A stretch of 64,000 bases of DNA, taken from NCBI GenBank assembly GCA_947626065.1, contig CANQQT010000003.1, positions 45,618 to 109,617 on the forward strand, read 5' to 3'. This stretch comes from an uncultured Clostridia bacterium. GTDB lineage: Bacteria; Bacillota; Clostridia; Oscillospirales; CAG-272. The notes beneath the pieces are model-generated. The model searched no databases. It saw nothing but the letters and a program-made list of their open reading frames with translations, and was not told the DNA's origin. Below are positions 1 through 64,000 of this stretch, one piece after another (positions within the stretch are counted from its first letter, which is position 1; each line of letters begins with the position of its first letter). The translations under genes were made by a program, and so were the position numbers.

Positions 1-1391
1 AGGTCGACCTTCTGAACCATCTTAAGGCCCGACACGGCGATGAAGCCGTACAGGGCGATGCAGACGCCGCCCATGACGCAGGAGGGAATGGAGTTGACGA
101 AGGCGACGAAGGGAGACAGGAAGGCGATGATCATCGCGCCGACCGCAGCCGCCAGAATGGTGACGACGGAGGCGTTACCGGTGATGGCGACGCATCCGAT
201 CGATTCGCCGTAGGTCGTGTTCGGGCAGCCGCCGAAGAGCGCACCGGCCATCGAACCGACGCCGTCACCGAGGAGGGTGCGGTGCAGACCGGGATCGACG
301 AGGAGGTCCTTTTCGATGATGGTGGAGATGTTCTTATGGTCGGCAATATGCTCGGCGAAGACCACGAAGGCCACCGGCACGTAGGCGACGGCGAGGGTGA
401 GGAGATAGCTTGCCGAGACCTCGCGGACGCTCTTGAAGGCTGTCAGGAAGGTGAAGTCGGGGAGCGCGAAGAAGGTGGAAAGGGAGACCGCGCCGTCCTT
501 GAGAAGGGCCGTGAAGGGCGAGAAGTCGACGATCATCAGCGCCGGATTCTTCAGGGCAAGGCCGAGGAGATAGAAGACGCAGGCGGCGGCATAGCCGGAG
601 CAGATACCGACGATAAAGGGAATCAGCTTGATGAATTTCTTTCCGTAGGTGGAGCAGAGAACGGTAGCGAAGAGGGTGATGAGGCCGCAGACGAGGGCGA
701 CGTAGACGGAGCCCTGTACAGAGCTGAGCGTATAGTTCCCGTCGTCATCCACGGTGACGGTGATTTCGGGGTGGAGCTTGTCCTCCGGGATTTCTCTCGC
801 CGCCGGGTCAACGTCCTTGTCGGCGACAAGGTATTCCGTTCCGACGACGACGTCGTTCCCCTCGATGCTGTCCTTCTTTACCACTTCGATAATCTGATAG
901 TCGTTTGCGTCGTAGCAGGTCGTGTGGTTGACGTTTCCGAGGTCGCCGATGGCGTTTCCGGCGAGGGAAAGGCCGATGATGGCGACGGTCGGCCCGATGA
1001 CGACGGCGGGCATCAGGCGGTTAATCCATTTGACGCCGACGAATTTTACGACCAACGCGATGATGACGTAGACGATTCCGGCAAAAACGGCGCCAAGGAT
1101 GAGGCCGAGGTATCCGAGGCCCATCGAAATGCCTCCCGCGAAGGCCGCGGCCATCGGCTTGATGAAGGCGAAGGAGGATCCGAGGAAGACGGGGCTTCTG
1201 CCCTTGGTGAAGAGCAGATAGACGATGGTGCCCACACCGGCGCCGAAGAGAGCGGCGGCAGGGCTCATGTCGTGGCCGACGATGACGGGGACGACAAGCG
1301 TTGCCGCCATAATCGCGAGGAGCTGCTGAATCGCAAAGACGATCAGCTGGCCGAATTTCGGCCTGTCGTTGATGTTGTAGGTGAGTTTCAT
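1..1391 (-). CDS. pyrP: Uracil/xanthine (NCS2 family) permease; C-terminus runs off the left window edge
   Basis: It is absent from the ORF track because no stop codon lies in the window. The reverse frame from ATG 1391 stays open to base 1 and reads MKLTYNINDRPKFGQLIVFAIQQLLAIMAATLVVPVIVG..., a multi-TM NCS2/UraA-like sequence. An AAGGAGG RBS lies just upstream. The gene sits directly downstream of pyrR, as in Firmicute pyr operons. The G/D/E-rich + ORF 282..1685 is its antisense shadow. Confidence 0.8.
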   Translation of the reverse strand, partial: MKLTYNINDRPKFGQLIVFAIQQLLAIMAATLVVPVIVGHDMSPAAALFGAGVGTIVYLLFTKGRSPVFLGSSFAFIKPMAAAFAGGISMGLGYLGLILGAVFAGIVYVIIALVVKFVGVKWINRLMPAVVIGPTVAIIGLSLAGNAIGDLGNVNHTTCYDANDYQIIEVVKKDSIEGNDVVVGTEYLVADKDVDPAAREIPEDKLHPEITVTVDDDGNYTLSSVQGSVYVALVCGLITLFATVLCSTYGKKFIKLIPFIVGICSGYAAACVFYLLGLALKNPALMIVDFSPFTALLKDGAVSLSTFFALPDFTFLTAFKSVREVSASYLLTLAVAYVPVAFVVFAEHIADHKNISTIIEKDLLVDPGLHRTLLGDGVGSMAGALFGGCPNTTYGESIGCVAITGNASVVTILAAAVGAMIIAFLSPFVAFVNSIPSCVMGGVCIALYGFIAVSGLKMVQKVD

Positions 1392-1439
1392 GGGGACCTC
1401 CTTTATAATTCAGCCTGTCGGCTAAAAATTTATCGTAGG

Positions 1440-1640
1440 AAAGCGCCTTTGAAGAGTCTTTCAGGGTCTTTCGGAACCTTTACAGAGCCGTTGCCCAACC
1501 TTTCTTCACTTTTTTTCAGAGTCCTTGCCAAAGCCCTCGCCGGGAGAGGTGTTGCCTTTGCCAGAGCCTCGGGCAAAAGTCTTTGGCAGGGCCTCGTCAA
1601 AGCCTTCGCCGGGGAGCGTTATCGCTTTTGTCAGATTTTT
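1440..1640. repeat. Degenerate short tandem/dispersed repeats in the pyrR-pyrP spacer
   Basis: Reiterated variants of ttgccaaagcc(c/t)tcgccggg(g)ag and gtctttc/ggtctttcgg motifs can be read in 1440..1640. No clear PyrR-binding loop or terminator was found here. Confidence 0.5.
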
Positions 1641-1642
1641 TG

Positions 1643-2310
<668 letters not shown>

Positions 2311-2331
2311 ATTAAAGATTTTGTTTGCTTC

Positions 2332-2360
2332 ATTATAGCACGGCGGAGAGAAATTGTCAA
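2332..2360 (-). promoter_or_regulatory. Sigma-A type promoter for pyrR-pyrP
   Basis: The minus strand reads TTGACA (2355..2360), a 17-nt spacer, then TATAAT (2332..2337), a perfect consensus. Confidence 0.75.
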
Positions 2361-2778
2361 CAAAAATTTCACGGAATTTTTATATTTCGTCAGAAATCGG
2401 CTGGGAAATGATTCCGGGCTAAAAAATTGACACTTTGGCAACAAAATATCTTCAATTTATTAAGAGAAAAGTTATATACTTATCTTTATAGCTTTTCTTT
2501 TCCCGGGAGATACCGGCGGTCGACGCCTTTTCGGCCAAACGGCTCGGGGAAACGGCGGGGAATCGGCACGGCAAATGCGCGAATACCTCGTCGGGCGCAA
2601 GGCCCGCGGCGGCCAAGGCCGCAAAGCGTTTCCACGCTTGAGGCCATGCGCAACCGAAGCAATTCACACCTGAAGCAAGTTACACTTGAAAAAATTTTCA
2701 CGTGAACAGGATTGGCCGCGAAAAATTCACGCGGCGGGGCCAAAGGCCTGAAATTCAGACAAAGGATGGTGTCAGAGA

Positions 2779-4947
2779 GTGCCTCTCAACCGACAGCAAA
2801 CAACCGGATTTCCTCTTCCGCGGGAAGGCGCGGAGCGCCGCCGCGTGCTGGCAAGGCGGGATATTGCGGTCAGCATGATCTTTTTCACGCCGGCTATTTT
2901 CTGGCTTGAAATTCTGACTCGCCTCTTTACCTTCGGGGGAATGCGGCCTATCCAGTTCTTCTATATCCTCCTTTTCACAGTCTCGTGGGGAGCGCTTTTC
3001 TCCTTCGGCCTCTCCTTCATCACGAATAAAAAGGCGCGAAAAATCACCGCCGCGGTCCTGCTCGGCGTCATTACGGTGATTTTTTCGGCGCAGACGGTCT
3101 ATTACGAGGTCTTCAAGACCTATTTCAGCTGGGATTCCGTCGGCATGGCGGGACAGCTTACCGACTTCTGGCGGGAGGCGCTGACGGCCATCGGAAAGTG
3201 CATTCCCCGCATCCTCCTTCTCTTCGTTCCCTTTGCCCTCCTTCTGCTCTTTTTCAGAAAATTTTCCCATTTCAAACGGGTGCCGGGAAAGCAGAAAGCG
3301 CTTCTCGTCCTTGCCGTCTTCCTCTCCTTCTCGCTCAACGCGGTGATGATTTACGCAGATAAAAGCGAGGGCGGTGCGCTCTTCCTCTACGATTATCCCA
3401 CCATCAACGAATCGTCGATGAATTTCGGCATCATGACCTCCACGCGGCTGGGGCTACAGCTTCTGATGCGGGGAGACAGCACCGTCGAGCCGGGCGGGGA
3501 TATCGTCAATCCCGACGATATCGACAACCCCTTCCTCGACCTTCCCGGGAACAACCCGGGCGGCACCGGAACCGGGACGGGAGACGACCCCGGAACCGAA
3601 ACCGGGGATCCCGGGGATGTGACCGAGCCGCCCCTTCCGCCGGTGCCTCTCGGGGACAACGTCATGGATATCGACTTTGAGAAGCTGATTGCCGAGGAAA
3701 CCGACAAGACCATCAAGGATATGCACCAGTATTTCTCCTCCCTCAAGCCGACGGCGAAGAACGCCTATACAGGCTTCTTCAAGGGGAAAAACCTGATTTT
3801 CATGACGCTGGAGGGCTTCAGCGGAAAGGTGATCGATCCGGAGCTCACCCCCACCCTCTATAAAATGTCGACGGAGGGCTTCGTCTTCCCCAATTTCTAT
3901 AATTCCTGCTGGGGCGGAAGCACGGCGACGGGGGAATACGCCAACATGACGGGACTCTTTTACAACAGCGCCTCCTGCCTGAAAAAGAGCGCCTCCATCT
4001 CCCTTCCCTTCGCCCTCGGGAATCAGTTCTCAAAGCTTGGCTATACGACTCTTGCCTATCACGCCAATACCTATACCTACTATTCCCGTAACCTCTCCCA
4101 TCCCAATATGGGCTATACCTATCTGGGCAGAGGCAACGGCATTGAGAATCTCACCGACCGGAGTGGCAACGTGATGACGAAATCGTGGCCCTTCTCCGAC
4201 CTGCAGCTCGCCGACGTCACGATTGACCAATACATCAACAAGACGCCCTTCCACGTCTACTATATGACCATCAGCGGCCACTGCAACTATAACTGGGGCG
4301 GCAACGCCATGTCCAAGCTCCACCGCGCCGAGGTTCAGCACCTCGACTACTCGGAGGAGGTCAAGGCCTATATCGCCTGTCAGCTGGAGGTTGAGCTGAT
4401 GGTGAAGCAGCTCGTCGACTATCTTGACGAGGCGGGGATTCTGGAGGATACCGTCTTTGTCATGGAGGCCGACCATTATCCCTACGGCCTCTCCCACGAA
4501 TCGCTTGCCGAGCTCTACGGCCTCCCGGTCGACAACATCGAGGCAAATTACGACCTTTACCGCAATTCTCTGATCATCTGGTCGGCCTGCATGAAGGAGC
4601 CGGTCGTCGTCGACGCGCCCTGCTCCGCCATCGATATCATCCCGACGGTCTCCAACCTCTTCGGGCTGGAATACGATTCCCGTCTGCTCCCTGGAACCGA
4701 CCTTCTCTCCGATACCGATCCCTTCGTCATCATCAACTGCAACGGCGCCGGCCCCTACTGGGGATGGATCAACCGTTACGGCTCCTACAGTACAAAGACG
4801 GGCTTTGTCCCCGCCGAGGGCTATACAGCCGACGCGACGGCGCTGAAATCCTACGTGAAGAGCATGACGAATCTCGTTACGACGAAGAAAAAATATACCT
4901 TCCAGATTCTCACCAATGACTACTACCGTTACGTGTTCGGAGAATAA
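2779..4947 (+). CDS. LTA synthase family protein (membrane-anchored sulfatase / alkaline-phosphatase superfamily)
   Basis: The 722-aa ORF has N-terminal multi-TM segments. A G/T/D/P-rich linker follows, then a sulfatase-like domain (MTLEGFSGKV..., NFYNSCWGGSTATGEYANMTGLF, MEADHYPYG). The start is uncertain: GTG 2779 or ATG 2875. Confidence 0.8.
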   Translation: MPLNRQQTTGFPLPREGAERRRVLARRDIAVSMIFFTPAIFWLEILTRLFTFGGMRPIQFFYILLFTVSWGALFSFGLSFITNKKARKITAAVLLGVITVIFSAQTVYYEVFKTYFSWDSVGMAGQLTDFWREALTAIGKCIPRILLLFVPFALLLLFFRKFSHFKRVPGKQKALLVLAVFLSFSLNAVMIYADKSEGGALFLYDYPTINESSMNFGIMTSTRLGLQLLMRGDSTVEPGGDIVNPDDIDNPFLDLPGNNPGGTGTGTGDDPGTETGDPGDVTEPPLPPVPLGDNVMDIDFEKLIAEETDKTIKDMHQYFSSLKPTAKNAYTGFFKGKNLIFMTLEGFSGKVIDPELTPTLYKMSTEGFVFPNFYNSCWGGSTATGEYANMTGLFYNSASCLKKSASISLPFALGNQFSKLGYTTLAYHANTYTYYSRNLSHPNMGYTYLGRGNGIENLTDRSGNVMTKSWPFSDLQLADVTIDQYINKTPFHVYYMTISGHCNYNWGGNAMSKLHRAEVQHLDYSEEVKAYIACQLEVELMVKQLVDYLDEAGILEDTVFVMEADHYPYGLSHESLAELYGLPVDNIEANYDLYRNSLIIWSACMKEPVVVDAPCSAIDIIPTVSNLFGLEYDSRLLPGTDLLSDTDPFVIINCNGAGPYWGWINRYGSYSTKTGFVPAEGYTADATALKSYVKSMTNLVTTKKKYTFQILTNDYYRYVFGE

Positions 4948-5005
4948 CCAAGGAACAAGCGGGCCCTTTGCCCGGAATTTTTGATACAGCAAGGAGAAAT
5001 TTACA

Positions 5006-6280
5006 ATGTCACATTCGATAGGAACCGTTTGCGTTCAGGGCGGCTATACGCCGGGAAACGGGGAACCCCGTCAGATTCCGATCATACAGAGCACGACCTT
5101 CCGGTACACCACCGGGGAGGCGATGGGAAAGCTGTTTGACCTTGAGGAATCGGGCTATTTCTACTCCCGCCTGCAAAATCCCACCTGCGATACCGTCGCC
5201 GCGAAAATCTGCGAGCTTGAGGGCGGGAGCGCCGCCATGCTGACCTCCTCCGGTCAGGCCGCCTCCTTCCTGTCGGTTTTCAATATCGCCTCCTGCGGGG
5301 ATCATATCGTTTCCTCCGCCTCCATCTACGGCGGAACCTATAACCTTTTCGCCGTCACGATGAAGCGGATGGGAATTTCCTTCACCTTTGTCGATCCCGA
5401 CTGTACGGAGGAGGAGCTGAACGCCGCCTTCCGGCCGAACACCAAGGCGGTTTTCGGCGAGACGATTGCCAACCCCGCGCTTACCGTGCTCGATATTGAA
5501 AAATTTGCAAAAGCCGCCCACGCCCACGGCGTCCCGCTGATTGTGGACAATACCTTCGCCACCCCCGTCAATTGCCGGCCCTTTGCATTCGGCGCCGACA
5601 TCGTCACCCATTCCACCACAAAATATATGGACGGCCACGGCGCGGCGGTCGGCGGCTGTATCGTCGATTCCGGGAAGTTCGACTGGGGAGCGCACGCCGA
5701 AAAATTCCCCGGCCTCTGTACGCCCGACGAGAGCTACCACGGGGTCACCTATATCGAGCGGTTCGGCCTGGGCGGCGCCTACATCACCAAGGCGACGGCG
5801 CAGCTGATGAGAGACTTCGGAACCGTGCAGTCCCCGCAGAACGCCTATCTGCTCAATCTCGGGCTGGAATCGCTTCACGTCCGGATGAAGAGGCACTGCG
5901 AAAACGGCGAGGCGGTCGCGAAATTCCTTGAAAGCAGCGACAGAGTCGCGTGGGTCAATTATCCCTCGCTGCCCTCCTCCCCCTATTACGAAAGGGCGAA
6001 AAAATACCTGCCGCACGGCTCCTGCGGAGTCGTCAGCTTCGGTGTGAAGGGCGGTCGCGAGGCGGCTCAGCGCTTTATGAGCCGACTGAAGATCGCGGCG
6101 ATTGAAACCCACGTCGCCGACGCAAGATCCTGCTGTCTCCATCCCGCCGGAACCACGCACCGGCAGATGAACGAGGAGGAGCTGGCGGCGGCCGGTGTGC
6201 CGGGCGATCTTGTTCGCTTCTCCTGCGGCCTTGAGGACGCCTCCGATCTGATTGAGGATATCCGTCAGGCGCTGGAATAA
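5006..6280 (+). CDS. metY: O-acetylhomoserine sulfhydrylase (PLP-dependent Cys/Met metabolism family)
   Basis: The 424-aa ORF has the PLP-lysine motif HSTTKYMDGHG and family-typical QNPTCD and IAAIETHVADARS segments. Confidence 0.9.
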   Translation: MSHSIGTVCVQGGYTPGNGEPRQIPIIQSTTFRYTTGEAMGKLFDLEESGYFYSRLQNPTCDTVAAKICELEGGSAAMLTSSGQAASFLSVFNIASCGDHIVSSASIYGGTYNLFAVTMKRMGISFTFVDPDCTEEELNAAFRPNTKAVFGETIANPALTVLDIEKFAKAAHAHGVPLIVDNTFATPVNCRPFAFGADIVTHSTTKYMDGHGAAVGGCIVDSGKFDWGAHAEKFPGLCTPDESYHGVTYIERFGLGGAYITKATAQLMRDFGTVQSPQNAYLLNLGLESLHVRMKRHCENGEAVAKFLESSDRVAWVNYPSLPSSPYYERAKKYLPHGSCGVVSFGVKGGREAAQRFMSRLKIAAIETHVADARSCCLHPAGTTHRQMNEEELAAAGVPGDLVRFSCGLEDASDLIEDIRQALE

Positions 6281-6284
6281 GCGT

Positions 6285-6500
6285 GTTTTGAAACAGGCGC
6301 GTTTGGGAGAGCAGTACTTTGAAAAAGAGAGCTTTGAAGAAAGCGCGTTTTGGAGAAAGATATTTTAGAAAAAGTGAGCTTTGAAAAAGAGCGCTTTGGA
6401 AAAGAATGCTTTGAAAAAAGCGAGTATCGAAGGAAGCACTCTTCGAGCGCACCTTTAGAAAGAGCATTTTGGGGTACTTTGAAAAAATTTATTTTTTCAA
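6285..6500. repeat. Degenerate tandem repeats (GCTTTGAAAAAGAG-like units)
   Basis: The region reads gagctttgaagaaagcgcg / gagctttgaaaaagagcgc / tttggaaaagaatgc / tttgaaaaaagcgag and so on, reiterated across the metY-metA spacer. Confidence 0.7.
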
Positions 6501-6538
6501 AGTACTCCCTAGCGACGATTTGATACGGGGTGACCGTT

Positions 6539-7456
6539 ATGCCTATCAAGATTCCCAATGAGCTTCCCGCCGCCGGCATTCTTTTGAAGGAAAACATCTT
6601 CGTCATGTCGGAGACCCGGGCCAGCACGCAGGATATCCGCCCGCTTCAGATTCTGATTCTCAATCTGATGCCGAAAAAAATCGAAACCGAGACTCAGCTG
6701 ACAAGGCTCCTCGGAAACACCTCCCTGCAGGTCGAGATGGAGCTGATCCACACCGAGACCTACGAGTCGAAGAACACCTCAAGGGAGCATCTTCTCAAAT
6801 TCTATAAGACCTTCCGGGAGGTGCGCGACCGGAATTTTGACGGCATGATCATCACCGGCGCGCCGGTCGAGCAGCTGGAATTTGAAGAGGTGGAATACTG
6901 GGGAGAGCTCTGCGAAATCATGGAGTGGAGCAAGACGCACGTTCACAGTACGTTTCACATCTGCTGGGGAGCGCAGGCGGGGCTCTATTACCATTACGGA
7001 ATCCCCAAGGTTCCCCTTCCCGAGAAGCTGTCGGGGGTCTACCTTCATAGAGCGGATTACAAGAATTCCATGCTGCTGCGCGGCTTCGACGATATTTTCC
7101 CGGTTCCGCAGTCAAGGCACACCACCGTGCGGCGGGAGGATATCGAGGCCGTCCCCGAGCTCCGGATTCTCGCCTCCTCCCCGGAGGCCGGCGTCTATGC
7201 GGTCTCGGCCAAGAGCGAGCGGCAGTTCTTTATCACCGGCCATTCGGAGTACGACGCGACGACGCTCGCGGAGGAGTACAAGCGGGATCTTGCGGCGGGA
7301 AAGAGGCCGCACCTTCCGGTCAACTATTTCCCGGGCGACGACCCGTCGAAGACGCCCCTTGTGACCTGGAGGGCGCACGCCAACCTGCTCTTCTCCAACT
7401 GGCTCAACTATTTCGTATACCAGACCACGCCCTTCGACCTGTCGCAGATTAAATAG
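6539..7456 (+). CDS. metA: Homoserine O-acyltransferase (MetA family)
   Basis: It has the canonical N-terminus [11 protein letters not shown] and the active-site region [12 protein letters not shown]. The ORF-track start at GTG 6530 lies 3 codons upstream of the conserved MPIKIP. Confidence 0.9.
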
Positions 7457-7592
7457 GAACAAGCGTACCGGCGTGCTTCCCCGTCCCCAAAAGAGGGCGG
7501 GAGAAGCGGGCCGGAGGAGAAGCCCCGCCCCGTAAGGAGGGGACGCCTCTTACGCTTCGGAAGAAAGGAAGCCCCGTCGGGGCGAACGACTT

Positions 7593-10538
7593 ATGTCCAC
7601 TGTTTACTCCGTAGGAATCGATATCGGCTCCACTACGGCCAAGCTCGTGATTACCGAGAACGGCGAGCCGACTCTCTGCCGTTACGAGCGCCATATGTCT
7701 CAAGCGAGGGGAAAGCTGACGGAGCTTCTTCGCGACGCTGAGGGAATTCTTCAGGGCAAGCGCTTTACCGCCGCCATTTCCGGCTCGGCGGGCATGGGAT
7801 TGGCGCAGGCGGCGGGGGTTCCCTTTGTTCAGGAGGTTTTCGCCACCGCGGAGGTGGTGAAAAGGAAGGAGCCCGACGCCTCCTGCGTCATTGAACTCGG
7901 CGGCGAGGACGCCAAGGTCATTTTTTTTGAGGGCGGACGCGACGAGAGAATGAACGGAAGCTGCGCGGGGGGTACCGGCGCCTTCATCGATCAGATGGCG
8001 GTTTTGCTCAATATGACGGTAGACGAGATGGACAGGGCCAGCCTCTCTGCCGAGAGAATTTATCCGATTGCCTCCCGGTGCGGGGTTTTCGCCAAGTCCG
8101 ACATTCAGCCCCTTCTGAATCAGGGGGCCTCCAAGCCGGACATCGCCGCCAGCATCTATCAGGCGGTCGTCAATCAGACGGTGGCGGGGCTCGCGCAGGG
8201 GAGAAAGATTCGCGGAAAGGTGCTTTTCCTCGGCGGGCCGCTCTATTACTGCCAGGGGCTCCGGCTCCGCTTCCGGCAGACGCTCGGCCTCGATGAGGAG
8301 CACGCGAAATTTCCGGAATACGGACGCCATGCCGTCGCGCTCGGCGCGGCGCTCTGCATAGGGAAGGAATATACCTACGAAGAGCTTCTTTTGGCGGTTG
8401 AAAAAAGCGCCGACATCAAGACGAGCCGCCGCCTGCCGCCTCTCTTCGACGGGCCGGAGGATTACGAGGAATTCCGGAAGCGCCACGCGAAGGATACCGT
8501 CGGGGAGGAGGATCTCTCTTCCTATCGCGGGCGGGCGTGGCTCGGGGTCGACTGCGGAAGCACGACGACCAAGCTGGTTTTGATTTCAGAGGAGGGGAAG
8601 ATTCTCTACTCCTATTACAGCCCCAATCTCGGCAACCCCGTTTCGGTCGTGAAGGAACAGCTTGAGAAAATCTATGCCCTCTGCGGAGACAGAACCGTCA
8701 TCTGCGGCGCGGCCTCGACGGGCTATGGGGAAACGCTGATACAGAATGCCTTTTCCCTCGACGAGGGCGTCGTCGAGACGATTGCCCACTATACGGCGGC
8801 GGCCCGTTTCCGTCCCGACGTCGATTTTATCCTCGACATCGGCGGACAGGACATCAAATGCTTCAAAATCCGGAACGGGGCCATCGACTCCATCATGCTC
8901 AACGAGGCCTGTTCCTCCGGGTGCGGCTCCTTTATCGAGACCTTCGCCCGGTCGATGGGCTATTCGGCGGCGGAATTTGCCGCCAAAGGGATCACCGCCA
9001 AGGCGCCGGTCAACCTCGGCACCCGCTGTACCGTGTTCATGAACTCCTCCGTCAAGCAATCCCAGAAGGAAGGGACGACGGTGGAGGATATTTCGGCGGG
9101 GCTTTCGGTGAGCGTCGTCAAAAACGCGCTCTATAAGGTCATCCGCGCCCATTCCCCGGAGGAGCTGGGGAAAAACATCGTCGTTCAGGGGGGAACCTTT
9201 CTCAACGACGCGGTTTTACGGGCCTTTGAAAAAGAGGTGGGAACCGAGGTTATCCGTCCCTCGGTCGCGGGACTGATGGGGGCCTACGGGGCGGCGCTTC
9301 ACGCCATGCGCTTCTCGAAGAGCAAAATTCTCACCGCCGAGGCCCTGAAGCATTTCGTCCACCGTTCCACCGGCACCGTTTGTCAGGGCTGTGGGAATCA
9401 CTGCCGCCTGACGGTCAATACCTTTGACGGGGGCCGCCGTTTCATTTCGGGAAATCAGTGCGAAAGGGGTCTCGGAGGCCGTCGGGACGAATCGCTCCCC
9501 GACCTCTACGCCTTCAAGCAGTCGTTTCTCACCTCCCTATCCGAAAAAGAAGAAGGGGACGGGAGGCGCGGAACGGTCGGGATTCCGCTGGCCCTCGGGA
9601 TGCTGGAGCAGGCGCCCCTCTGGAAGGCGCTTTTCTCCTCCCTCGGCTATCGGGTGATTTTTTCAGGCCTCTCGACCCGCGCCACCTACGAAAAGGGACA
9701 GCTGACGATTCCCTCCGACACGGCCTGCTATCCGGCGAAGATCATGCACGGCCATATGCTGGAGCTGATTGAGAAAAAGCCGGATTTCCTCTTCTATCCC
9801 TGCCTGAGCTATAACGTCGACGAGGGAAGGTCGGACAACTGCTACAACTGCCCGATCGTAGCCTATTATCCCGAGCTTCTCAGGGGCAATATGGACGATC
9901 TGAAATCCGTCCGCTTCCTCTCTCCTTTTCTCAACCTGAACCGCCCTAAAGTTCTGGCAAAGGGCCTCCGGAAGGCGCTGAACAGGGAAGGGGAGAAGAT
10001 AGGACGCCGCGAGATGAAAACAGCGGTGAAAAAGGGCCTTGCCGCCTATCGGGCCTATCGAGAGGCGGTTGCCGAAGAGGGAAAACGCGCCGTCCGCTAT
10101 GCAAAGGAGCAGGGAAAGCGCGTGATGATTCTCGCCGGTCGGCCCTATCACTGCGACCCCGAAATCAATCACGGGATCGATAAGCTGGCCGCCTCCCTCG
10201 GCTTCGTCGTGGTGAGCGAAGACAGCGTCTGCGACATGGCGGAGCCCCCACGCGTCGGGGTTCTGAATCAGTGGACGTACCACTCCCGCCTCTATGCCGC
10301 GGCGGCCTATGCCACCGAGCATCCCGATACCGAGCTTGTACAGCTGGTCTCCTTCGGGTGCGGAATCGACGCGATCACTTCCGACGAGGTGCGGGCGATT
10401 TTGGAGTCCCACGGGAAGCTCTACACGCAGATCAAAATCGATGAGATCACCAACCTCGGCGCCGTCCGCATTCGTCTGCGGAGTCTGATTGGAGCCGTCG
10501 AGGAGAGGGAGAGAAACCGAAAAGAAAGCGAGGGCTGA
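7593..10538 (+). CDS. BcrAD/BadFG-type double ATPase (CoA-substrate-specific enzyme activase family) with C-terminal extension
   Basis: The 981-aa ORF contains two acetate/sugar-kinase-like ATPase starts (VGIDIGSTTAKLV and LGVDCGSTTTKLV). It also has a Cys motif (CQGCGNHC) and a DUF2229-like C-terminal part. Confidence 0.85.
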   Translation: MSTVYSVGIDIGSTTAKLVITENGEPTLCRYERHMSQARGKLTELLRDAEGILQGKRFTAAISGSAGMGLAQAAGVPFVQEVFATAEVVKRKEPDASCVIELGGEDAKVIFFEGGRDERMNGSCAGGTGAFIDQMAVLLNMTVDEMDRASLSAERIYPIASRCGVFAKSDIQPLLNQGASKPDIAASIYQAVVNQTVAGLAQGRKIRGKVLFLGGPLYYCQGLRLRFRQTLGLDEEHAKFPEYGRHAVALGAALCIGKEYTYEELLLAVEKSADIKTSRRLPPLFDGPEDYEEFRKRHAKDTVGEEDLSSYRGRAWLGVDCGSTTTKLVLISEEGKILYSYYSPNLGNPVSVVKEQLEKIYALCGDRTVICGAASTGYGETLIQNAFSLDEGVVETIAHYTAAARFRPDVDFILDIGGQDIKCFKIRNGAIDSIMLNEACSSGCGSFIETFARSMGYSAAEFAAKGITAKAPVNLGTRCTVFMNSSVKQSQKEGTTVEDISAGLSVSVVKNALYKVIRAHSPEELGKNIVVQGGTFLNDAVLRAFEKEVGTEVIRPSVAGLMGAYGAALHAMRFSKSKILTAEALKHFVHRSTGTVCQGCGNHCRLTVNTFDGGRRFISGNQCERGLGGRRDESLPDLYAFKQSFLTSLSEKEEGDGRRGTVGIPLALGMLEQAPLWKALFSSLGYRVIFSGLSTRATYEKGQLTIPSDTACYPAKIMHGHMLELIEKKPDFLFYPCLSYNVDEGRSDNCYNCPIVAYYPELLRGNMDDLKSVRFLSPFLNLNRPKVLAKGLRKALNREGEKIGRREMKTAVKKGLAAYRAYREAVAEEGKRAVRYAKEQGKRVMILAGRPYHCDPEINHGIDKLAASLGFVVVSEDSVCDMAEPPRVGVLNQWTYHSRLYAAAAYATEHPDTELVQLVSFGCGIDAITSDEVRAILESHGKLYTQIKIDEITNLGAVRIRLRSLIGAVEERERNRKESEG

Positions 10539-10581
10539 GCCCTTTTCGATCGGCTTTCCCAAAAAGAAAGGAAGTGATGCC

Positions 10582-11988
10582 GTGAGCGGCTCCTACATTC
10601 CCTTTACGGAAGAGATGAAAAAAACCTATACCATTCTGGCACCGACGATGCTTCCGATGCATTTCCGCATGGTCGCCGCCGTTCTCAACAGCTTCGGTTA
10701 TCGGGTGGAGCTCCTCGACGGAAATTCCCCCGATATTCCCGAAACCGGCCTGCGGTACGTTCATAACGACACCTGTTACCCGGCGATTCTCGTCATCGGG
10801 CAGTTTATCACGGCGCTGGAGTCGGGAAAGTACGATCCCCATAAAACCGCGCTGATATATTTTCAGACCGGCGGAGGCTGTCGGGCCTCCAACTACATTT
10901 CCCTCCTGCGCAAGGCGCTGAAAAAGGCGGGATACGGCTACGTTCCGGTCATTTCCATCAGCTTTTTGGGGCTGGAAAAGCATCCCGGCTTCCACCTGAC
11001 CCTTCCGATGCTCCACGGGCTGATCTACGGCCTCCTTTACGGGGATCTGCTGATGAACACCGTCAATCAGGTACGGCCCTATGAAAAGGTGAAGGGAAGC
11101 GCCGAGGCGCTGGCCGCGAAGTGGACGGAGAGGCTCGGAAAGGAGCTGGGGAGCGGGAAGCCGATTCGCTACAGGAAGGTAAAGGAAAACTATTCCCGGA
11201 TTTTAAACGATTTCGCTTCCCTTCCCACCGTTCCCCGCGACACCGTCCGGGTGGGCATCGTAGGGGAAATTTTCGTGAAATATTCTCCTCTCGGAAACAA
11301 CAATCTTGAGAATTTTCTGATTTCCGAGGGCGCCGAAACGGTGGTTCCCGGGCTTGTCGACTTTTTCCTCTACTGTGTGTACAATTCTCTGCACGATTAC
11401 GGGATCTACAAATTCGGAGTGCTGAGCCACGCGGTAAGCAAGGCGGCCTTCTCCTTCCTCTGTAAAAAGAAAAACGATCTGATTGCCGCCACCGTTTCCC
11501 ACGGAAGATTCCGCCCGCCGACCGATTTCCGCCACGTGATCCGGCTGGCCGACGGCTACATAGACACCGGAACCAAAATGGGGGAGGGCTGGCTTCTTAC
11601 CGCCGAAATGCTGGAGCTTTCGGAGATGGGGGTCAAGAACGTCGTCTGCACCCAACCCTTCGGATGCCTACCGAACCATATTTGCGGGAAGGGCATGATG
11701 AAGCCGATCAAGGAGAGGAATCCCGATATGAACATCGTCGCCATCGATTACGACGCGGGAGCCTCGGCGGTCAATCAGGAGAACCGGCTGAAGCTGATGC
11801 TCGCCTACGCAAGAGAAAAGGAGAAGGAAAAAGCGCAAGTGCAAGCACACGCGCAAGTGCACGCACAGGCGCAAGCGGCAGAACCCACAGTGGAAAAATC
11901 CACAGCGGAAAAATCCACAGAAGCATTCGCATCGGAAGCATTCGCCGCGGAAATACCGGCGGCGGCCTCAACCGACGGTAGGGGGTAA
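10582..11988 (+). CDS. 2-hydroxyacyl-CoA dehydratase-like protein (partner of the activase)
   Basis: A GTG start lies 7 nt after AAGGAAG. HNDTCYPAILVIGQ and VCTQPFGCLPNHICGKG motifs are typical of this family. The C-terminal tail is a repeat-derived low-complexity sequence. Confidence 0.8.
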   Translation: MSGSYIPFTEEMKKTYTILAPTMLPMHFRMVAAVLNSFGYRVELLDGNSPDIPETGLRYVHNDTCYPAILVIGQFITALESGKYDPHKTALIYFQTGGGCRASNYISLLRKALKKAGYGYVPVISISFLGLEKHPGFHLTLPMLHGLIYGLLYGDLLMNTVNQVRPYEKVKGSAEALAAKWTERLGKELGSGKPIRYRKVKENYSRILNDFASLPTVPRDTVRVGIVGEIFVKYSPLGNNNLENFLISEGAETVVPGLVDFFLYCVYNSLHDYGIYKFGVLSHAVSKAAFSFLCKKKNDLIAATVSHGRFRPPTDFRHVIRLADGYIDTGTKMGEGWLLTAEMLELSEMGVKNVVCTQPFGCLPNHICGKGMMKPIKERNPDMNIVAIDYDAGASAVNQENRLKLMLAYAREKEKEKAQVQAHAQVHAQAQAAEPTVEKSTAEKSTEAFASEAFAAEIPAAASTDGRG

Positions 11989-11989
11989 A

Positions 11990-12475
11990 ATGGACGACCG
12001 CGATTTTATGAAGCTGGCGCTTGCCGAGGCCGAGGCCGCCGCTCGACAGGGAGAGGTGCCGGTCGGCGCTCTTCTTGTGAGGAATGGGGAGATTCTCTGC
12101 GCCGACCGCAACCGCCGGGAAGGCGACCGAAACGCGACGGCGCACGCGGAGCTCCTCTGCATCAGGCGAGGGTGCGAGCTCCTCGGCGGCTGGCGGCTCC
12201 CCGGCTGTACCCTCTACGTGACGATGGAGCCCTGCCCGATGTGCGCGGGAGCGGTCATCAACGCAAGGGTCGAGCGGGTGGTGTTCGGGGCTTACGACAG
12301 CCGGGCGGGGGCCTTTGGGAGCCTCATCAACCTTTCCGCCTATCCCTTTAACCACCGCCCGGAGATCGTGGGAGGGGTTCTTGAGGAGGAATGCCGACGC
12401 CTTCTTTCGGATTTTTTCGGCAGACTGCGGAAGCGGCAGGGGCCTAACAGAGAAGACGGGAGCGGGGAGGCTTGA
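11990..12475 (+). CDS. tadA: tRNA-specific adenosine deaminase
   Basis: The 161-aa ORF has the zinc-deaminase motifs HAE and PCPMCAGA. Confidence 0.9.
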   Translation: MDDRDFMKLALAEAEAAARQGEVPVGALLVRNGEILCADRNRREGDRNATAHAELLCIRRGCELLGGWRLPGCTLYVTMEPCPMCAGAVINARVERVVFGAYDSRAGAFGSLINLSAYPFNHRPEIVGGVLEEECRRLLSDFFGRLRKRQGPNREDGSGEA

Positions 12476-12933
12476 AAAACCGCCGGAGGCTTCCCTTTTT
12501 CGGAAGTCCCTCAAAGGGCGAAAAGCTCCTTTCCGAACCGAACCGGCAAAGGCCTCTTTTGAACAAGCGAAAAAGGCCTTTTCAACAGGCAAAAAGCTCC
12601 TTTTCTCAAAGAGCCCAAAACCTCAAAATCAAAAAGCGCCTACGGAAGAACGAGAATCCGTTCAAATCCGTGAGGCGCTTTTTCGCTGTCCTTTTCGGTG
12701 CAAAAGGAACCTTCAATACGCCAGATTTTGAAAATTCGTCAAATACGGGGGCCGGGAAAGCAGGCCGCCGGGGTTGCCGCAGACTTCCGAGACGTCTCAG
12801 AAGGCCGGGTTGCCACAGAAAACCGGGTCGCAGAAAGCAGGAGTCGCCGCAGAAAACCGGAATTGCCCGCAGAAAATCGGAGTCGCCGCAGAAAGCCGGG
12901 GCCGCCCGCAAGAAATCTGGAGCCGCGAGGCCG
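12476..12933. repeat. Long degenerate repeat tract (two motif families)
   Basis: 12476..12700 carries aaaagc/ctttt-type units (cgaaaagctcctttcc, gcgaaaaaggccttttc, ggcaaaaagctcctttt). 12780..12930 carries GCCGCAGAAA(A/G)CCGG-like units repeated at least 5 times. The 461-aa + ORF across it is not credible. Confidence 0.7.
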
Positions 12934-13641
12934 TCAGCCGCGAGAGAGCGACTTTTTTCTTTTCTTCCGGATATAGCGGTCGGCGGCGAAAATTCCGGCG
13001 CCGAGAAGGGCGGTGGCAAAGCAGAGGCAGAGGACGGTGAAAAGCCACGTGTCGGTGAAGGAGGTGGCGATGCCGTATTGCTTGGCGTAGGAGGCGGCGG
13101 TCGGGTTATCCTTCACAAGGAGAATCAGCCGTTCGCATCCGGTGAAGACGTCCACCCCGATTTCGGTGAGGGAGGCCGGAATTTTTGTTTTCCCGAGCAT
13201 CAGACAGCCCGAAAAGGCAAAATCGCCGAGGGTTTTGAGCGTGTCGGGAAGGGTGAGCGAGGCAAGAACCGTGCAGTCCCGGAAGGCGCTGGCTTCGATG
13301 ACCTCGGTTCCGGAGTCGAAGCGGACGGTGACAAGATTTTTGGCCTCGGCAAAGGCATATTCCCCTACCGTGAGGACGGAGGAGGGAATTTTTACCTCGG
13401 TAAGGGCGGCGTTTCCCCGGCAGGCGAAGGGGGCGATATGCCGGACCGGCATTCCCTCGATGGTCTCGGGAATATTCATGACCGTCCCGACGGCGTTGAA
13501 GCCCTCGACGGTGACCTCCCCGTCGCTTATACTGTAAAATATGCCGTCGTCGGTCTCGGAAACCTCCGGAACGGCGGCCCCGCTGAGGGACAGCAGGGAG
13601 GAAAGAAGGAGGAAGGCGAGAAGAAAGGCGATTTTTTTCAT
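12934..13641 (-). CDS. Surface protein with BspA-type leucine-rich repeats, signal peptide and C-terminal TM anchor
   Basis: It has an N-terminal signal (MKKIAFLLAFLLLSSLLSLSGAA) and repeated AF..C..L..V.IP.SV..IG..AF motifs. A C-terminal hydrophobic helix is followed by KKRKK. Confidence 0.7.
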   Translation of the reverse strand: MKKIAFLLAFLLLSSLLSLSGAAVPEVSETDDGIFYSISDGEVTVEGFNAVGTVMNIPETIEGMPVRHIAPFACRGNAALTEVKIPSSVLTVGEYAFAEAKNLVTVRFDSGTEVIEASAFRDCTVLASLTLPDTLKTLGDFAFSGCLMLGKTKIPASLTEIGVDVFTGCERLILLVKDNPTAASYAKQYGIATSFTDTWLFTVLCLCFATALLGAGIFAADRYIRKKRKKSLSRG

Positions 13642-13864
13642 GGCGGAGCTCCTTTTGGGCGGAAGACAGGGTTCCTTTTGACGCTGAGAAGGTTTGAAAG
13701 GAATCTTTTTCTACATTTTATCATAAAATGTTCCGTATCGCAACAGAAAAAAAGAAAATTAACAAAATGCCCCGCCTTTCCCCCCGAAATAGAAGGGATG
13801 CTACACCCCGCTTCGGCAGACTTCGCGGAGGAAATGCGGTATAATCGGATACGGTGATGGGAAA

Positions 13865-14740
13865 ATGAAGCAGACATTGTACGGGGACGTTCTCTTCCTC
13901 GTGAATTTCACGATGGACTTTTTGACGCTTTTCGTCACGGCGCAGATTCTGCACCGGCGCGTAAGCACGAAGCGCCTTGCGGCGGCGGCCGCCGTCGGGG
14001 CTCTTTACGGGGTGGCGGCCTGTTTTATGAAGGGCATCTGGCTTTTTAGAATCGCCGTTCATCTCGCGGTTTCGGTTCTGATGTGCCGGATCGTCTTCCA
14101 GGGGAGGCTTCTTCCCTGCTGCGCCCTTTTCTACGGTACGGGCTGCCTGCTCGGCGGGATTCTGACGGCGCTGTTCGGCTTGATAAGCAACCTCGCGGGA
14201 GGCGTCCCCACCTTTTCAAGCGGAGGGACGGTTCTCCCGGGAAGGATTCCGCTCGGCTGGATGGCCGTGGCGGCGGCGGGCGCGGGAGCGGCGGCGGTTG
14301 CCTTCGGCAGGTATGAACGAAAGCGGAGGACGGCGGTCGAGGTGCTCCTCACGGTGTCGGTATTCCCGGGGCAGGAAGGGAAGAGCCTTCGCGGCCTCTG
14401 CGACAGCGGAAATCTCCTCTCCGATCCGGCGAGTGGCCGTCCGGTCGTCCTTGTGGCCAAGCGGGCCCTTCTGCCGCTTCTTCCCGAGCCGCTCCTCCCG
14501 CTCTTTTCCGGGGAGGACGTCACGAAAATGGCCGATCTTCCCGGGGAGTACCTCCGCGCGGTCAGGCTGATTCCCTCCGAATCGGTGGGTGGGCGCCGCC
14601 TTCTTCCCGGGCTTCTCCCGGCGAGGATTCTTGTCGACGGCATCGAAAGGAGCGCGGTGATCGCCTGCGCTCCTTCCGGAACCGAGAGCTTTGGTGGGGC
14701 GGAGGCGCTGGTTCCCGCACTCCTCTGCACGGGAGGCTGA
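13865..14740 (+). CDS. spoIIGA: Sigma-E processing peptidase SpoIIGA
   Basis: It has a typical N-terminus ([17 protein letters not shown]), multi-TM segments and the aspartic-protease motif GLCDSGNLL. It lies immediately upstream of sigE. Confidence 0.85.
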
Positions 14741-14792
14741 AAGCGCTTCCCGGAGTCGTATTTTCATCCAAAAAGAAAGGACGGGGCAAACG

Positions 14793-15497
14793 ATGTCGTT
14801 ATTTTCATCCCTGAAGCAGGCGCTGAGGCGCCTTCTTACGAGGCGGGGAGGCGTTTTCTACATCAACGGGCCGGAAACGCTCCCTCCTCCGCTTTCCCAT
14901 GAGGAGGAGAGCGAAATTCTTGAAAAGCTGGACGGAGGGGACGGGTCTCTCCGGTCGGTGCTGGTGGAAAGGAATCTGCGGCTGGTGGTTTATATCGCCA
15001 AGAAATTCGAGAACACAAGCGTCGGCATTGAGGATCTGATTTCCATCGGAACCATCGGGCTGATCAAGGCCATCAATACCTTTAAACCCGACCGAAACAT
15101 CAAGCTTGCCACCTACGCCTCCCGCTGTATCGAAAACGAAATTCTGATGTACATTCGCAAGACCGGCAACCGACGCTGTGAGCTTTCGATCGACGAGCCA
15201 CTGAACACCGACTGGGACGGGAACGAGCTTCTCCTCTCCGACGTGCTGGGAGGGGACGAGGATACCGTCTACCGGGACATGGAGAGCGACGAGGATCGCC
15301 GCACGGTGGAGCAGGCGATTGAAAAGCTGACGCCCCGGGAGCAGACCATCATCCGGCTCCGCTTCGGCATCGGGGGCGGGAGCGAGAAGACGCAGAAGGA
15401 GGTCGCCGATCTCCTCGGCATCTCGCAGTCCTACATTTCCCGGCTGGAAAAAAGGATCATCTCCCGTCTGCGGGAGGAAATCAAGACGAAAATATGA
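14793..15497 (+). CDS. sigE: Sporulation sigma factor SigE (pro-sigma-E)
   Basis: ATG 14793 follows AAAGAAAGGA. A pro-sequence is followed by [13 protein letters not shown] and [16 protein letters not shown], then a region 4 HTH ([21 protein letters not shown]). Confidence 0.9.
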
Positions 15498-15628
15498 CGC
15501 GAACAGGCTTCCCTCGGGCGTTGCGAGGCTTCCCGACTGTGATAGGCGGTGGGGCGGAGCGCACGCCTGACGGGTGGGACTTGTGTCCCCTGTAAGCGCG
15601 ACTTTTTTTCGCAGTTGCCTCCTTTGTA

Positions 15629-15657
15629 TTGACAAATGCGCCGCGTTTTTGTATAAT
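15629..15657 (+). promoter_or_regulatory. Sigma-A type promoter for glnA
   Basis: TTGACA (15629..15634), a 17-nt spacer, then TATAAT (15652..15657). Confidence 0.7.
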
Positions 15658-15703
15658 AAGGATAGACGGAAATCCAATCTCTTATGCAGGGAGAATATGC
15701 CTT

Positions 15704-16918
15704 ATGTATACAAAAGAAGAAGTGCTTCAGTTTGTCGAGGAGGAGGACGTGAAATTCATCCGCCTTGCCTTCAGCGACGCGTTCGGTCATCCGAAAAACA
15801 TTGCCATCATGGCGGGGGAGCTGGAAAGGGCCTTTTCCTCCGGCATCTCCTTTGACGCCTCCGCGGTTCCCGGCTTTACCGGGGTGGAGCGATCGGATCT
15901 TCTGCTCTTCCCCGACCCGTCGACGCTCGCCGTCCTGCCGTGGCGGCCCTCGCACGGGAAGGTGATAAGGCTTTACTGCCGCATCCAATACCCCGACGGG
16001 ACGCCCTTTGAGGCCGATACCAGAAGCTTTCTCCGGCGCACGGCGGAGGAGGTCGCGAAGGAAGGCCTTCTTTGCAGCGTCGGCCCGGAGTTTGAATTTT
16101 ATCTCTTCCGCACCGACGAGCAGGGAAATCCGACCTCCGAGCCCTACGACCGGGCGGGATATTTTGACATCGCGCCGGCTGACCGGGGAGAAAACTTCCG
16201 GCGGGAGGTCTGCCTGACGCTTGAAAAGATGGGCATCCGGCCGGAATCCTCCCATCACGAGGAGGGGCCGGGGCAGAACGAAATCGACTTCAAGTACAGC
16301 GATCCCCTCGCCGCGGCGGACAACGCCATGACCTTCAAGTGGGTAGTCATGGCCTCTGCCGCCTCCGAAGGGCTTTTCGCGGATTTCTCTCCCAAGCCGG
16401 TTCCGGGAGAGGCCGGGAGCGGAATGCATATCAACATTTCTCTCAGGGCGCCGGGGCGGGAAGAGGACGTCATGCCGAGCTTTATGGCGGGCATCCTCCT
16501 TCATATCGCGGAAATCACGAGATTTCTCAATCCGACGCCGGACTCCTACGAACGGCTGGGGAGCTTCAAGGCGCCGAAATACATTTCCTGGTCGCCGCAA
16601 AACCGCTCTCAACTGATCCGGATCCCCGCCGCCGACGGGGAATACCGGAGGATGGAGCTTCGCTCGGCAGACTGCGAAGCCGATCCGTATCTGGCTTTCG
16701 CCTTGCTTCTTCAAGCGGGACTGGACGGCGTCCGGCGAGGGCTGGAGCCCGGCGAGGCCTGCAACGTCAACCTCTACGAGGCGGGGGAGGAGTTGACAAG
16801 GGGACTGAAAAAGCTCCCCGCAACCCTTGCGGAGGCCACGAAGGCCGCGGCGGAGAGCGAATTTCTCCGGAAGGTTCTGCCCGACGCCCTGCGGAACGTC
16901 TATCTTTCGGAGGCATGA
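15704..16918 (+). CDS. glnA: Glutamine synthetase (short type I-like)
   Basis: MYTKEEVLQFVEEEDVKFIRLAFSDAFG is a classic GS N-terminus. The catalytic region has EEGPGQNEIDF and GSGMHINIS. The start was chosen at ATG 15704, after GGGAG. Confidence 0.9.
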   Translation: MYTKEEVLQFVEEEDVKFIRLAFSDAFGHPKNIAIMAGELERAFSSGISFDASAVPGFTGVERSDLLLFPDPSTLAVLPWRPSHGKVIRLYCRIQYPDGTPFEADTRSFLRRTAEEVAKEGLLCSVGPEFEFYLFRTDEQGNPTSEPYDRAGYFDIAPADRGENFRREVCLTLEKMGIRPESSHHEEGPGQNEIDFKYSDPLAAADNAMTFKWVVMASAASEGLFADFSPKPVPGEAGSGMHINISLRAPGREEDVMPSFMAGILLHIAEITRFLNPTPDSYERLGSFKAPKYISWSPQNRSQLIRIPAADGEYRRMELRSADCEADPYLAFALLLQAGLDGVRRGLEPGEACNVNLYEAGEELTRGLKKLPATLAEATKAAAESEFLRKVLPDALRNVYLSEA

Positions 16919-16927
16919 GGGGGACTT

Positions 16928-17518
16928 ATGATGCTTGACAGAGAACCGCGTCAAGTTCTCGTCGTCTCAGGGTCCGAAAAGGGAAGCAACTATCTTGCCT
17001 CCGCGCTTCCGTCCCCCGTTTTCGAGGTTTACGGCAGTGTGAACGGAGTCGCCGAGGCAAAGCGGAAGCTGGACGCGGGAGACTGTGACGTCGTCGTGGT
17101 GAACACGCCGCTGAAGGACGAATTCGGCGCGGATTTTGCCATCCGTCTGGCCGAGGAAGCCTCCTACGGAGTGATTCTGATTGTGAAAAACGAGGTCTAC
17201 GATCCCATCTGCTATAAGGCGGAGGGATCCGGCACGATCGTCCTCTCAAAGCCGCTTCCCGGCGGGGCCCTTGTGCAGGCGGTGCATATCGCCGCGGCGG
17301 TTCACGACCGGCTGGCGCGGGCCGAGAAAAAGACCGAATCGATTCTCAAGCGGATGGAGGAAATCCGGATTGTGAATCATGCGAAATGGATTCTGATTTC
17401 AAAGCTCGGCATGGACGAGGAGAGCGCCCACCGATTCATAGAGAAACAGGCGATGGATCTGAGGCAGACGAGAACCGAGGTCTCGCAGTTTCTGATCCGG
17501 ACCTACGAGAACCAATAA
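16928..17518 (+). CDS. ANTAR-domain RNA-binding regulator with receiver-like N-domain
   Basis: A receiver-like fold (VLVVSGSEKG...VVVVNTPL) precedes a C-terminal ANTAR signature (IVNHAKWILISKLGMDEESAHRFIEKQAMDLRQTR). The position next to glnA is consistent with nitrogen control. Confidence 0.8.
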   Translation: MMLDREPRQVLVVSGSEKGSNYLASALPSPVFEVYGSVNGVAEAKRKLDAGDCDVVVVNTPLKDEFGADFAIRLAEEASYGVILIVKNEVYDPICYKAEGSGTIVLSKPLPGGALVQAVHIAAAVHDRLARAEKKTESILKRMEEIRIVNHAKWILISKLGMDEESAHRFIEKQAMDLRQTRTEVSQFLIRTYENQ

Positions 17519-17526
17519 AGAAAAAA

Positions 17527-17572
17527 GGCCGGTCGCACAGCTTTTTTTGCTTGTGCGACCGGCCTTTTTTCT
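17527..17572. terminator. Bidirectional intrinsic terminator
   Basis: A 13-bp perfect stem pairs GGCCGGTCGCACA (17527..17539) with TGTGCGACCGGCC (17552..17564). It is flanked by an A-run upstream and a T-run downstream, between convergent genes. Confidence 0.85.
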
Positions 17573-17866
17573 TTAGTTGAACTCGGCTTCGTCCGCCGTG
17601 TCGTCGACGGGAATGTCGTGCCTCATGATGACGGCGTCGCGATCCTCGGGGCTTAAGGAATCGAGAATCATTTCGGTGTCAAAGCGCTCCTTGACCCGCT
17701 CCGCGACGAGAAATCCTCCGGCGACCGCCGAAATCACGCCGAGAATCGTGAAGGGGCCGGCGGTGTTTTTCTTGTCCTTGAAGAGATAGCAGATGACAAG
17801 GAAGAAGCAGGAGACCGATTGGACAATCAGCATGAGTCCTAAATAGAAACGCGTCTGTTTGATCAT
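17573..17866 (-). CDS. Small membrane protein, unknown function
   Basis: The 97-aa ORF has a GGAGGG RBS, two predicted TM helices and an acidic C-terminus. Confidence 0.5.
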   Translation of the reverse strand: MIKQTRFYLGLMLIVQSVSCFFLVICYLFKDKKNTAGPFTILGVISAVAGGFLVAERVKERFDTEMILDSLSPEDRDAVIMRHDIPVDDTADEAEFN

Positions 17867-17903
17867 AAGAATACCCTCCGTTTGAATGATAAGATATGAT
17901 TTC

Positions 17904-19016
17904 TCAGCTTTTGGCGCTGTTCATCTTGAGGTAGGCGTTGATAAAGCCGTCGATCCCCCCGTCCATGACGGAGGAAATGTCGGTTTCCTCATAGCCGGTG
18001 CGGGCGTCCTTGGCGAGCGTGTAGGGCATGAAAACGTAGGAACGGATCTGCGCTCCCCATTCGATGTCGGTTTTGACTCCCTTGATGTCGTCGATTTTCT
18101 GCAGGTTCTCCCGCTGTTTGATTTCCATCAGCTTGGATTTCAGCATTTTCATGGCGAAATCCTTGTTCTGGAGCTGACTGCGCTGTGTCTGACAGCCGAC
18201 GACGATGCCGGTCGGCTTATGGAGAATCCGAATGGCGGAGTCGGTTTTGTTGATGTGCTGTCCGCCGGCGCCGGAGGAGCGGTGAGCGGTGACCTCAATG
18301 TCCTCGTCGCGGATTTCGATGTCGTCGTTCATGTCGTCGAATTCCGGCATGACCTCGACGGAGGCAAAGGAGGTGTGGCGGCGGCCCGAGGCGTCGAAGG
18401 GAGAGACCCGTACCAGCCGGTGCACGCCGTTTTCGCTTTTTAAGAAGCCGTAGGCGTTGACCCCCTCGATGGTGATCGTCGCGCTTTTCAGCCCGGCCTC
18501 GTCCCCGTCCAGCCAGTCGACAAGGCGGACGGTGTAGCCGTGATTTTCTCCCCAGCGGGTGTACATCCGGTAGAGCATCTGCGCCCAATCCTGCGCCTCC
18601 GTCCCGCCCGCGCCGGGGTGGAAGGAGAGAATCGCGTTGTTCCGGTCGTATTCTCCGGTGAGAAGGGTTCCGAGGCGCATTTTTTCCTCGGTTTCAAGCA
18701 CCGATTTCACGCCGGAAAGCACCTCGTCAAGAACGCTTTCGTCGTTTTCCTCAATGCCCATTTCGCAGAGGACCAACGTATCCTCCAGCTTTCCGACAAG
18801 GGCCTCGTAATCCCCGATGGTCGTCTTTTTGTCCTTGATGGACTGAAGAATCTTGGCGGAATCGGGGGAGGACCAGAAATCGGGGACAAGAGTCTTTGCC
18901 TCCAGCTCCTGAATCTGCCTTTCGAGATCGTCGATGCGAAGCGCGCTTCTCAGATCCTCCACAGAGGCGCGGACAGAGTTCAGGGAGCGCTTGGCCTCAT
19001 CCAGTTGAATAATCAA
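17904..19016 (-). CDS. prfB: Peptide chain release factor 2 (single uninterrupted ORF)
   Basis: SPF motif (RVSPFDASGRRHTSF) and GGQ motif (SGAGGQHINKTDSA) are present. No CTT TGA frameshift site is seen; the equivalent codons read CTT CGC. Confidence 0.92.
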   Translation of the reverse strand: MIIQLDEAKRSLNSVRASVEDLRSALRIDDLERQIQELEAKTLVPDFWSSPDSAKILQSIKDKKTTIGDYEALVGKLEDTLVLCEMGIEENDESVLDEVLSGVKSVLETEEKMRLGTLLTGEYDRNNAILSFHPGAGGTEAQDWAQMLYRMYTRWGENHGYTVRLVDWLDGDEAGLKSATITIEGVNAYGFLKSENGVHRLVRVSPFDASGRRHTSFASVEVMPEFDDMNDDIEIRDEDIEVTAHRSSGAGGQHINKTDSAIRILHKPTGIVVGCQTQRSQLQNKDFAMKMLKSKLMEIKQRENLQKIDDIKGVKTDIEWGAQIRSYVFMPYTLAKDARTGYEETDISSVMDGGIDGFINAYLKMNSAKS

Positions 19017-19069
19017 AATTTTCCTCCCAAAGAAGGGGTTTCCTTTCCCGGAAAGCCTTCTTTACTTCT

Positions 19070-19097
19070 ATTATATCAGATTTTGGAAATTTGTAAA
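19070..19097 (-). promoter_or_regulatory. Putative sigma-A promoter for prfB
   Basis: The minus strand reads TTTACA (19092..19097), a 16-nt spacer, then TATAAT (19070..19075). Confidence 0.5.
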
Positions 19098-19178
19098 CAG
19101 TTTTTTTCGTTTTTCTTGAAAGAGTCTCAAAAACGGAGGCCGGAGGGAAGAAAGGGGCCCGGCCTGTCCCCGGGAGGG

Positions 19179-21350
19179 CTATGCTTTTCCGCCCCGGTAG
19201 TAGTTGATGAGACAGCCGTCAAGAATGATCTGCCGTTCGGCTCCCGTCATGGAGGGAATCGCAAGAGTCGTTTCCCTGACGCTTCCGTCGGGCGTTATCA
19301 CGAAGGCCGCGACGGTTTCGGCCTGTTCCTCGATCGCGCGGCGGATATCCTTTACAAGAAGGAAGTCGCCGACCGCAAAATCCGGCTCCCTTTCGCTGAG
19401 GAAGGGAATCATTCCCCAGTTGATGAGGTTACTGCGGTAACGCTTGGTCGCGTATTCCAGCGCGACGTTGGCGGAGCCGCCGAGAACCCGCTGGCAGGAG
19501 GCCGCCTGTTCCCGGGCGGAGCCGTCGCCGGGCTTCCTTGCGTAGATGACGCTGCCGATCTGAGGCGTTTTCCCGTCAAGAAGAGAGGAAACGGCGTCGG
19601 AAACCGGCGCGGGGAGAGGGGAGGAGACGGCTTCCTTGGCTCTCTGCACGTAGCCCGGATCCTTGCGGGAAAGGGCAAATTCGGCCAGCTTCAGGGGGTT
19701 GGAGCGGTAGGAAGAGGTTTCCCCGGAGGGAATCAGCTCGTCGGTGGTCGTCACGTTGTCGGTGATGAAGGAGCAGACCTTCATGAGAAGATTCTCTCCT
19801 AAAGCCGGCATGGCGGGCCAGTCGGCGATGTTGGGGCCGAAGCGAAGCTCGACCGAGGGATCGGCCTTTCCAAAGCCGTTATAGACCCGGTTCCGGTAGA
19901 CGGTGTCGTCAAAGAGGTAGTCGGGAGTCTCATAATCGACGGCGAGGTCGGTGGCGGGGGTCAGAATGCCTCCGTTCGCGGCGGTCGCGGCGATCGAGCG
20001 GGCGTCCATCAGGGCGACGTAGGCCTGCTGGCCGTTCCCCGGCTTTGATCCCTCCCGGTTCGGGAAGTTTCTCGTCGAGTGCCGGATGCTGAGACAGCCG
20101 TTGGCGGGGACGTCCCCGGCGCCGAAGCAGGGGCCGCAGAAGGCGGTGCGGAGCGTTACGCCGGCGTCGAGCAGGTCGGCGGCAATGCCGGTGCGCATAA
20201 GCCGGGCGAAGACCGGCTGACTGGCGGGATAGGCGGAAAGGGCGAAGCCTCCGTTTCCGACCGAGCCGCCCCGGAGAATGTCGCGGGCGGCGGAAAGGTT
20301 GTCGTAGGTGCCTCCCGCGCATCCGGCGATGACGCCTTGATCGACGTGCAGGCGTCCCTCCCCGTCGATTTTGTCGTCGAAATTCAGGCCGAATTTGGCA
20401 AGAACGCCCTGCGGGTCGGCCCGGAGCTCATTTACCGTCACGGCGTTTCCGGGATGGAAGGGAAGCGCGATCATGCACTCCACAGCCGAAAGATCGATCT
20501 CCACCGCGCCGTCGTAATAGGCGATGGGAGCGGGCTTCAGCTCGCGGTACGCCTCGGGGCGGCGGTGAATTTGATAATATCTTTCGGTTTCGGCGTCGGT
20601 CGTCCAGATGGAGGACAGACAGGTCGTTTCGGTGGTCATGACGTCGATGCCGTTGCGGTATTCGATCGGGAGATGGGAAACGCCCTCTCCGATAAATTCC
20701 AGCACCTTGTTCTTGACAAAGCCGGAGGCAAAGACCGCGCCGATCAGAGCAATGGCTACGTCGTGGGGGCCGACTCCGGGTCGGGGAGCGCCGGTCAGAC
20801 GGACGGCGATGACCTCCGGGGCGGGAACGTCATAGGTTTTGCCGAGCAGCTGCTTGACAAGCTCAGGGCCGCCCTCGCCGATGGCCATGGTGCCGAGGGC
20901 ACCGTATCTTGTGTGGCTGTCGGAGCCGAGAATCATTTTGCCGCAGGCCGCCATTGTCTCCCGCATATAGGAGTGAATGACCGCCTGATGGGCCGGGACG
21001 TAAATCCCGCCGTATTTCTTCGCCGCTGAAAGGCCGAAAAGATGGTCGTCCTCGTTGATGGTTCCGCCGACGGCGCAGAGGCTGTTGTGGCAGTTGGTGA
21101 GAACGTAGGGAACCGGAAATTCGGTCAGGCCGCTGGCCCGCGCCGTCTGAATGATGCCGACGTAGGTGATATCGTGAGAGGCCATGGCGTCGAAGCGGAG
21201 CGAAAGCTCCTCCTCGTTACCCGAAACGTTGTGGGTCGCAAGGATGGAGTGGGCGATGGTGCCCTTGCGCGCCTCCAAAGCGGGGACGGGGCAGGAGTCG
21301 GTAAAGGCGCCGTTTATGTAGTAGACGCCGTGGTTGATGAGCTGAATCAT
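19179..21350 (-). CDS. Aconitase-family Fe-S hydratase
   Basis: GSDSHT and CGPCFG cluster-ligand motifs are present, and a swivel domain follows the catalytic domains. The start was set at ATG 21350 (GGAGG RBS) rather than the track start 21371. Confidence 0.8.
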
Positions 21351-21399
21351 GAAAAACCTCCGTGGGATCAAAAATCATTCGGTGGGAAAAGCGTTTTCA

Positions 21400-21700
21400 A
21401 ATTTTAAAAGGCGGAAGGACATTCTGTCCGACATTCTGTCCGATGGGATGCCCGACAGGCAGTCCGGTAAACAGTCCGCCCGGCAGACGGCGCGGAAAGA
21501 TAGAGCAAAAGGAAGTCCGGAGGACAGACTAAAGACAGTCCAAAGAACAGTGCGGGGGAAAGTCCAGGGGCCAGTCCAAAGGACAGACAAAAGACGGTTT
21601 GGAGAAGACGGCGCGGGAGACGGTAAAGAATAGCGAGGCAGACGGCCTTGAAGACGGCACAAAAGGGTCGCGGGTTTCCCTACGCAGACTTAAAAACGCG
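21400..21700. repeat. Degenerate repeat tract (GACAGTCC / GACGG units)
   Basis: There is an exact 12-nt tandem duplication of acattctgtccg (21419..21430 and 21431..21442). It is followed by reiterated (g)gacag(t/a)c(c/t)aaag and agacggc variants. Confidence 0.7.
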
Positions 21701-21810
21701 CGTCGCCGGACCGGCCCCGGAGATAAACGCGAAAAGCGCCCCGCACAAGAGGCGCTTCGACGGTGTCATGGTTTAAAAAACCGATTCTTCCGGAACGCGC
21801 CCGGATCGGT

Positions 21811-22257
21811 TCAGGAGGCCGCGGACGTGTCCTCACCGGCAGCCGTTTCGGAAACGGCGTCCGACGCGGCGTCGGTATCCTCCGCCTCTGCCGTTTCCTC
21901 AGCGGACGCGGATTCCTCCTTCGACTCGGCTTCGGTTCCCGCCGCGCTCTCCGATTCGGCAACCGATTCGGTAGCCGCTTCGGTGGCGGTCAGCTGGCTG
22001 TAGATTTCGTCAAGGTCGGTGTCGTCCTGAATGATAAAGGAAACAAGAACCACCAAAACAAAAATAATGGCGACGATGGTGGTTGCCTTGGAAAGACGCT
22101 TTTCCTTCGTGCTACCCTTGTTCTTTCCGAAGAAGGTGTCGGAGGATCCTCCGCCGATGGAGCCGGAAAGCCCTTTTTCCTTGCCGGACTGAAGCAGAAT
22201 GGTAACGATAAGGAACAGCGCGGACGCAATCAGTATGATGCCAATAGTCAGATCCAT
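21811..22257 (-). CDS. secG: Preprotein translocase subunit SecG with long acidic C-terminal extension
   Basis: MDLTIGIILIASALFLIVTILLQSGKEKGLSGSIGGG matches the SecG signature, and a second TM helix follows. About 70 aa of E/A/S/T-rich tail come after that. ATG 22257 was chosen (GAGGAG RBS). Confidence 0.7.
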   Translation of the reverse strand: MDLTIGIILIASALFLIVTILLQSGKEKGLSGSIGGGSSDTFFGKNKGSTKEKRLSKATTIVAIIFVLVVLVSFIIQDDTDLDEIYSQLTATEAATESVAESESAAGTEAESKEESASAEETAEAEDTDAASDAVSETAAGEDTSAAS

Positions 22258-22399
22258 ATATAAACTCCTCTCAAGCATTTGCCGTCACAACGTATCTCAA
22301 ACGGCACTACCCGTATTTTATAAAGCCTTACTATTCTAACATACTTTTTTCGGAAATGCAAGAGTTATCCGAGATTTTCTCAAATTATTTTCAGATTTC

Positions 22400-22428
22400 T
22401 TGACAAGCGGGTCGAAAAGGTGTATAAT
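22400..22428 (+). promoter_or_regulatory. Sigma-A promoter upstream of tRNA-Ser
   Basis: TTGACA (22400..22405), a 17-nt spacer ending in TG, then TATAAT (22423..22428). Confidence 0.65.
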
Positions 22429-22594
22429 AAAACTGTATTTTCCCCTCCGAAAAGGAAGAAAGTTCCTTTTTTATGGGAAAATCGGGATCTTCCGGGAGCG
22501 GCCTTCCAAAAAGAAGGACGCTGAAAGCGGCGCTTTTTTAAAAATTATCCTTAAAAGAAGAGCGTCTTTTCCTCACCGGGGGATCGGAAAATAA

Positions 22595-22683
22595 GGAGAG
22601 GTATCGAAGCGGTCATAACGAGGCGGTCTTGAAAACCGTTTGGGCGTAAGCCCACAAGGGTTCGAATCCCTTCCTCTCCGCCA
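22595..22683 (+). tRNA. tRNA-Ser (anticodon UGA), CCA encoded
   Basis: The cloverleaf was folded by hand. The acceptor stem pairs GGAGAGG with CCUCUCC and the anticodon stem-loop is GCGGU-CUUGAAA-ACCGU. There is a long variable arm, the T arm is AAGGG-UUCGAAU-CCCUU, and the molecule ends with discriminator G plus CCA. Confidence 0.9.
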
Positions 22684-22784
22684 GCGGCAAGCTGCCGCTC
22701 CCGCACATCGGGGGCAGACGGCTTGCCGCCAAACTTTATACCCAGACGGTAGGGCTTGGATGGGAGCTCTACGATCCGTAAAAA

Positions 22785-22820
22785 ATCGGCAAACCATGCA
22801 AGAGGCTTGCCGATTTTTTT
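22785..22820 (+). terminator. Intrinsic terminator after tRNA-Ser
   Basis: The stem pairs ATCGGCAA (22785..22792) with TTGCCGAT (22807..22814) and is followed by a T6 run. Confidence 0.6.
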
Positions 22821-22952
22821 GAAATTTTTTGATTTTTCCCGAAAATTCAGAAGTCATGTACCAAAAACGTCCCATTCGACGAGGTATTCTTAATAAGGCA
22901 GAGAAACAAAGGGGCGCGGAGCGATGCTCCGCCGTTGAGAGGAGAGGGCCCG

Positions 22953-23636
22953 ATGATTTACGTTGTTTCCGATTTGCACGGATGCTATGAAAAATATCAA
23001 AATCTGCTCAAAACCGTTTCCCTCGGGGACGTGGACACGCTGTACGTGCTGGGGGACGTGATCGACCGGGGCGACGGCGGAATCGAGATTCTGTTCGACA
23101 TGAGGTCGCGCCCCAACGTGAGGCCGCTGATTGGAAACCACGAGTCGCTGGCGCTCGGGGCGATGAAGCGGATCCTCCGCGATTCGCTGGATGAAAGGGC
23201 CGTAAGCAAAACAAAGGCCGGCGTACTCTGGCGGATGTCGGACGGCGAACCCACAATTCAAGCGTTCTGTGCGCTCACGCGGGACAGGCAGCAGGCGATC
23301 GTCGACTATATCGAATCCTTCGGCATTTATGAGGAGCTTACGGTGAACAGTCGGAAGTTTCACCTGTCGCATACCCTTCCTAGTTACGATCCGGCGATCC
23401 CGATCCACGACGTCACCTTTCTGGAATTTCTCTTCGGGGAGGTGGATTACACGAAGGTTTACGCGAGCGATACGCTGTTTGTGACGGGTCACACGCCGAC
23501 GGGGCTGATCGATCCTGCCAGCGCCGGGCGCATCTGGCGGGGAAACCATCATATCGCCATCGACTGCGGAGCAGTTTTCGGCCATCCGCTCGGGTGCCTT
23601 TGTCTGGATACGCTGGAAGAGATTTATATCGAGTAA
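22953..23636 (+). CDS. Serine/threonine protein phosphatase (lambda/PrpA-type metallophosphoesterase)
   Basis: Motifs DLHG, GDVIDRG, GNHE and GHTP occur in the canonical order. The start was taken at MIYVVSDLHG. Confidence 0.8.
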   Translation: MIYVVSDLHGCYEKYQNLLKTVSLGDVDTLYVLGDVIDRGDGGIEILFDMRSRPNVRPLIGNHESLALGAMKRILRDSLDERAVSKTKAGVLWRMSDGEPTIQAFCALTRDRQQAIVDYIESFGIYEELTVNSRKFHLSHTLPSYDPAIPIHDVTFLEFLFGEVDYTKVYASDTLFVTGHTPTGLIDPASAGRIWRGNHHIAIDCGAVFGHPLGCLCLDTLEEIYIE

Positions 23637-23744
23637 GAAAGCCGAAATCACACGCTTGCAGAAGAATATATCTTGGGAGGAGCAGAGGAGGTATTCACGC
23701 GGGCGTTTTCCGAGAAACAAGCGAGAGCTTCAGGTAATTGCTTG

Positions 23745-23774
23745 TTGACAAGGAATAGGCTTTTGTTTTATAAT
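23745..23774 (+). promoter_or_regulatory. Sigma-A type promoter for the PolC-like/WYL operon
   Basis: TTGACA (23745..23750), an 18-nt spacer, then TATAAT (23769..23774). It is followed by a leader of about 200 nt. Confidence 0.55.
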
Positions 23775-23978
23775 AAAAATGAAGAAGTGGCATCGTCGCC
23801 GTTCACTGCAAATCGGATTGTAAAGAGAAAAACATCATGGAATTCAAAATGGAAAAGCGGCTTTTCCTACCGGGAAGGTTGACAACGGCTTCCCCGTCGC
23901 CCATTCGTCCTGCAAGGGATCGGCTGTAAGCCCGGTCCGGATGGATCCATAAACCTTTATAGAGAAGAGGAACAGAAT

Positions 23979-26510
23979 ATGAAACAGCGAGTAGAACTGC
24001 ATACGCACACCAATATGTCGGCCATGGACGGGGTTGACTCGGCGGAACGGTTAATCCGAAGGGCAACCGAACTGGGGATAAAATCCATGGCCATCACCGA
24101 CCGAAACGGCGTGCAGGCGTTTCCGGAGGCGGCCAAAGCGGTCGCGAGGCTTGCCGCACAGGGGTACGACGTTCGCGTTCTCTATGGGATGGACGTAGAC
24201 TGCGCGGACGGCGGCCACGCTTTCCGGATGACGATTTTGGCGCAGACCAAAGAGGGCCTGAAAAACCTTTACCGTCTGGTTACGCTGAGTCACACAAAAA
24301 ATACCGGCGAAGAGGAGCCGCAGATTTCAAAAGACGAGCTGACGGCGCACAGGAAGGGACTGCTTTTCGGCAGCGGCGGCCGTGAGGGCGAGCTGATGCA
24401 GGCCGTCCTGTCCGGACAGCCGTGGAGTCGCCTTTTGGAAATTGCAGGATTTTATGATTATCTGGAAATCCAGCCTTTTCTCGATCGGGAAGCGAACCAA
24501 ACGGTCGTGCGGTTGGGAGAAGCGCTGAATATTCCCGTCTGCGCAACGGGAAACGTGTATTTCTGTTCGCCGGAGGATGAAATCCTGCGGCATATTCTGC
24601 ACGATGCCTCCGCAAAGGCCGACGCGGAGGAGCCGATGCCCTTCTATTTGCGCTCGACTGAGGAGATGCTGGCGGATTTCGCCTATTTGGGAGCAGAAAC
24701 CGCCGAGAAGCTCGTGGTGGAAAATCCCAATCGCATTGCCGATCAAATCGAGTCGCTCCGTCCCATCCCCGAAGGAGTTTATCCGCCGCAAATCGACCAT
24801 GCGGAAGAGCGGCTTTCCACCCTTGTGCGGCAGAGCGCAAAAGCACGGTACGGCGAACCGCTGCCTGAGATTGTGCGCGCGCGGATGGAAAGAGAGCTGT
24901 CTCAAATTGAGGCGCACGGATATGCCGGGTTTTATCTGACCGCGCAGAGGATTGTGGAGGATTCCGAGCGGCACGGATATCATGCCTTTTCCCGCGGCTT
25001 GGTCGGCTCTTCACTGGTCGCCCATCTTGCCGGAATCGCGGACGTCAATCCCCTGCCGCCCCATTACGTTTGCCCTCACGGTCACTTTACAGAATTTTTG
25101 TCGGACGGAAAAGTCGGCTCTGGGTTCGATCTGCCGGAAAAGGCTTGCCCGAAGTGCGGAGCCGCTTTGAATCGGGACGGTCAGGATATTCCCGCAGAAG
25201 TATTTGTCGGTCTTAACGGAGAGAAAGCGCCGGATATTGATCTGAACCTTGCGCCGGCGTATCTGCCTGCCGCTTATGAATTCCTGCAATCGCAGTTCGG
25301 CAAAGAACGTGTTCTGAGGGGTGGAACGATCGACACGGTTCTTGGGAAACGCGCCGTTCGATATGTGCTCAGTTATGCGGAGAAGCATTCCCTCCCCTTG
25401 GACGAAGAGGAAATCTCGCGTTTGGCAAAACGCATTGAGGGGGTGAAGCGCGGAACCGGATGCCATCTGGGCGGGTGGATGGTGATTCCCGCCGCTTTCG
25501 ACGCGGAAGATTTTACGCCTGTACAAATCCCCGAAACCGATCCCTCAAGCGCCGCGCTTGCCACTCATTTTGATTTTTACAGCCTTTCCGGTCTGTTCAA
25601 GCAGGATCTTTTGGGCCACGACGTGCTGTCTGTTTACCGGGCGTTGGAGGATGCGACCGGCGTCTCCGTCAACGACGTACCGATGTGTGATCCAGAGGTA
25701 TACAGCCTGTTTACCTCGCCGGAGGCGCTCGGAGTCACCCCGGAGGACATCGATTGCGAAACCGGCACCCTTGGTCTGCCGGAGCTGGAAACCGAATTCG
25801 TCCGGCAAATGCTGATGGGGACCCGGCCGAAAAGCTTCTCCGACCTGATGAAGATCTCCGGCTTGTCCCACGGGACCGGTGTGTGGAAGGACAATGCCCA
25901 ACAGCTACTCGCCGAGGGGATTTGCTCCCTTTCCGACGTGATCGCCCTGCGCGACGATGTGATGCTGTATCTGATGCGCAAAGGATTTCCGACAGAAAAG
26001 GCATACGAGGTGATGGATGATATCCGGAAAGGGCAGAGCCATCGGCTACTCCCGGAGGTTCGTGGGGAATTGCTTGCCGGCGGCGTACCGGAGTGGTACC
26101 TCGACAGCTGCGCGAAAATCCGTTATCTGTTTCCGAAAGCCCATGCCGCATCTTATATGATGGCGGCGGTAAGGCTGGGATGGTATAAGATCCATTATCC
26201 GGCGGACTTTTATGCCGCCTGCCTCGGCGCCCGTTTTGACTCGGTGACCGAGGACGAGCCTGTCGCCCTGTCGGTTTTGTTAGGCGGAGCGGAGGCGATT
26301 TGCCGCGCGTATGCCGATTGCAAAAAGGCGCAGAACGACGGTTTCCTTTCAGAGCGGGGAACCGCCGTTTACCACCTCGCCTATGAGGCGGTACAGCGCG
26401 GGATATCCTTCCTGCCTGCCGATTCGGAAAAAGCCCCTGCGACCGGCTTTTACGCAGAAAACGGGGTCGTCCTCTGCCACTCGAGCTTCGGAAAAAGGAG
26501 TCGTACGTGA
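23979..26510 (+). CDS. PolC-type DNA polymerase III alpha core paralog lacking N-terminal, OB and 3'-5' exonuclease domains
   Basis: The 843-aa ORF carries PolC-like motifs along its length. The PHP domain starts at VELHTHTNMSAMDG, and palm motifs are APDIDLNL and GVKRGTGCHLGGWMVIP. HFDFYSLSGLFKQDLLGHD follows, and fingers motifs are KISGLSHGTGVW and FPKAHAASYMMAAVRLGWYK. No DEDDh exonuclease segment is present where PolC carries it. Confidence 0.85.
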   Translation: MKQRVELHTHTNMSAMDGVDSAERLIRRATELGIKSMAITDRNGVQAFPEAAKAVARLAAQGYDVRVLYGMDVDCADGGHAFRMTILAQTKEGLKNLYRLVTLSHTKNTGEEEPQISKDELTAHRKGLLFGSGGREGELMQAVLSGQPWSRLLEIAGFYDYLEIQPFLDREANQTVVRLGEALNIPVCATGNVYFCSPEDEILRHILHDASAKADAEEPMPFYLRSTEEMLADFAYLGAETAEKLVVENPNRIADQIESLRPIPEGVYPPQIDHAEERLSTLVRQSAKARYGEPLPEIVRARMERELSQIEAHGYAGFYLTAQRIVEDSERHGYHAFSRGLVGSSLVAHLAGIADVNPLPPHYVCPHGHFTEFLSDGKVGSGFDLPEKACPKCGAALNRDGQDIPAEVFVGLNGEKAPDIDLNLAPAYLPAAYEFLQSQFGKERVLRGGTIDTVLGKRAVRYVLSYAEKHSLPLDEEEISRLAKRIEGVKRGTGCHLGGWMVIPAAFDAEDFTPVQIPETDPSSAALATHFDFYSLSGLFKQDLLGHDVLSVYRALEDATGVSVNDVPMCDPEVYSLFTSPEALGVTPEDIDCETGTLGLPELETEFVRQMLMGTRPKSFSDLMKISGLSHGTGVWKDNAQQLLAEGICSLSDVIALRDDVMLYLMRKGFPTEKAYEVMDDIRKGQSHRLLPEVRGELLAGGVPEWYLDSCAKIRYLFPKAHAASYMMAAVRLGWYKIHYPADFYAACLGARFDSVTEDEPVALSVLLGGAEAICRAYADCKKAQNDGFLSERGTAVYHLAYEAVQRGISFLPADSEKAPATGFYAENGVVLCHSSFGKRSRT

Positions 26511-26576
26511 AAGCGGTGGCAGAAGCCTTTCGGAAATTCAAGTAAACGGCGACCTTTGCCGTAGGAAGGAAGAACC

Positions 26577-27563
26577 ATGGACAGCTTTGAACCGAAAAAA
26601 CTGGCCCTGTTGCGCCTTTGGCAGATTCTGTGGGAGCACAGCGACGACAAGCACCCGCTGACGCAGGAGGAAATGGCAGAGCGGCTACAGAAGGAATATG
26701 GGATCGACCTTGAGCGCAAGGCGATCGGCCGGAATCTCTCGCTACTGCGCGAAGCCGGCGCCGAAATCGAATCCTCCCGGGAGGGGAGCTATCTGCTCTG
26801 CCGGGATTTTGAGGACTCAGAGCTTCATCTGCTGATCGACGGCGTACTCTGCAGCAAGCACGTCACCGCCAAGCATTCGGCGGATCTGATTGACCGGCTC
26901 TGTAGGCTCTCAAACAAATATTTCCGTTCCCACGTCAAAAATATTTGTTCGGTCGGGGACTGGAGCAAAACCGAAAATCCGGCGCTGTTTTACAACATTG
27001 AGATGATCGACACGGCAATCGAACGAAAATGCCGCATCGGTTATGACTACAATAAAATCGGAATCGACAAAAAGCTGCATAATTCCTCTTATCAAGTGGT
27101 GACTCCCTACCAAATGCTGTTGCACAATCAGCGGTATTATCTGATGGCCTACAGCGAATATTGGGGAAACATGGTCTTTCACCGGTTGGATCGCATCACC
27201 GATATGAGCTTGACGGAGGAAAAGGCGACGCCGCTGTCCAAGGTCCCGGGATACGAAAACGGAATGGATTACAAAAGGCTCGCCACCGCCATGCCGTATA
27301 TGTACTCCGACAAGCCGGAGCGGATCACCTTCCTTGCCGACGTCGGAATCGTCGATCAGATCGTCGATTGGTTCGGCGACGATGTGCGGTTTCTAAAATG
27401 TCCGGATGAAGGGAAGGTGGAGGCGACCGTTACCGCCAGCCCCAATGCGATTGTGCATTGGGCGATGCAGTATATCGCTCACGTGGAAATCATATCGCCG
27501 GAATCGCTGAGGGAGACCGTCAGAAAGGCGCTGGAAAAGGGGCTGGAAAAGTATAATCAATAA
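26577..27563 (+). CDS. WYL-domain transcriptional regulator (HTH-WYL-WCX architecture)
   Basis: The N-terminal wHTH reads LTQEEMAERLQKEYGIDLERKAIGRNLSLLREAG. The WYL-domain core reads NQRYYLMAYSEYWGNMVFHRLDRITDM, and a C-terminal extension follows. Confidence 0.85.
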   Translation: MDSFEPKKLALLRLWQILWEHSDDKHPLTQEEMAERLQKEYGIDLERKAIGRNLSLLREAGAEIESSREGSYLLCRDFEDSELHLLIDGVLCSKHVTAKHSADLIDRLCRLSNKYFRSHVKNICSVGDWSKTENPALFYNIEMIDTAIERKCRIGYDYNKIGIDKKLHNSSYQVVTPYQMLLHNQRYYLMAYSEYWGNMVFHRLDRITDMSLTEEKATPLSKVPGYENGMDYKRLATAMPYMYSDKPERITFLADVGIVDQIVDWFGDDVRFLKCPDEGKVEATVTASPNAIVHWAMQYIAHVEIISPESLRETVRKALEKGLEKYNQ

Positions 27564-27768
27564 ATTGCCCGTTGAATTTTATATGAGATTTTCAGCGGGA
27601 AACACACAGCTTTAACAGCAAAATATGAAATCTTTCTTTTCCAACTTAATTTAAAATTTCAAACGGTTATAATGGTGGAAGATATATCACAATTCAAAAC
27701 CGGTACGCAAAGGCGCGTCACAGACCGGATAAAAACCCGCCATACGAGCAAAAAAGAGGCGTCAAATC

Positions 27769-28443
27769 ATGCACAAAGGCGTATTTATCGGAAAACACGC
27801 GGCAGAACAGAAAAAGAAAGTACTGATTTTAGGGGAATCTCACCATGTAGGCGATTACAACAGGGATTGTCTGGGGCAAGAGGCGGAATATACCACCGAA
27901 TCGGTTATTCGAGAGGATTATTATCGAGACCCATACAATCCCAAATACCGGATTTTCGATAAGATTATCAAGTCCTTCGGATACGACCCGGAGCTTCCGG
28001 GCGCAAGGGAGAATTTCTGGGAAACGGTCTATTTCGGGAATTACATCCCCGTATTATGTGGCATAAAAACGGGTAATGCCGCAGAGTTATTGGAGAATGC
28101 CGAAAATCGCAGGCAGTATAACAACCATCTCTTTGAATTTGCAAACGAAAAGGGTATTGACGTGATCTTCTGCTTTAGTCGGCTGGTTTATAAGAAATTG
28201 CCCGAATTTTCCGAAGATGCGAAGGTGCGTGCTTTTGAGCAAGTGGATAGTATAAAATGCGGAAAGATCGGAAAAGTCGACGACCGTATTGACCGATGCC
28301 GTTATTGCGCCGACTCCGAACATACCGCTGTGGACGTTTTGTTGAATAAGAGCCTGACCGTATTCGGTATGCGCCATCCGTCCTCAGGAGGCGGTTTTAA
28401 GCCTTCAAATTATGCGGATAAGTTAAAATCGGAGCTGAAATAA
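27769..28443 (+). CDS. Hypothetical protein in an AT-rich patch; weak uracil-DNA-glycosylase-superfamily-like motifs
   Basis: The 224-aa ORF has visibly lower GC than its neighbours. VLILGESHH near the N-terminus and VFGMRHPSS near the C-terminus resemble UDG motifs A and B. This assignment is tentative. Confidence 0.5.
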   Translation: MHKGVFIGKHAAEQKKKVLILGESHHVGDYNRDCLGQEAEYTTESVIREDYYRDPYNPKYRIFDKIIKSFGYDPELPGARENFWETVYFGNYIPVLCGIKTGNAAELLENAENRRQYNNHLFEFANEKGIDVIFCFSRLVYKKLPEFSEDAKVRAFEQVDSIKCGKIGKVDDRIDRCRYCADSEHTAVDVLLNKSLTVFGMRHPSSGGGFKPSNYADKLKSELK

Positions 28444-28533
28444 AAAGCAATTTTAGTTTGCATACGATAGGCAAACCCCGGCTTTCGATTACCGCTATCC
28501 AAAAGAGGGAGGTTTTAATACTTCCATGTCACC

Positions 28534-28561
28534 GGCCCGAGGCCATCCCGGGCCTTTTTTT
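28534..28561 (+). terminator. Intrinsic terminator after the orphan gene
   Basis: The stem pairs GGCCCG (28534..28539) with CGGGCC (28549..28554) and is followed by a T7 run. Confidence 0.6.
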
Positions 28562-28666
28562 GCATGAAGAGGCGCAAAAAAGGAAGAGGCCCTCGGATGC
28601 CCCAATTTTGGGACATCCGAGGTGGTATAATTCGAGTCAGAAACAAAGAAGGAGAGGGCTTTTTTC

Positions 28667-29959
28667 ATGAACACATTCGATCGGATTATCGGGTATTCCT
28701 CCATCAAAAAAGAGCTAATGCAGATCAGCGACACGCTGAAGAACCGGGAGGCCTACGAAAAGCTCGGCGTTTCCGCGCCGAGAGGACTGCTCCTCTACGG
28801 GGAGCCGGGCCTCGGGAAATCCCTGATGGCGAGCGCCGTGATTGCGGACAGCGGCCTCCGCTATTTTCTCCTCCGCAAGGATCGGCCGAACGGGGATTTT
28901 GTCAAGGAGATCAAGACGGTTTTCAAGGAAGCGAAGGAAAACGCCCCGGCCATCGTCTATCTTGACGATATGGACAAATTCGCAAACGGGGACGAGCGCC
29001 ACCCCGACGCTGAGGAATACGTCACGGTACAGTCCTGTATCGACGAGGTGAAGAAAGAAGCGGTTTTCGTGCTGGCGACGGCCAACAATATCCGCTGTCT
29101 GCCGCGTTCTCTTCTGCGCGCCGGTCGGCTCGACCGCAAAATCAAGGTGGAGCCGCCGCACGGGCGGGACGCGGAGGAGATCGTCGCTTACTACGTCCGG
29201 AGCAAGAAGTTTGCCCGCGACATCGACGTGAAGGCCGTCGCGCACTTGATGGACGGATGCTCCTGCGCGGAGCTTGAAACGGTCATCAACGAGGCCGGGC
29301 TCTATGCGGGATATGAGCGGGCGGAGCAGATTACGCTGGAGCATTTCATGGCGGCCTATCTGCGCACCGTCATGAACGAACCGGCGTCGGAGGACGATTT
29401 TGGCGAGGATTTGTCCTCCGAGGAGGAAATCCGCCGGCAGGTGGTCTGGCATGAAGCCGGGCACGCCGTCGTTTCGGAGGTTCTCTGTCCGGGAAGCGTC
29501 ACGCTCGTCAGCGCACGCAGCGGCGCGGGGCGCGGCGGTTTTACCAATTATTACAACGACCGCACAAGGTCGGGTCTTTACTGGCGGAAAAGCCGCATCA
29601 TCGGCTCGCTGGGCGGAATTGCCGCCACCGAGCAGAAATTCGGCCTTGTGGAGGAGGGCGGGAGCCGTGACCTCGACGCCGCGTTCCGGGCCGTTCGGAA
29701 TTCGGTGACAGAGGACTGCGCCTGCGGGCTTCATCTCCATTCGGGCGGGTATGAAGACTCCCAGCGCCTGGTGGCGGAGCAGGAGCAGGCGATTTCCTCC
29801 GAGGTGGAAAAGTATTTCCGCAAGGCCAAGGAAATCCTTGCGCTCAACGCGGAATTTCTGGAAAAGCTCGCCGCCGCGCTTTCCGAAAAGTCGCTTCTCT
29901 CGGCGGTGGATATCGAAAGAATCCGCTCGGAGTGCAAAATCGTGTCCGTCGCGATATAG
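28667..29959 (+). CDS. Soluble FtsH-like AAA+ / M41 metalloprotease-domain protein without transmembrane anchor
   Basis: Walker A is GEPGLGKS and the second region of homology is ATANNIRCLPRSLLRAGRLDRKI. The M41 HEXXH motif is WHEAGHAV, followed by GGSRDLDAA. No N-terminal TM helices are present. Walker B reads VYLDDMD. Confidence 0.8.
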   Translation: MNTFDRIIGYSSIKKELMQISDTLKNREAYEKLGVSAPRGLLLYGEPGLGKSLMASAVIADSGLRYFLLRKDRPNGDFVKEIKTVFKEAKENAPAIVYLDDMDKFANGDERHPDAEEYVTVQSCIDEVKKEAVFVLATANNIRCLPRSLLRAGRLDRKIKVEPPHGRDAEEIVAYYVRSKKFARDIDVKAVAHLMDGCSCAELETVINEAGLYAGYERAEQITLEHFMAAYLRTVMNEPASEDDFGEDLSSEEEIRRQVVWHEAGHAVVSEVLCPGSVTLVSARSGAGRGGFTNYYNDRTRSGLYWRKSRIIGSLGGIAATEQKFGLVEEGGSRDLDAAFRAVRNSVTEDCACGLHLHSGGYEDSQRLVAEQEQAISSEVEKYFRKAKEILALNAEFLEKLAAALSEKSLLSAVDIERIRSECKIVSVAI

Positions 29960-29996
29960 GCGGGAAAAACAGGCTCCTTATCCCTTGAAAGGAAAA

Positions 29997-30033
29997 ATCC
30001 TCGCCGCTTTATAAAAGCGATGAGGATTTTTCT
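29997..30033. terminator. Intrinsic terminator between convergent genes
   Basis: An imperfect 13-bp stem pairs ATCCTCGCCGCTT with AAGCGATGAGGAT. It is flanked by an A-run and a T-run. Confidence 0.6.
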
Positions 30034-30059
30034 GTGTATGATTCACGCAGTTTCTTCTG

Positions 30060-30239
30060 TCAGTCGTTCTTTCCGTCTTCTTTCGCCGCGCAGTGCTTTG
30101 CCTTTGCCCGGTTATAGGCCTTGGGATCCGGAGGCTTTCTCGTAACCGGGTTTAAGGCGCCCCATCCGCGGCGGCGCTTTTGGTTTTCCTCACTCTGCCT
30201 TTTCTTTGACAGCTTTTGAAAGGGTACAAATTTTTTCAT
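30060..30239 (-). CDS. Small basic protein (59 aa) translationally coupled to rtcB
   Basis: It is below the ORF-track size cutoff. Its ATG overlaps the rtcB stop as ATGA. The translation is MKKFVPFQKLSKKRQSEENQKRRRGWGALNPVTRKPPDPKAYNRAKAKHCAAKEDGKND. The NPVTRKP..KAYNR core resembles small proteins I recall from other gut Firmicutes. Confidence 0.45.
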   Translation of the reverse strand: MKKFVPFQKLSKKRQSEENQKRRRGWGALNPVTRKPPDPKAYNRAKAKHCAAKEDGKND

Positions 30240-31387
30240 CTTCGTTTGCCTTCTTTTTGGGGGCGGCGTTTTCTCCCGGGATGCTCGCTTCCTTTAAAAT
30301 TATAGATCGGGCGGATGACACTCTCTACCCGCACGGTTGCCGTGACGTTCTTTAAAAGCTCCTCCATAGACTTATAGGCCATGGGGCATTCGTCCAGGGT
30401 GTCGGCGTCGGCCGTGGTCGTAAAAATGCCCGCCATTTCCTTTTTAAAAGCGGAGACGGTAAAGGACGCCCTTGCCTCTTTCCTGCTCATCAGGCGCCCC
30501 GCGCCGTGCGGAGCGCTTTGGTTCCAATCCTCGTTTCCGAGGCCCGTGCAGATGAGCGCGCCGTCTCTCATATTGATGGGAATCAGCAGTTTTTCCCCCG
30601 CTTTGGCGGAAACAGAGCCTTTTCGCAGGATTCCCGCCTGTAGGTCGATGTAATTATGCACAGTGGAAAAGCTGTCCTCTTCCGTCAGGTGCATCCCGTC
30701 AAGGATTTCTTCCTTTATGATCCTACGGTTCAGCGCGGCGAATTCCTGCATCAGCTCCATGTCGTGCAGATAGCTTGCCATGCTCTGCCCGGTGAGATAG
30801 GCAAGCGCATACGGAACGTCGGTTTGCCCTTCGGCACATAAATCGCGGTAGGCCCGATCCTGATAATATTCCGCCACACAGAGCCCCAGATTCCGGCTCC
30901 CGGTGTGAATCACCAGATACAGGCCGTCCTCGCCTTTGTCCACCTCGATAAAATGATTGCCGCCGCCCAGCGTGCCGAGGCTTTCCAAAGCGCGCCGGGT
31001 ATCCACCTTGCGGAAACAGCGCAGCCGCTCGATATCGATTTTTTCGTGGCCGCGGGGCGGCCTCTCGCGCACCGAAAAGCCGCTGGGAATCTGTTGTCGG
31101 ATAAAGCTGTCCAGCCTCGAAAGATCGATGCGCTTTTCCTTGAGCTTTACCGTTTCCATCCCGCAGCCGATATCCACGCCTACCAGATTCGGCACGATTT
31201 TGTCGGTCACCGTCATGGTGGTGCCGATGGTACAGCCCTTTCCGGCGTGCACGTCCGGCATGATCCGGATTTTGCTGTTTTCGGCGAAGGGCTGATTGCA
31301 GAGCGCGGTAATCTGTCCAATCGCGGAGGGCTCCGCCACGTCGGCAAAAACCTTGGCCGAGGCGTATTTTCCATTGATTTCAAACAT
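30236..31387 (-). CDS. rtcB: RNA-splicing ligase RtcB
   Basis: Metal and GMP-histidine motifs are present: MPDVHAGKG, GCGME, HTGSRNLG, HNY and APHGAGR. Confidence 0.92.
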   Translation of the reverse strand: MFEINGKYASAKVFADVAEPSAIGQITALCNQPFAENSKIRIMPDVHAGKGCTIGTTMTVTDKIVPNLVGVDIGCGMETVKLKEKRIDLSRLDSFIRQQIPSGFSVRERPPRGHEKIDIERLRCFRKVDTRRALESLGTLGGGNHFIEVDKGEDGLYLVIHTGSRNLGLCVAEYYQDRAYRDLCAEGQTDVPYALAYLTGQSMASYLHDMELMQEFAALNRRIIKEEILDGMHLTEEDSFSTVHNYIDLQAGILRKGSVSAKAGEKLLIPINMRDGALICTGLGNEDWNQSAPHGAGRLMSRKEARASFTVSAFKKEMAGIFTTTADADTLDECPMAYKSMEELLKNVTATVRVESVIRPIYNFKGSEHPGRKRRPQKEGKRR

Positions 31388-31524
31388 AGGGGGTTCCTTT
31401 CTTCATCTGTAAAGCGTCGTAGATTTTGTGATAGACAAGCTGGTTCGGATGTTTCTTTGAGGAATGAAAGAGGTGGTTCCGGAAAATACCACGGCATAGA
31501 GGCGCGGGACTTCCTGCTTCCCTT

Positions 31525-32547
31525 CTATTCGGTTTTCAGCCCCATTTCCCGCAGCATACGGATAAACTCGTCTTTATCTATCGCCCCGTCTGCGAGGGCT
31601 TTTTGCAGTCCCGGGCCAAAGTGGACAACCGGTGTTCCCCAGCCCCTCATGCGGGGATAAAGCTCTTCCGGCGTCCAGCCGCGATTGCACCAAAGGCGCT
31701 GATTGTTGCCCATCGCGAAGACGGCCTCCAGCAGCGTTTCCGTCTGTTTGGCGCTGAGCTCCACGCCCATGGCGTTCAGACTCGCAAAAAAAGCGTCGAT
31801 GGAAGCGTTTTGTATTCCGTGGCCGATGTTTCTCGGGGTTTTGAGATCGTCGATCAGGTACTGCACGGCGTTGACGCTGTGTAGCTTTTCCTCAAATTCC
31901 TTTGCTTGTTGCGGATTTGCCTGGCACCCGGAAATTTCCCCGCGCAGACAGCGTAGCGCAAAGTCATCGTTTGGGCTTATATAGGAAAAATCCCGCAGAT
32001 ACTTGCCGACATACGGGCAGGGGTGAAGGTTTCCGTCCTCGTCGGTATATTCGGCAAGCGTGGATTTGAGGTCGCTTAAAAGACGGCGCAGTTTTTTCTC
32101 CTGCGGGCTTTCCGGAGGGGATACGAAGGACAGCAGATTGGCCGGAACGTAATAAGGCTTTCCCGTTGCCTCGTCCTGTACGGCGTACAGGTCGTGGAAT
32201 TTCCCGTAACGGTGAGTGATAAGAGACCGATGTGCGACGATACGAAGGGAATCCCTCCGCTTTTCTTCGGAGTATACCTCGTCAGCTTCAAAAACGTAAA
32301 ACGGCAGCTCCTCCCGGCGCAAAATTCCCAAAGCCTGATAGAGCTCCCGCCGGTGGAGAAGGACGGTTTCCGCTTTTGTCGAGAGCTCCCGATAGACGTC
32401 CCAGGCGTCTTCGGAAGGAATCACGCCGTAAAGATTGGCGCAGGCCGAAAAGAAGGTGCGCAGAAACGCGATTTGCTCCTCTTTCAGTCCGGCTTCTTCA
32501 TACAGGCGGGCGAGGCTTTTTTCGGATAGCGGTTTCGGATAGGACAT
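31525..32547 (-). CDS. Hypothetical protein (340 aa), upstream of rtcB
   Basis: It is a long non-repetitive ORF with a GGAGG RBS (aggaggaagtcccATG). I recognise no motifs in it. Confidence 0.6.
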   Translation of the reverse strand: MSYPKPLSEKSLARLYEEAGLKEEQIAFLRTFFSACANLYGVIPSEDAWDVYRELSTKAETVLLHRRELYQALGILRREELPFYVFEADEVYSEEKRRDSLRIVAHRSLITHRYGKFHDLYAVQDEATGKPYYVPANLLSFVSPPESPQEKKLRRLLSDLKSTLAEYTDEDGNLHPCPYVGKYLRDFSYISPNDDFALRCLRGEISGCQANPQQAKEFEEKLHSVNAVQYLIDDLKTPRNIGHGIQNASIDAFFASLNAMGVELSAKQTETLLEAVFAMGNNQRLWCNRGWTPEELYPRMRGWGTPVVHFGPGLQKALADGAIDKDEFIRMLREMGLKTE

Positions 32548-32713
32548 GGGACTTCCTCCTAATCAATTTTTGAATCCTGAGGGTTCCTTTGAAAAAATTT
32601 TCCGTGCGGGAAACGATACCTCTCCTTCCGATTTTAACATGAAGGGGGCCATGCTGTCAAGAGCTTTTTCTGTGTTTTTAGGCATATAGTGAATCCCCCT
32701 CCCTACCCGAAAA

Positions 32714-32749
32714 CCCCCGGCCTTCTCCCGAAAGGACGAAGGCCGGGGG
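32714..32749 (-). terminator. Hairpin terminator downstream of the Q-rich gene
   Basis: An 11-bp perfect stem pairs CCCCCGGCCTT (32714..32724) with AAGGCCGGGGG (32739..32749). The T-run is short. Confidence 0.5.
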
Positions 32750-32795
32750 TTGTTTGGACAAAAAGGAACCTTTTAAACGTGCCGGAGAATTTTTG

Positions 32796-34013
32796 TTACT
32801 GAGAATCCTCCGTGCCCTTCTCCTGCGGGGCCTCTGCTTGCTCAGACGCTTTCGACGCCGAAGGAGTCTCCGAATCCGCAGACGCTCCCTGCGGAGCCTT
32901 TTCCTGCTCTTCCAGCTGTCGCAGAAGCTCTTCCTGCTGGCGGAGCTGTTGCTGGTGCAGTCTTTCCTGCTCCTCTCTCTGCTGGCGGAGCTGTTGCTGA
33001 CGGAGCTCTTCCTGCTCCTGCAGCTGTTGACGACGGAGAAGCTCCTGCTGCTGTCCGATCTGCTGTTGACGAAGCTGTGCCTGCTCCTCCTTCTGCCTGT
33101 CGAGGAGCTCCTGCTGTTGAGCCAACTGCTGTTGGCGGAGCTGTTGCAAAACGGCCTGTTGCTGTTGCTTCATCTCCTCCTGCTGGCGGAGCTGTTGTTG
33201 ACGGAGCTGATCCTGCTGAGCCCTCTGCTGTTGCTTCAGCTGTTCCTGCTGTTCCGCATAGGGCAGGGCGGGATCGATGGAGAGCGGCGGGACGGCGACT
33301 TCGGCGGGCGCTTTTCTCTCCTGCGGCCTTTGTACCTGCTGGGGCTGAGGCTGAGGCGGCTGATATTGCGGCTGGCGCACCGGCGGCTGGTAGGGAGGCT
33401 GTCCGTTTGCCGCGGGGGCCTGCTGAGGCTGTTGAGGCTGTTGCGGCTGCTGCGGTTGTTGTGTCTTTTGCGGTTGCTGAGTCTGCGCATAAGCGGTCTG
33501 CGCGTAGGCGGCCTGCTGAGCCTGCGCGTAGGCGACGGCGGCCTCTTTGTTCCGCACGCTGTCGACGACGGTACAGATCAGCCGGATGAGGAACAGGGCG
33601 GCGATGACGATGGCCATGGGGAACATCATCTTGTAGACGAGAGTCAGAATCTCTTCGCCCTCGTTCGTCGGCGGGACGAGGTCATAGCACAGGAGGGTCG
33701 ATCCCGCGCCGAAGAGAAGCCCCACGAAGGAGGACCACACCTTGGGGATAATCGCCCAGAGGACGGAAACGGCGCTGACGACTACCGCAATCCAGAATTC
33801 GATGCGAACCTTCGACAGTTCCTCAGGGAAAAAGGACGAATCCTCGAGCATATCAAGGAAAGAAAGCTCATCGGTGCCAAAGATGGTTGACACCGACACC
33901 ATCGGCAAAAACCAGAAGACGGTGAGAGCAATCGTTGCCGCTACGGTGAGAAGGGTGAAAATCACCGTCGCCGCAGAGGTCTTTTTCTTCGGGGGCGCAT
34001 AGTAGGCGTTCAT
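32796..34013 (-). CDS. Membrane protein (4 TM) with about 250-aa glutamine-rich coiled-coil-like tail
   Basis: An N-terminal TM bundle is followed by QQPQ repeats and many LRQQQ/QQEEL heptad-like repeats. The Leu-rich + ORF 32754..33890 is the antisense CTG/CAG shadow. Confidence 0.7.
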   Translation of the reverse strand: MNAYYAPPKKKTSAATVIFTLLTVAATIALTVFWFLPMVSVSTIFGTDELSFLDMLEDSSFFPEELSKVRIEFWIAVVVSAVSVLWAIIPKVWSSFVGLLFGAGSTLLCYDLVPPTNEGEEILTLVYKMMFPMAIVIAALFLIRLICTVVDSVRNKEAAVAYAQAQQAAYAQTAYAQTQQPQKTQQPQQPQQPQQPQQAPAANGQPPYQPPVRQPQYQPPQPQPQQVQRPQERKAPAEVAVPPLSIDPALPYAEQQEQLKQQQRAQQDQLRQQQLRQQEEMKQQQQAVLQQLRQQQLAQQQELLDRQKEEQAQLRQQQIGQQQELLRRQQLQEQEELRQQQLRQQREEQERLHQQQLRQQEELLRQLEEQEKAPQGASADSETPSASKASEQAEAPQEKGTEDSQ

Positions 34014-34337
34014 GACTTTTTCTCCTTAAAATGAAATGGATTTCCCCCGCGGGCCTTTCGCGGCTTCTTTTTCGGAAAAGGAGCTCCCGATAAGAGCCGA
34101 TTATTTTCCCGGAAAAAAGGCGCCTGCGCAAGGGCTTCCGAAAAGGGGATGAAGGGAATACTTTGTCTCATTATAGCATATGCGACGGGACAAATCAAGT
34201 CTTTTCGTCACATTTTGGAAGGTTTTTGAAAAGATTTTTGCTTTTTTGAGGATCGTGGAGAGGGTGCCGCGGCAAGAACAAGGCCGGCCGTCTCCTTTTT
34301 GAGGAAACAGCCGGCGCGACGGTTTTCCGTTTCCGTT

Positions 34338-34853
34338 TCAGTTGGCCGGGAAGGGCGGCTGAGGCATGGCGGCAGGGGCCTTTGCGGCGGGCTTTTTGTT
34401 CTTGATGAGAATAACCAGCTTGGCAATCGACAGAACGATGAAAGCGACCGAGAAGATGCAGATGAAGGTGCTGGCGGCTGTCGGGGACATATGGTCCTGT
34501 TTTTTCCAGTCAAGGGTCTGGCTGATCATGAGGAGGGCGGGAAGAAGTCCGTAGATCGCGCCGACGACGGCGGCCCATTTTTTCGGGATAACGGCCCAGA
34601 TAACGGAGATTCCGAAGAAGACGAGGAGCATGGCGAAGATGCCTTCCGTATCGGCCATTTTTTCAACCTGTGAGAAGGTGAAGGTGCTTCCCAGCGCCTT
34701 TACCACCGGCAGGAAGAGGAGCACGAACGCCAGCAGGGCGGCGAGGGTGGTGAGAAGGGTGACGAGGCGGACGGGGTTGATGCTCGACTTCGCGGTGGGG
34801 GTAATGGGGGCCTTGACGGGGGAATTGTTGAGGTTGGTGTTCTGCGTGTTCAT
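34338..34853 (-). CDS. Membrane protein, short paralog of the N-terminal domain of 32796..34013
   Basis: GISVIWAVIPKKWAAVVGAIYG in this protein compares with VSAVSVLWAIIPKVWSSFVGLLFG in the neighbour, and the TM layout is the same. Confidence 0.65.
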   Translation of the reverse strand: MNTQNTNLNNSPVKAPITPTAKSSINPVRLVTLLTTLAALLAFVLLFLPVVKALGSTFTFSQVEKMADTEGIFAMLLVFFGISVIWAVIPKKWAAVVGAIYGLLPALLMISQTLDWKKQDHMSPTAASTFICIFSVAFIVLSIAKLVILIKNKKPAAKAPAAMPQPPFPAN

Positions 34854-35069
34854 GACGTTTCTCCTTTGTGATGAAAAGTTTTTTTGTTTTTGTCTTTGGC
34901 TTTTTTGCCTTACACCCTATAGACGAAAGAAAACGCGGGCAGGTTTTAGATTTTTAAAAAAATTTCGATTTTTTCGGAAAAACGGAAGAAAAAGTCGAGA
35001 ATCTTCTTTAAAAGGCTCCGCCTTCCCTCAAAAAGTCCTCGGCGGAGGCTTTTCGGCCCCGTTTGGGTC

Positions 35070-35109
35070 TTGCTTTCCTTCCCGCTCTATGATATAATAG
35101 GAAGGAAAG
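35070..35109 (+). promoter_or_regulatory. Extended -10 promoter bracketed by a perfect 10-bp inverted repeat
   Basis: TTGCTT (35070..35075), a 17-nt spacer, then TGaTATAAT (35090..35098). CTTTCCTTCC (35073..35082) and GGAAGGAAAG (35100..35109) form an inverted repeat around the -10. Strand assignment is uncertain. Confidence 0.4.
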
Positions 35110-35587
35110 CGAACGGAGCGCCTTTTTTCCCCGCACCGTCCCGTATTTCCCTGGCCGAAGGCCTCGCGGAAGTCTTCTTTACAGAAGAGAAGCGCCGTCC
35201 CGGATTTTTTGCGCGGCGCTACTTCCCGAGCCTTCCTTAATAAAAAAGCCGCCGGCGGGATTTCTTGCCGACGCGCCGCGCTTTCCCGCACGCGCCCTTA
35301 TCTTCTGTTCTTTTCTCTGACCCTGTCGAAAAATTTTCGCGCATTCGTACCGAAATTTTTCGCAAAATAAAACCTCCCCGCCTCTTTTTTCGTCGGTATA
35401 GTGAAGGCAATTTTACCCCGAAAGGAGGTGGAGAAAGTGAACAAGGCGCCGGACTATCGGCAGCTGATAAGAAGCTGGATGCAGTTTTATCAGATCACAG
35501 CCGAACGATCCAAAAAAATGTTTGTGTCAATTTTAGTACGGGTACAGGAATCCCGGGAAAAGAAAAACGAAAGAGGAGGAGACAAAA

Positions 35588-37804
35588 ATGGAACTCACGT
35601 GGAGCGACTTAATCGAAAGGGCGAAGGCGGATGATCAGGATGCCTTCTATCAATTGTATCAGAACAGCTACGACGCTGTTTACCGCACGGTAAAATCCAT
35701 GATCCGGGACGACGATATGGCGATGGACATTGTGCAGGACTCCTTCGTCAAGGGCTTTTCCAACCTGTCCGAGCTGGAAAGCCCCGACAGCTTCGTCTCG
35801 TGGATGCGGAGAATCGCCGTCAACAAGGCGAAGGACTGGTTTAAAAAGAAACAGGAAATCTCCTTCTCCCAGATGGCGGACGAGGAGGGCAACGAGCCGG
35901 ATTTTGAGGACGAACGCGCCGAGAATATGCCGGAGGCAGTCGTCGACAGAAACGAAACGGCCCGTCTTGTCGACGAGATTCTGAACGGCCTCTCCGACGA
36001 ACAGCGTATAGCCGTCGGTATGTATTACTATCAGAATATGTCGGTGGCGGAGATTGCCGAGGAGCTGGCCGTCAGCGAAAATACCGTCAAGAGCCGTCTG
36101 AACTACGGGCGGAAGAAGATCAAAACCAGCGTGGAGGAGCTGGAGAAAAAGGGCACCAAGCTCTACTCCCTCTCCCCGGTGGCCTTCCTTGTCTTCCTTT
36201 TCCGGAATCAGATCGCGCAGGCGGCGGTGGGAGGCGCGCCGGAGGCGGCCTTCGGGGCCATTATGGCCAAGACCGGAGTCGCTGTCGGAAACGCCGCAGC
36301 GGCAAGTGCAGCAGGAGCCGAAGCCGCCGCAAGCACCGCCATGGGCGCGGGAACCTCAGGTGTTGCCGGGGCCGCGACAAGTGCCGCCGGTGCCGCCATG
36401 AGCGCAGGGGCTACCGGAGCCGCCACAAGTGCCGCGACCGGAGCCGCCGTGAGCGCCGGGGCCGCTGCGGGTGCCGCGAAGGCGGGAATTTTCGCTTCGC
36501 TGGGCGCCAAAATTCTTGCCGGCGTGCTGGCCGCTTCCGTTGCGGCGGGGGCCGTCGGTCTCGGTCTGCATCTGAGCCACAACGGGGCCAAGCATCCCGT
36601 TATCGAATCGTCCCCGCTGATCGAATCGGTTCCCGGTACCGAAGGGCTTCCCGACCCTCTGCCGGAGAAAGATTTTGTTGTACTTCCGGGGGGATATGAA
36701 GAGGTTAATTCCATAGCGGTTGCCGAGGTGGCCGACGTGCGGGTGTTTCTGGCCAAAAAGGGCGGAAAATGGGGCGTCGTCGACGAAACCGGCAAGGCGG
36801 TAGTTCCCTTTGCCTACGACTGGATTTCCTCTCCCACCGCTTCCGGGCATCTGTTGGCAGAGAGGAAGGATCCCGACACGCAAAAGACGGTTTATACGGT
36901 TTTTGACTCGCAGGGGAAGGAGATTTATACCGCATCTTCCGGTTTCATTCTTGGTAACGATATTTTGATTACCAGAGAGGTATCCTTCGACGGCGGAGGC
37001 GATCTCGACACCTTTTCGCACATTACCGTCAAACAGCTCTCTACCGGGAAAACGGTTCTGACGGAAGAATACGCCTGTGAGGTCAGCATCAGCAATTTTG
37101 AAGACTGCTTTGTCGTTTCCTCCGCAACCGATCCCAACGTGAATTATTCCGGTTACTTGACCTTTTACAACAGCAAGGGAGAGGTTTTGCGTCAAGTGGC
37201 GCTATACGACGCAACGGCAGAATGGTACACCTCCACTTGGGGCGGATATTACGTTTCGGCCGGTAATTACAGTCGGGGCGGCGTGCAGATTACAAGTCTG
37301 GACGGGACGAAAGACTACTCCTACGGTTGGGATGAATTGGAAGACGTCTACTACGAATATTACGACCGGGTGGGTACGCTTATGCTTCTGGGTTGCCGTG
37401 CAGATAATGGCTCCGAGGGAAATGGGAAAGAATATCTTCTGGACATTGCAACCCTGCCGAATTCCTATGAGGACGAAAGCCTTCCCGACTATTTCCTGAC
37501 GGGCAAGGGCTACGACGATATCTCCACTAACGCGCTTGAAAAGTGGTTCCTTGTGACCGACGGGGCAAAGCAGGGCTTCCTCTCCCGGGACGGCAAAACC
37601 GAGCGGTTGTACGACAGCGCCGGGGATTTCGTCCGGGGCAAGGCCGTTGTGCGGGACGGCGGCGAGGTCTACGTCGTCGACGATTCGATGAACGTCATCT
37701 CCGATAAGCTGACCGACGGCTATACCTCCGTGAAAACGCTGGGCGAAGGCCTCTACGGCGTGGAAAAGGACGGGGTGTGGTATCTGGCGGTGTATAAGGG
37801 ATAA
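35588..37804 (+). CDS. ECF-type sigma-70 factor fused to a TM helix, Ala-rich linker and extracytoplasmic WG-repeat domain
   Basis: Region 2 reads DAFYQLYQNSYDAVYRTV...DIVQDSF and region 4 reads LSDEQRIAVGMYYYQNMSVAEIAEELAVSENTVKSRLNYGRKKI. A hydrophobic segment and an A/G/S-rich linker follow. The C-terminal part carries KKGGKWGVVDETGKAVVPFAYDWI-type WG repeats. Confidence 0.8.
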   Translation: MELTWSDLIERAKADDQDAFYQLYQNSYDAVYRTVKSMIRDDDMAMDIVQDSFVKGFSNLSELESPDSFVSWMRRIAVNKAKDWFKKKQEISFSQMADEEGNEPDFEDERAENMPEAVVDRNETARLVDEILNGLSDEQRIAVGMYYYQNMSVAEIAEELAVSENTVKSRLNYGRKKIKTSVEELEKKGTKLYSLSPVAFLVFLFRNQIAQAAVGGAPEAAFGAIMAKTGVAVGNAAAASAAGAEAAASTAMGAGTSGVAGAATSAAGAAMSAGATGAATSAATGAAVSAGAAAGAAKAGIFASLGAKILAGVLAASVAAGAVGLGLHLSHNGAKHPVIESSPLIESVPGTEGLPDPLPEKDFVVLPGGYEEVNSIAVAEVADVRVFLAKKGGKWGVVDETGKAVVPFAYDWISSPTASGHLLAERKDPDTQKTVYTVFDSQGKEIYTASSGFILGNDILITREVSFDGGGDLDTFSHITVKQLSTGKTVLTEEYACEVSISNFEDCFVVSSATDPNVNYSGYLTFYNSKGEVLRQVALYDATAEWYTSTWGGYYVSAGNYSRGGVQITSLDGTKDYSYGWDELEDVYYEYYDRVGTLMLLGCRADNGSEGNGKEYLLDIATLPNSYEDESLPDYFLTGKGYDDISTNALEKWFLVTDGAKQGFLSRDGKTERLYDSAGDFVRGKAVVRDGGEVYVVDDSMNVISDKLTDGYTSVKTLGEGLYGVEKDGVWYLAVYKG

Positions 37805-37844
37805 AAGAACGGCTTGCCGGGCTTATCCGGACAATAAGCGGTAT

Positions 37845-37950
37845 CCGCACGCGATATCTGCATATGATACCCGCGCACGGCTACCGCCGCAGTAGCCGCA
37901 CACGATATCCTCGCGCGGCTACCGCCTGTAGTGGCCGTCACGGCTGCCGC
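37845..37950. repeat. Short degenerate direct repeats
   Basis: ccgcacgcgatatc pairs with ccgcacacgatatc. cgcgcacggctaccgccgcagtagcc pairs with cgcgcggctaccgcctgtagtggcc. Confidence 0.6.
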
Positions 37951-37993
37951 AAGTCCCAATGGGCGCGGTGACCGCTTGCTGTTCCCCCAAAAA

Positions 37994-38031
37994 AGGCCCC
38001 CGGCGGGATCCGAAAAGGAACCGCCGGGGGC
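37994..38031 (+). terminator. Hairpin terminator after the sigma-fusion gene
   Basis: The stem pairs GGCCCCCGGCGG (37994..38005) with CCGCCGGGGGC (38021..38031). The T-run is weak. Confidence 0.45.
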
Positions 38032-38058
38032 TTTCGCCGCCTTCTGTTTCCTAAAAAT

Positions 38059-38078
38059 TTTATACAGTACTGTATAAA
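38059..38078. promoter_or_regulatory. Perfect 20-bp palindrome upstream of spoVT (operator-like)
   Basis: TTTATACAGTACTGTATAAA is an exact inverted repeat, about 60 nt upstream of the spoVT start. Confidence 0.5.
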
Positions 38079-38137
38079 GCTTCATGAAATGCAAACAATA
38101 ACTCTGCCGAACAAAAAAAGTAAGGAGAGAAGCGTGT

Positions 38138-38683
38138 ATGAAAGCAACCGGTATTGTAAGGAGGATCGACGACCTCGGTCGCGTTGTGATTCCTAAAGAA
38201 ATAAGAAGAACCATGAGAATCCGGGAGGGCGACCCTCTTGAAATTTACACCGATCGGGAAGGGGAGGTTATCTTCAAAAAATACTCCCCCATCGGGGAGC
38301 TGAACAGCTTCGCCTCGCAGTATGCGGAGACGATGCACAAGACCTGCAACCTCGCGGTGGCCGTCTGCGACCGCGACGCGGTGATTGCCTGCTCCGGGCT
38401 TCCGAAGAAGGAATACGGGGAAAAGCCGGTGTCGAACGATATTGAGCATATTATGGAGAGCCGGGGCTTTTACCGGTACAAAGAAGGGGATCGGAAGATT
38501 TTCATCACCGAGGAGGCCACCGATTCCTTTGTGAGCTGTGCCATGCCGATCATCACCGCGGGAGACGTGACGGGCTGTGTGATCAGCGCGGCGCGTGAGG
38601 AATCCGAGCGCCCCGAGGCGGAGCTGGAGGGGAAGCTGGTGCAGACGGCGGCGGGATTTCTCGGGAAACAGCTTGAAACCTGA
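38138..38683 (+). CDS. spoVT: Stage V sporulation protein T (AbrB-family regulator with GAF-like C-domain)
   Basis: The N-terminus MKATGIVRRIDDLGRVVIPKEIRRTMRIREGDPLEIY is the SpoVT/AbrB swapped-hairpin domain. The 181-aa length fits SpoVT. Confidence 0.9.
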   Translation: MKATGIVRRIDDLGRVVIPKEIRRTMRIREGDPLEIYTDREGEVIFKKYSPIGELNSFASQYAETMHKTCNLAVAVCDRDAVIACSGLPKKEYGEKPVSNDIEHIMESRGFYRYKEGDRKIFITEEATDSFVSCAMPIITAGDVTGCVISAAREESERPEAELEGKLVQTAAGFLGKQLET

Positions 38684-38838
38684 TTTCCCGTTTCATAAAA
38701 ATAAAAAACGCAAAACGGCGTCGCTGTGTCGAGGCTTTCGCAGGCGGCGCCTTTTTGCGTTTTCCGGCGGGACTATCGTCATGCTCATGAGCGAGGACAA
38801 TTTGCCGCCACCCGAGGCCGATATACGGCGGACAATAC

Positions 38839-39918
38839 TTATTGATTCATATACGGACGGTATACCGAGCGAAAGCCAACGGCTTCCCCTGCATAGCTTC
38901 TTGGGTCGTCAAAGCATATTTTCAAAACGCCTGCGTTTCTGCCCTGTCCCCATCTTCCGCCGCGGAACGCCATGCGCTCGGCGGCGCCGTTGTTCGCATA
39001 GAGCGATACCACCTTCTGTTCTTCGCATTCGCCGTTTGGCAACAGTCCGTAGGTATAAAGTAGCTCCTTGACGCTCTCGCAGAGTGACGGATGCGCCGTA
39101 ACGTCGGCAAAGGCGCAAAAACGTGCTCCGTTGACAAGGGAAGTGATCGTTCCGCTTATGAACTGCCACGCACCGTCTACAAAATCCAACTTGACACTGT
39201 TTTCCGTGGTTCCCTTGCCGTCCGGGGATAACCATTCTCCCGTTTGGGCATCGAGAGCACGCCAATCCGCCTTTTGATCAGGTGTCATCTGCAATTCACC
39301 ATACACCAGCCGAATCCCGCCGGTCCATTCCCAAACATTGCCGTTCAAGTCATAAATGCCGTCGGCACGTCGATTATGGCTCCACTCGACGGGCCCTGTG
39401 CCTGTAGCGACTCTGCACACCCTTCTCCCCTCGTCGGTATGATAAGAAATACGCGCTGTGACCTCTGTTTCGCGAATATCTTTCCCAAAATCATTGTTCC
39501 CGTATGGAAACCACCCGTTTTTTTGGCAAAGCAAGGCAAGGGCGCCCCATTCCGCGGCGGTCATCAGGTGAAAGCCCTTGCCGCACCTTTTACAAGCAAG
39601 CTCTGCCGTATCGTAATTGATATGTACGGCGGGATCACGATCGGGCAAGGAATGCGCACAGTCGTCGATTACCACGTTTTGGAATTTCGATACATAGATA
39701 CCGTCCAGCTCCTTCCCATTTACAAGAAACGCGGGATGCACCGAGTGAGATGCGCCCCGGATCACTTCGTCCAGATAAAACTTCGGGATATAAACCATTA
39801 CGGTTGCTAGTCCATCGGAAGCGGTAAAAACAGAATTGTACGGATACCTGTTTCGCAGTGCCTGCGTTTCGTCGTTTTTGTTTTCTCCGCCATGCGCGGA
39901 GGCGTTCGGTGTGTTCAT
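38839..39918 (-). CDS. Formylglycine-generating-enzyme (SUMF1/FGE, C-type-lectin-like fold) family protein
   Basis: Family hallmarks include DLNGNVWEWTGG, FRGGRW and a C-terminal GFRSV. The start was set at the second ATG (39918), which has GGAG 6 nt upstream; the track start is 39930. Confidence 0.8.
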   Translation of the reverse strand: MNTPNASAHGGENKNDETQALRNRYPYNSVFTASDGLATVMVYIPKFYLDEVIRGASHSVHPAFLVNGKELDGIYVSKFQNVVIDDCAHSLPDRDPAVHINYDTAELACKRCGKGFHLMTAAEWGALALLCQKNGWFPYGNNDFGKDIRETEVTARISYHTDEGRRVCRVATGTGPVEWSHNRRADGIYDLNGNVWEWTGGIRLVYGELQMTPDQKADWRALDAQTGEWLSPDGKGTTENSVKLDFVDGAWQFISGTITSLVNGARFCAFADVTAHPSLCESVKELLYTYGLLPNGECEEQKVVSLYANNGAAERMAFRGGRWGQGRNAGVLKICFDDPRSYAGEAVGFRSVYRPYMNQ

Positions 39919-40369
39919 TTTAATCTCCATTCCGCCGCTTTACGGCGGCACAAATCGTAATAAAATTCACGGAGTCTGCGAAGCAGACAAAAATGGGTCG
40001 GTTCCCACTAAAATAAGATATGGAGGCGCATCAAAATTACATTTTCTATTGTATCACGCGATAAGCAGAAGGAAAATACATTATTATAAAAAACATTGAT
40101 TTTTCTGCAGAATAATGATGGAACAAAGGAAACAGAAACAAGGGGCGCGTCGTGGCAATGATTTTTTCGCGTTTTTTGCGCCGAATGGGGCCGTTTTTGG
40201 GGAAGGGCCATAGTCCGTTATGCGTTTTGCCCGGCAGAGGGCCGCCACGTGGGGAAAAATCATAACATTGCCCATTGTTTCGGGGAGGGGAAATGTGCTA
40301 TACTAATAAAAACGCGGTGCGCGGTCGAAAAATCTGCCGCCGCCGGAAGTGACGAAAGGAATTTGAAAA

Positions 40370-41830
40370 ATGAAGAGATGGTTGAGCTTTGTTGCCGCCC
40401 TTTTGCTTGTGTTTCCTCTGCTCTTTTCCTGCGCGTGTCAGAATGTGGGCTCCGGTAACGGTCAGGAGTCGACGCCGGAAACCGACGAAAACGGTCTGCC
40501 CGTTGTCGACGATCCCATCCTGAAAGAGGCTCTTCGGATTTATTTCCGCCTTTCCCCCGAGGAGGAGCTGACGGTAGAAATGCTGGAAAAGGTGACGTCG
40601 GTTTCGATTTTTGCCGGCATCAATCCGTATTCGGAAGGAGATCCCGACGGGGAAAAGATGGCCGGGAAGGTACTCTTGGACGTATACATCAACGACGACT
40701 GGAAATTTGGCGGTTCTTTACCGGGGTATACAGAAAAATGGCGTTTTGAAGAAGAGTTAAAGAAAATTGAAGATCAAATCATCCAAAATAGATATAGGGC
40801 CTTTTTTGAGTTAAAGGATCCAGAGGATCCGACTCTTTCTAATAGGGAGAAGCTTGAGATGCTCACAGCTTATCCGGAAGCCGAACAAGGAGCAATTTAT
40901 ATAGAGTATCCGCGGATAAATCGGAGCGAGTTTAATTGGCTGACCAAAATACGTCTTACAATTGGGGTACTGGATAAGTGGCTTTATCCGGAAGGGGAAT
41001 ATGACTGCAGCGCGTTCTCCTGTTTACCGAATCTGAAAACCGTTTGTTACGATGGAATTTCCCTATCTCATCTGCCTTCCGGAGTGGAAGCGGTTGACGC
41101 GCGTTTTACTACGGGCCTTTCGGCGTTTGGTGAAGCGTTGATTCAGGCAGGTAGCGGTCAAGATGGACGTCTTTTTGGATATTTATACAATTCCCGTTGG
41201 CGGATGGATCGGTGCGCAACGGTTACCTTTGTCCGGGAGGAGGTTGGCGACGCCGATTGGCTTCCGGAGGGGAAAATGCTTCTCAGCGTTTATCTGAATG
41301 AAATGGGGTCTCGCGAATATTTTGACGATATCATCACAGTACATACCCCTGAGCATGTGTACAGAGACTCTGGGGCCGGAGTGTTTCCGCTTTGCTTCGA
41401 TGATGAGGAAGCGTTTGAAACGTTTCTTGCTACGATCGAAGACGAAACCCTGCGGCAAACTGTCCGGGAGCATTACCGTTATATGGAATATCCTTCCGCT
41501 GAGACCGAAGAAGAGCGGGAAAAGGTGCGAGAGGAAGCGCAGAAGCTTCTTGAGGAAGTTCAAAAAACCACTCCGTGGGCGAATTTTAACTGCTATTTTC
41601 TACTCGTGGAAACGGGAAATGAGCGGGGCGAGGTTCTCGACGCTCTCGGTCGTGCGGGGTTGCTTGATCGTTGGATCGTCCCGGAAGGGGAAATCGATTG
41701 CTCCAGATTCTCGATTCTGGAAGATCTTTCCTATATACGTTACGAAGGCGATCTTTCCTTCTCCAATATCCCGGATGGCGTTCAGCTTCTGAATTTACTG
41801 GAGCAGGATGAATATGGCGTCTATTATTGA
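40370..41830 (+). CDS. Lipoprotein of unknown function with an internal duplication
   Basis: A signal peptide plus lipobox is present (LLVFPLLFSC). Two related modules read LDKWLYPEGEYDCSAFSCL... and LDRWIVPEGEIDCSRFSIL.... Part of the gene is AT-rich. Confidence 0.75.
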   Translation: MKRWLSFVAALLLVFPLLFSCACQNVGSGNGQESTPETDENGLPVVDDPILKEALRIYFRLSPEEELTVEMLEKVTSVSIFAGINPYSEGDPDGEKMAGKVLLDVYINDDWKFGGSLPGYTEKWRFEEELKKIEDQIIQNRYRAFFELKDPEDPTLSNREKLEMLTAYPEAEQGAIYIEYPRINRSEFNWLTKIRLTIGVLDKWLYPEGEYDCSAFSCLPNLKTVCYDGISLSHLPSGVEAVDARFTTGLSAFGEALIQAGSGQDGRLFGYLYNSRWRMDRCATVTFVREEVGDADWLPEGKMLLSVYLNEMGSREYFDDIITVHTPEHVYRDSGAGVFPLCFDDEEAFETFLATIEDETLRQTVREHYRYMEYPSAETEEEREKVREEAQKLLEEVQKTTPWANFNCYFLLVETGNERGEVLDALGRAGLLDRWIVPEGEIDCSRFSILEDLSYIRYEGDLSFSNIPDGVQLLNLLEQDEYGVYY

Positions 41831-41868
41831 GAAAAGAAGATTTTCCTTTTTCTTGCCGTTATGACCGC

Positions 41869-41901
41869 CGCCGGGCAGAGCTTTTCTGCCCGGCGTTTTT
41901 T
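41869..41901 (+). terminator. Intrinsic terminator after the lipoprotein gene
   Basis: The stem pairs CGCCGGGCAGA with TCTGCCCGGCG and is followed by a T6 run. Confidence 0.75.
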
Positions 41902-42050
41902 CGCGTTTCCGTCTCTTTCGTCGGCGGGGAAGGGCGGTTTTTCTGCGTGCGCCCCGGCTCTTTTGTCCGCCCGGCGTCGGATTTTTCTTCTTTTTGCGCT
42001 TGAAAAGCGCCGCTGAGACGGGATTGTTCCTTTTTCCCTCGGAAAAAGGA

Positions 42051-42079
42051 TTGACAAACCCCGCAAAGAGTAGTAAAAT
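42051..42079 (+). promoter_or_regulatory. Sigma-A promoter for argS
   Basis: TTGACA (42051..42056), a 17-nt spacer, then TAAAAT (42074..42079). Confidence 0.6.
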
Positions 42080-42142
42080 AATAGAATAAGGCGGAGAACC
42101 CGCTATGAAGCGGGGATCCCCAAAAGAACCCGGAGGTTTTTT

Positions 42143-43864
42143 GTGTTACAGTTCAAACAAAGGGCGGCGGCCGCCCTTGAGGCCGCCATCGGAACGCTGG
42201 CGCCCGGCTCTTCCCCGACGGCGGCGGAGCTTTCTTCCATGCTGGAATATCCGCCCGAGAAGTCGATGGGCGATCTGGCGTTCCCCTGCTTTCGGCTCAG
42301 CAGGATTTTAAGAAAGGCGCCGCCGGTCATCGCGGCCTCCCTCGCCGAGGCTCTGGGAAGCCTTCCCGGTCTGAAAAAGGCGGAGCCCGCCGGCGGTTAT
42401 CTCAATTTCTTCCTTGACGATTCCTATTTTACCGATACCGTGGCCGACCGGATTCTTTCCGAAGGGGAACGGTACGGGCGAAACGACAGCGGGAAGGGCA
42501 AGACGATGGTGATCGACTATTCCTCCCCCAACGTGGCCAAGCCCTTCCACATCGGCCACCTCGGCTCCACGGTCATCGGCCATTCCCTGAAATGCCTCTA
42601 CGATTTTGCCGGCTGGAAGACCGTCGGCGTCAACCATTTGGGAGACTGGGGAACGCAGTTTGGGAAAATGATTGTCGCTTACCGCCGCTGGGGCGATGAG
42701 GAGACCGTCAAAAAAGGCGGCGTCGACGAGCTGGTCGCCCTCTACGTCCGCTTCCACAAGGAGGCCGAGGCCGACCCCTCCCTCAACGATCTTGCGCGGG
42801 AGGAATTTACCAAGCTGGAGCACAAGGACGAAGAAAATCTCCGTCTCTGGAAGTGGTTCCTTTCGGTCAGTCTTGAGGAGTACGAAAAAACCTACCGTCA
42901 GCTCGGAATCGTCTTCGACGCCTACACGGGGGAGAGCTTTTACACCGATAAAATGGACGCTCAGGTGGAGCGCCTGCGGGAAAAGGGGCTTCTTAAGATC
43001 GACGACGGCGCCTCTCTTGTCGACCTTTCGGCCTACGGAATGCCGCCCTGCCTGATTCTGAAACGGGACGGCTCGACGCTCTACCCGGCGCGGGATATCG
43101 CGGCGGCGGTCTACCGAAAGCAGACCTACCATTTTGACAAGTGCATCTACGTGACCTCCAATCAGCAGATCCTCCATTTTCAGCAGTGGTTCAAGGTCGT
43201 TGAGCTGATGGGCTACGACTGGTACGATCAGCTGCTTCACGTGCCCTACGGGACTCTGAGCATCGGCGGGGAAAAGCTGGCGACGAGAACCGGCAACGTC
43301 ATTCTCCTGAAGGATCTTTTCCGCATGGCGATTGAAAAGGCCCGTCAGATCATGGAGGAAAAGAGCCCCGACCTCCCCGACAAGGACAGCGTTTCGGAGG
43401 CCGTCGGCGTCGGCGCGGTGGTCTTCTACTACCTCTCCAACAGCCGCATCAAGGACACCGATTTTAATCTGGAGGACGCGCTTTCCTTCGAGGGCAACAC
43501 CGGCCCCTACGCGCAGTACACATACGCCCGCTGCTGCAGCATCATAGAAAAGGCGGGAGGCGTGCCCGAGAAGGGTCGGACGGCCGGTTATCGCCCCTGC
43601 GAGGCCGAGTCGGCGCTCTGCCGCGTGCTCTCCCTCTTCCCGGAGAAAATCGGGGACGCCATCCGGGACAGCGAGCCGATGGTGATCACGAGATATATCA
43701 TCGACGTCTGCGCGGCCTTCAACCGCTTCTATCACGACTGCGCGATTCTCTCGGCCCCGGAGGAGGCGGCCCGCGCCTTCCGCGTTCGCCTCAGCGCCTG
43801 TGTAAAAACCGTGCTCGGCAACGCTTTCGGGCTGATTTGCCTGAAAAAGACGCCGCGGATTTAA
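42143..43864 (+). CDS. argS: Arginine--tRNA ligase
   Basis: A GTG start lies 6 nt after GGAGG. The class I HIGH motif is PFHIGHLGS, and the 573-aa length and domain order are typical of ArgS. Confidence 0.93.
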   Translation: MLQFKQRAAAALEAAIGTLAPGSSPTAAELSSMLEYPPEKSMGDLAFPCFRLSRILRKAPPVIAASLAEALGSLPGLKKAEPAGGYLNFFLDDSYFTDTVADRILSEGERYGRNDSGKGKTMVIDYSSPNVAKPFHIGHLGSTVIGHSLKCLYDFAGWKTVGVNHLGDWGTQFGKMIVAYRRWGDEETVKKGGVDELVALYVRFHKEAEADPSLNDLAREEFTKLEHKDEENLRLWKWFLSVSLEEYEKTYRQLGIVFDAYTGESFYTDKMDAQVERLREKGLLKIDDGASLVDLSAYGMPPCLILKRDGSTLYPARDIAAAVYRKQTYHFDKCIYVTSNQQILHFQQWFKVVELMGYDWYDQLLHVPYGTLSIGGEKLATRTGNVILLKDLFRMAIEKARQIMEEKSPDLPDKDSVSEAVGVGAVVFYYLSNSRIKDTDFNLEDALSFEGNTGPYAQYTYARCCSIIEKAGGVPEKGRTAGYRPCEAESALCRVLSLFPEKIGDAIRDSEPMVITRYIIDVCAAFNRFYHDCAILSAPEEAARAFRVRLSACVKTVLGNAFGLICLKKTPRI

Positions 43865-43968
43865 GCTCCGCAAGGCCGACGTTCGGCGGGCGTGCAGACC
43901 GCGCCTCAACCGTTCTCCCACCGTTTTGAAAGTAAAGAAAGTCAGAAAATCAGAAAGGATTCGATTTC

Positions 43969-44700
43969 ATGTCAGGCCACAGCAAATGGAAAAATATCAT
44001 GCACAAGAAGGAGAAGACCGACGCGCAGAGAGCCTCGGTTTTCACCAAAATCGGAAAGGAAATTTCGATTGCCGTCAAGGAGGGCGGAGCTGACCCCGTC
44101 TCCAACAGCCGCCTTCGCGATCTGATTGCCAAGGCGAAGGACAACAACGTACCGAACGACAACATCGACCGCATCATCAAGAAGGCGTCGGCCGCCGACG
44201 CCGCCTCCTATGAGGAAATCTCCTACGAGGGCTACGGCCCCTCCGGCGTCGCCGTCATCGTCGAGACGGCCACCGACAACCGCAACCGCACCGCCGCCGA
44301 GGTTCGCCACTTCTTCGACAAATATGGCGGGAACATGGGGCAGACCGGCTGCGTCGGCTTCCTCTTCACCGAAAAGGGCATTATCGTGATCGAAAACGAC
44401 GGCAAGGTCGATGAGGATAAGCTGATGGAGGATGCGCTTGAGGCCGGAGCGGAGGACTTTTCTTCCGAGGAGGAGGCCTTTGAAATCTCCACCGAGCCCG
44501 ACGACCTCGGCGCGGTTCGTGAGGCTCTGGAGGCCAAGGGCTACAAAATCGTCTCGGCGGATCGGGATATGATTCCCTCCACCACCGTAACGCTGACAAA
44601 CGAGGACGACATCAAGAACATGACGCTTCTCCTCGAAAAGCTCGAGGAGAACGACGACGTAGAGAATGTTTTCCACAACTGGGAGAACGACGACGAATAA
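43969..44700 (+). CDS. yebC: YebC/PmpR family DNA-binding regulator
   Basis: MSGHSKWKNIMHKKEKTDAQRASVFTKIGKEI is the family-defining N-terminus. Confidence 0.92.
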   Translation: MSGHSKWKNIMHKKEKTDAQRASVFTKIGKEISIAVKEGGADPVSNSRLRDLIAKAKDNNVPNDNIDRIIKKASAADAASYEEISYEGYGPSGVAVIVETATDNRNRTAAEVRHFFDKYGGNMGQTGCVGFLFTEKGIIVIENDGKVDEDKLMEDALEAGAEDFSSEEEAFEISTEPDDLGAVREALEAKGYKIVSADRDMIPSTTVTLTNEDDIKNMTLLLEKLEENDDVENVFHNWENDDE

Positions 44701-44718
44701 GGAACCGGAGAAAAGGAA

Positions 44719-44750
44719 GCGCCGGGCTGCGAATCGGTGCAGCCCGGCGC
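44719..44750 (+). terminator. Hairpin after yebC
   Basis: A 12-bp perfect stem pairs GCGCCGGGCTGC with GCAGCCCGGCGC. The T-run is weak. Confidence 0.5.
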
Positions 44751-44829
44751 TGATTTAACCTCTATTTTGACCGTTTTTTGACCGGTTTCCGACGGAATTA
44801 CGCCTGCTGGGGGAAAGAAGGAGAAGACA

Positions 44830-46776
44830 GTGAAAGAGGAGAAGAAGGATCGGACGGAAGAAAAAGAGCGCCGGACGGGCGTGAAAGAAAAGAAAACAAA
44901 AGAGCCGAAAAAGCATCACAGACCGGCGGCGGATTCCTCCTCCGGCGGCGGGGAGGCGCAAAGCAGGCCCGAGAAAACCAACTGGAAGCGAACCTTCCGC
45001 AACAACGGGTATATGATGGGCTTTGTCCTCCGCGCCTGCCCGGGGATTTTTGCCGTTTCTTTGGCGATTACCGTCTGGGGCGCCGTGCAGTCGGTTCTTA
45101 TGAATACCTATTTATACAAGTACGCCCTGGGCGCTCTGCGGGAAGGGCGCGCGCTTCCCGAAATTCTTCTCACCGTCGGGAGCATTCTGGGCGGCACCGT
45201 TTTGCTTTCGGTCGCCCGGCAGGCGGCGAACTGCTACATAGAGGTGAAAACCCCGCTTGTGGAGGCTTACATCCGGGATAAGCTGCAGCAGAAGGCGGTG
45301 GAGGTCGAGCTTTCCTGCTTCGAGGATTCCTCCTTTTACGACAGCTACGTGAAGGCCATCGGGGAGGCGTCGGATCGGGCTTTTTCCGTGATGAACAATC
45401 TTTTAAACGTCGTCTGGGACGCGGTGAATCTCGCCGCAATCGGCGCGATTTTCATCACCGTCGATCCGATTTTTCTTCTCCCGGCCTTCCTTCCCTTTCT
45501 CGTCACGCTCCTTGTCGGCAAGCGCCGGAATCGGATTCTTTATACCTACGACATGAAAAAGCGCGAGGCTGCGAGAAAGCGGGATTACGTCAAAAGAACC
45601 TTTTATCTCAGGGATTTTTCCAAGGAAATGCGCCTTACCGAGCTCTGGCGGGTGATGTTCCGGCGGATGCATGAGAGCATTGAGGAAATGAAGGGAATTG
45701 TGAAGACCTACGGCTATACCCTGATGTGGTTCCGCAATCTCTTCGACTTTCTCTTCGACGTCGTGGTTTACGCGGGGACGGTGTTTTACGCCTCCTTCCG
45801 GACGCTTGTGGCGAAAACGCTTCTTCTTGAGGATTGCTTTGTCGTCATCAATTCGGTTTCGATGCTGGCGGAGGATATCAACAACGTCGGCGGCACGGTT
45901 TTGAAGCTCGACGAAAATTCCCTCTACGTGGAAAATCTCCGCTATTTTTTGGAATACAAGAGCAAAATCCCCGAGGACGAAGGGGCCGACCCCGCGCCCT
46001 CCCCCGAGGTGCTGACCCTTCGCGGGCTCGGCTTTACCTATGAGGGGAAGGAGGAGCCGGTGCTGACGGGGATCAACCTGACGGTTCGCGCCGGGGAAAG
46101 AATTGCCGTGGTCGGGGAGAACGGGGCCGGAAAATCCACCCTCGCCAAGCTTATCCTCCGCCTTTACGACCCGACGGAAGGGGAAATCCTTTTGAACGGT
46201 CGGAACATCAAGGAATACCGCCTCTCCTCCTATCGGGAGCTTTACGGGACGGTTTTTCAGGATTATCAGCTTTTCGCCGTGAGCGTCGCCGAAAACGTCC
46301 TTCTCCGGGGAGATCTTTCGGAGGCCGACCGTGCGGGGGTGACCGAGGCGCTTGAAAAAAGCGGCGTCGGAGGAAAGGTCGCGGCGCTTCCCCATGGGAT
46401 TGACACGACGGTGACGAAGGAATTTGACAGCGAGGGCGCGATTTTTTCCGGCGGGGAGGCGCAGAAGATTTCCCTCGCGAGAATCTTCGCCGGGAAGCAT
46501 CCGCTGGTGATTCTCGACGAGCCGACCTCCGCCCTCGACCCGATTGCGGAGCAGGAAATGTACAGCCGGATGTTCGAGGCCTGCGAGGGGAAGACGGTGA
46601 TTTATATCTCCCACCGCCTCTCAGGGGCCGTCTCCGCCGACCGTGTGTATCTCTTTGAAAAGGGTCGGATTGCCGAGCAGGGAAGCCACAAGGAGCTTCT
46701 TGCCCTCGGGGGCCGGTATGCGGAAATGTGGCACAAGCAGGCCGACGCCTATACGGGAGAGGAGGGGGAGGCATGA
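44830..46776 (+). CDS. ABC exporter, fused permease/ATPase subunit (type I exporter), with K/E-rich N-terminal extension
   Basis: A 6-TM region is followed by Walker A GENGAGKST, signature FSGGEAQK and Walker B LVILDEPTS. The GTG start follows AAGGAG, but the exact start is uncertain. Confidence 0.85.
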   Translation: MKEEKKDRTEEKERRTGVKEKKTKEPKKHHRPAADSSSGGGEAQSRPEKTNWKRTFRNNGYMMGFVLRACPGIFAVSLAITVWGAVQSVLMNTYLYKYALGALREGRALPEILLTVGSILGGTVLLSVARQAANCYIEVKTPLVEAYIRDKLQQKAVEVELSCFEDSSFYDSYVKAIGEASDRAFSVMNNLLNVVWDAVNLAAIGAIFITVDPIFLLPAFLPFLVTLLVGKRRNRILYTYDMKKREAARKRDYVKRTFYLRDFSKEMRLTELWRVMFRRMHESIEEMKGIVKTYGYTLMWFRNLFDFLFDVVVYAGTVFYASFRTLVAKTLLLEDCFVVINSVSMLAEDINNVGGTVLKLDENSLYVENLRYFLEYKSKIPEDEGADPAPSPEVLTLRGLGFTYEGKEEPVLTGINLTVRAGERIAVVGENGAGKSTLAKLILRLYDPTEGEILLNGRNIKEYRLSSYRELYGTVFQDYQLFAVSVAENVLLRGDLSEADRAGVTEALEKSGVGGKVAALPHGIDTTVTKEFDSEGAIFSGGEAQKISLARIFAGKHPLVILDEPTSALDPIAEQEMYSRMFEACEGKTVIYISHRLSGAVSADRVYLFEKGRIAEQGSHKELLALGGRYAEMWHKQADAYTGEEGEA

Positions 46777-48731
46777 ACCGTCAGGATCCGAGGAAAAAAG
46801 TGCGGCACAGCCCCTTCCGTACCGCCAAAAACGTCTGGTTTATGATCCGGTACGTGCTCCGTTACGCGCCGGGGTATCTCCTTGTCACCCTTCTTGAGGC
46901 GCTTGGCAAGGGCGGCTGGCACGTCGCCGGGGTGCTTTTTACCCGCTATCTCTTCGACGCGATCGAGGCGGGGGAGGACTTCCGCCGCGTCGTGACCTTC
47001 CTCCTCTTCTACGCGGGCTACAACGCGGTTTTCCTGCTTTTCAGCAGGTGGCGCCTCTCGGTCTACCTTCCGAAGGTGGAGCTGGTTCTCCACGAGGGAA
47101 TACAGAACGAGCTCTACGAAAAGGCGCGGAAGCTGGATCAAAGCTGTTACGACGACCCGGAATTTTACAACGACTTCATCTGGGCGATCCGGGAATCGGA
47201 CAAGAGAACCGTGCAGATTATGGAGAACATCAGCCTGTTTCTCAACCGGCTTCTCTCCGGCGCCGTCATCTGGAGCCTTCTTGCGTCGATGGATCTCTAC
47301 GCGGCGCTCTTCCTCCTCTGCGCGGTGCTGGCGGGCTTTTTCGTCCGGAACCGTCTGAATCGCGTCCGCTATGAGAAAAAGCTCGAACTGAATCCCATTG
47401 CGAGGAAGAAAAGCTACGTCGGAAGGGTTTTCTACCTCTCCCAATACGCGAAGGAGCTTCGGCAGGGGAAGATTTCCTCCCTTCTGCGGGAAAAATATGC
47501 CGGGGCGGTGGAGGAGGAAATTTCCTGTATCAAGAAATACGTAAAGAAGATTTTCTTCCTCTCCCTCCTCGCCTCTCTTCTCTCGGGAGTCGTCCCCTCG
47601 GCGGGAATGACGGGGTATCTGATTTTCCGCTACATCCTCGATCCCACCCTTTCCCTCGGCCAATTTTCGGCGAGCATTCAGGCCAGCCACAAGCTCTTCC
47701 GGACGCTGAACGATCTCGGCTCCTGCCTGAACAAGTTCAACGAGCACAGTCTGTACATCGAAAACGTCCGGCGCTTCACGGGCTATGAGCCGAAAATCCA
47801 AGGAGAAATACGGGAGGTTCCGCCCTTCGAGTCGCTGGAAATCCGGGATCTCAGCTTCACCTATCCCTTTACGGAGGGAGGGGAGCCGGTGCTTTCCCAT
47901 CTGAATCTTTCGATTCACCGGGGGGAAAAGATCGCCTTCGTCGGCTATAACGGCGCCGGGAAAACGACGCTTGTCACCCTCCTTCTCCGGCTTTACGACG
48001 CTGAAAGCGGGGAGATTCTCTACAACGGCGTCAATATCAAGAATTACTCCCCCGAGGAGTACCGGCGGCATATCGGCGCGGTTTTTCAGGATTATAAGAT
48101 TTTTGCCGCCACGGTGGCGGAAAACGTGTTGGGCGGGGAATACTCCGAGGAGAAGGAGCCGGTGGTGAAGGAGGCGCTGGAGGCCGCGTCCTTTACCGAG
48201 CGGTTAAAGCTCCTGCCCGACGGCATTCAGACCCAGCTCACAAGGGAGTTTCAGAAGAACGGCGCGGCCCTTTCCGGCGGGGAGGCACAGAAGATTGCCA
48301 TCGCCCGCGTCTTCGCCCGGCCCTTTGAGCTGATCGTCATGGACGAGCCCTCCAGCGCCCTTGATCCCATTTCGGAGTATGAGCTGAATCAGTCGATTTT
48401 AAAGAACGCGGCGGGGAAAACGGTGATCTTCATTTCCCACCGCCTCTCCACCACCCGGATGGCCGACCGCATCTATATGTTCGCGCAGGGAAAGCTGGTG
48501 GAGGAGGGCACGCATGGGGAGCTGATGGAAAAGAACGGCAAGTATGCGGAGATGTTCCGCGTTCAGGCCGAAAAATACCGCGCCGGGGAAGAGGCTTCTC
48601 CCAAGGGGACGCCGGATGCGGAGTCTTCGGCGGTATCCCCGGCGGCATTTCCGGCGACGTCACCGTTTGAACAGCAGGCCGCCTCTTGGGAGGGGGCGCC
48701 GGAGGGGCTTCGGGGAGAATATCCGCGCTGA
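46773..48731 (+). CDS. ABC exporter, fused permease/ATPase subunit (heterodimer partner)
   Basis: Its ATG overlaps the upstream stop as ATGA. Walker A is GYNGAGKTT, the signature is LSGGEAQK and Walker B is LIVMDEPSS. Confidence 0.85.
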   Translation: MNRQDPRKKVRHSPFRTAKNVWFMIRYVLRYAPGYLLVTLLEALGKGGWHVAGVLFTRYLFDAIEAGEDFRRVVTFLLFYAGYNAVFLLFSRWRLSVYLPKVELVLHEGIQNELYEKARKLDQSCYDDPEFYNDFIWAIRESDKRTVQIMENISLFLNRLLSGAVIWSLLASMDLYAALFLLCAVLAGFFVRNRLNRVRYEKKLELNPIARKKSYVGRVFYLSQYAKELRQGKISSLLREKYAGAVEEEISCIKKYVKKIFFLSLLASLLSGVVPSAGMTGYLIFRYILDPTLSLGQFSASIQASHKLFRTLNDLGSCLNKFNEHSLYIENVRRFTGYEPKIQGEIREVPPFESLEIRDLSFTYPFTEGGEPVLSHLNLSIHRGEKIAFVGYNGAGKTTLVTLLLRLYDAESGEILYNGVNIKNYSPEEYRRHIGAVFQDYKIFAATVAENVLGGEYSEEKEPVVKEALEAASFTERLKLLPDGIQTQLTREFQKNGAALSGGEAQKIAIARVFARPFELIVMDEPSSALDPISEYELNQSILKNAAGKTVIFISHRLSTTRMADRIYMFAQGKLVEEGTHGELMEKNGKYAEMFRVQAEKYRAGEEASPKGTPDAESSAVSPAAFPATSPFEQQAASWEGAPEGLRGEYPR

Positions 48732-48798
48732 CCTTCTTCGTCCGCGCCGGGCAAGCGCGAAAAAATGGCCGAAAAGGACAAACCGTCCGATTTCTTCA

Positions 48799-48827
48799 TT
48801 GACGGGTGCGGGCCGACGCGTTATACT
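48799..48827 (+). promoter_or_regulatory. Sigma-A type promoter upstream of the first glycosidase gene
   Basis: TTGACG (48799..48804), a 17-nt spacer, then TATACT (48822..48827). Confidence 0.55.
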
Positions 48828-48834
48828 TTAGTAA

Positions 48835-48899
48835 GAAAATCTTTCGATTTTCAAAAATCTTTCGATTTTCAAAAATCTTTCGATTTTCAAAAATTTCGC
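48835..48899 (+). repeat. 18-bp tandem repeat x3 plus a partial fourth unit; each unit is an internal palindrome (GAAAATC-TTTC-GATTTTC)
   Basis: Units lie at 48835..48852, 48853..48870 and 48871..48888, followed by a partial fourth unit. They sit between the promoter and the RBS of 48922..50025. Confidence 0.9.
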
Positions 48900-48921
48900 A
48901 AAAAAGAAAGGAAAAAGAAGC

Positions 48922-50025
48922 ATGGGAGAAAGATGGTCGGAAGCGAGGGCGTGGGAGTGGTACAATGCCCGCCCGTGGCTGAGAGGCTGCAATTTTATCG
49001 GCAGCGACTGTGTGAATTTCATCGAGCAGTGGCAGGATCTCCGCTTTGAGGAGCATATGCAAACCGCCGAGCGGGAGCTTGCGCTGGCCGCCGAAACCGG
49101 CTTCAATACCGTGCGGCTGGTGACGGAATTCATCGTCTGGGACAAGGATCGCGACGGCTTTATGGAGCGGTTCGATCGGTTTTTGACTCTTACGGAGAAG
49201 TACGGCCTTTCCGCCCTCGTCGTGCTGGGTAGCGACTGTATGCCTCCGAAGACGGAGGGCTGGGAGCCTCTTCATCTGGGGGAACAGCGGTGCGACTGGG
49301 GGTATCACGGCGGCGTGAAGCATTCCCCTTTTCTCTCCTTCGACGAGATGGGGTATCACCTCCTCGACGAGCCGGAGATGGCCGAGCGGCACTATCTTTG
49401 GGTGGAGGATCTGATAAAGACCCACCGGGACGACAAAAGAATTCTGATGTGGGATCTCTACAACGAGGCGGGGAATTCCCACCGCGACCCCGTGACCGGG
49501 AAGCATTTGAAGCGCTTTTTCGAGATTGCGCGGAAAATCGATCCCATCCAGCCCCTGACGGCCTGTACCTGGCGGTGCCGTCCCGACCGGAGCGTCGAGA
49601 TTCCTGCGATCGAGCAGTACTGCATCGAGAACTCCGATATCATTTCTTACCATAATTACCACGACTATCAGACCAACGTCCGCATTATCAAGCGCCTCAA
49701 GGAATACGGACGCCCGATCGTCAACACCGAGTGGATGGCAAGAATTCTTCACTGCACGGTGCAGGAGCTTTTCCCGCTCTTCTATCTTGAGAAAATCGGC
49801 TGTTATAACTGGGGCTTTGTGGCCGGGAGAATGCAGACCTACGAGCCGTGGGAATGGATGTGGGGCGCGGTGCAGAAGAATCCGCAAGTCGATTTTGACT
49901 TTACCAAATGGTTCCACGACCTCTACAGGCCGAGCCTGCGGCCCTACGACCCGAAGGAAATTGAGATCATCAAGCGCTTCTCGGCGCTTGCCGACGAGGA
50001 TTTCAAGCGGGAAAAGGGCAACTGA
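48922..50025 (+). CDS. Clan GH-A (GH5-like) glycoside hydrolase, copy 1
   Basis: The protein is a cytoplasmic (beta/alpha)8-type sequence with no signal peptide. It has an acid/base NE motif (WDLYNEAGNS) and a nucleophile region (IVNTEWMAR). The N-terminus is WSEARAWEWYNARPWLRGCNF. Confidence 0.75.
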   Translation: MGERWSEARAWEWYNARPWLRGCNFIGSDCVNFIEQWQDLRFEEHMQTAERELALAAETGFNTVRLVTEFIVWDKDRDGFMERFDRFLTLTEKYGLSALVVLGSDCMPPKTEGWEPLHLGEQRCDWGYHGGVKHSPFLSFDEMGYHLLDEPEMAERHYLWVEDLIKTHRDDKRILMWDLYNEAGNSHRDPVTGKHLKRFFEIARKIDPIQPLTACTWRCRPDRSVEIPAIEQYCIENSDIISYHNYHDYQTNVRIIKRLKEYGRPIVNTEWMARILHCTVQELFPLFYLEKIGCYNWGFVAGRMQTYEPWEWMWGAVQKNPQVDFDFTKWFHDLYRPSLRPYDPKEIEIIKRFSALADEDFKREKGN

Positions 50026-50071
50026 AAATTTTATCGAGGCGGGCGGTTTTCCGCCTCCTGTCGGAAGTCTT

Positions 50072-50102
50072 CTCCCCCGGCCTTGGCCGGGGGAGTTTTT
50101 TT
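50072..50102 (+). terminator. Intrinsic terminator between the two glycosidase paralogs
   Basis: The stem pairs CTCCCCCGG (50072..50080) with CCGGGGGAG (50087..50095) and is followed by a T7 run. Confidence 0.85.
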
Positions 50103-50259
50103 GCGGCGCCGGGCGGCAAAAAACCTATAGAAAAAGGAAAAACTGCAGAAAAAAGAAAAAAACTTTTCCTCAAAAGAAGAAAAATGCCCGCGAGGGCTTG
50201 AAAAAAAGAAGAACTTATGATAAAATGGAGACAACTTTACAGACAAAGGAGAACTTGAA

Positions 50260-51360
50260 ATGAACGGAGTTTGGTCAAAGGAAAAGGCGTGGGAGTGGTA
50301 CAATTCTCACCCGTGGTTGAGAGGTTGTAATTTCATGGGCAGCGACTGCGCCAACCGGATCGATCAATGGCAGGAGCTCGGCTTTGAGGAGCGCCTCAAG
50401 ACCGCTGACGAGGAGCTGGCGCTCGCCGCCGAAACCGGCTTTAACAGCATTCGGATTATTCTTGAATTTATCGTATGGGATCAGGAGCACGACGGCTTCA
50501 TGAAGCGGTTCGACCGCTATCTTGAAACGGCCTGGAAGCACGGCATTTCCGCCATGGTCGTCTTCGGCAACGACTGTATGCCCCCGAAATCGGAATTCTG
50601 GAAGCCTCTTCATCTGGGGCCTCAGACCTACGACTGGGGTTATCACGGCGGGCGGAAGCATTCCCAGCACGGGCAGTTTGCCGGGATGGGTTACCACCTT
50701 CTCGACGAGCCGGAAATCGCTGAGCGCCACTACAAGTGGGTTCGCGAGATTATGGAGACCTACAAGAACGACGAGCGCGTCGTGATGTGGGACATCTACA
50801 ACGAGGCGGGAAACTCCAAACGCGCTCCCGCGACGATGAAGCATCTCCAGAAATTCTTTGAGATTGCGCGTGACGTCAACCCCTCTCAGCCGCTGACGGC
50901 CTGCACCTGGCGCTGCAGTCCCGACCGGAGCGTCGAGATTCCCGAGATCGAGCAGTACTGCATCGAGAACTCCGATATCATTTCTTACCATAATTACCAC
51001 GACTATCAGACCAACATCCGCATCATCAAGCGCCTCAAGGAATACGGTCGCCCGATCGTCAACACCGAGTGGTTAGGAAGAGTCCTTCACAACACGGTAC
51101 AGGAAATGTTCCCGCTCTTCTATCTTGAGAAGATCGGCTGCTACAACTGGGGCTTTGTCGCCGGGAAATACCAGACCTACGAGCCTTGGGAAGGCACCTG
51201 GCAGGCCTATGAAAAGAATCCGAGCCTCGATTACGATTTCACCAAATGGTTCCACGACCTCTACCGTCCGAACCATCGCCCCTACGACCCGAAGGAAATT
51301 GAGATCATCAAGAAGTTCTCGGCCTTGGCGGACGAGGAGTTCAAAGCGAGCAAGAAATAA
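50260..51360 (+). CDS. Clan GH-A (GH5-like) glycoside hydrolase, copy 2 (tandem paralog)
   Basis: It is collinear with copy 1 along its whole length (WSKEKAWEWYNSHPWLRGCNF, WDIYNEAGNS, IVNTEWLGR). Confidence 0.75.
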   Translation: MNGVWSKEKAWEWYNSHPWLRGCNFMGSDCANRIDQWQELGFEERLKTADEELALAAETGFNSIRIILEFIVWDQEHDGFMKRFDRYLETAWKHGISAMVVFGNDCMPPKSEFWKPLHLGPQTYDWGYHGGRKHSQHGQFAGMGYHLLDEPEIAERHYKWVREIMETYKNDERVVMWDIYNEAGNSKRAPATMKHLQKFFEIARDVNPSQPLTACTWRCSPDRSVEIPEIEQYCIENSDIISYHNYHDYQTNIRIIKRLKEYGRPIVNTEWLGRVLHNTVQEMFPLFYLEKIGCYNWGFVAGKYQTYEPWEGTWQAYEKNPSLDYDFTKWFHDLYRPNHRPYDPKEIEIIKKFSALADEEFKASKK

Positions 51361-51388
51361 AGTGTTTTCCCCCGTATAAAAGAAAAGA

Positions 51389-51424
51389 GCGTCCGCGGAG
51401 CAAAATCCGCGGGCGCCGTTTTTT
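51389..51424 (+). terminator. Intrinsic terminator after glycosidase copy 2
   Basis: An 11-bp stem with one G-U pair joins 51389..51399 and 51406..51416. A T6 run follows. Confidence 0.7.
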
Positions 51425-51601
51425 GAAGGGCGGCGCGGGGCCGGAAAATCCGCCGCTTCCGAAAAAAGTTGCCGTTTCCCCGGCTTTTTTGCCGAAAGGG
51501 TAGAAAAAGTCATAATTTCGTGCTATAATAAGGGCGTTTCCGGAAATCGGTCAATGACGAAAATTTGTCACAACAGGGGGAAGGAAAGGGGAGCGGGGAC
51601 G

Positions 51602-52132
51602 ATGTATGAAATCCATCTGAAAATTCATGAGGAAAAGGACTTGTACAGCCCCTTCGACGAAAGCTGTCGGACGCTGAGCGGGGAGGTGTCGGACTATCTT
51701 GCCGGGCAATACGGTAAGAAGGGCATCGGGGAGGAGATCGTTTTAAAGATAAAGTGCGACGGCCCGGTGAATTTTGAGCGGGTGAAGGGCGCTTTTCAGG
51801 AGCTTATCCGGGAGCAGAAGGTTCGCAACGCCAATCAGAAGCGGGCCAACCTTCTGAAACAGCTCTGGCTCTTCTGCATAGGCGTTGTCTTCGTCACGGC
51901 GGCCATTCTGCTTGACGGCGTTCTCAACTCTCTCCCCGTCGAGCTGATTTCCATCGTCGGCTCCTTCGCCGTCTGGGAGGCGGCCAACATCTGGATCGTG
52001 GAAAATCCCCGCACCCGTCTGGCCTCTCGGACGCTGAAAAGGCTGAACGCCACCAGAATCGTCATTCTTTCGCCCGACGGCGAGACTCCGGATGGCGGCG
52101 CGTCGGACGGCGCGTCGCGGGACGGACTCTGA
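51602..52132 (+). CDS. Hypothetical membrane protein
   Basis: MYEIHLKIHEEKDLYSPFDE... is followed by two TM helices and a G/D/S-rich tail. The start was chosen at ATG 51602. Confidence 0.5.
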   Translation: MYEIHLKIHEEKDLYSPFDESCRTLSGEVSDYLAGQYGKKGIGEEIVLKIKCDGPVNFERVKGAFQELIREQKVRNANQKRANLLKQLWLFCIGVVFVTAAILLDGVLNSLPVELISIVGSFAVWEAANIWIVENPRTRLASRTLKRLNATRIVILSPDGETPDGGASDGASRDGL

Positions 52133-52184
52133 GGCCGGGGAAGAGAAGATAAAAAATCCGTTACGGAAAGGAAAGGACAAAATC

Positions 52185-53576
52185 ATGGAAAGCGAACCGT
52201 CGGAAGAAAAACACAGAGTAAAGGCCTATTTCAGAAATCTTTTCGATATGCGGAGCAATATGCTCTCCTACGAAGAGCTCCACGAAATGATGGAGGAGAA
52301 CACCATCATCCACGGCGCGAATATGTGGATTCTGATGCTGGCGATCCTGATTGCTTCGATAGGACTCAACGTCAATTCCACCGCGGTGATCATCGGCGCC
52401 ATGCTGATTTCCCCGCTGATGAGCGGCATTCTCACCATCGGCTATTCCCTTGCCATCCGGGATCTGCAAATGCTCCGCAAGGCGGCGGAGCGCTTCGCCA
52501 CGCAGGTGGTCATCAGTCTGATCACCTCCACGGTCTATTTCACCGTCACCCCGCTCACCGTGGCGACGTCGGAAATGATCGCAAGGACAAGCCCGACGAT
52601 CTGGGACGTGCTCATCGCGCTTTTCGGGGGAATTGCCGGGAGCATCGGAAATACGAGGCAGAAGACGAGCAACGTCATCCCCGGCGTGGCGATTGCGACG
52701 GCGCTGATGCCGCCTCTCTGTACGGTGGGCTACGGGATTGCGACGGGACAGCCGAATTTCATCATCGGCGCCTTCTATCTCTTCGCCATCAACACGCTGT
52801 TCATCGCGCTTTCCGCGCTGATTGTCACCAAGCTGCTCGGCGTGCCGGTTCGGAAGGAGCTTGATGTAAGAAGGCGGAAGAAAATCAACAGAATCATCAC
52901 GGCGCTGATCGTCATCACGGTGCTTCCCAGCCTTTTGGGAGGCGTTTATACCGTTTACCTCTCGGTTCTCGACCGCAACGTTCAGAATTATCTCGACACC
53001 GAGTTCGTCTTCGCCGATACGCAGATGGTGCAGAGCAGTGCCGACAACAGAAACCGCGTGATCTCCGTCTCTCTGGTCGGCGCCCAGCTTTCCGACGAGA
53101 GAATTGCGGAGCTGGAGAAAAAGATGGAGGAGTACGATCTGTCGGGGTATACGCTTCACGTCACGCAGAACAAGGTGATTGAAGGGGCCGACGGCGACCG
53201 GGTGACCATCGCCGTTCAGGAAAACACCATCCGGGAGCTTCAGAAGCAGCTGGAGGAAGAGAAAAAGAAGAACGAGGCCCTGTCGGAGAATATGGCCGGG
53301 CAGATCGACTGCCGAGCGCTTTCCGAAAAGGCGGCGGCGGTTTTCACCAAGCTGTCGGAGCTGAGGTGCGGGCTGATGTACGGAAGCGACGGCCCGACGC
53401 TCCTTCTCACCGGCAAGGAAAACGCGGCGCTTACCGAGGACGAGCGGGAGACGCTTCGCAATTTCCTCACAGTAGAGAGCGGGATCTCCCGCATTGAGCT
53501 TGACGTTGAGCCTTTTCAAGTCCCGGAGCCCCTGCCCGACGGGCCGGAGCAGGAAGGAGAGCTGAGCGATGAATAA
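52185..53576 (+). CDS. DUF389 (TIGR00341-like) integral membrane protein with C-terminal soluble domain
   Basis: Typical DUF389 segments are present (IIGAMLISPLMSGILTIGYSLA, GVAIATALMPPLCTVGYG). ATG 52185 follows AAAGGAAAGGA. Confidence 0.7.
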   Translation: MESEPSEEKHRVKAYFRNLFDMRSNMLSYEELHEMMEENTIIHGANMWILMLAILIASIGLNVNSTAVIIGAMLISPLMSGILTIGYSLAIRDLQMLRKAAERFATQVVISLITSTVYFTVTPLTVATSEMIARTSPTIWDVLIALFGGIAGSIGNTRQKTSNVIPGVAIATALMPPLCTVGYGIATGQPNFIIGAFYLFAINTLFIALSALIVTKLLGVPVRKELDVRRRKKINRIITALIVITVLPSLLGGVYTVYLSVLDRNVQNYLDTEFVFADTQMVQSSADNRNRVISVSLVGAQLSDERIAELEKKMEEYDLSGYTLHVTQNKVIEGADGDRVTIAVQENTIRELQKQLEEEKKKNEALSENMAGQIDCRALSEKAAAVFTKLSELRCGLMYGSDGPTLLLTGKENAALTEDERETLRNFLTVESGISRIELDVEPFQVPEPLPDGPEQEGELSDE

Positions 53577-55092
53577 AATCCTTTGCCGCGTCTTTGCCGT
53601 TTTACCGGCGCTTCTTTTGCAGGCGCTCTGGCTGTTGATTCTCTTCCGCTGGCTTGCCCCGTGGGCGACGGCGATCAGCGTCTTTCTCTCCTTTCTCGCC
53701 TTGATTTTTGTGCTCTATCTCATCACGAAGCAGGAGGAGAGCACCTATAAAATCCTCTGGCTGTTGATAATTCTCACCTTTCCCCTTCCCGGCGCTCTTC
53801 TCTACCTCCTTTTCGGAAACAAAAGAACCACCCGGCCCCTCCGGAAGAAGCTGGAAAAGGCCCCGCCTCTTCCGGCGCGAAGTTCTTCCCCCGCCGTTTC
53901 GGCGGCCCTTGAAAAGGAGAATCGCCGGCTTTCCCAAACCTTTCGCTGGGTGGAGGAGAAAACCGGCTTTCCCCTCGCGGTCAACCGGGGCGCGACCTAT
54001 TATCCCCTCGGCGACACGATGTTTCCCGACCTCCTTTCCGAGCTGAAAAAGGCGGAAAAATTCATCTTCATTGAGTATTTTATCGTCGAAAGCGGGAAAA
54101 TGTGGGATTCCATCACCGAAATTCTCGCCGAAAAGGCTTCGCAGGGAGTCGACGTTCGCGTCATGTACGACGATCTCGGGAGCCTTTCGACCTACACGAA
54201 GAAAGAGGCCGAGGCGCTGAGAAAAAAGGGAATCCGCTGTGTCTCCTTCAATCCCCTGATTCTGATCAAGGGGACGCTGAACTGTCGGGATCACAGGAAA
54301 ATGACGGTGATCGACGGCCGAGTCGCCTTCAGCGGCGGGGTCAATCTGGCCGACGAGTATATCAATCATATCGAAAAGTACGGCCACTGGAAGGACGTCG
54401 GCTTCCGCCTCACCGGGGAGGCGGTTCGGAATTATACGGAAATGTTCGCGCAGTTCTGGAACGCCTTCGGGGGAGAGAAAATCCCCGACGAATTTCTGAG
54501 CGCGGCTCCGGTCGGGAAGGACGATTCCACCGGACAGGACTCTCCCGACGGGCTGGTTTTGAGCTATTACGACTCCCCGCTCCGGGAGGACGCGGTGTCG
54601 AACGGGCTCTATATCGATCTGCTCTCGCAGGCGAAGGAAACGGCGTGGTTCTTCACGCCTTATCTGATGCCGGGAAACGCTCTGCTTGACGCCTTTCTCC
54701 GGGCGGTAGCCCGTGGGGTGGATGTCCGCATCATCATGCCCGGCATTCCCGACAAGAAGCTTGTCTACAGGATGTCAAGGAGCTTTTATCCGGTTCTCCT
54801 CGACGCCGGTGTGAAGATTTACGAATACACGCCGGGCTTTGTCCATGCCAAGGCCTGCCTGATTGACGGGGAGGTCGGGACGGTGGGAACCGTCAACCTC
54901 GATTACCGCAGTCTCTTCCTGCATTTTGAGAACAACGCGCTCTTCTACCGCGCGTCGCTGCTGACGGAGCTGAAAAAGGACTTTCTTGAGACGCAGGAGA
55001 AGTGCGAAGAAAGAAAGGCCGGGGACGTGAAAAAGGGCTTTTTCAGGTGGATGGTTGACGGAATCCTCCGGATTTTCGCGCCGCTTTGCTGA
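53569..55092 (+). CDS. cls: Cardiolipin synthase
   Basis: Two N-terminal TM helices are followed by two HKD motifs (HRKMTVIDGRVAFSGGVNL and HAKACLIDGEVGTVGTVNLD). The gene overlaps the upstream gene by 8 nt. Confidence 0.9.
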   Translation: MNKILCRVFAVLPALLLQALWLLILFRWLAPWATAISVFLSFLALIFVLYLITKQEESTYKILWLLIILTFPLPGALLYLLFGNKRTTRPLRKKLEKAPPLPARSSSPAVSAALEKENRRLSQTFRWVEEKTGFPLAVNRGATYYPLGDTMFPDLLSELKKAEKFIFIEYFIVESGKMWDSITEILAEKASQGVDVRVMYDDLGSLSTYTKKEAEALRKKGIRCVSFNPLILIKGTLNCRDHRKMTVIDGRVAFSGGVNLADEYINHIEKYGHWKDVGFRLTGEAVRNYTEMFAQFWNAFGGEKIPDEFLSAAPVGKDDSTGQDSPDGLVLSYYDSPLREDAVSNGLYIDLLSQAKETAWFFTPYLMPGNALLDAFLRAVARGVDVRIIMPGIPDKKLVYRMSRSFYPVLLDAGVKIYEYTPGFVHAKACLIDGEVGTVGTVNLDYRSLFLHFENNALFYRASLLTELKKDFLETQEKCEERKAGDVKKGFFRWMVDGILRIFAPLC

Positions 55093-55167
55093 ATTTTGCC
55101 CCGCTTCGGGAGTAATGGGGCTTGGGAGCCGCTTACAGCCTTTGAGAAAGTGAGAAAGGAGGACGGT

Positions 55168-56016
55168 ATGGCGTTTGGGAAAAAAGCGCGGACGAAAAAG
55201 GCAAAAGAAACGAGTCGCGGGGAGAAACCGGGACGACCGGGAGAGAAAGCGCCGACCTCCGCCGAGGCGACAGAAGAAAACGCCGTCGATATTGCCGCAG
55301 GCGTTGCTTCCGGGGCGGAAGTCAAAGCCGTTTCGGAGGCCGCCGCACACACGGGAGGAGTCGTTACAGAAACCGCCGCGAAAACGACAGCAGAAACCGC
55401 CGCCGAAACTGCCGATCCCGCGCCGGACAACACGTCAACCGCCCCGCGCGGGGACGCCCCGTCTTCCGGATGGGAACGGTACGAAGAAGACGGCTGCGTC
55501 TTTGTCTTCGACAGGGGAAAGACGGAGGAATACTATAAAAGCCATTCTCTTTGCAGCTGTGGGCACTGCCGGAATTTCTACCGGCAGATCGGCGGGCGCT
55601 TCCCGGTGTTGGAGGAATTTCTGGCGCTCTTCGGCGCCGATATCACAAGGCCGGACGAAACCCTGCCAATGACTCTTCCGGCGGCAAAATCGGGGGACGC
55701 GGTCGAATACATCAGCGTCGACTATACCGTCTGCGGAAAAGTGGAAAAAACGGGGACCGGGGAGATCACGCTTTTTGACGGGCGGCCCTTTAAAATCGCG
55801 GTGACCGACGGGTTTGCCTCCCCGAACGAACAGACGGGGGATTATTTTACCCTTTCGGTGGAAAACGTGGTTCTTCCTTGGGAAGAGCCTCCGGCCGAAG
55901 AGATTTCAGCCGAAAAACTTTCGACAGAGAAAAATGCCGCTGGGGCGCGGAAAGGCTCCCTCCTCCGCGGCGGGAAGGGGAAAGGATTTTTCGGCGTACA
56001 CAAGAAAAAATCCTGA
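55168..56016 (+). CDS. Hypothetical protein with disordered basic/Ala-Thr-rich N-terminus and a Cys/His motif
   Basis: ATG 55168 follows GAAAGGAGGA. The globular part contains SLCSCGHCRNFY. I do not recognise the family. Confidence 0.5.
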   Translation: MAFGKKARTKKAKETSRGEKPGRPGEKAPTSAEATEENAVDIAAGVASGAEVKAVSEAAAHTGGVVTETAAKTTAETAAETADPAPDNTSTAPRGDAPSSGWERYEEDGCVFVFDRGKTEEYYKSHSLCSCGHCRNFYRQIGGRFPVLEEFLALFGADITRPDETLPMTLPAAKSGDAVEYISVDYTVCGKVEKTGTGEITLFDGRPFKIAVTDGFASPNEQTGDYFTLSVENVVLPWEEPPAEEISAEKLSTEKNAAGARKGSLLRGGKGKGFFGVHKKKS

Positions 56017-56444
56017 AAATCGGCGCGGCGACAGACAACAGGCGACAGGTAACAGACAACAGATAACGGGTAACAGGCGACAGGCAACGGATGACAAACG
56101 ACAAAGAAAAAGCTCTTGACTCTGACGGCGGTCGGTCAAGGGCTTTCTTCATTCTTTCGTGGGGCGCGTCGGGCTTTGATGTGGCGTTTTTGGGTGCAGA
56201 GCTTTTTGGGTGCGGTGGCTTTGATATGGCGATTTTTATGGCGCGATGGTTTTAACGCGGCGTTTTTACGTTTCTCTCTTTGCGCAGAGAATTTTTGGAG
56301 GCATTTGGCCCGTGGCGGTCATGGTGGACAATCTTTTTTCGCGGTTGTTTTTGACACGGGAGTCTTTTGGCCCGGCGTTTCTCGGCGCGGCGGCTTTTTG
56401 CGCAGATTTTTTGAGGGCGGGATCGCGCCGCGTTCCGCTGTTTC
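56017..56444. repeat. Degenerate repeat tract (two motif families)
   Basis: 56030..56100 carries (A/G)ACAGGCGACAGGTAACAGACAAC-like units. 56160..56440 carries ggctttgat(g/a)tggcg(a/t)tttt, gggtgc(a/g)g and gcgg... variants. Confidence 0.7.
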
Positions 56445-57749
56445 TCAGCCCCGGCGGAATTTGGCCATGAAAAAGCCGTCGGTGCCGTGTTCGTCGGGGA
56501 AGAACGTGGCTCGTGCCTCCCCGAACGGCATATTCTCCGCGTCGGGGGCAAATGCGGAATGCTCCCGCAGGAATCGGTCGGCGACGGCCTCGTTTTCCTC
56601 CTTGTTGATCGTGCAGGTGGAGTAGAGCAGGACGCCGCCCGGCTTTACGTAGGAGGCGGCGGTGTCGAGAATGCGGTACTGAATCTCCGGCAGTCTTGAC
56701 AGCTCCTCCGGGGATTTGCGGCGGAGGTCCGGCTTCTTGGCGATCACGCCGAGGCCGGAGCAGGGAACGTCGCAGAGCACCCGGTCGGCCTTTGAAAGGA
56801 GCTCCTCCCTCCGCTGGGTTCCGTTCTGCACGGCGGTGCTGAGAATGCCGATGCCGAGGCGGTCGGCTCCCTTTTCTACCAGCGAGAGCTTGGAGGCGTG
56901 GAGGTCGAGGCAAAGGATTTTCCCTCGGTTTTCCATCGCCATGGCCATGCCGAAGCTCTTTCCGCCGGGGCAGGAGCAGGTATCGACGACAAATTCCCCC
57001 GGCCTTGCCCCGACGGCGAGGGAACAGAGCTGGGAGGACTCGTCCTGAACGAAGCAGAGCCCCTCCGTAAGTGGGGTGAGGGAGGACACCGGCGTAAATT
57101 CGTCGAGGAGAACGCCGACAGGGGAGTATGAAGTCGGCTCACAGGCAAGCCCTTCGGCGCGGAGCCTCTCAAGCAGTCCCTCCCGGTCGGTTTTCAGCGT
57201 GTTTGCGCGGAGCGTGATGCGGGGATTGCGGTTGATTCCCTGCAAAAGCCCCTCCGCCCGCTCCTCGCCGTACTGGTCGGCCCAGAGCTTACAGAGCCAC
57301 GGCGGGCAGGAATATTTGACCGAATAGTAGGAAAGGCTCCCCTTTTCCGGGAGGGGAAGCTTTTCCTTCCCCCGCGCCACGGCACGAAGAACGCCGTTTA
57401 CGAAGCCGGAGGCTCCCCGGTGGGAATGAAGCTTGGCCAGCTCTACGCACTCGTTGCAGGCGGCGCTGTCCGGCACTCGGTCGAGGCAGAGGATCTGATA
57501 GACGCCGAGGCGGAGAATCGGCAAAAGCGCCGGCTCGATTTTTTCCGGCGGGACGGAGGAGAAGCGGGAGATGACGTAGTCGAGAAAAATCTGCTTTTCG
57601 ATGACGCCGTAGACAAGGGCCGTGTAAAAGGCACGGTCGTAGCCGGTAAATCCGTATCTTTTGATGGAGGAATCGACCTCAAGATTGGAATATTTTCCCT
57701 CCTTTTCACAGCGGACAAGGGAAAGATAAGCGGCATCTCTTACGTCCAT
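56445..57749 (-). CDS. rsmB: 16S rRNA (cytosine967-C5)-methyltransferase
   Basis: An N-terminal NusB-like domain is followed by SAM and catalytic motifs (DTCSCPGGKS, DVPCSGLG, YSTCT). Confidence 0.9.
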   Translation of the reverse strand: MDVRDAAYLSLVRCEKEGKYSNLEVDSSIKRYGFTGYDRAFYTALVYGVIEKQIFLDYVISRFSSVPPEKIEPALLPILRLGVYQILCLDRVPDSAACNECVELAKLHSHRGASGFVNGVLRAVARGKEKLPLPEKGSLSYYSVKYSCPPWLCKLWADQYGEERAEGLLQGINRNPRITLRANTLKTDREGLLERLRAEGLACEPTSYSPVGVLLDEFTPVSSLTPLTEGLCFVQDESSQLCSLAVGARPGEFVVDTCSCPGGKSFGMAMAMENRGKILCLDLHASKLSLVEKGADRLGIGILSTAVQNGTQRREELLSKADRVLCDVPCSGLGVIAKKPDLRRKSPEELSRLPEIQYRILDTAASYVKPGGVLLYSTCTINKEENEAVADRFLREHSAFAPDAENMPFGEARATFFPDEHGTDGFFMAKFRRG

Positions 57750-57832
57750 GAAAAAAACGTCCTTTCAAAAAAATCGCCTCCCCGCCCCGGAAAAGGGCTT
57801 CCGGGGGCTTGGGAAGAGAGGCGAAGGGAGAT

Positions 57833-58525
57833 TTATCTGCGGTCGTTTCTGCGGTTTCCCGAAACGATGACGAGCAGTCGGAGCAGGGAAGCGAGGGCGC
57901 TGAAGAGCGCCGCCACGTAGGTGAGGGCCGCGGCGGTCAAGACCTTCCTTGCCCCCTTGACCTCGTCGACCTCAAGAATTTCCTCCTTCAGAACCGCCAG
58001 CGCCCGGCGGCTGGCGTTGAATTCCGTCGGGAGGGTAACAAGCTGAAAGAGAACGACGGTTCCGAAGAGGAGAATCCCCACGTAGGCGAGGGGATAGAAG
58101 CCGAACAGGAGCCCGATGAGAATCAGCGGGGTGCTGAGTCCCGAGCCGAACTGTGTGATCGGGACAATGGCGGAGCGGAGCTTGATCGGAAAGTAGCCGG
58201 TGGCGTGCTGGATGGCGTGCCCCACCTCATGCGCGGCGACGCCGATGGCCGCCACCGAGCTCTTCCCGTAGACGGTCTGAGAGAGGGAAACGGTGTTGCT
58301 TCGCGGGTCGAAATGGTCGGTGAGATCCCCGGCAATCGGGACGATGCGGACGTAGGTCAGGCCGTTTTTGTCGAGGATCCGCCGGGCTACCTGATCGGCT
58401 GTGTAGCCCCGCCGGGAGAGAATTTTTCCGTATTTTGCGTAGGTGGTTTTGACGTTGATCTGCGCAAGCATCGATATAATCAGAAAGGGAACGACGAAAA
58501 CAAAATAGGTCCAATCCCAGTACAT
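57833..58525 (-). CDS. Membrane zinc metallopeptidase (PF04298-like)
   Basis: MYWDWTYFVFVVP is followed by an HEXXH motif (AHEVGHAIQH). The start was set at ATG 58525 (GAAGGAGGG RBS) rather than the track start 58585. Confidence 0.85.
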   Translation of the reverse strand: MYWDWTYFVFVVPFLIISMLAQINVKTTYAKYGKILSRRGYTADQVARRILDKNGLTYVRIVPIAGDLTDHFDPRSNTVSLSQTVYGKSSVAAIGVAAHEVGHAIQHATGYFPIKLRSAIVPITQFGSGLSTPLILIGLLFGFYPLAYVGILLFGTVVLFQLVTLPTEFNASRRALAVLKEEILEVDEVKGARKVLTAAALTYVAALFSALASLLRLLVIVSGNRRNDRR

Positions 58526-58526
58526 A

Positions 58527-59588
58527 TTATCCCTCCTTCGGGCGTCGACCGTCGGGCTGTGCGGCGTCGGGCTGTGCATGGTCATGCACTACATGGTCAT
58601 GCACTACGGTCTCCTCGGGGCGCTTGCCGTCCGCCGGTGCGGAATCCTCCGGGCGCCTGTCGGCCAGCCGCTCACCCGCGGTGAGTCGGTTCCCGTTTGT
58701 GTAGTCGGAGGCGCTCATCCGCTTCTTTCCCGCCGGCAGCAGCTCCCTGATCGCCACGCATTTTCCATCTCCGCAGACGACGGTGATTTCCTTCCCGACC
58801 CCGACGACGCTCCCCGGAGCAAGGTCACTTACCGTCTCGGAAAGCGACGCGGCAATCAGCTTGAGTCCCGCGCCGCCTCGGGTAACAAAGGCGAGCGGGA
58901 AGGGGGAGAGCCCCCGGATCTGATTGTAGACCTCCCACGCGGGCCGGTTAAAGTCGACCTCGCAGTCGCTTTTTTCGATTTTCTTTGCGTAGGTGGCAAG
59001 GGCGGGGTTCTGTTTTTCCCGTTTGGCGCTTCCGTCAAGGATCGCGGGCAGAATTTTCATCAGTGCCTCCGCTCCGGCCTTCGCCATTTTGTCGAAGAGG
59101 GTTTCGGCGTTGTCGGCAAGGTCGATGGCCACCGGCATCCGATATAAGATATCCCCGGTGTCAAGTCCCTCGTCCATCACCATGACGGTGATTCCGGTTT
59201 CGCTTTTCCCGTCAAGAAGAGCCCGCTGAATCGGCGCGGCGCCGCGGTAGGCGGGAAGGAGGGAGCCGTGGATATTGATACAGCCGTATTTGGGATAGTC
59301 GAGGACGAATTTCGGCAGGATTTTCCCATAGGCGGCCACCACGATCATCTCGGGGTCGCAGTCCTTCAAAAAGGCCTCAAAGGCCCCGTCGCGCAGAGTC
59401 TGCGGCTGAAACACCGGCAGGTTATGCCCGGCGGCCCAGACCTTGACGGAGGGCGGCGTCAGGGCATACCCTCTTCCCTTCGGGCGGTCGGGCTGTGTGA
59501 CGACCGTCAGGGAAAATTTCCCGCTTTCGTATAGGGCCGCGAGGGAGGAGACGGCGAAATCCGGCGTCCCCATGAACAGTATTCTCAT
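58527..59588 (-). CDS. fmt: Methionyl-tRNA formyltransferase with repeat-derived C-terminal extension
   Basis: MRILFMGTPDFAV and HGSLLPAYRGAAPIQ motifs are present. The last approximately 45 aa (…VVHDHVVHDHAQPDAAQPD…) derive from tandem 15-nt duplications. Confidence 0.93.
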   Translation of the reverse strand: MRILFMGTPDFAVSSLAALYESGKFSLTVVTQPDRPKGRGYALTPPSVKVWAAGHNLPVFQPQTLRDGAFEAFLKDCDPEMIVVAAYGKILPKFVLDYPKYGCINIHGSLLPAYRGAAPIQRALLDGKSETGITVMVMDEGLDTGDILYRMPVAIDLADNAETLFDKMAKAGAEALMKILPAILDGSAKREKQNPALATYAKKIEKSDCEVDFNRPAWEVYNQIRGLSPFPLAFVTRGGAGLKLIAASLSETVSDLAPGSVVGVGKEITVVCGDGKCVAIRELLPAGKKRMSASDYTNGNRLTAGERLADRRPEDSAPADGKRPEETVVHDHVVHDHAQPDAAQPDGRRPKEG

Positions 59589-59618
59589 TCGGAAAAGACC
59601 TCCTGTCGGGAAAAGGAC

Positions 59619-60098
59619 TCAGTCCTCTTCCTCCACTTCCTCGTCGTCCAGCATCCGGATTGCCTTGTCGGTGTAGAGAATGCCGTCGAGGTGGTCGAGC
59701 TCATGGCAGAAGGCCCGCGCCTTCAGGCCCGACCCCGTCGTCTCAAACCATTCCCCTTTCCGGTTCATGGCCCGCACGGTGACGGTCATCGGGCGGTCGG
59801 TAATGCCCCATTCGTCAGGGATGGAGAGACAGCCCTCCATCTCCTGCTGGCGCTCCTCCGACGCCGAGACGATTTCGGGGTTGATAAGCTCGATAAGCTC
59901 TCCCGGCTCGGTCTCCACCAGCACCACCCGGCGAAGAACGCCGACCTGCACGGCGGCGAGTCCGGCGCCCTGCGCCTTGTGAAGGGTGTCCTTCATGTCG
60001 TCGAGGAGCCGGAGAATGCGGGGGGTGATTTCCTCCACGGGGCGACTGTGCTTCCGCAGAATGTCGTCCTCTTTTGTTATTATCTTTAAAATAGCCAT
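59619..60098 (-). CDS. def: Peptide deformylase
   Basis: Motifs GAGLAAVQVG, EGCLSIP and HELDHLDG are present. The start was chosen at MAILKIITKEDD. Confidence 0.93.
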   Translation of the reverse strand: MAILKIITKEDDILRKHSRPVEEITPRILRLLDDMKDTLHKAQGAGLAAVQVGVLRRVVLVETEPGELIELINPEIVSASEERQQEMEGCLSIPDEWGITDRPMTVTVRAMNRKGEWFETTGSGLKARAFCHELDHLDGILYTDKAIRMLDDEEVEEED

Positions 60099-60131
60099 CT
60101 TTATTCCTTTTCCTTTCTGCCGGGTCAAAAA

Positions 60132-62642
60132 TCAGAGCCCGGAGGGGTTGACGTCGACCGAAACGGTGATTTTCCCTCCGACCGTGCGGCAGAATTCTGT
60201 GTAGATTTCCGCGATCATCTTTCTCGTCATGGGGCCGAAGCGGCACTTGACGACCAGTCGGACGCGATAGATCTCGTTGATTTTGTAGAGCGGCGCCTCC
60301 ATCGGGCCGAAGAGCGCGACCGAGAGGGAGGGATATTTTTGGCTGTTGACGGTGTTTATGAGCTCCGCAAGGGAGTTTGCCGCCGCCATCAGCTCGTTTT
60401 CCGCCTCGGAGGAGAGGGTGAAGAGAAGCAGGTCGCAGAAGGGCGGGAAGAGCAGGGAGCGCCGCAGGGCGATTTCGTTTTCGTACATCTCCTCGTAGTT
60501 CTGCGAAGCGGCGGTACGAAGGACGGGATGATCGGGGGAGAAGGTCTGAATCAGCGCGCAGCCCTTCTTTTCTCCCCGTCCGGCGCGGCCGACGACCTGC
60601 GTGATGAGGTCGAAGGTTCTCTCGTTGGCCCGGAAATCGTTCAGATACAGGGAGGCGTCGGCATGGATGACGCCGACGAGGGTGACGTTGGGGAAATCGT
60701 GCCCCTTGGTGATCATCTGCGTTCCCACCATGATATCGACGCATCTTTCGCGGAAGCGCTGGATGCCTTCCTCATATTCCGCCCGCGTGGTCGTCGTATC
60801 GGCGTCCATTCGCGAGATGCCGGCCTCCGGGAAAAGGCGGTCGAGCTCATCCTCCACCAGTTGCGTGCCGTAGCCGACCCTTTTCAGCGTCTCGTTTCCG
60901 CAGGAGGGGCACTTCTCCGGCACCGGCGTCTTGGTCCCGCAGTAATGGCAGTAGAGATATCCCCGCCCCGTCTTGGGGGAGGTGTGGTAAGTATAGGAAA
61001 CGCTGCAGTGGGGGCAGGTCAGAACCTCTCCGCAGAGGGGGCAGGAGAGGAAGCGGCTGTAGCCTCTCTGATTGATGAAGAGAATGGCCTGTTCCTTGCG
61101 TTTTAAGGTTTCCTCCAGCCGCTTTTTCAGCTCCGCGCTGATGGGGGAGGTGTTTCCCGCCCGCGCCTCCTCCCGCATATCGGCGAAGAAGGTCTCGGGC
61201 AGAGGAGCGTCTCTGTAGCGTTTTTTGAGTGTGATGAGGGTATATTTTCCCTCCTTGGCCTTCTTGAAGCTCTCGATGGAGGGGGTGGCGGAGGCGAGAA
61301 GCAGTACGGCGTTGTGCTTGGTACAGCGGTAGCGGGCGACGTCCCGCGCGTGGTACTTCGGATCCATGTCGGACTTGTAGGTGTGCTCCTGCTCCTCGTC
61401 GAGGACGATCAGGCCGATGTTCTTGAAGGGCGCGAAAATCGCCGAGCGGGTGCCGATGCAGAGATCGGCCTCTCCGGCCTCGATTTTGCGCCATGCGTCC
61501 CAGCGCTCTCTTCTTGTCAGGCCCGAGTGGAGAACGACGGCGCGATCCCCGAAGGCCGTGCGGAAAATCCGCACCGTCTGAGGAGTCAGGGCGATTTCCG
61601 GGACGAGGAGAATCACCGATTTTCCCGCTTCGACGACCTCCTTCATCACGGCCAGCATGACGTTGGTCTTCCCGCTTCCCGTCACGCCGTGCAAAAGGGC
61701 GGCCTGCGGCGTGCCGAGGCGGCAGAGGGAGAGAATTTGTTCCTTCGCGGCCTCCTGCTCCTCGTTCAAACCGTCGGGGATCGGGTGAAAGACAACCTCG
61801 GTGCTGCGGTAAGGGTCTTCGTAGATTGCCTCTGTGGAGAGGCGGACGATCTTTTTGTTCGCAAGCGCCGTGAGCGTGGGACGGGAAACGCCACAGCTTT
61901 TCCAAAGCTCCGGAACGGCGGTTTTCCCATAGAGGAGAAGGGCGCGCAGAGCCTCCTTCTGCTTTTCCCCACGGACGGAGCGGAGCAGGGATTCCTCGTC
62001 GGGCAGCTGGTATTCCTCGGTGAGCTCCGCGTATTCCACCGTCGAAATGCGTGCGTCGATGAAGCGCGACTCCCGGCGCAGAATCCCGGCGGCGGTCAGC
62101 TTGTCGAGAATCCGGGGCGTGGAGGGGCCGCAGTCCCGGAGAAGCTTTTCCTCCTGCGTCGGCCCGTGCGCGGTAAGATACAGATAAAGAGTCTTTTCCC
62201 GCGGGGTGAGGGAGGAAAGCGTCTCCTCCTCCCGGTCCTCCTCCGCTTGGTCTTCTTCCTTCTTTTCCGGCTTTACGATGGAATAGTAGTCCTTGAGCCT
62301 CGTCAGAGCCGCCGAGGGAATCATGGCCCGCACCGCGTCTCCCACCGAACAGAGGAAATGCTCCTTCATGTAGAAGCAGAGGCCGATCTGCTCCCCGTCG
62401 AGCTTGATGTCCCGGCAGACGGGGGAAATGACGGGCTTCAGCTTTTCGTATTCGGAAGCAGAAACAAGCTCGCTTACAAGGGCGAGCTTTTTCCGGTTTC
62501 CCTTGCCGAAGGGAACCGCCACCAGTCCGCCGACGGTGAGGCTGCCTCTCAGCTCCTCGGGAATATAATAGTCATACGGCTTGTCAATGTGGTACGGGGC
62601 GTCGAGAAGATAGACCCGTGCCACCGAGCTCTCCTTTGCCAT
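60132..62642 (-). CDS. priA: Primosomal protein N' (replication restart helicase PriA)
   Basis: Walker A is GVTGSGKT and the DEEQEH box is present. There is a Cys-rich zinc insertion (CPLCG...CPHCS...CHYCG...CPSCG). The protein is 836 aa. Confidence 0.93.
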   Translation of the reverse strand: MAKESSVARVYLLDAPYHIDKPYDYYIPEELRGSLTVGGLVAVPFGKGNRKKLALVSELVSASEYEKLKPVISPVCRDIKLDGEQIGLCFYMKEHFLCSVGDAVRAMIPSAALTRLKDYYSIVKPEKKEEDQAEEDREEETLSSLTPREKTLYLYLTAHGPTQEEKLLRDCGPSTPRILDKLTAAGILRRESRFIDARISTVEYAELTEEYQLPDEESLLRSVRGEKQKEALRALLLYGKTAVPELWKSCGVSRPTLTALANKKIVRLSTEAIYEDPYRSTEVVFHPIPDGLNEEQEAAKEQILSLCRLGTPQAALLHGVTGSGKTNVMLAVMKEVVEAGKSVILLVPEIALTPQTVRIFRTAFGDRAVVLHSGLTRRERWDAWRKIEAGEADLCIGTRSAIFAPFKNIGLIVLDEEQEHTYKSDMDPKYHARDVARYRCTKHNAVLLLASATPSIESFKKAKEGKYTLITLKKRYRDAPLPETFFADMREEARAGNTSPISAELKKRLEETLKRKEQAILFINQRGYSRFLSCPLCGEVLTCPHCSVSYTYHTSPKTGRGYLYCHYCGTKTPVPEKCPSCGNETLKRVGYGTQLVEDELDRLFPEAGISRMDADTTTTRAEYEEGIQRFRERCVDIMVGTQMITKGHDFPNVTLVGVIHADASLYLNDFRANERTFDLITQVVGRAGRGEKKGCALIQTFSPDHPVLRTAASQNYEEMYENEIALRRSLLFPPFCDLLLFTLSSEAENELMAAANSLAELINTVNSQKYPSLSVALFGPMEAPLYKINEIYRVRLVVKCRFGPMTRKMIAEIYTEFCRTVGGKITVSVDVNPSGL

Positions 62643-62649
62643 CGGCGGG

Positions 62650-62934
62650 TCAGCGGTTCAGATTGGGGTTGAGGGAGTCGTCGTTGATCTTGTACTCTCC
62701 CTGATAGAGCCGGTTGATCCCGATGCGCACCGCCTTTTCGTCCCGGAAGTCCTTTTTGATCAGGGAAGCGAGGCTCTTGTCGGTCTCTTTGTTGGCAAGC
62801 ATCCGCTCGGCGTTCTCCCGCTGGCTGACGTATTCGTCGGTCACCATTCTTGCGCACTTGGCGACGGCGATCACAAGGGTGTAGCGGTTGTATTTGTTGT
62901 TTTGTGTCAGTTCGTCTACAGAAGGATAAATCAT
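62650..62934 (-). CDS. rpoZ: DNA-directed RNA polymerase subunit omega
   Basis: NRYTLVIAVAKCARMV is the omega core. The gene lies between gmk and priA, as in Firmicutes. Confidence 0.85.
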   Translation of the reverse strand: MIYPSVDELTQNNKYNRYTLVIAVAKCARMVTDEYVSQRENAERMLANKETDKSLASLIKKDFRDEKAVRIGINRLYQGEYKINDDSLNPNLNR

Positions 62935-63113
62935 GGCTTGGTACCGTTCCTTTTTCCGATAAAGAATTTTTTACGTATGAATGGAATTTATGAGCTTATG
63001 AAGCTGTCGGGAGCCTTTGCTTCCGGCGAATCTCCGTTTTCGCCGGATCCCGGTTTCGGTTTGCTGGTTTGCCGGGCTGACGGTTTCCCGCGTTGCCCCG
63101 GCTTCCGGGTTTC

Positions 63114-63746
63114 TCAGTCCTCCGGCGCGGGGAAAAGCCTTTTCACGTCGTCGAGCGTGCGGAAAACGCGGTGCTTTTCGCTTTCGACAATCGCCGCGAT
63201 TGTGGCGGCGGCCTCCTCGGCGTGGCCGGTCCGGTTGACGACCGCGTAGTCGTACTGCCCGATGAGGGAAAATTCCGTCAGCGCCTTTTTCATCCGGTTT
63301 TCGATGTCGTCGGCGGTGTTGGTTCCCCTTCCGACCAGCCGGGCCCGGAGCGTTTCGTAGTCGGGCGGGAGAACGAAGACCGTCACCGCCTCGGGGAAGA
63401 GGCGCTTGATGTTCATCGCGCCCTCCACTTCGATTTCGAGGATGAGGTTTTTCCCGTCGTCGAGCTTGGAAAGCTCGCTTTTCATCGTACCGTAATAGTT
63501 GCCGCAGTAATAGGTATACTCGATGACGTTTCCTTCCCGGATTTCCTTTTCAAAGGCCTCCTTGGTGATGAAGCGGTACTCTCTTCCGTCCACCTCGCCG
63601 GGACGGGGAGGCCGGGTTGTCGCCGAGACGGAAAACGCATATCCCTCGTGATTTTTCAGAAGGTTGGCGGTCACCGTTCCCTTTCCGGTTCCGGCGGCGC
63701 CGGAGACGACAAGGAGAATGCCGCGTGGGGGAAGAAGGGTTGTCAT
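63114..63746 (-). CDS. gmk: Guanylate kinase
   Basis: A P-loop (SGAAGTGKGT) and the motifs TTRPPRPGEVDGREY and CGNYYGT are present. The start was chosen at ATG 63746. Confidence 0.92.
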   Translation of the reverse strand: MTTLLPPRGILLVVSGAAGTGKGTVTANLLKNHEGYAFSVSATTRPPRPGEVDGREYRFITKEAFEKEIREGNVIEYTYYCGNYYGTMKSELSKLDDGKNLILEIEVEGAMNIKRLFPEAVTVFVLPPDYETLRARLVGRGTNTADDIENRMKKALTEFSLIGQYDYAVVNRTGHAEEAAATIAAIVESEKHRVFRTLDDVKRLFPAPED

Positions 63747-63764
63747 AGGAAGCACCTCTTTTGC

Positions 63765-64000
63765 TCAAACGTCCTCTTCGGCCTCGGTGACCTCGGCGCT
63801 TTCGCCGTTTAACCGGTTGGAAATCGTCTCCGCCTGAATGGCCGAAAGAATCACATGGTCGGAATCGGTGATGATGACCGAACGGGTTCTCCGTCCGCAG
63901 GTGACGTCAATCACCCGCCCGGCCTCCCGCGCGTCCTGAATCAGGCGCTTGACGGGGGCGGAATCGGGGCTGACAAGCGTCACTACGCGCCCGGCGGAGA
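63765..64000 (-). CDS. remA: RemA/YlzA (DUF370) family regulator; N-terminus beyond the right window edge
   Basis: [51 protein letters not shown] matches the RemA core. The frame stays open to base 64000. Confidence 0.8.

Follow-up and report, generated by a model that had tools for sequence, protein, structure and literature searches.

The locus raises the question of what use is made of a PolC from which much of the replicative enzyme is missing. The window, which is the whole stretch of 64,000 nucleotides analysed, contains an ORF of 843 aa (23979..26510, + strand; mini-PolC) that is derived from PolC, whereas canonical PolC of the Bacillus subtilis/Geobacillus kaustophilus type has ~1440 aa. 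An earlier note, made from the letters alone, had described it as a stripped-down paralog wired to a WYL sensor. The PolC motifs that it quoted are all in place: VELHTHT (aa 5-11), CPHGH (aa 365-369), APDIDLN (aa 417-423), GVKRGTGCHLGGW (aa 488-500), FKQDLLGHD (aa 540-548), KISGLSHGTGVW (aa 625-636) and FPKAHAASY (aa 718-726). The NCBIfam PolC model NF001688 scores 928.9 bits (cutoff 873), with an alignment that jumps profile positions ~410-615, the exonuclease. As the note expected, Pfam finds PHP, DNA_pol3_alpha and DNA_pol3_finger and nothing else, with zero matches to RNase_T, OB or HHH_6 even at E<=10. The best sequence match is PDB 3F2B (E=3.5e-217; aa 3-828 against chain residues 115-962 of 1041), which is also the best structural match of the AF2 model (TMq 0.79; low model confidence at aa 360-412). 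3F2B is a crystallisation construct engineered from G. kaustophilus PolC (deltaN-deltaExo), with a domain span nearly that of mini-PolC, but it retains the OB fold (chain 1-114) and a C-terminal HhH part (chain 963-1041), both absent here. The PHP, palm, thumb and fingers that remain are homologous to those of canonical PolC (42-51% core identity), with which mini-PolC shares the Zn-finger region, intact finger motifs and the catalytic Asp of PDIDLN and KxD. Alignment places these at D419 and D421 (PDIDLN; 25233..25241, +) and D543 (KQD; 25605..25607, +), all kept in the window protein, and from these three residues polymerase activity would be expected.

The domains that the note reported missing (N-terminal domain, OB fold and DEDDh exonuclease) are absent by Pfam, NCBIfam and the 3F2B alignment alike, and alignment with full-length PolCs shows the PHP domain (~aa 1-275; 23979..24803, +) running uninterrupted through the exonuclease insertion site. 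The protein is more stripped than was then stated. Its stop, described as shortly after the fingers, falls exactly at the start of the (HhH)2 module, past which zero residues align with full-length PolCs; the C-terminal QxxLF clamp-binding peptide is absent; and the nine-residue PHP metal motif reads HHDRDRGNY (H8 H10 D17 R42 D72 R83 G134 N192 Y194) versus HHDHEH[C/H]DH in PolC (HHDHEHCDH in the full-length PolCs compared). Canonical PolC has all of these elements. Judged by its residues, the PHP metal site is destroyed, and with six of nine ligands substituted and the DEDDh exonuclease gone, both routes of proofreading are lost. In the Zn-finger region (CPHGH...CPKCG; 25071..25160, +) the second Cys is replaced in the window protein only, and relatives keep the CxxC that the note gave for PolC. 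Of the residues with >=97% invariance among full-length PolCs, a quarter (25%) differ in the window protein, many otherwise invariant palm residues among them; the PolC-invariant GVKRTTGQHPGGM has become GVKRGTGCHLGGW, and is scrambled in the relatives P0002 and P0004. Exonuclease-less full-length PolCs of Clostridia and Negativicutes are 6% of PolCs (Timinskas et al. 2014, PMC3919608). Like mini-PolC, they have a PHP domain uninterrupted at the insertion site, but those of Acutalibacteraceae are ~1265 aa long, and such enzymes keep the N-terminal domain, OB fold, HhH, clamp motif and PHP motif HHDHEHCDH (the presumed proofreader) and are the replicases of their genomes.

A profile search of 1.84 billion representatives, combined with a motif table, identified ~28 clusters of short PolCs, none of which ends in QxxLF. 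Thirteen PolCs truncated at both the N- and the C-terminus form a single clade in a neighbor-joining tree, in which P0003 is the nearest relative of the window protein, and the family has signature substitutions in common (F346L, S354T, T436L, G656A). It is rare: among 5.8 billion proteins, only three other clusters are >60% identical to mini-PolC, and zero members were found in three contig collections. One sister MAG holds both P0003 and a full-length PolC (L058) with OB fold, HhH, an intact PHP and NQMTLF at its C-terminus; mini-PolC is thus an extra, accessory copy rather than one part of a split replicase, and no second PolC piece was found elsewhere in the window. It would not be the replicase, and is probably one of a rare, monophyletic and fast-evolving set of core-only PolC paralogs, belonging to a variable island as an accessory gene.

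The alternative that survives best, although it is unlikely, is that mini-PolC is a decaying relic, left from a polC that was duplicated or displaced and now undergoing trimming and inactivation, with no function or only a non-catalytic one (structural or DNA-binding). The altered invariant residues, the dead PHP site and the rarity of the family are consistent with decay, as is the loss of at least one catalytic Asp in six of the ~28 clusters. Two close relatives, P0004 (triad NDD) and P0013 (YAN), show this loss, an argument that some of the family can do without catalysis. There are also weak hints in neighbours shared with canonical polC loci (spoVT at L004-6; prfB and a phosphoesterase at L052), but the upstream synteny is common to 0 of 160 canonical polC loci. 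The triad is kept in the other 22 clusters; intact ORFs of 830-870 aa persist across lineages that share only 50-69% identity; both terminal limits, N and C, are constant within a few residues; the signature substitutions are held in common; and a perfect promoter lies upstream of the window gene. The dN/dS of short PolCs is several-fold above that of canonical PolC, but at 0.18-0.30 (pS 0.51-0.65 at pN ~0.2; canonical pairs of the same pN have pS ~0.67-0.96, mostly saturated) it is far under neutrality. The family evolves under relaxed yet real purifying selection.

The island to which mini-PolC probably belongs is a variable stretch of lower GC (GC3 0.65 versus 0.76-0.79 in core genes) with tRNA-Ser(UGA) at its left edge (22595..22683, +). 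Upstream of the polymerase is a NinI-like calcineurin-type metallophosphoesterase (22935..23636, +; Pfam Metallophos, phrog_246), 72% and 47% identical to neighbours of the short-PolC loci L085 and L089, respectively. Farther downstream are a soluble FtsH-like AAA+/M41 protease (28667..29959, +; no transmembrane segment, weak IetA-like match), 42% identical to an L089 neighbour; an RtcB 3'-phosphate ligase of a phage-like subfamily (30236..31387, - strand; Pfam RtcB; phrog_1075, 437 bits), 68% identical to the RtcB directly 3' of the mini-PolC P0068 of L089 and 48-56% identical to RtcB genes in phage-collection records; and, upstream of RtcB, a 340-aa protein with no Pfam match (31525..32547, -), 55% identical to a 350-aa gene beside the L085 phosphoesterase. 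Thus the phosphoesterase occurs near mini-PolC in the window, L085 and L089, and RtcB with the AAA-M41 protease in the window and L089; PDDEXK_4 nucleases are found at L085 and weakly at L081 and L086, and DnaB_C-like and UvrD genes at L087 and L089, each of these associations covering just 2-3 loci in related genomes. PADLOC found no known defence system in the window beyond the WYL regulator and the weak IetA-like match. The recurrent neighbours point to a variable island of defence or mobile-element type, and of the three alternatives in the earlier note, a defence island or mobile-element relic fits best.

A more specific reading, and quite an improbable one, is that mini-PolC and a DnaB-like helicase replicate an ICE, IME or prophage-like element, of which the window copy is a remnant. 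P0068 forms a fusion with a degraded DnaB_C gene, and its neighbours include S24 and ImmA regulators, the toxin PemK, an integrase and a Xis of Tn916 type; downstream of P0010 lie a PolIII-alpha/DnaB_C fusion gene and a UvrD helicase; the window island begins at a tRNA gene and has lower GC; and the Butyrivibrio proteoclasticus megaplasmid pCY186 carries an extra PolC on an accessory replicon, beside DnaB in a DnaA/DnaB/Rep module. The pCY186 protein, however, is full length (~1490 aa) and only ~40% identical to mini-PolC, and a polymerase that lacks both HhH and a clamp-binding motif is ill equipped to replicate an element. Neither an integrase nor a replication initiator was found in the window, a helicase is absent near the window gene, and the tRNA-Ser has no att-like repeat elsewhere in the window. 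No mini-PolC was found in IMG/VR, the phage collection or PLSDB, and the top "phage" matches are host fragments with full-length PolC.

The WYL gene of the proposed sensor link lies downstream of the polymerase. A sigma-70-type promoter-like site (TTGACA-18 nt-TATAAT; 23745..23774, +) matches the consensus at 12 of 12 positions, and none was flagged in the stretch scanned upstream of the L081 and L086 homologs, so it is specific to the window. The promoter claimed in the note is borne out, and the ~200-nt leader that would follow (23775..23978, +) contains the palindrome GGAAAAGCGGCTTTTCC (23851-23867) but no recognisable regulatory RNA: the lone Rfam match is a chance snoRNA (E=0.85; 15.8 bits versus a gathering score of 40), folding is no better than for shuffled sequence (z=0.38), and L081, L085 and L086 show no conservation. 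The 66-nt gap after the polymerase (26511..26576, +) has no visible terminator, as noted earlier, and no promoter-like site either, which makes read-through into the WYL gene plausible in the window; a terminator-like hairpin followed by a T-run was located by sequence scan at 28539..28556 (+). polC, WYL and a last gene of UDG-superfamily fold would form a putative single transcript. The last (27769..28443, +) encodes a 224-aa protein of an uncharacterised family (83 homologs, 0 with Pfam matches) whose AF2 model (pLDDT 94.5) matches TDG/MUG/UdgX in Foldseek with probability 1.0; the sole distant homolog examined (P0295, ~43% identical, in four near-identical places) is standalone.

The regulator (26577..27563, +) is of the HTH-WYL-WCX type that the note named, with WYL and WCX by Pfam, WYL models by PADLOC, and a weak HTH_11 (E=9e-4, under the Pfam cutoff). 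BrxR-family WYL regulators belong to phage-defence islands (Picton et al. 2022, PMC9122601), and their wHTH-WYL-WCX architecture is that of the window protein, which has no sequence match among solved BrxR structures and matches PafC alone (E=2e-4). The WYL family is abundant (3447 matches; >120 clusters at >=69% identity). At the five polymerase-free loci sampled (L172, L174-L177), it precedes an Mrr/PD-(D/E)XK-like nuclease, an SF2 helicase, a MoxR ATPase with DUF2201, or GmrSD, with no PolC nearby, a BrxR-type pattern in which the regulator stands 5' of variable cassettes with its own palindrome-bearing promoter; unlike this pattern, the window WYL has no promoter of its own and is followed by the UDG-fold gene. 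Adjacency to the polymerase is limited to the window and two close relatives (P0002, P0004), the nearest relative P0003 having no WYL gene at its locus. In those two relatives (loci L081 and L086) the corresponding gaps are 120-133 nt long, with a hairpin that follows the stop codon of the polymerase and a TG-extended WYL promoter (11 of 12 matches), and WYL is 81% identical between loci whose polymerases share just 66-69%. The WYL gene encodes a common, BrxR-like defence-island regulator and not a dedicated polymerase sensor; in the window, where its own promoter has been lost, it is probably transcribed by read-through from that of the polymerase, and the two are thus neighbours, not a sensor-effector pair. 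It is accordingly very improbable that the locus is an error-prone module under WYL control and inducible by damage or phage, the Firmicute analogue of the ImuA/ImuB/DnaE2 mutasome that the note had suggested, to which the lack of both kinds of proofreading and the adjoining WYL would be suited, since no LexA box was found in the leader, no ImuA-, ImuB-like or Y-family gene among the neighbouring ORFs scanned, and the NCBIfam error-prone polymerase model scores only 130 bits (cutoff 939). DnaE2 (ImuC), an error-prone C-family polymerase, is a non-essential paralog whose PHP site is inactivated and which lacks proofreading (PMC12926913), and mini-PolC, itself presumably non-essential, is like it in these respects. 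DnaE2, however, belongs to the lineage of DnaE, retains HhH and in most cases OB, has ImuA and ImuB as partners and is itself under LexA control, none of which holds for mini-PolC; it also reaches the clamp via ImuB, whereas mini-PolC has no clamp-binding motif.

The accessory paralog described here most likely carries out short-patch DNA synthesis as a distributive polymerase that acts independently of the clamp and does not proofread. Its gene would be accessory to a variable chromosomal island, of the defence or mobile-element type, whose recurrent members are the NinI-like phosphoesterase, RtcB ligase, AAA-M41 protease, PD-(D/E)XK nucleases and helicases.

The open reading frame at 23979..26510 (+) encodes a protein of 843 amino acids, here called mini-PolC, that is derived from PolC. 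Its Pfam domains are PHP (residues 6-159), DNA_pol3_alpha (from residue 278) and DNA_pol3_finger (residues 559-699), with no others; RNase_T, OB and HHH_6 went unmatched in Pfam even at E ≤ 10. The NCBIfam PolC equivalog model NF001688 matches with 928.9 bits (cutoff 873) in two segments that leave out the profile's exonuclease portion, and the PolC model TIGR01405 scores 873.9 bits, below its cutoff of 1043.45. The best solved structure is 3F2B (E = 3.5e-217; residues 3-828 of the query on residues 115-962 of a chain of 1041), which is the engineered deltaN-deltaExo PolC of G. kaustophilus, but the initial OB domain and the final ~80 residues of 3F2B have no match in mini-PolC. An AlphaFold2 model of mini-PolC (pLDDT 73.9, with weak confidence around the Zn finger at residues 360-412) has a TMq of 0.79 to 3F2B. 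The Pfam matches are as predicted in an earlier note on this DNA, and each motif that it quoted from the protein lies where the note placed it.

Residue-level comparisons were based on an alignment of mini-PolC with 107 full-length PolCs. The HxH motif is preceded by 7 residues in mini-PolC versus 340-358 in full-length PolCs, and the N-terminal domain (NTD) and OB fold are missing; the DEDDh exonuclease is represented by a clean gap of ~210 residues; and mini-PolC ends ~6 residues beyond the start of the HhH region with the tail ...SSFGKRSRT, whereas canonical PolCs run on past this point (...IRxPFSAVKGLG...SQMSLF), so that (HhH)2 and the QxxLF clamp-binding peptide are missing as well. None of the modules by which PolC is anchored to template, duplex, clamp and replisome remains in mini-PolC. 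Pfam and the alignment agree with the earlier description of a protein with no exonuclease and no N-terminal or OB domains that stops soon after the fingers; the loss of HhH and the clamp-binding tail and the degeneration of the PHP metal motif had escaped that description. With canonical PolC as the query, tblastn found no coding sequence for the PolC N-terminal, exonuclease or C-terminal regions elsewhere in the 64-kb window in any frame, and relic coding sequence 5' of the mini-PolC ATG was rejected because a 17-codon extension of the tblastn match had no real similarity.

The catalytic aspartates, the loss of which the earlier note had raised as evidence against its reading, are kept in mini-PolC: D419 and D421 (PDIDLN) and D543 (KQD) coincide in the alignment with the DDD triad that is invariant in full-length PolCs. 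The PHP metal-ligand positions are H8, H10, D17, R42, D72, R83, G134, N192 and Y194 (HHDRDRGNY), compared to the nine-residue consensus HHDHEH[C/H]DH that is the criterion of Timinskas et al. for active PHP proofreaders (PMC12926913). Both proofreaders, DEDDh and PHP, are thus lost to mini-PolC. The Zn finger reads CPHGH...CPKCG (first half at 25071-25085), with three cysteines and a nearby histidine; CPHGH, correctly read by the earlier note in one half of the module, is confined to the window protein, CxxC standing in its place in every relative, whether short or full length.

The closest relatives among 5.8 billion clustered proteins, in a search that scored the best 8000 word-sharing candidates, are three clusters of 829-836 amino acids with 66-69% sequence identity to mini-PolC. 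Two more groups of 811-875 amino acids have 50-55% identity, and P0005, a protein of 1089 amino acids with 61% identity, keeps the exonuclease and has N- and C-terminal truncations as in mini-PolC. Close relatives were sought also in GTDB genomes and JGI metagenome contigs, where no match exceeded 51% identity (for the genome scan, among the matches listed). In a neighbor-joining tree, 13 truncated sequences group together as a single clade, separate from the 107 full-length PolCs, and share the signature substitutions F346L, S354T, T436L and G656A at alignment positions where full-length PolCs are ≥95% invariant. Further short clusters were gained by searching a profile of the short form against 1.84 billion representatives and discarding gene fragments. 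In the combined table of ~28 short-PolC clusters, some of whose representatives may be partial genes, the NTD and OB are absent from all except P0395 (which keeps ~140 N-terminal residues), Exo is retained in only two and HhH in six, the terminal QxxLF occurs in none, the PHP motif is intact in 12, and at least one catalytic aspartate is lost in six, including P0004 (NDD), which is close to the window protein, and P0013 (YAN).

Within the clade of the window protein, pairwise Nei-Gojobori dN/dS is 0.18-0.30, with pS of 0.51-0.65 at pN of 0.17-0.24; canonical PolC pairs at equal amino acid divergence have pS of ~0.67-0.96, mostly saturated. The lower pS of the short forms at the same divergence implies, for comparisons in which dS is near saturation, that replacements per synonymous change accumulate several-fold faster than in canonical PolC. 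A quarter (25%) of the residues that are ≥97% invariant in full-length PolCs, many of them in the palm, are replaced in the window protein. The short PolCs keep intact reading frames, with termini that differ by no more than a few residues between lineages sharing only ~50% identity. These comparisons indicate that the evolution of mini-PolC is relaxed but clearly non-neutral, under purifying selection. The main rival to a functional mini-PolC is that the protein is a slowly decaying or non-catalytic relic, as is favored by the loss of catalytic aspartates in several of its relatives.

A separate replicative PolC exists in a sister genome. P0003, the closest relative of mini-PolC in the neighbor-joining tree, belongs to the metagenome-assembled genome (MAG) GCA_947626485.1, which holds on another contig a PolC (locus L058) with OB, an intact PHP motif, HhH and the C-terminal sequence NQMTLF; this co-occurrence in one MAG is subject to binning error, and the genome of the window itself is known from 64 kb only. 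The L058 protein falls in the known exo-less class, which accounts for 6% of PolCs and occurs only in Clostridia and Negativicutes (PMC3919608). Mini-PolC shares with this class only the absence of Exo: the exo-less replicative PolC (Timinskas 2014) keeps NTD, OB, HhH, the clamp motif and an intact PHP, whereas the PHP of mini-PolC is degenerate. Exo-less full-length PolCs of ~1265 amino acids are widespread in Acutalibacteraceae and relatives according to the genome scan (for example, at loci L001, L007, L012 and L058), and in the members that were checked the PHP motif is intact, with HhH and a C-terminal QxxLF also present; this protein is apparently the replicase of these genomes. Positional orthology of mini-PolC with canonical polC was rejected: of 160 canonical loci, not one has rimP/nusA nearby, the arrangement of upstream ORFs at those canonical loci that were inspected is not matched in the window, and the only neighbors common to the window and the 160 loci are spoVT (three loci) and prfB with a phosphoesterase (one locus), a sharing that is a weak hint.

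Downstream of mini-PolC, ORF 26577..27563 encodes a protein with WYL (E = 8e-8) and WCX (E = 2e-8) domains and an HTH_11 match (E = 9e-4) below the gathering score; PADLOC models of WYL proteins also match. The intergenic gap of 66 nt contains no promoter-like site and, as the earlier note had observed, no terminator-like site, and the next terminator-like hairpin (28539-28556) is 3' of the gene after WYL. With a perfect promoter at 23745-23774 upstream of mini-PolC, read-through into WYL is therefore plausible in the window. The co-transcription proposed in the earlier note is tenable to that extent, but does not extend to the two other loci where polymerase and WYL genes are adjacent, L086 (which holds P0002) and L081 (which holds P0004): there, a hairpin follows the polymerase stop codon, and the WYL gene has its own 11/12 TG-extended promoter with a palindrome within the spacer. 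In these three loci, the WYL proteins are 81% identical and the polymerases only 66-69%, and the P0003 locus has no WYL gene. A riboswitch or structured leader at 23775-23978 was rejected (no credible Rfam match, fold z-score 0.38, no conservation in relatives).

The WYL family, with 3447 matches that include more than 120 clusters at ≥69% identity and one cluster on 249 contigs, is far more abundant than the mini-PolC family and is independent of the polymerase. In the PolC-free loci L174 and L175, the WYL gene is followed by genes for an Mrr/PD-(D/E)XK-like nuclease, a WH_1/DUF8437 SF2 helicase, a MoxR ATPase and DUF2201, a set into which L081 and L086 also continue; in L177, also without PolC, it is followed by GmrSD; and in L172:1-5281, a WYL homolog 81% identical to that of the window is divergent from a pPIWI_RE (Argonaute-like) three-gene module 2-6 kb away. 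A PHP gene near this WYL homolog was rejected as a mini-PolC remnant, its similarity being weak and generic to PHP domains. Such loci follow the pattern described for BrxR-type regulators, which head diverse defense cassettes (PMC9122601). The window protein shares the wHTH-WYL-WCX architecture of this type, with a weak HTH_11, but shows no detectable sequence relationship to characterized BrxR (a PDB sequence search gives only PafC, E = 2e-4), and the products of the genes 3' of it, with a UDG fold and an AAA-M41 protease architecture respectively, do not correspond to a known defense system by PADLOC or Foldseek. Read-through from polymerase to WYL is thus plausible in the window as a local accident rather than a conserved design, and the dedicated PolC-WYL module of the earlier note is not upheld by a WYL family so abundant and so often at PolC-free cassettes. 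A WYL protein encoded beside a DNA-metabolism gene is not necessarily the sensor for it, tempting as that inference is.

The gene directly 3' of WYL (27769..28443, +) encodes 224 amino acids with a predicted UDG-superfamily fold (pLDDT 94.5; Foldseek matches to TDG, MUG and UdgX) and the motifs LILGESHH and GMRHPS. Its family is small and uncharacterized, with 83 homologs and no Pfam domain. It was rejected as a conserved partner of WYL, since the sole distant homolog looked up (P0295, ~43% identical) stands alone.

The window is chromosomal, with spoIIGA, prfB, an aconitase-like gene, secG, argS, rsmB and priA. GC and GC3 are lower from tRNA-Ser (22595-22683) to ~41 kb, and GC3 of mini-PolC is 0.65 versus 0.76-0.79 in core genes. 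Integration at tRNA-Ser was rejected, as the 3' end of the tRNA is not repeated elsewhere in the window. A second perfect (12/12) sigma-70 promoter at 22400-22428 is ~165 nt upstream of this tRNA-Ser(UGA), with a terminator-like hairpin (22519-22532) between them. Several genes recur beside short PolCs: those for a NinI-like metallophosphoesterase in the window, L085 (72% identical) and L089 (47%); RtcB in the window and L089 (68%), where it is directly downstream of the mini-PolC P0068; a soluble AAA-M41 protease in the window and L089 (42%); a 340-aa protein with no assigned function in the window and L085 (55%); PDDEXK_4 nucleases in L085 and, weakly, in L081 and L086; PAD_porph in L081, L087 and L088; and DnaB_C-like ATPases and UvrD in L087 and L089. 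L089 also has S24/ImmA regulators, PemK, a Tn916-type Xis and an integrase. Each of these associations comprises two or three loci from related uncultured gut Clostridia, several of them rabbit-gut MAGs. PADLOC recognized no complete known defense system in the window, detecting only WYL and a weak IetA-like ATPase.

Other features of these loci may be recorded. The PAD_porph proteins (agmatine/peptidylarginine deiminase-like, 265-277 amino acids, 61-74% mutually identical) are encoded just upstream of mini-PolC in three loci of two subclades (L081:8328-9161, L087:4063-4860 and L088:169-618). L087:8065-10161 encodes 698 amino acids in which an N-terminal part like the palm of PolIII-alpha, ~30% identical to mini-PolC, is fused to DnaB_C, with a UvrD helicase next, and at L089:9574-10400 the N-terminus of P0068 is joined to a degraded DnaB_C gene. 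ECF sigma factors with long C-terminal extensions are encoded in the window at 35588-37804 (+), with WG repeats, and at L081:4144-7224, with LRR_5 repeats; their sigma domains are 71% identical, and LRR_5 proteins recur in other mini-PolC loci. The window gene at 32796-34013 (-) encodes 405 amino acids with a hydrophobic N-terminal half and a repetitive, highly Gln/Pro-rich C-terminal half, and no Pfam, PHROG or PADLOC match.

After the relic, the next rival explanation is that mini-PolC is the replication polymerase of a mobile element, as suggested by the contexts of the short PolCs in L089 and L087 and of the PolC on plasmid pCY186; the window lacks an integrase, an initiator and an att repeat, and has no helicase near the gene. 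The pCY186 protein, the sole plasmid match inspected, is a full-length PolC within a DnaA/DnaB/Rep module. A phage or plasmid origin of mini-PolC was rejected, as tblastn identities were ≤46% in a phage collection and PLSDB. No short PolC was found in IMG/VR, the phage collection or PLSDB: scans of IMG/VR gave only DnaE-like matches at 20-25% identity, and two exo-less "Bacteriophage sp." matches that were inspected are unverified host fragments with PolCs of 1230-1269 amino acids. The analog of the DnaE2/ImuA/ImuB mutasome proposed in the earlier note shares with mini-PolC only a dead PHP site, and is disfavored by the lack of an ImuA/B partner, a LexA box or a route to the clamp: mini-PolC reaches 129.9 of the 939 bits required by the NCBIfam error-prone polymerase model NF004225, outside the DnaE2 clade; no imuA/imuB (Y-family-like) domains were found in those neighboring ORFs that were scanned; and SOS control was rejected, with no LexA box nearby and the only GAACN4GTTC of the window at 58051.

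Mini-PolC is probably not the replicase but a distributive, non-proofreading DNA polymerase with an accessory role in a variable island, the co-members of which may heal, seal, cut or unwind nucleic acids. It is a speculative and on balance improbable proposal that mini-PolCs in general constitute a new and functional class of C-family polymerases, independent of the clamp and free of proofreading, in which some members may be catalytically dead adaptors, and that they act with RtcB, the NinI-like end-healing phosphoesterase and PD-(D/E)XK nucleases/helicases as a nucleic-acid repair or anti-phage/anti-toxin module on variable islands or integrative elements of gut Clostridia.

PHP-Pol3-(HhH)2 has been reported as the nearly universal core of the C family, of which ≥97% of members also have an OB fold, and exo-less PolCs and extra PolC copies are already known (PMC3919608). 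No description of a coherent PHP-Pol3-only family of PolC paralogs, with no HhH or clamp motif and with often degenerate PHP and polymerase active sites, was found in the C-family surveys PMC3919608 and PMC12926913 or in a full-text literature search. If active, mini-PolCs would reveal the abilities of the bare PolC core outside the replisome, as a natural counterpart to the 3F2B construct; if inactive, they would offer, within the C family, a case parallel to that of ImuB and other polymerase homologs that have been inactivated. Their interest would be greater if activity or a role in defense or repair were demonstrated.
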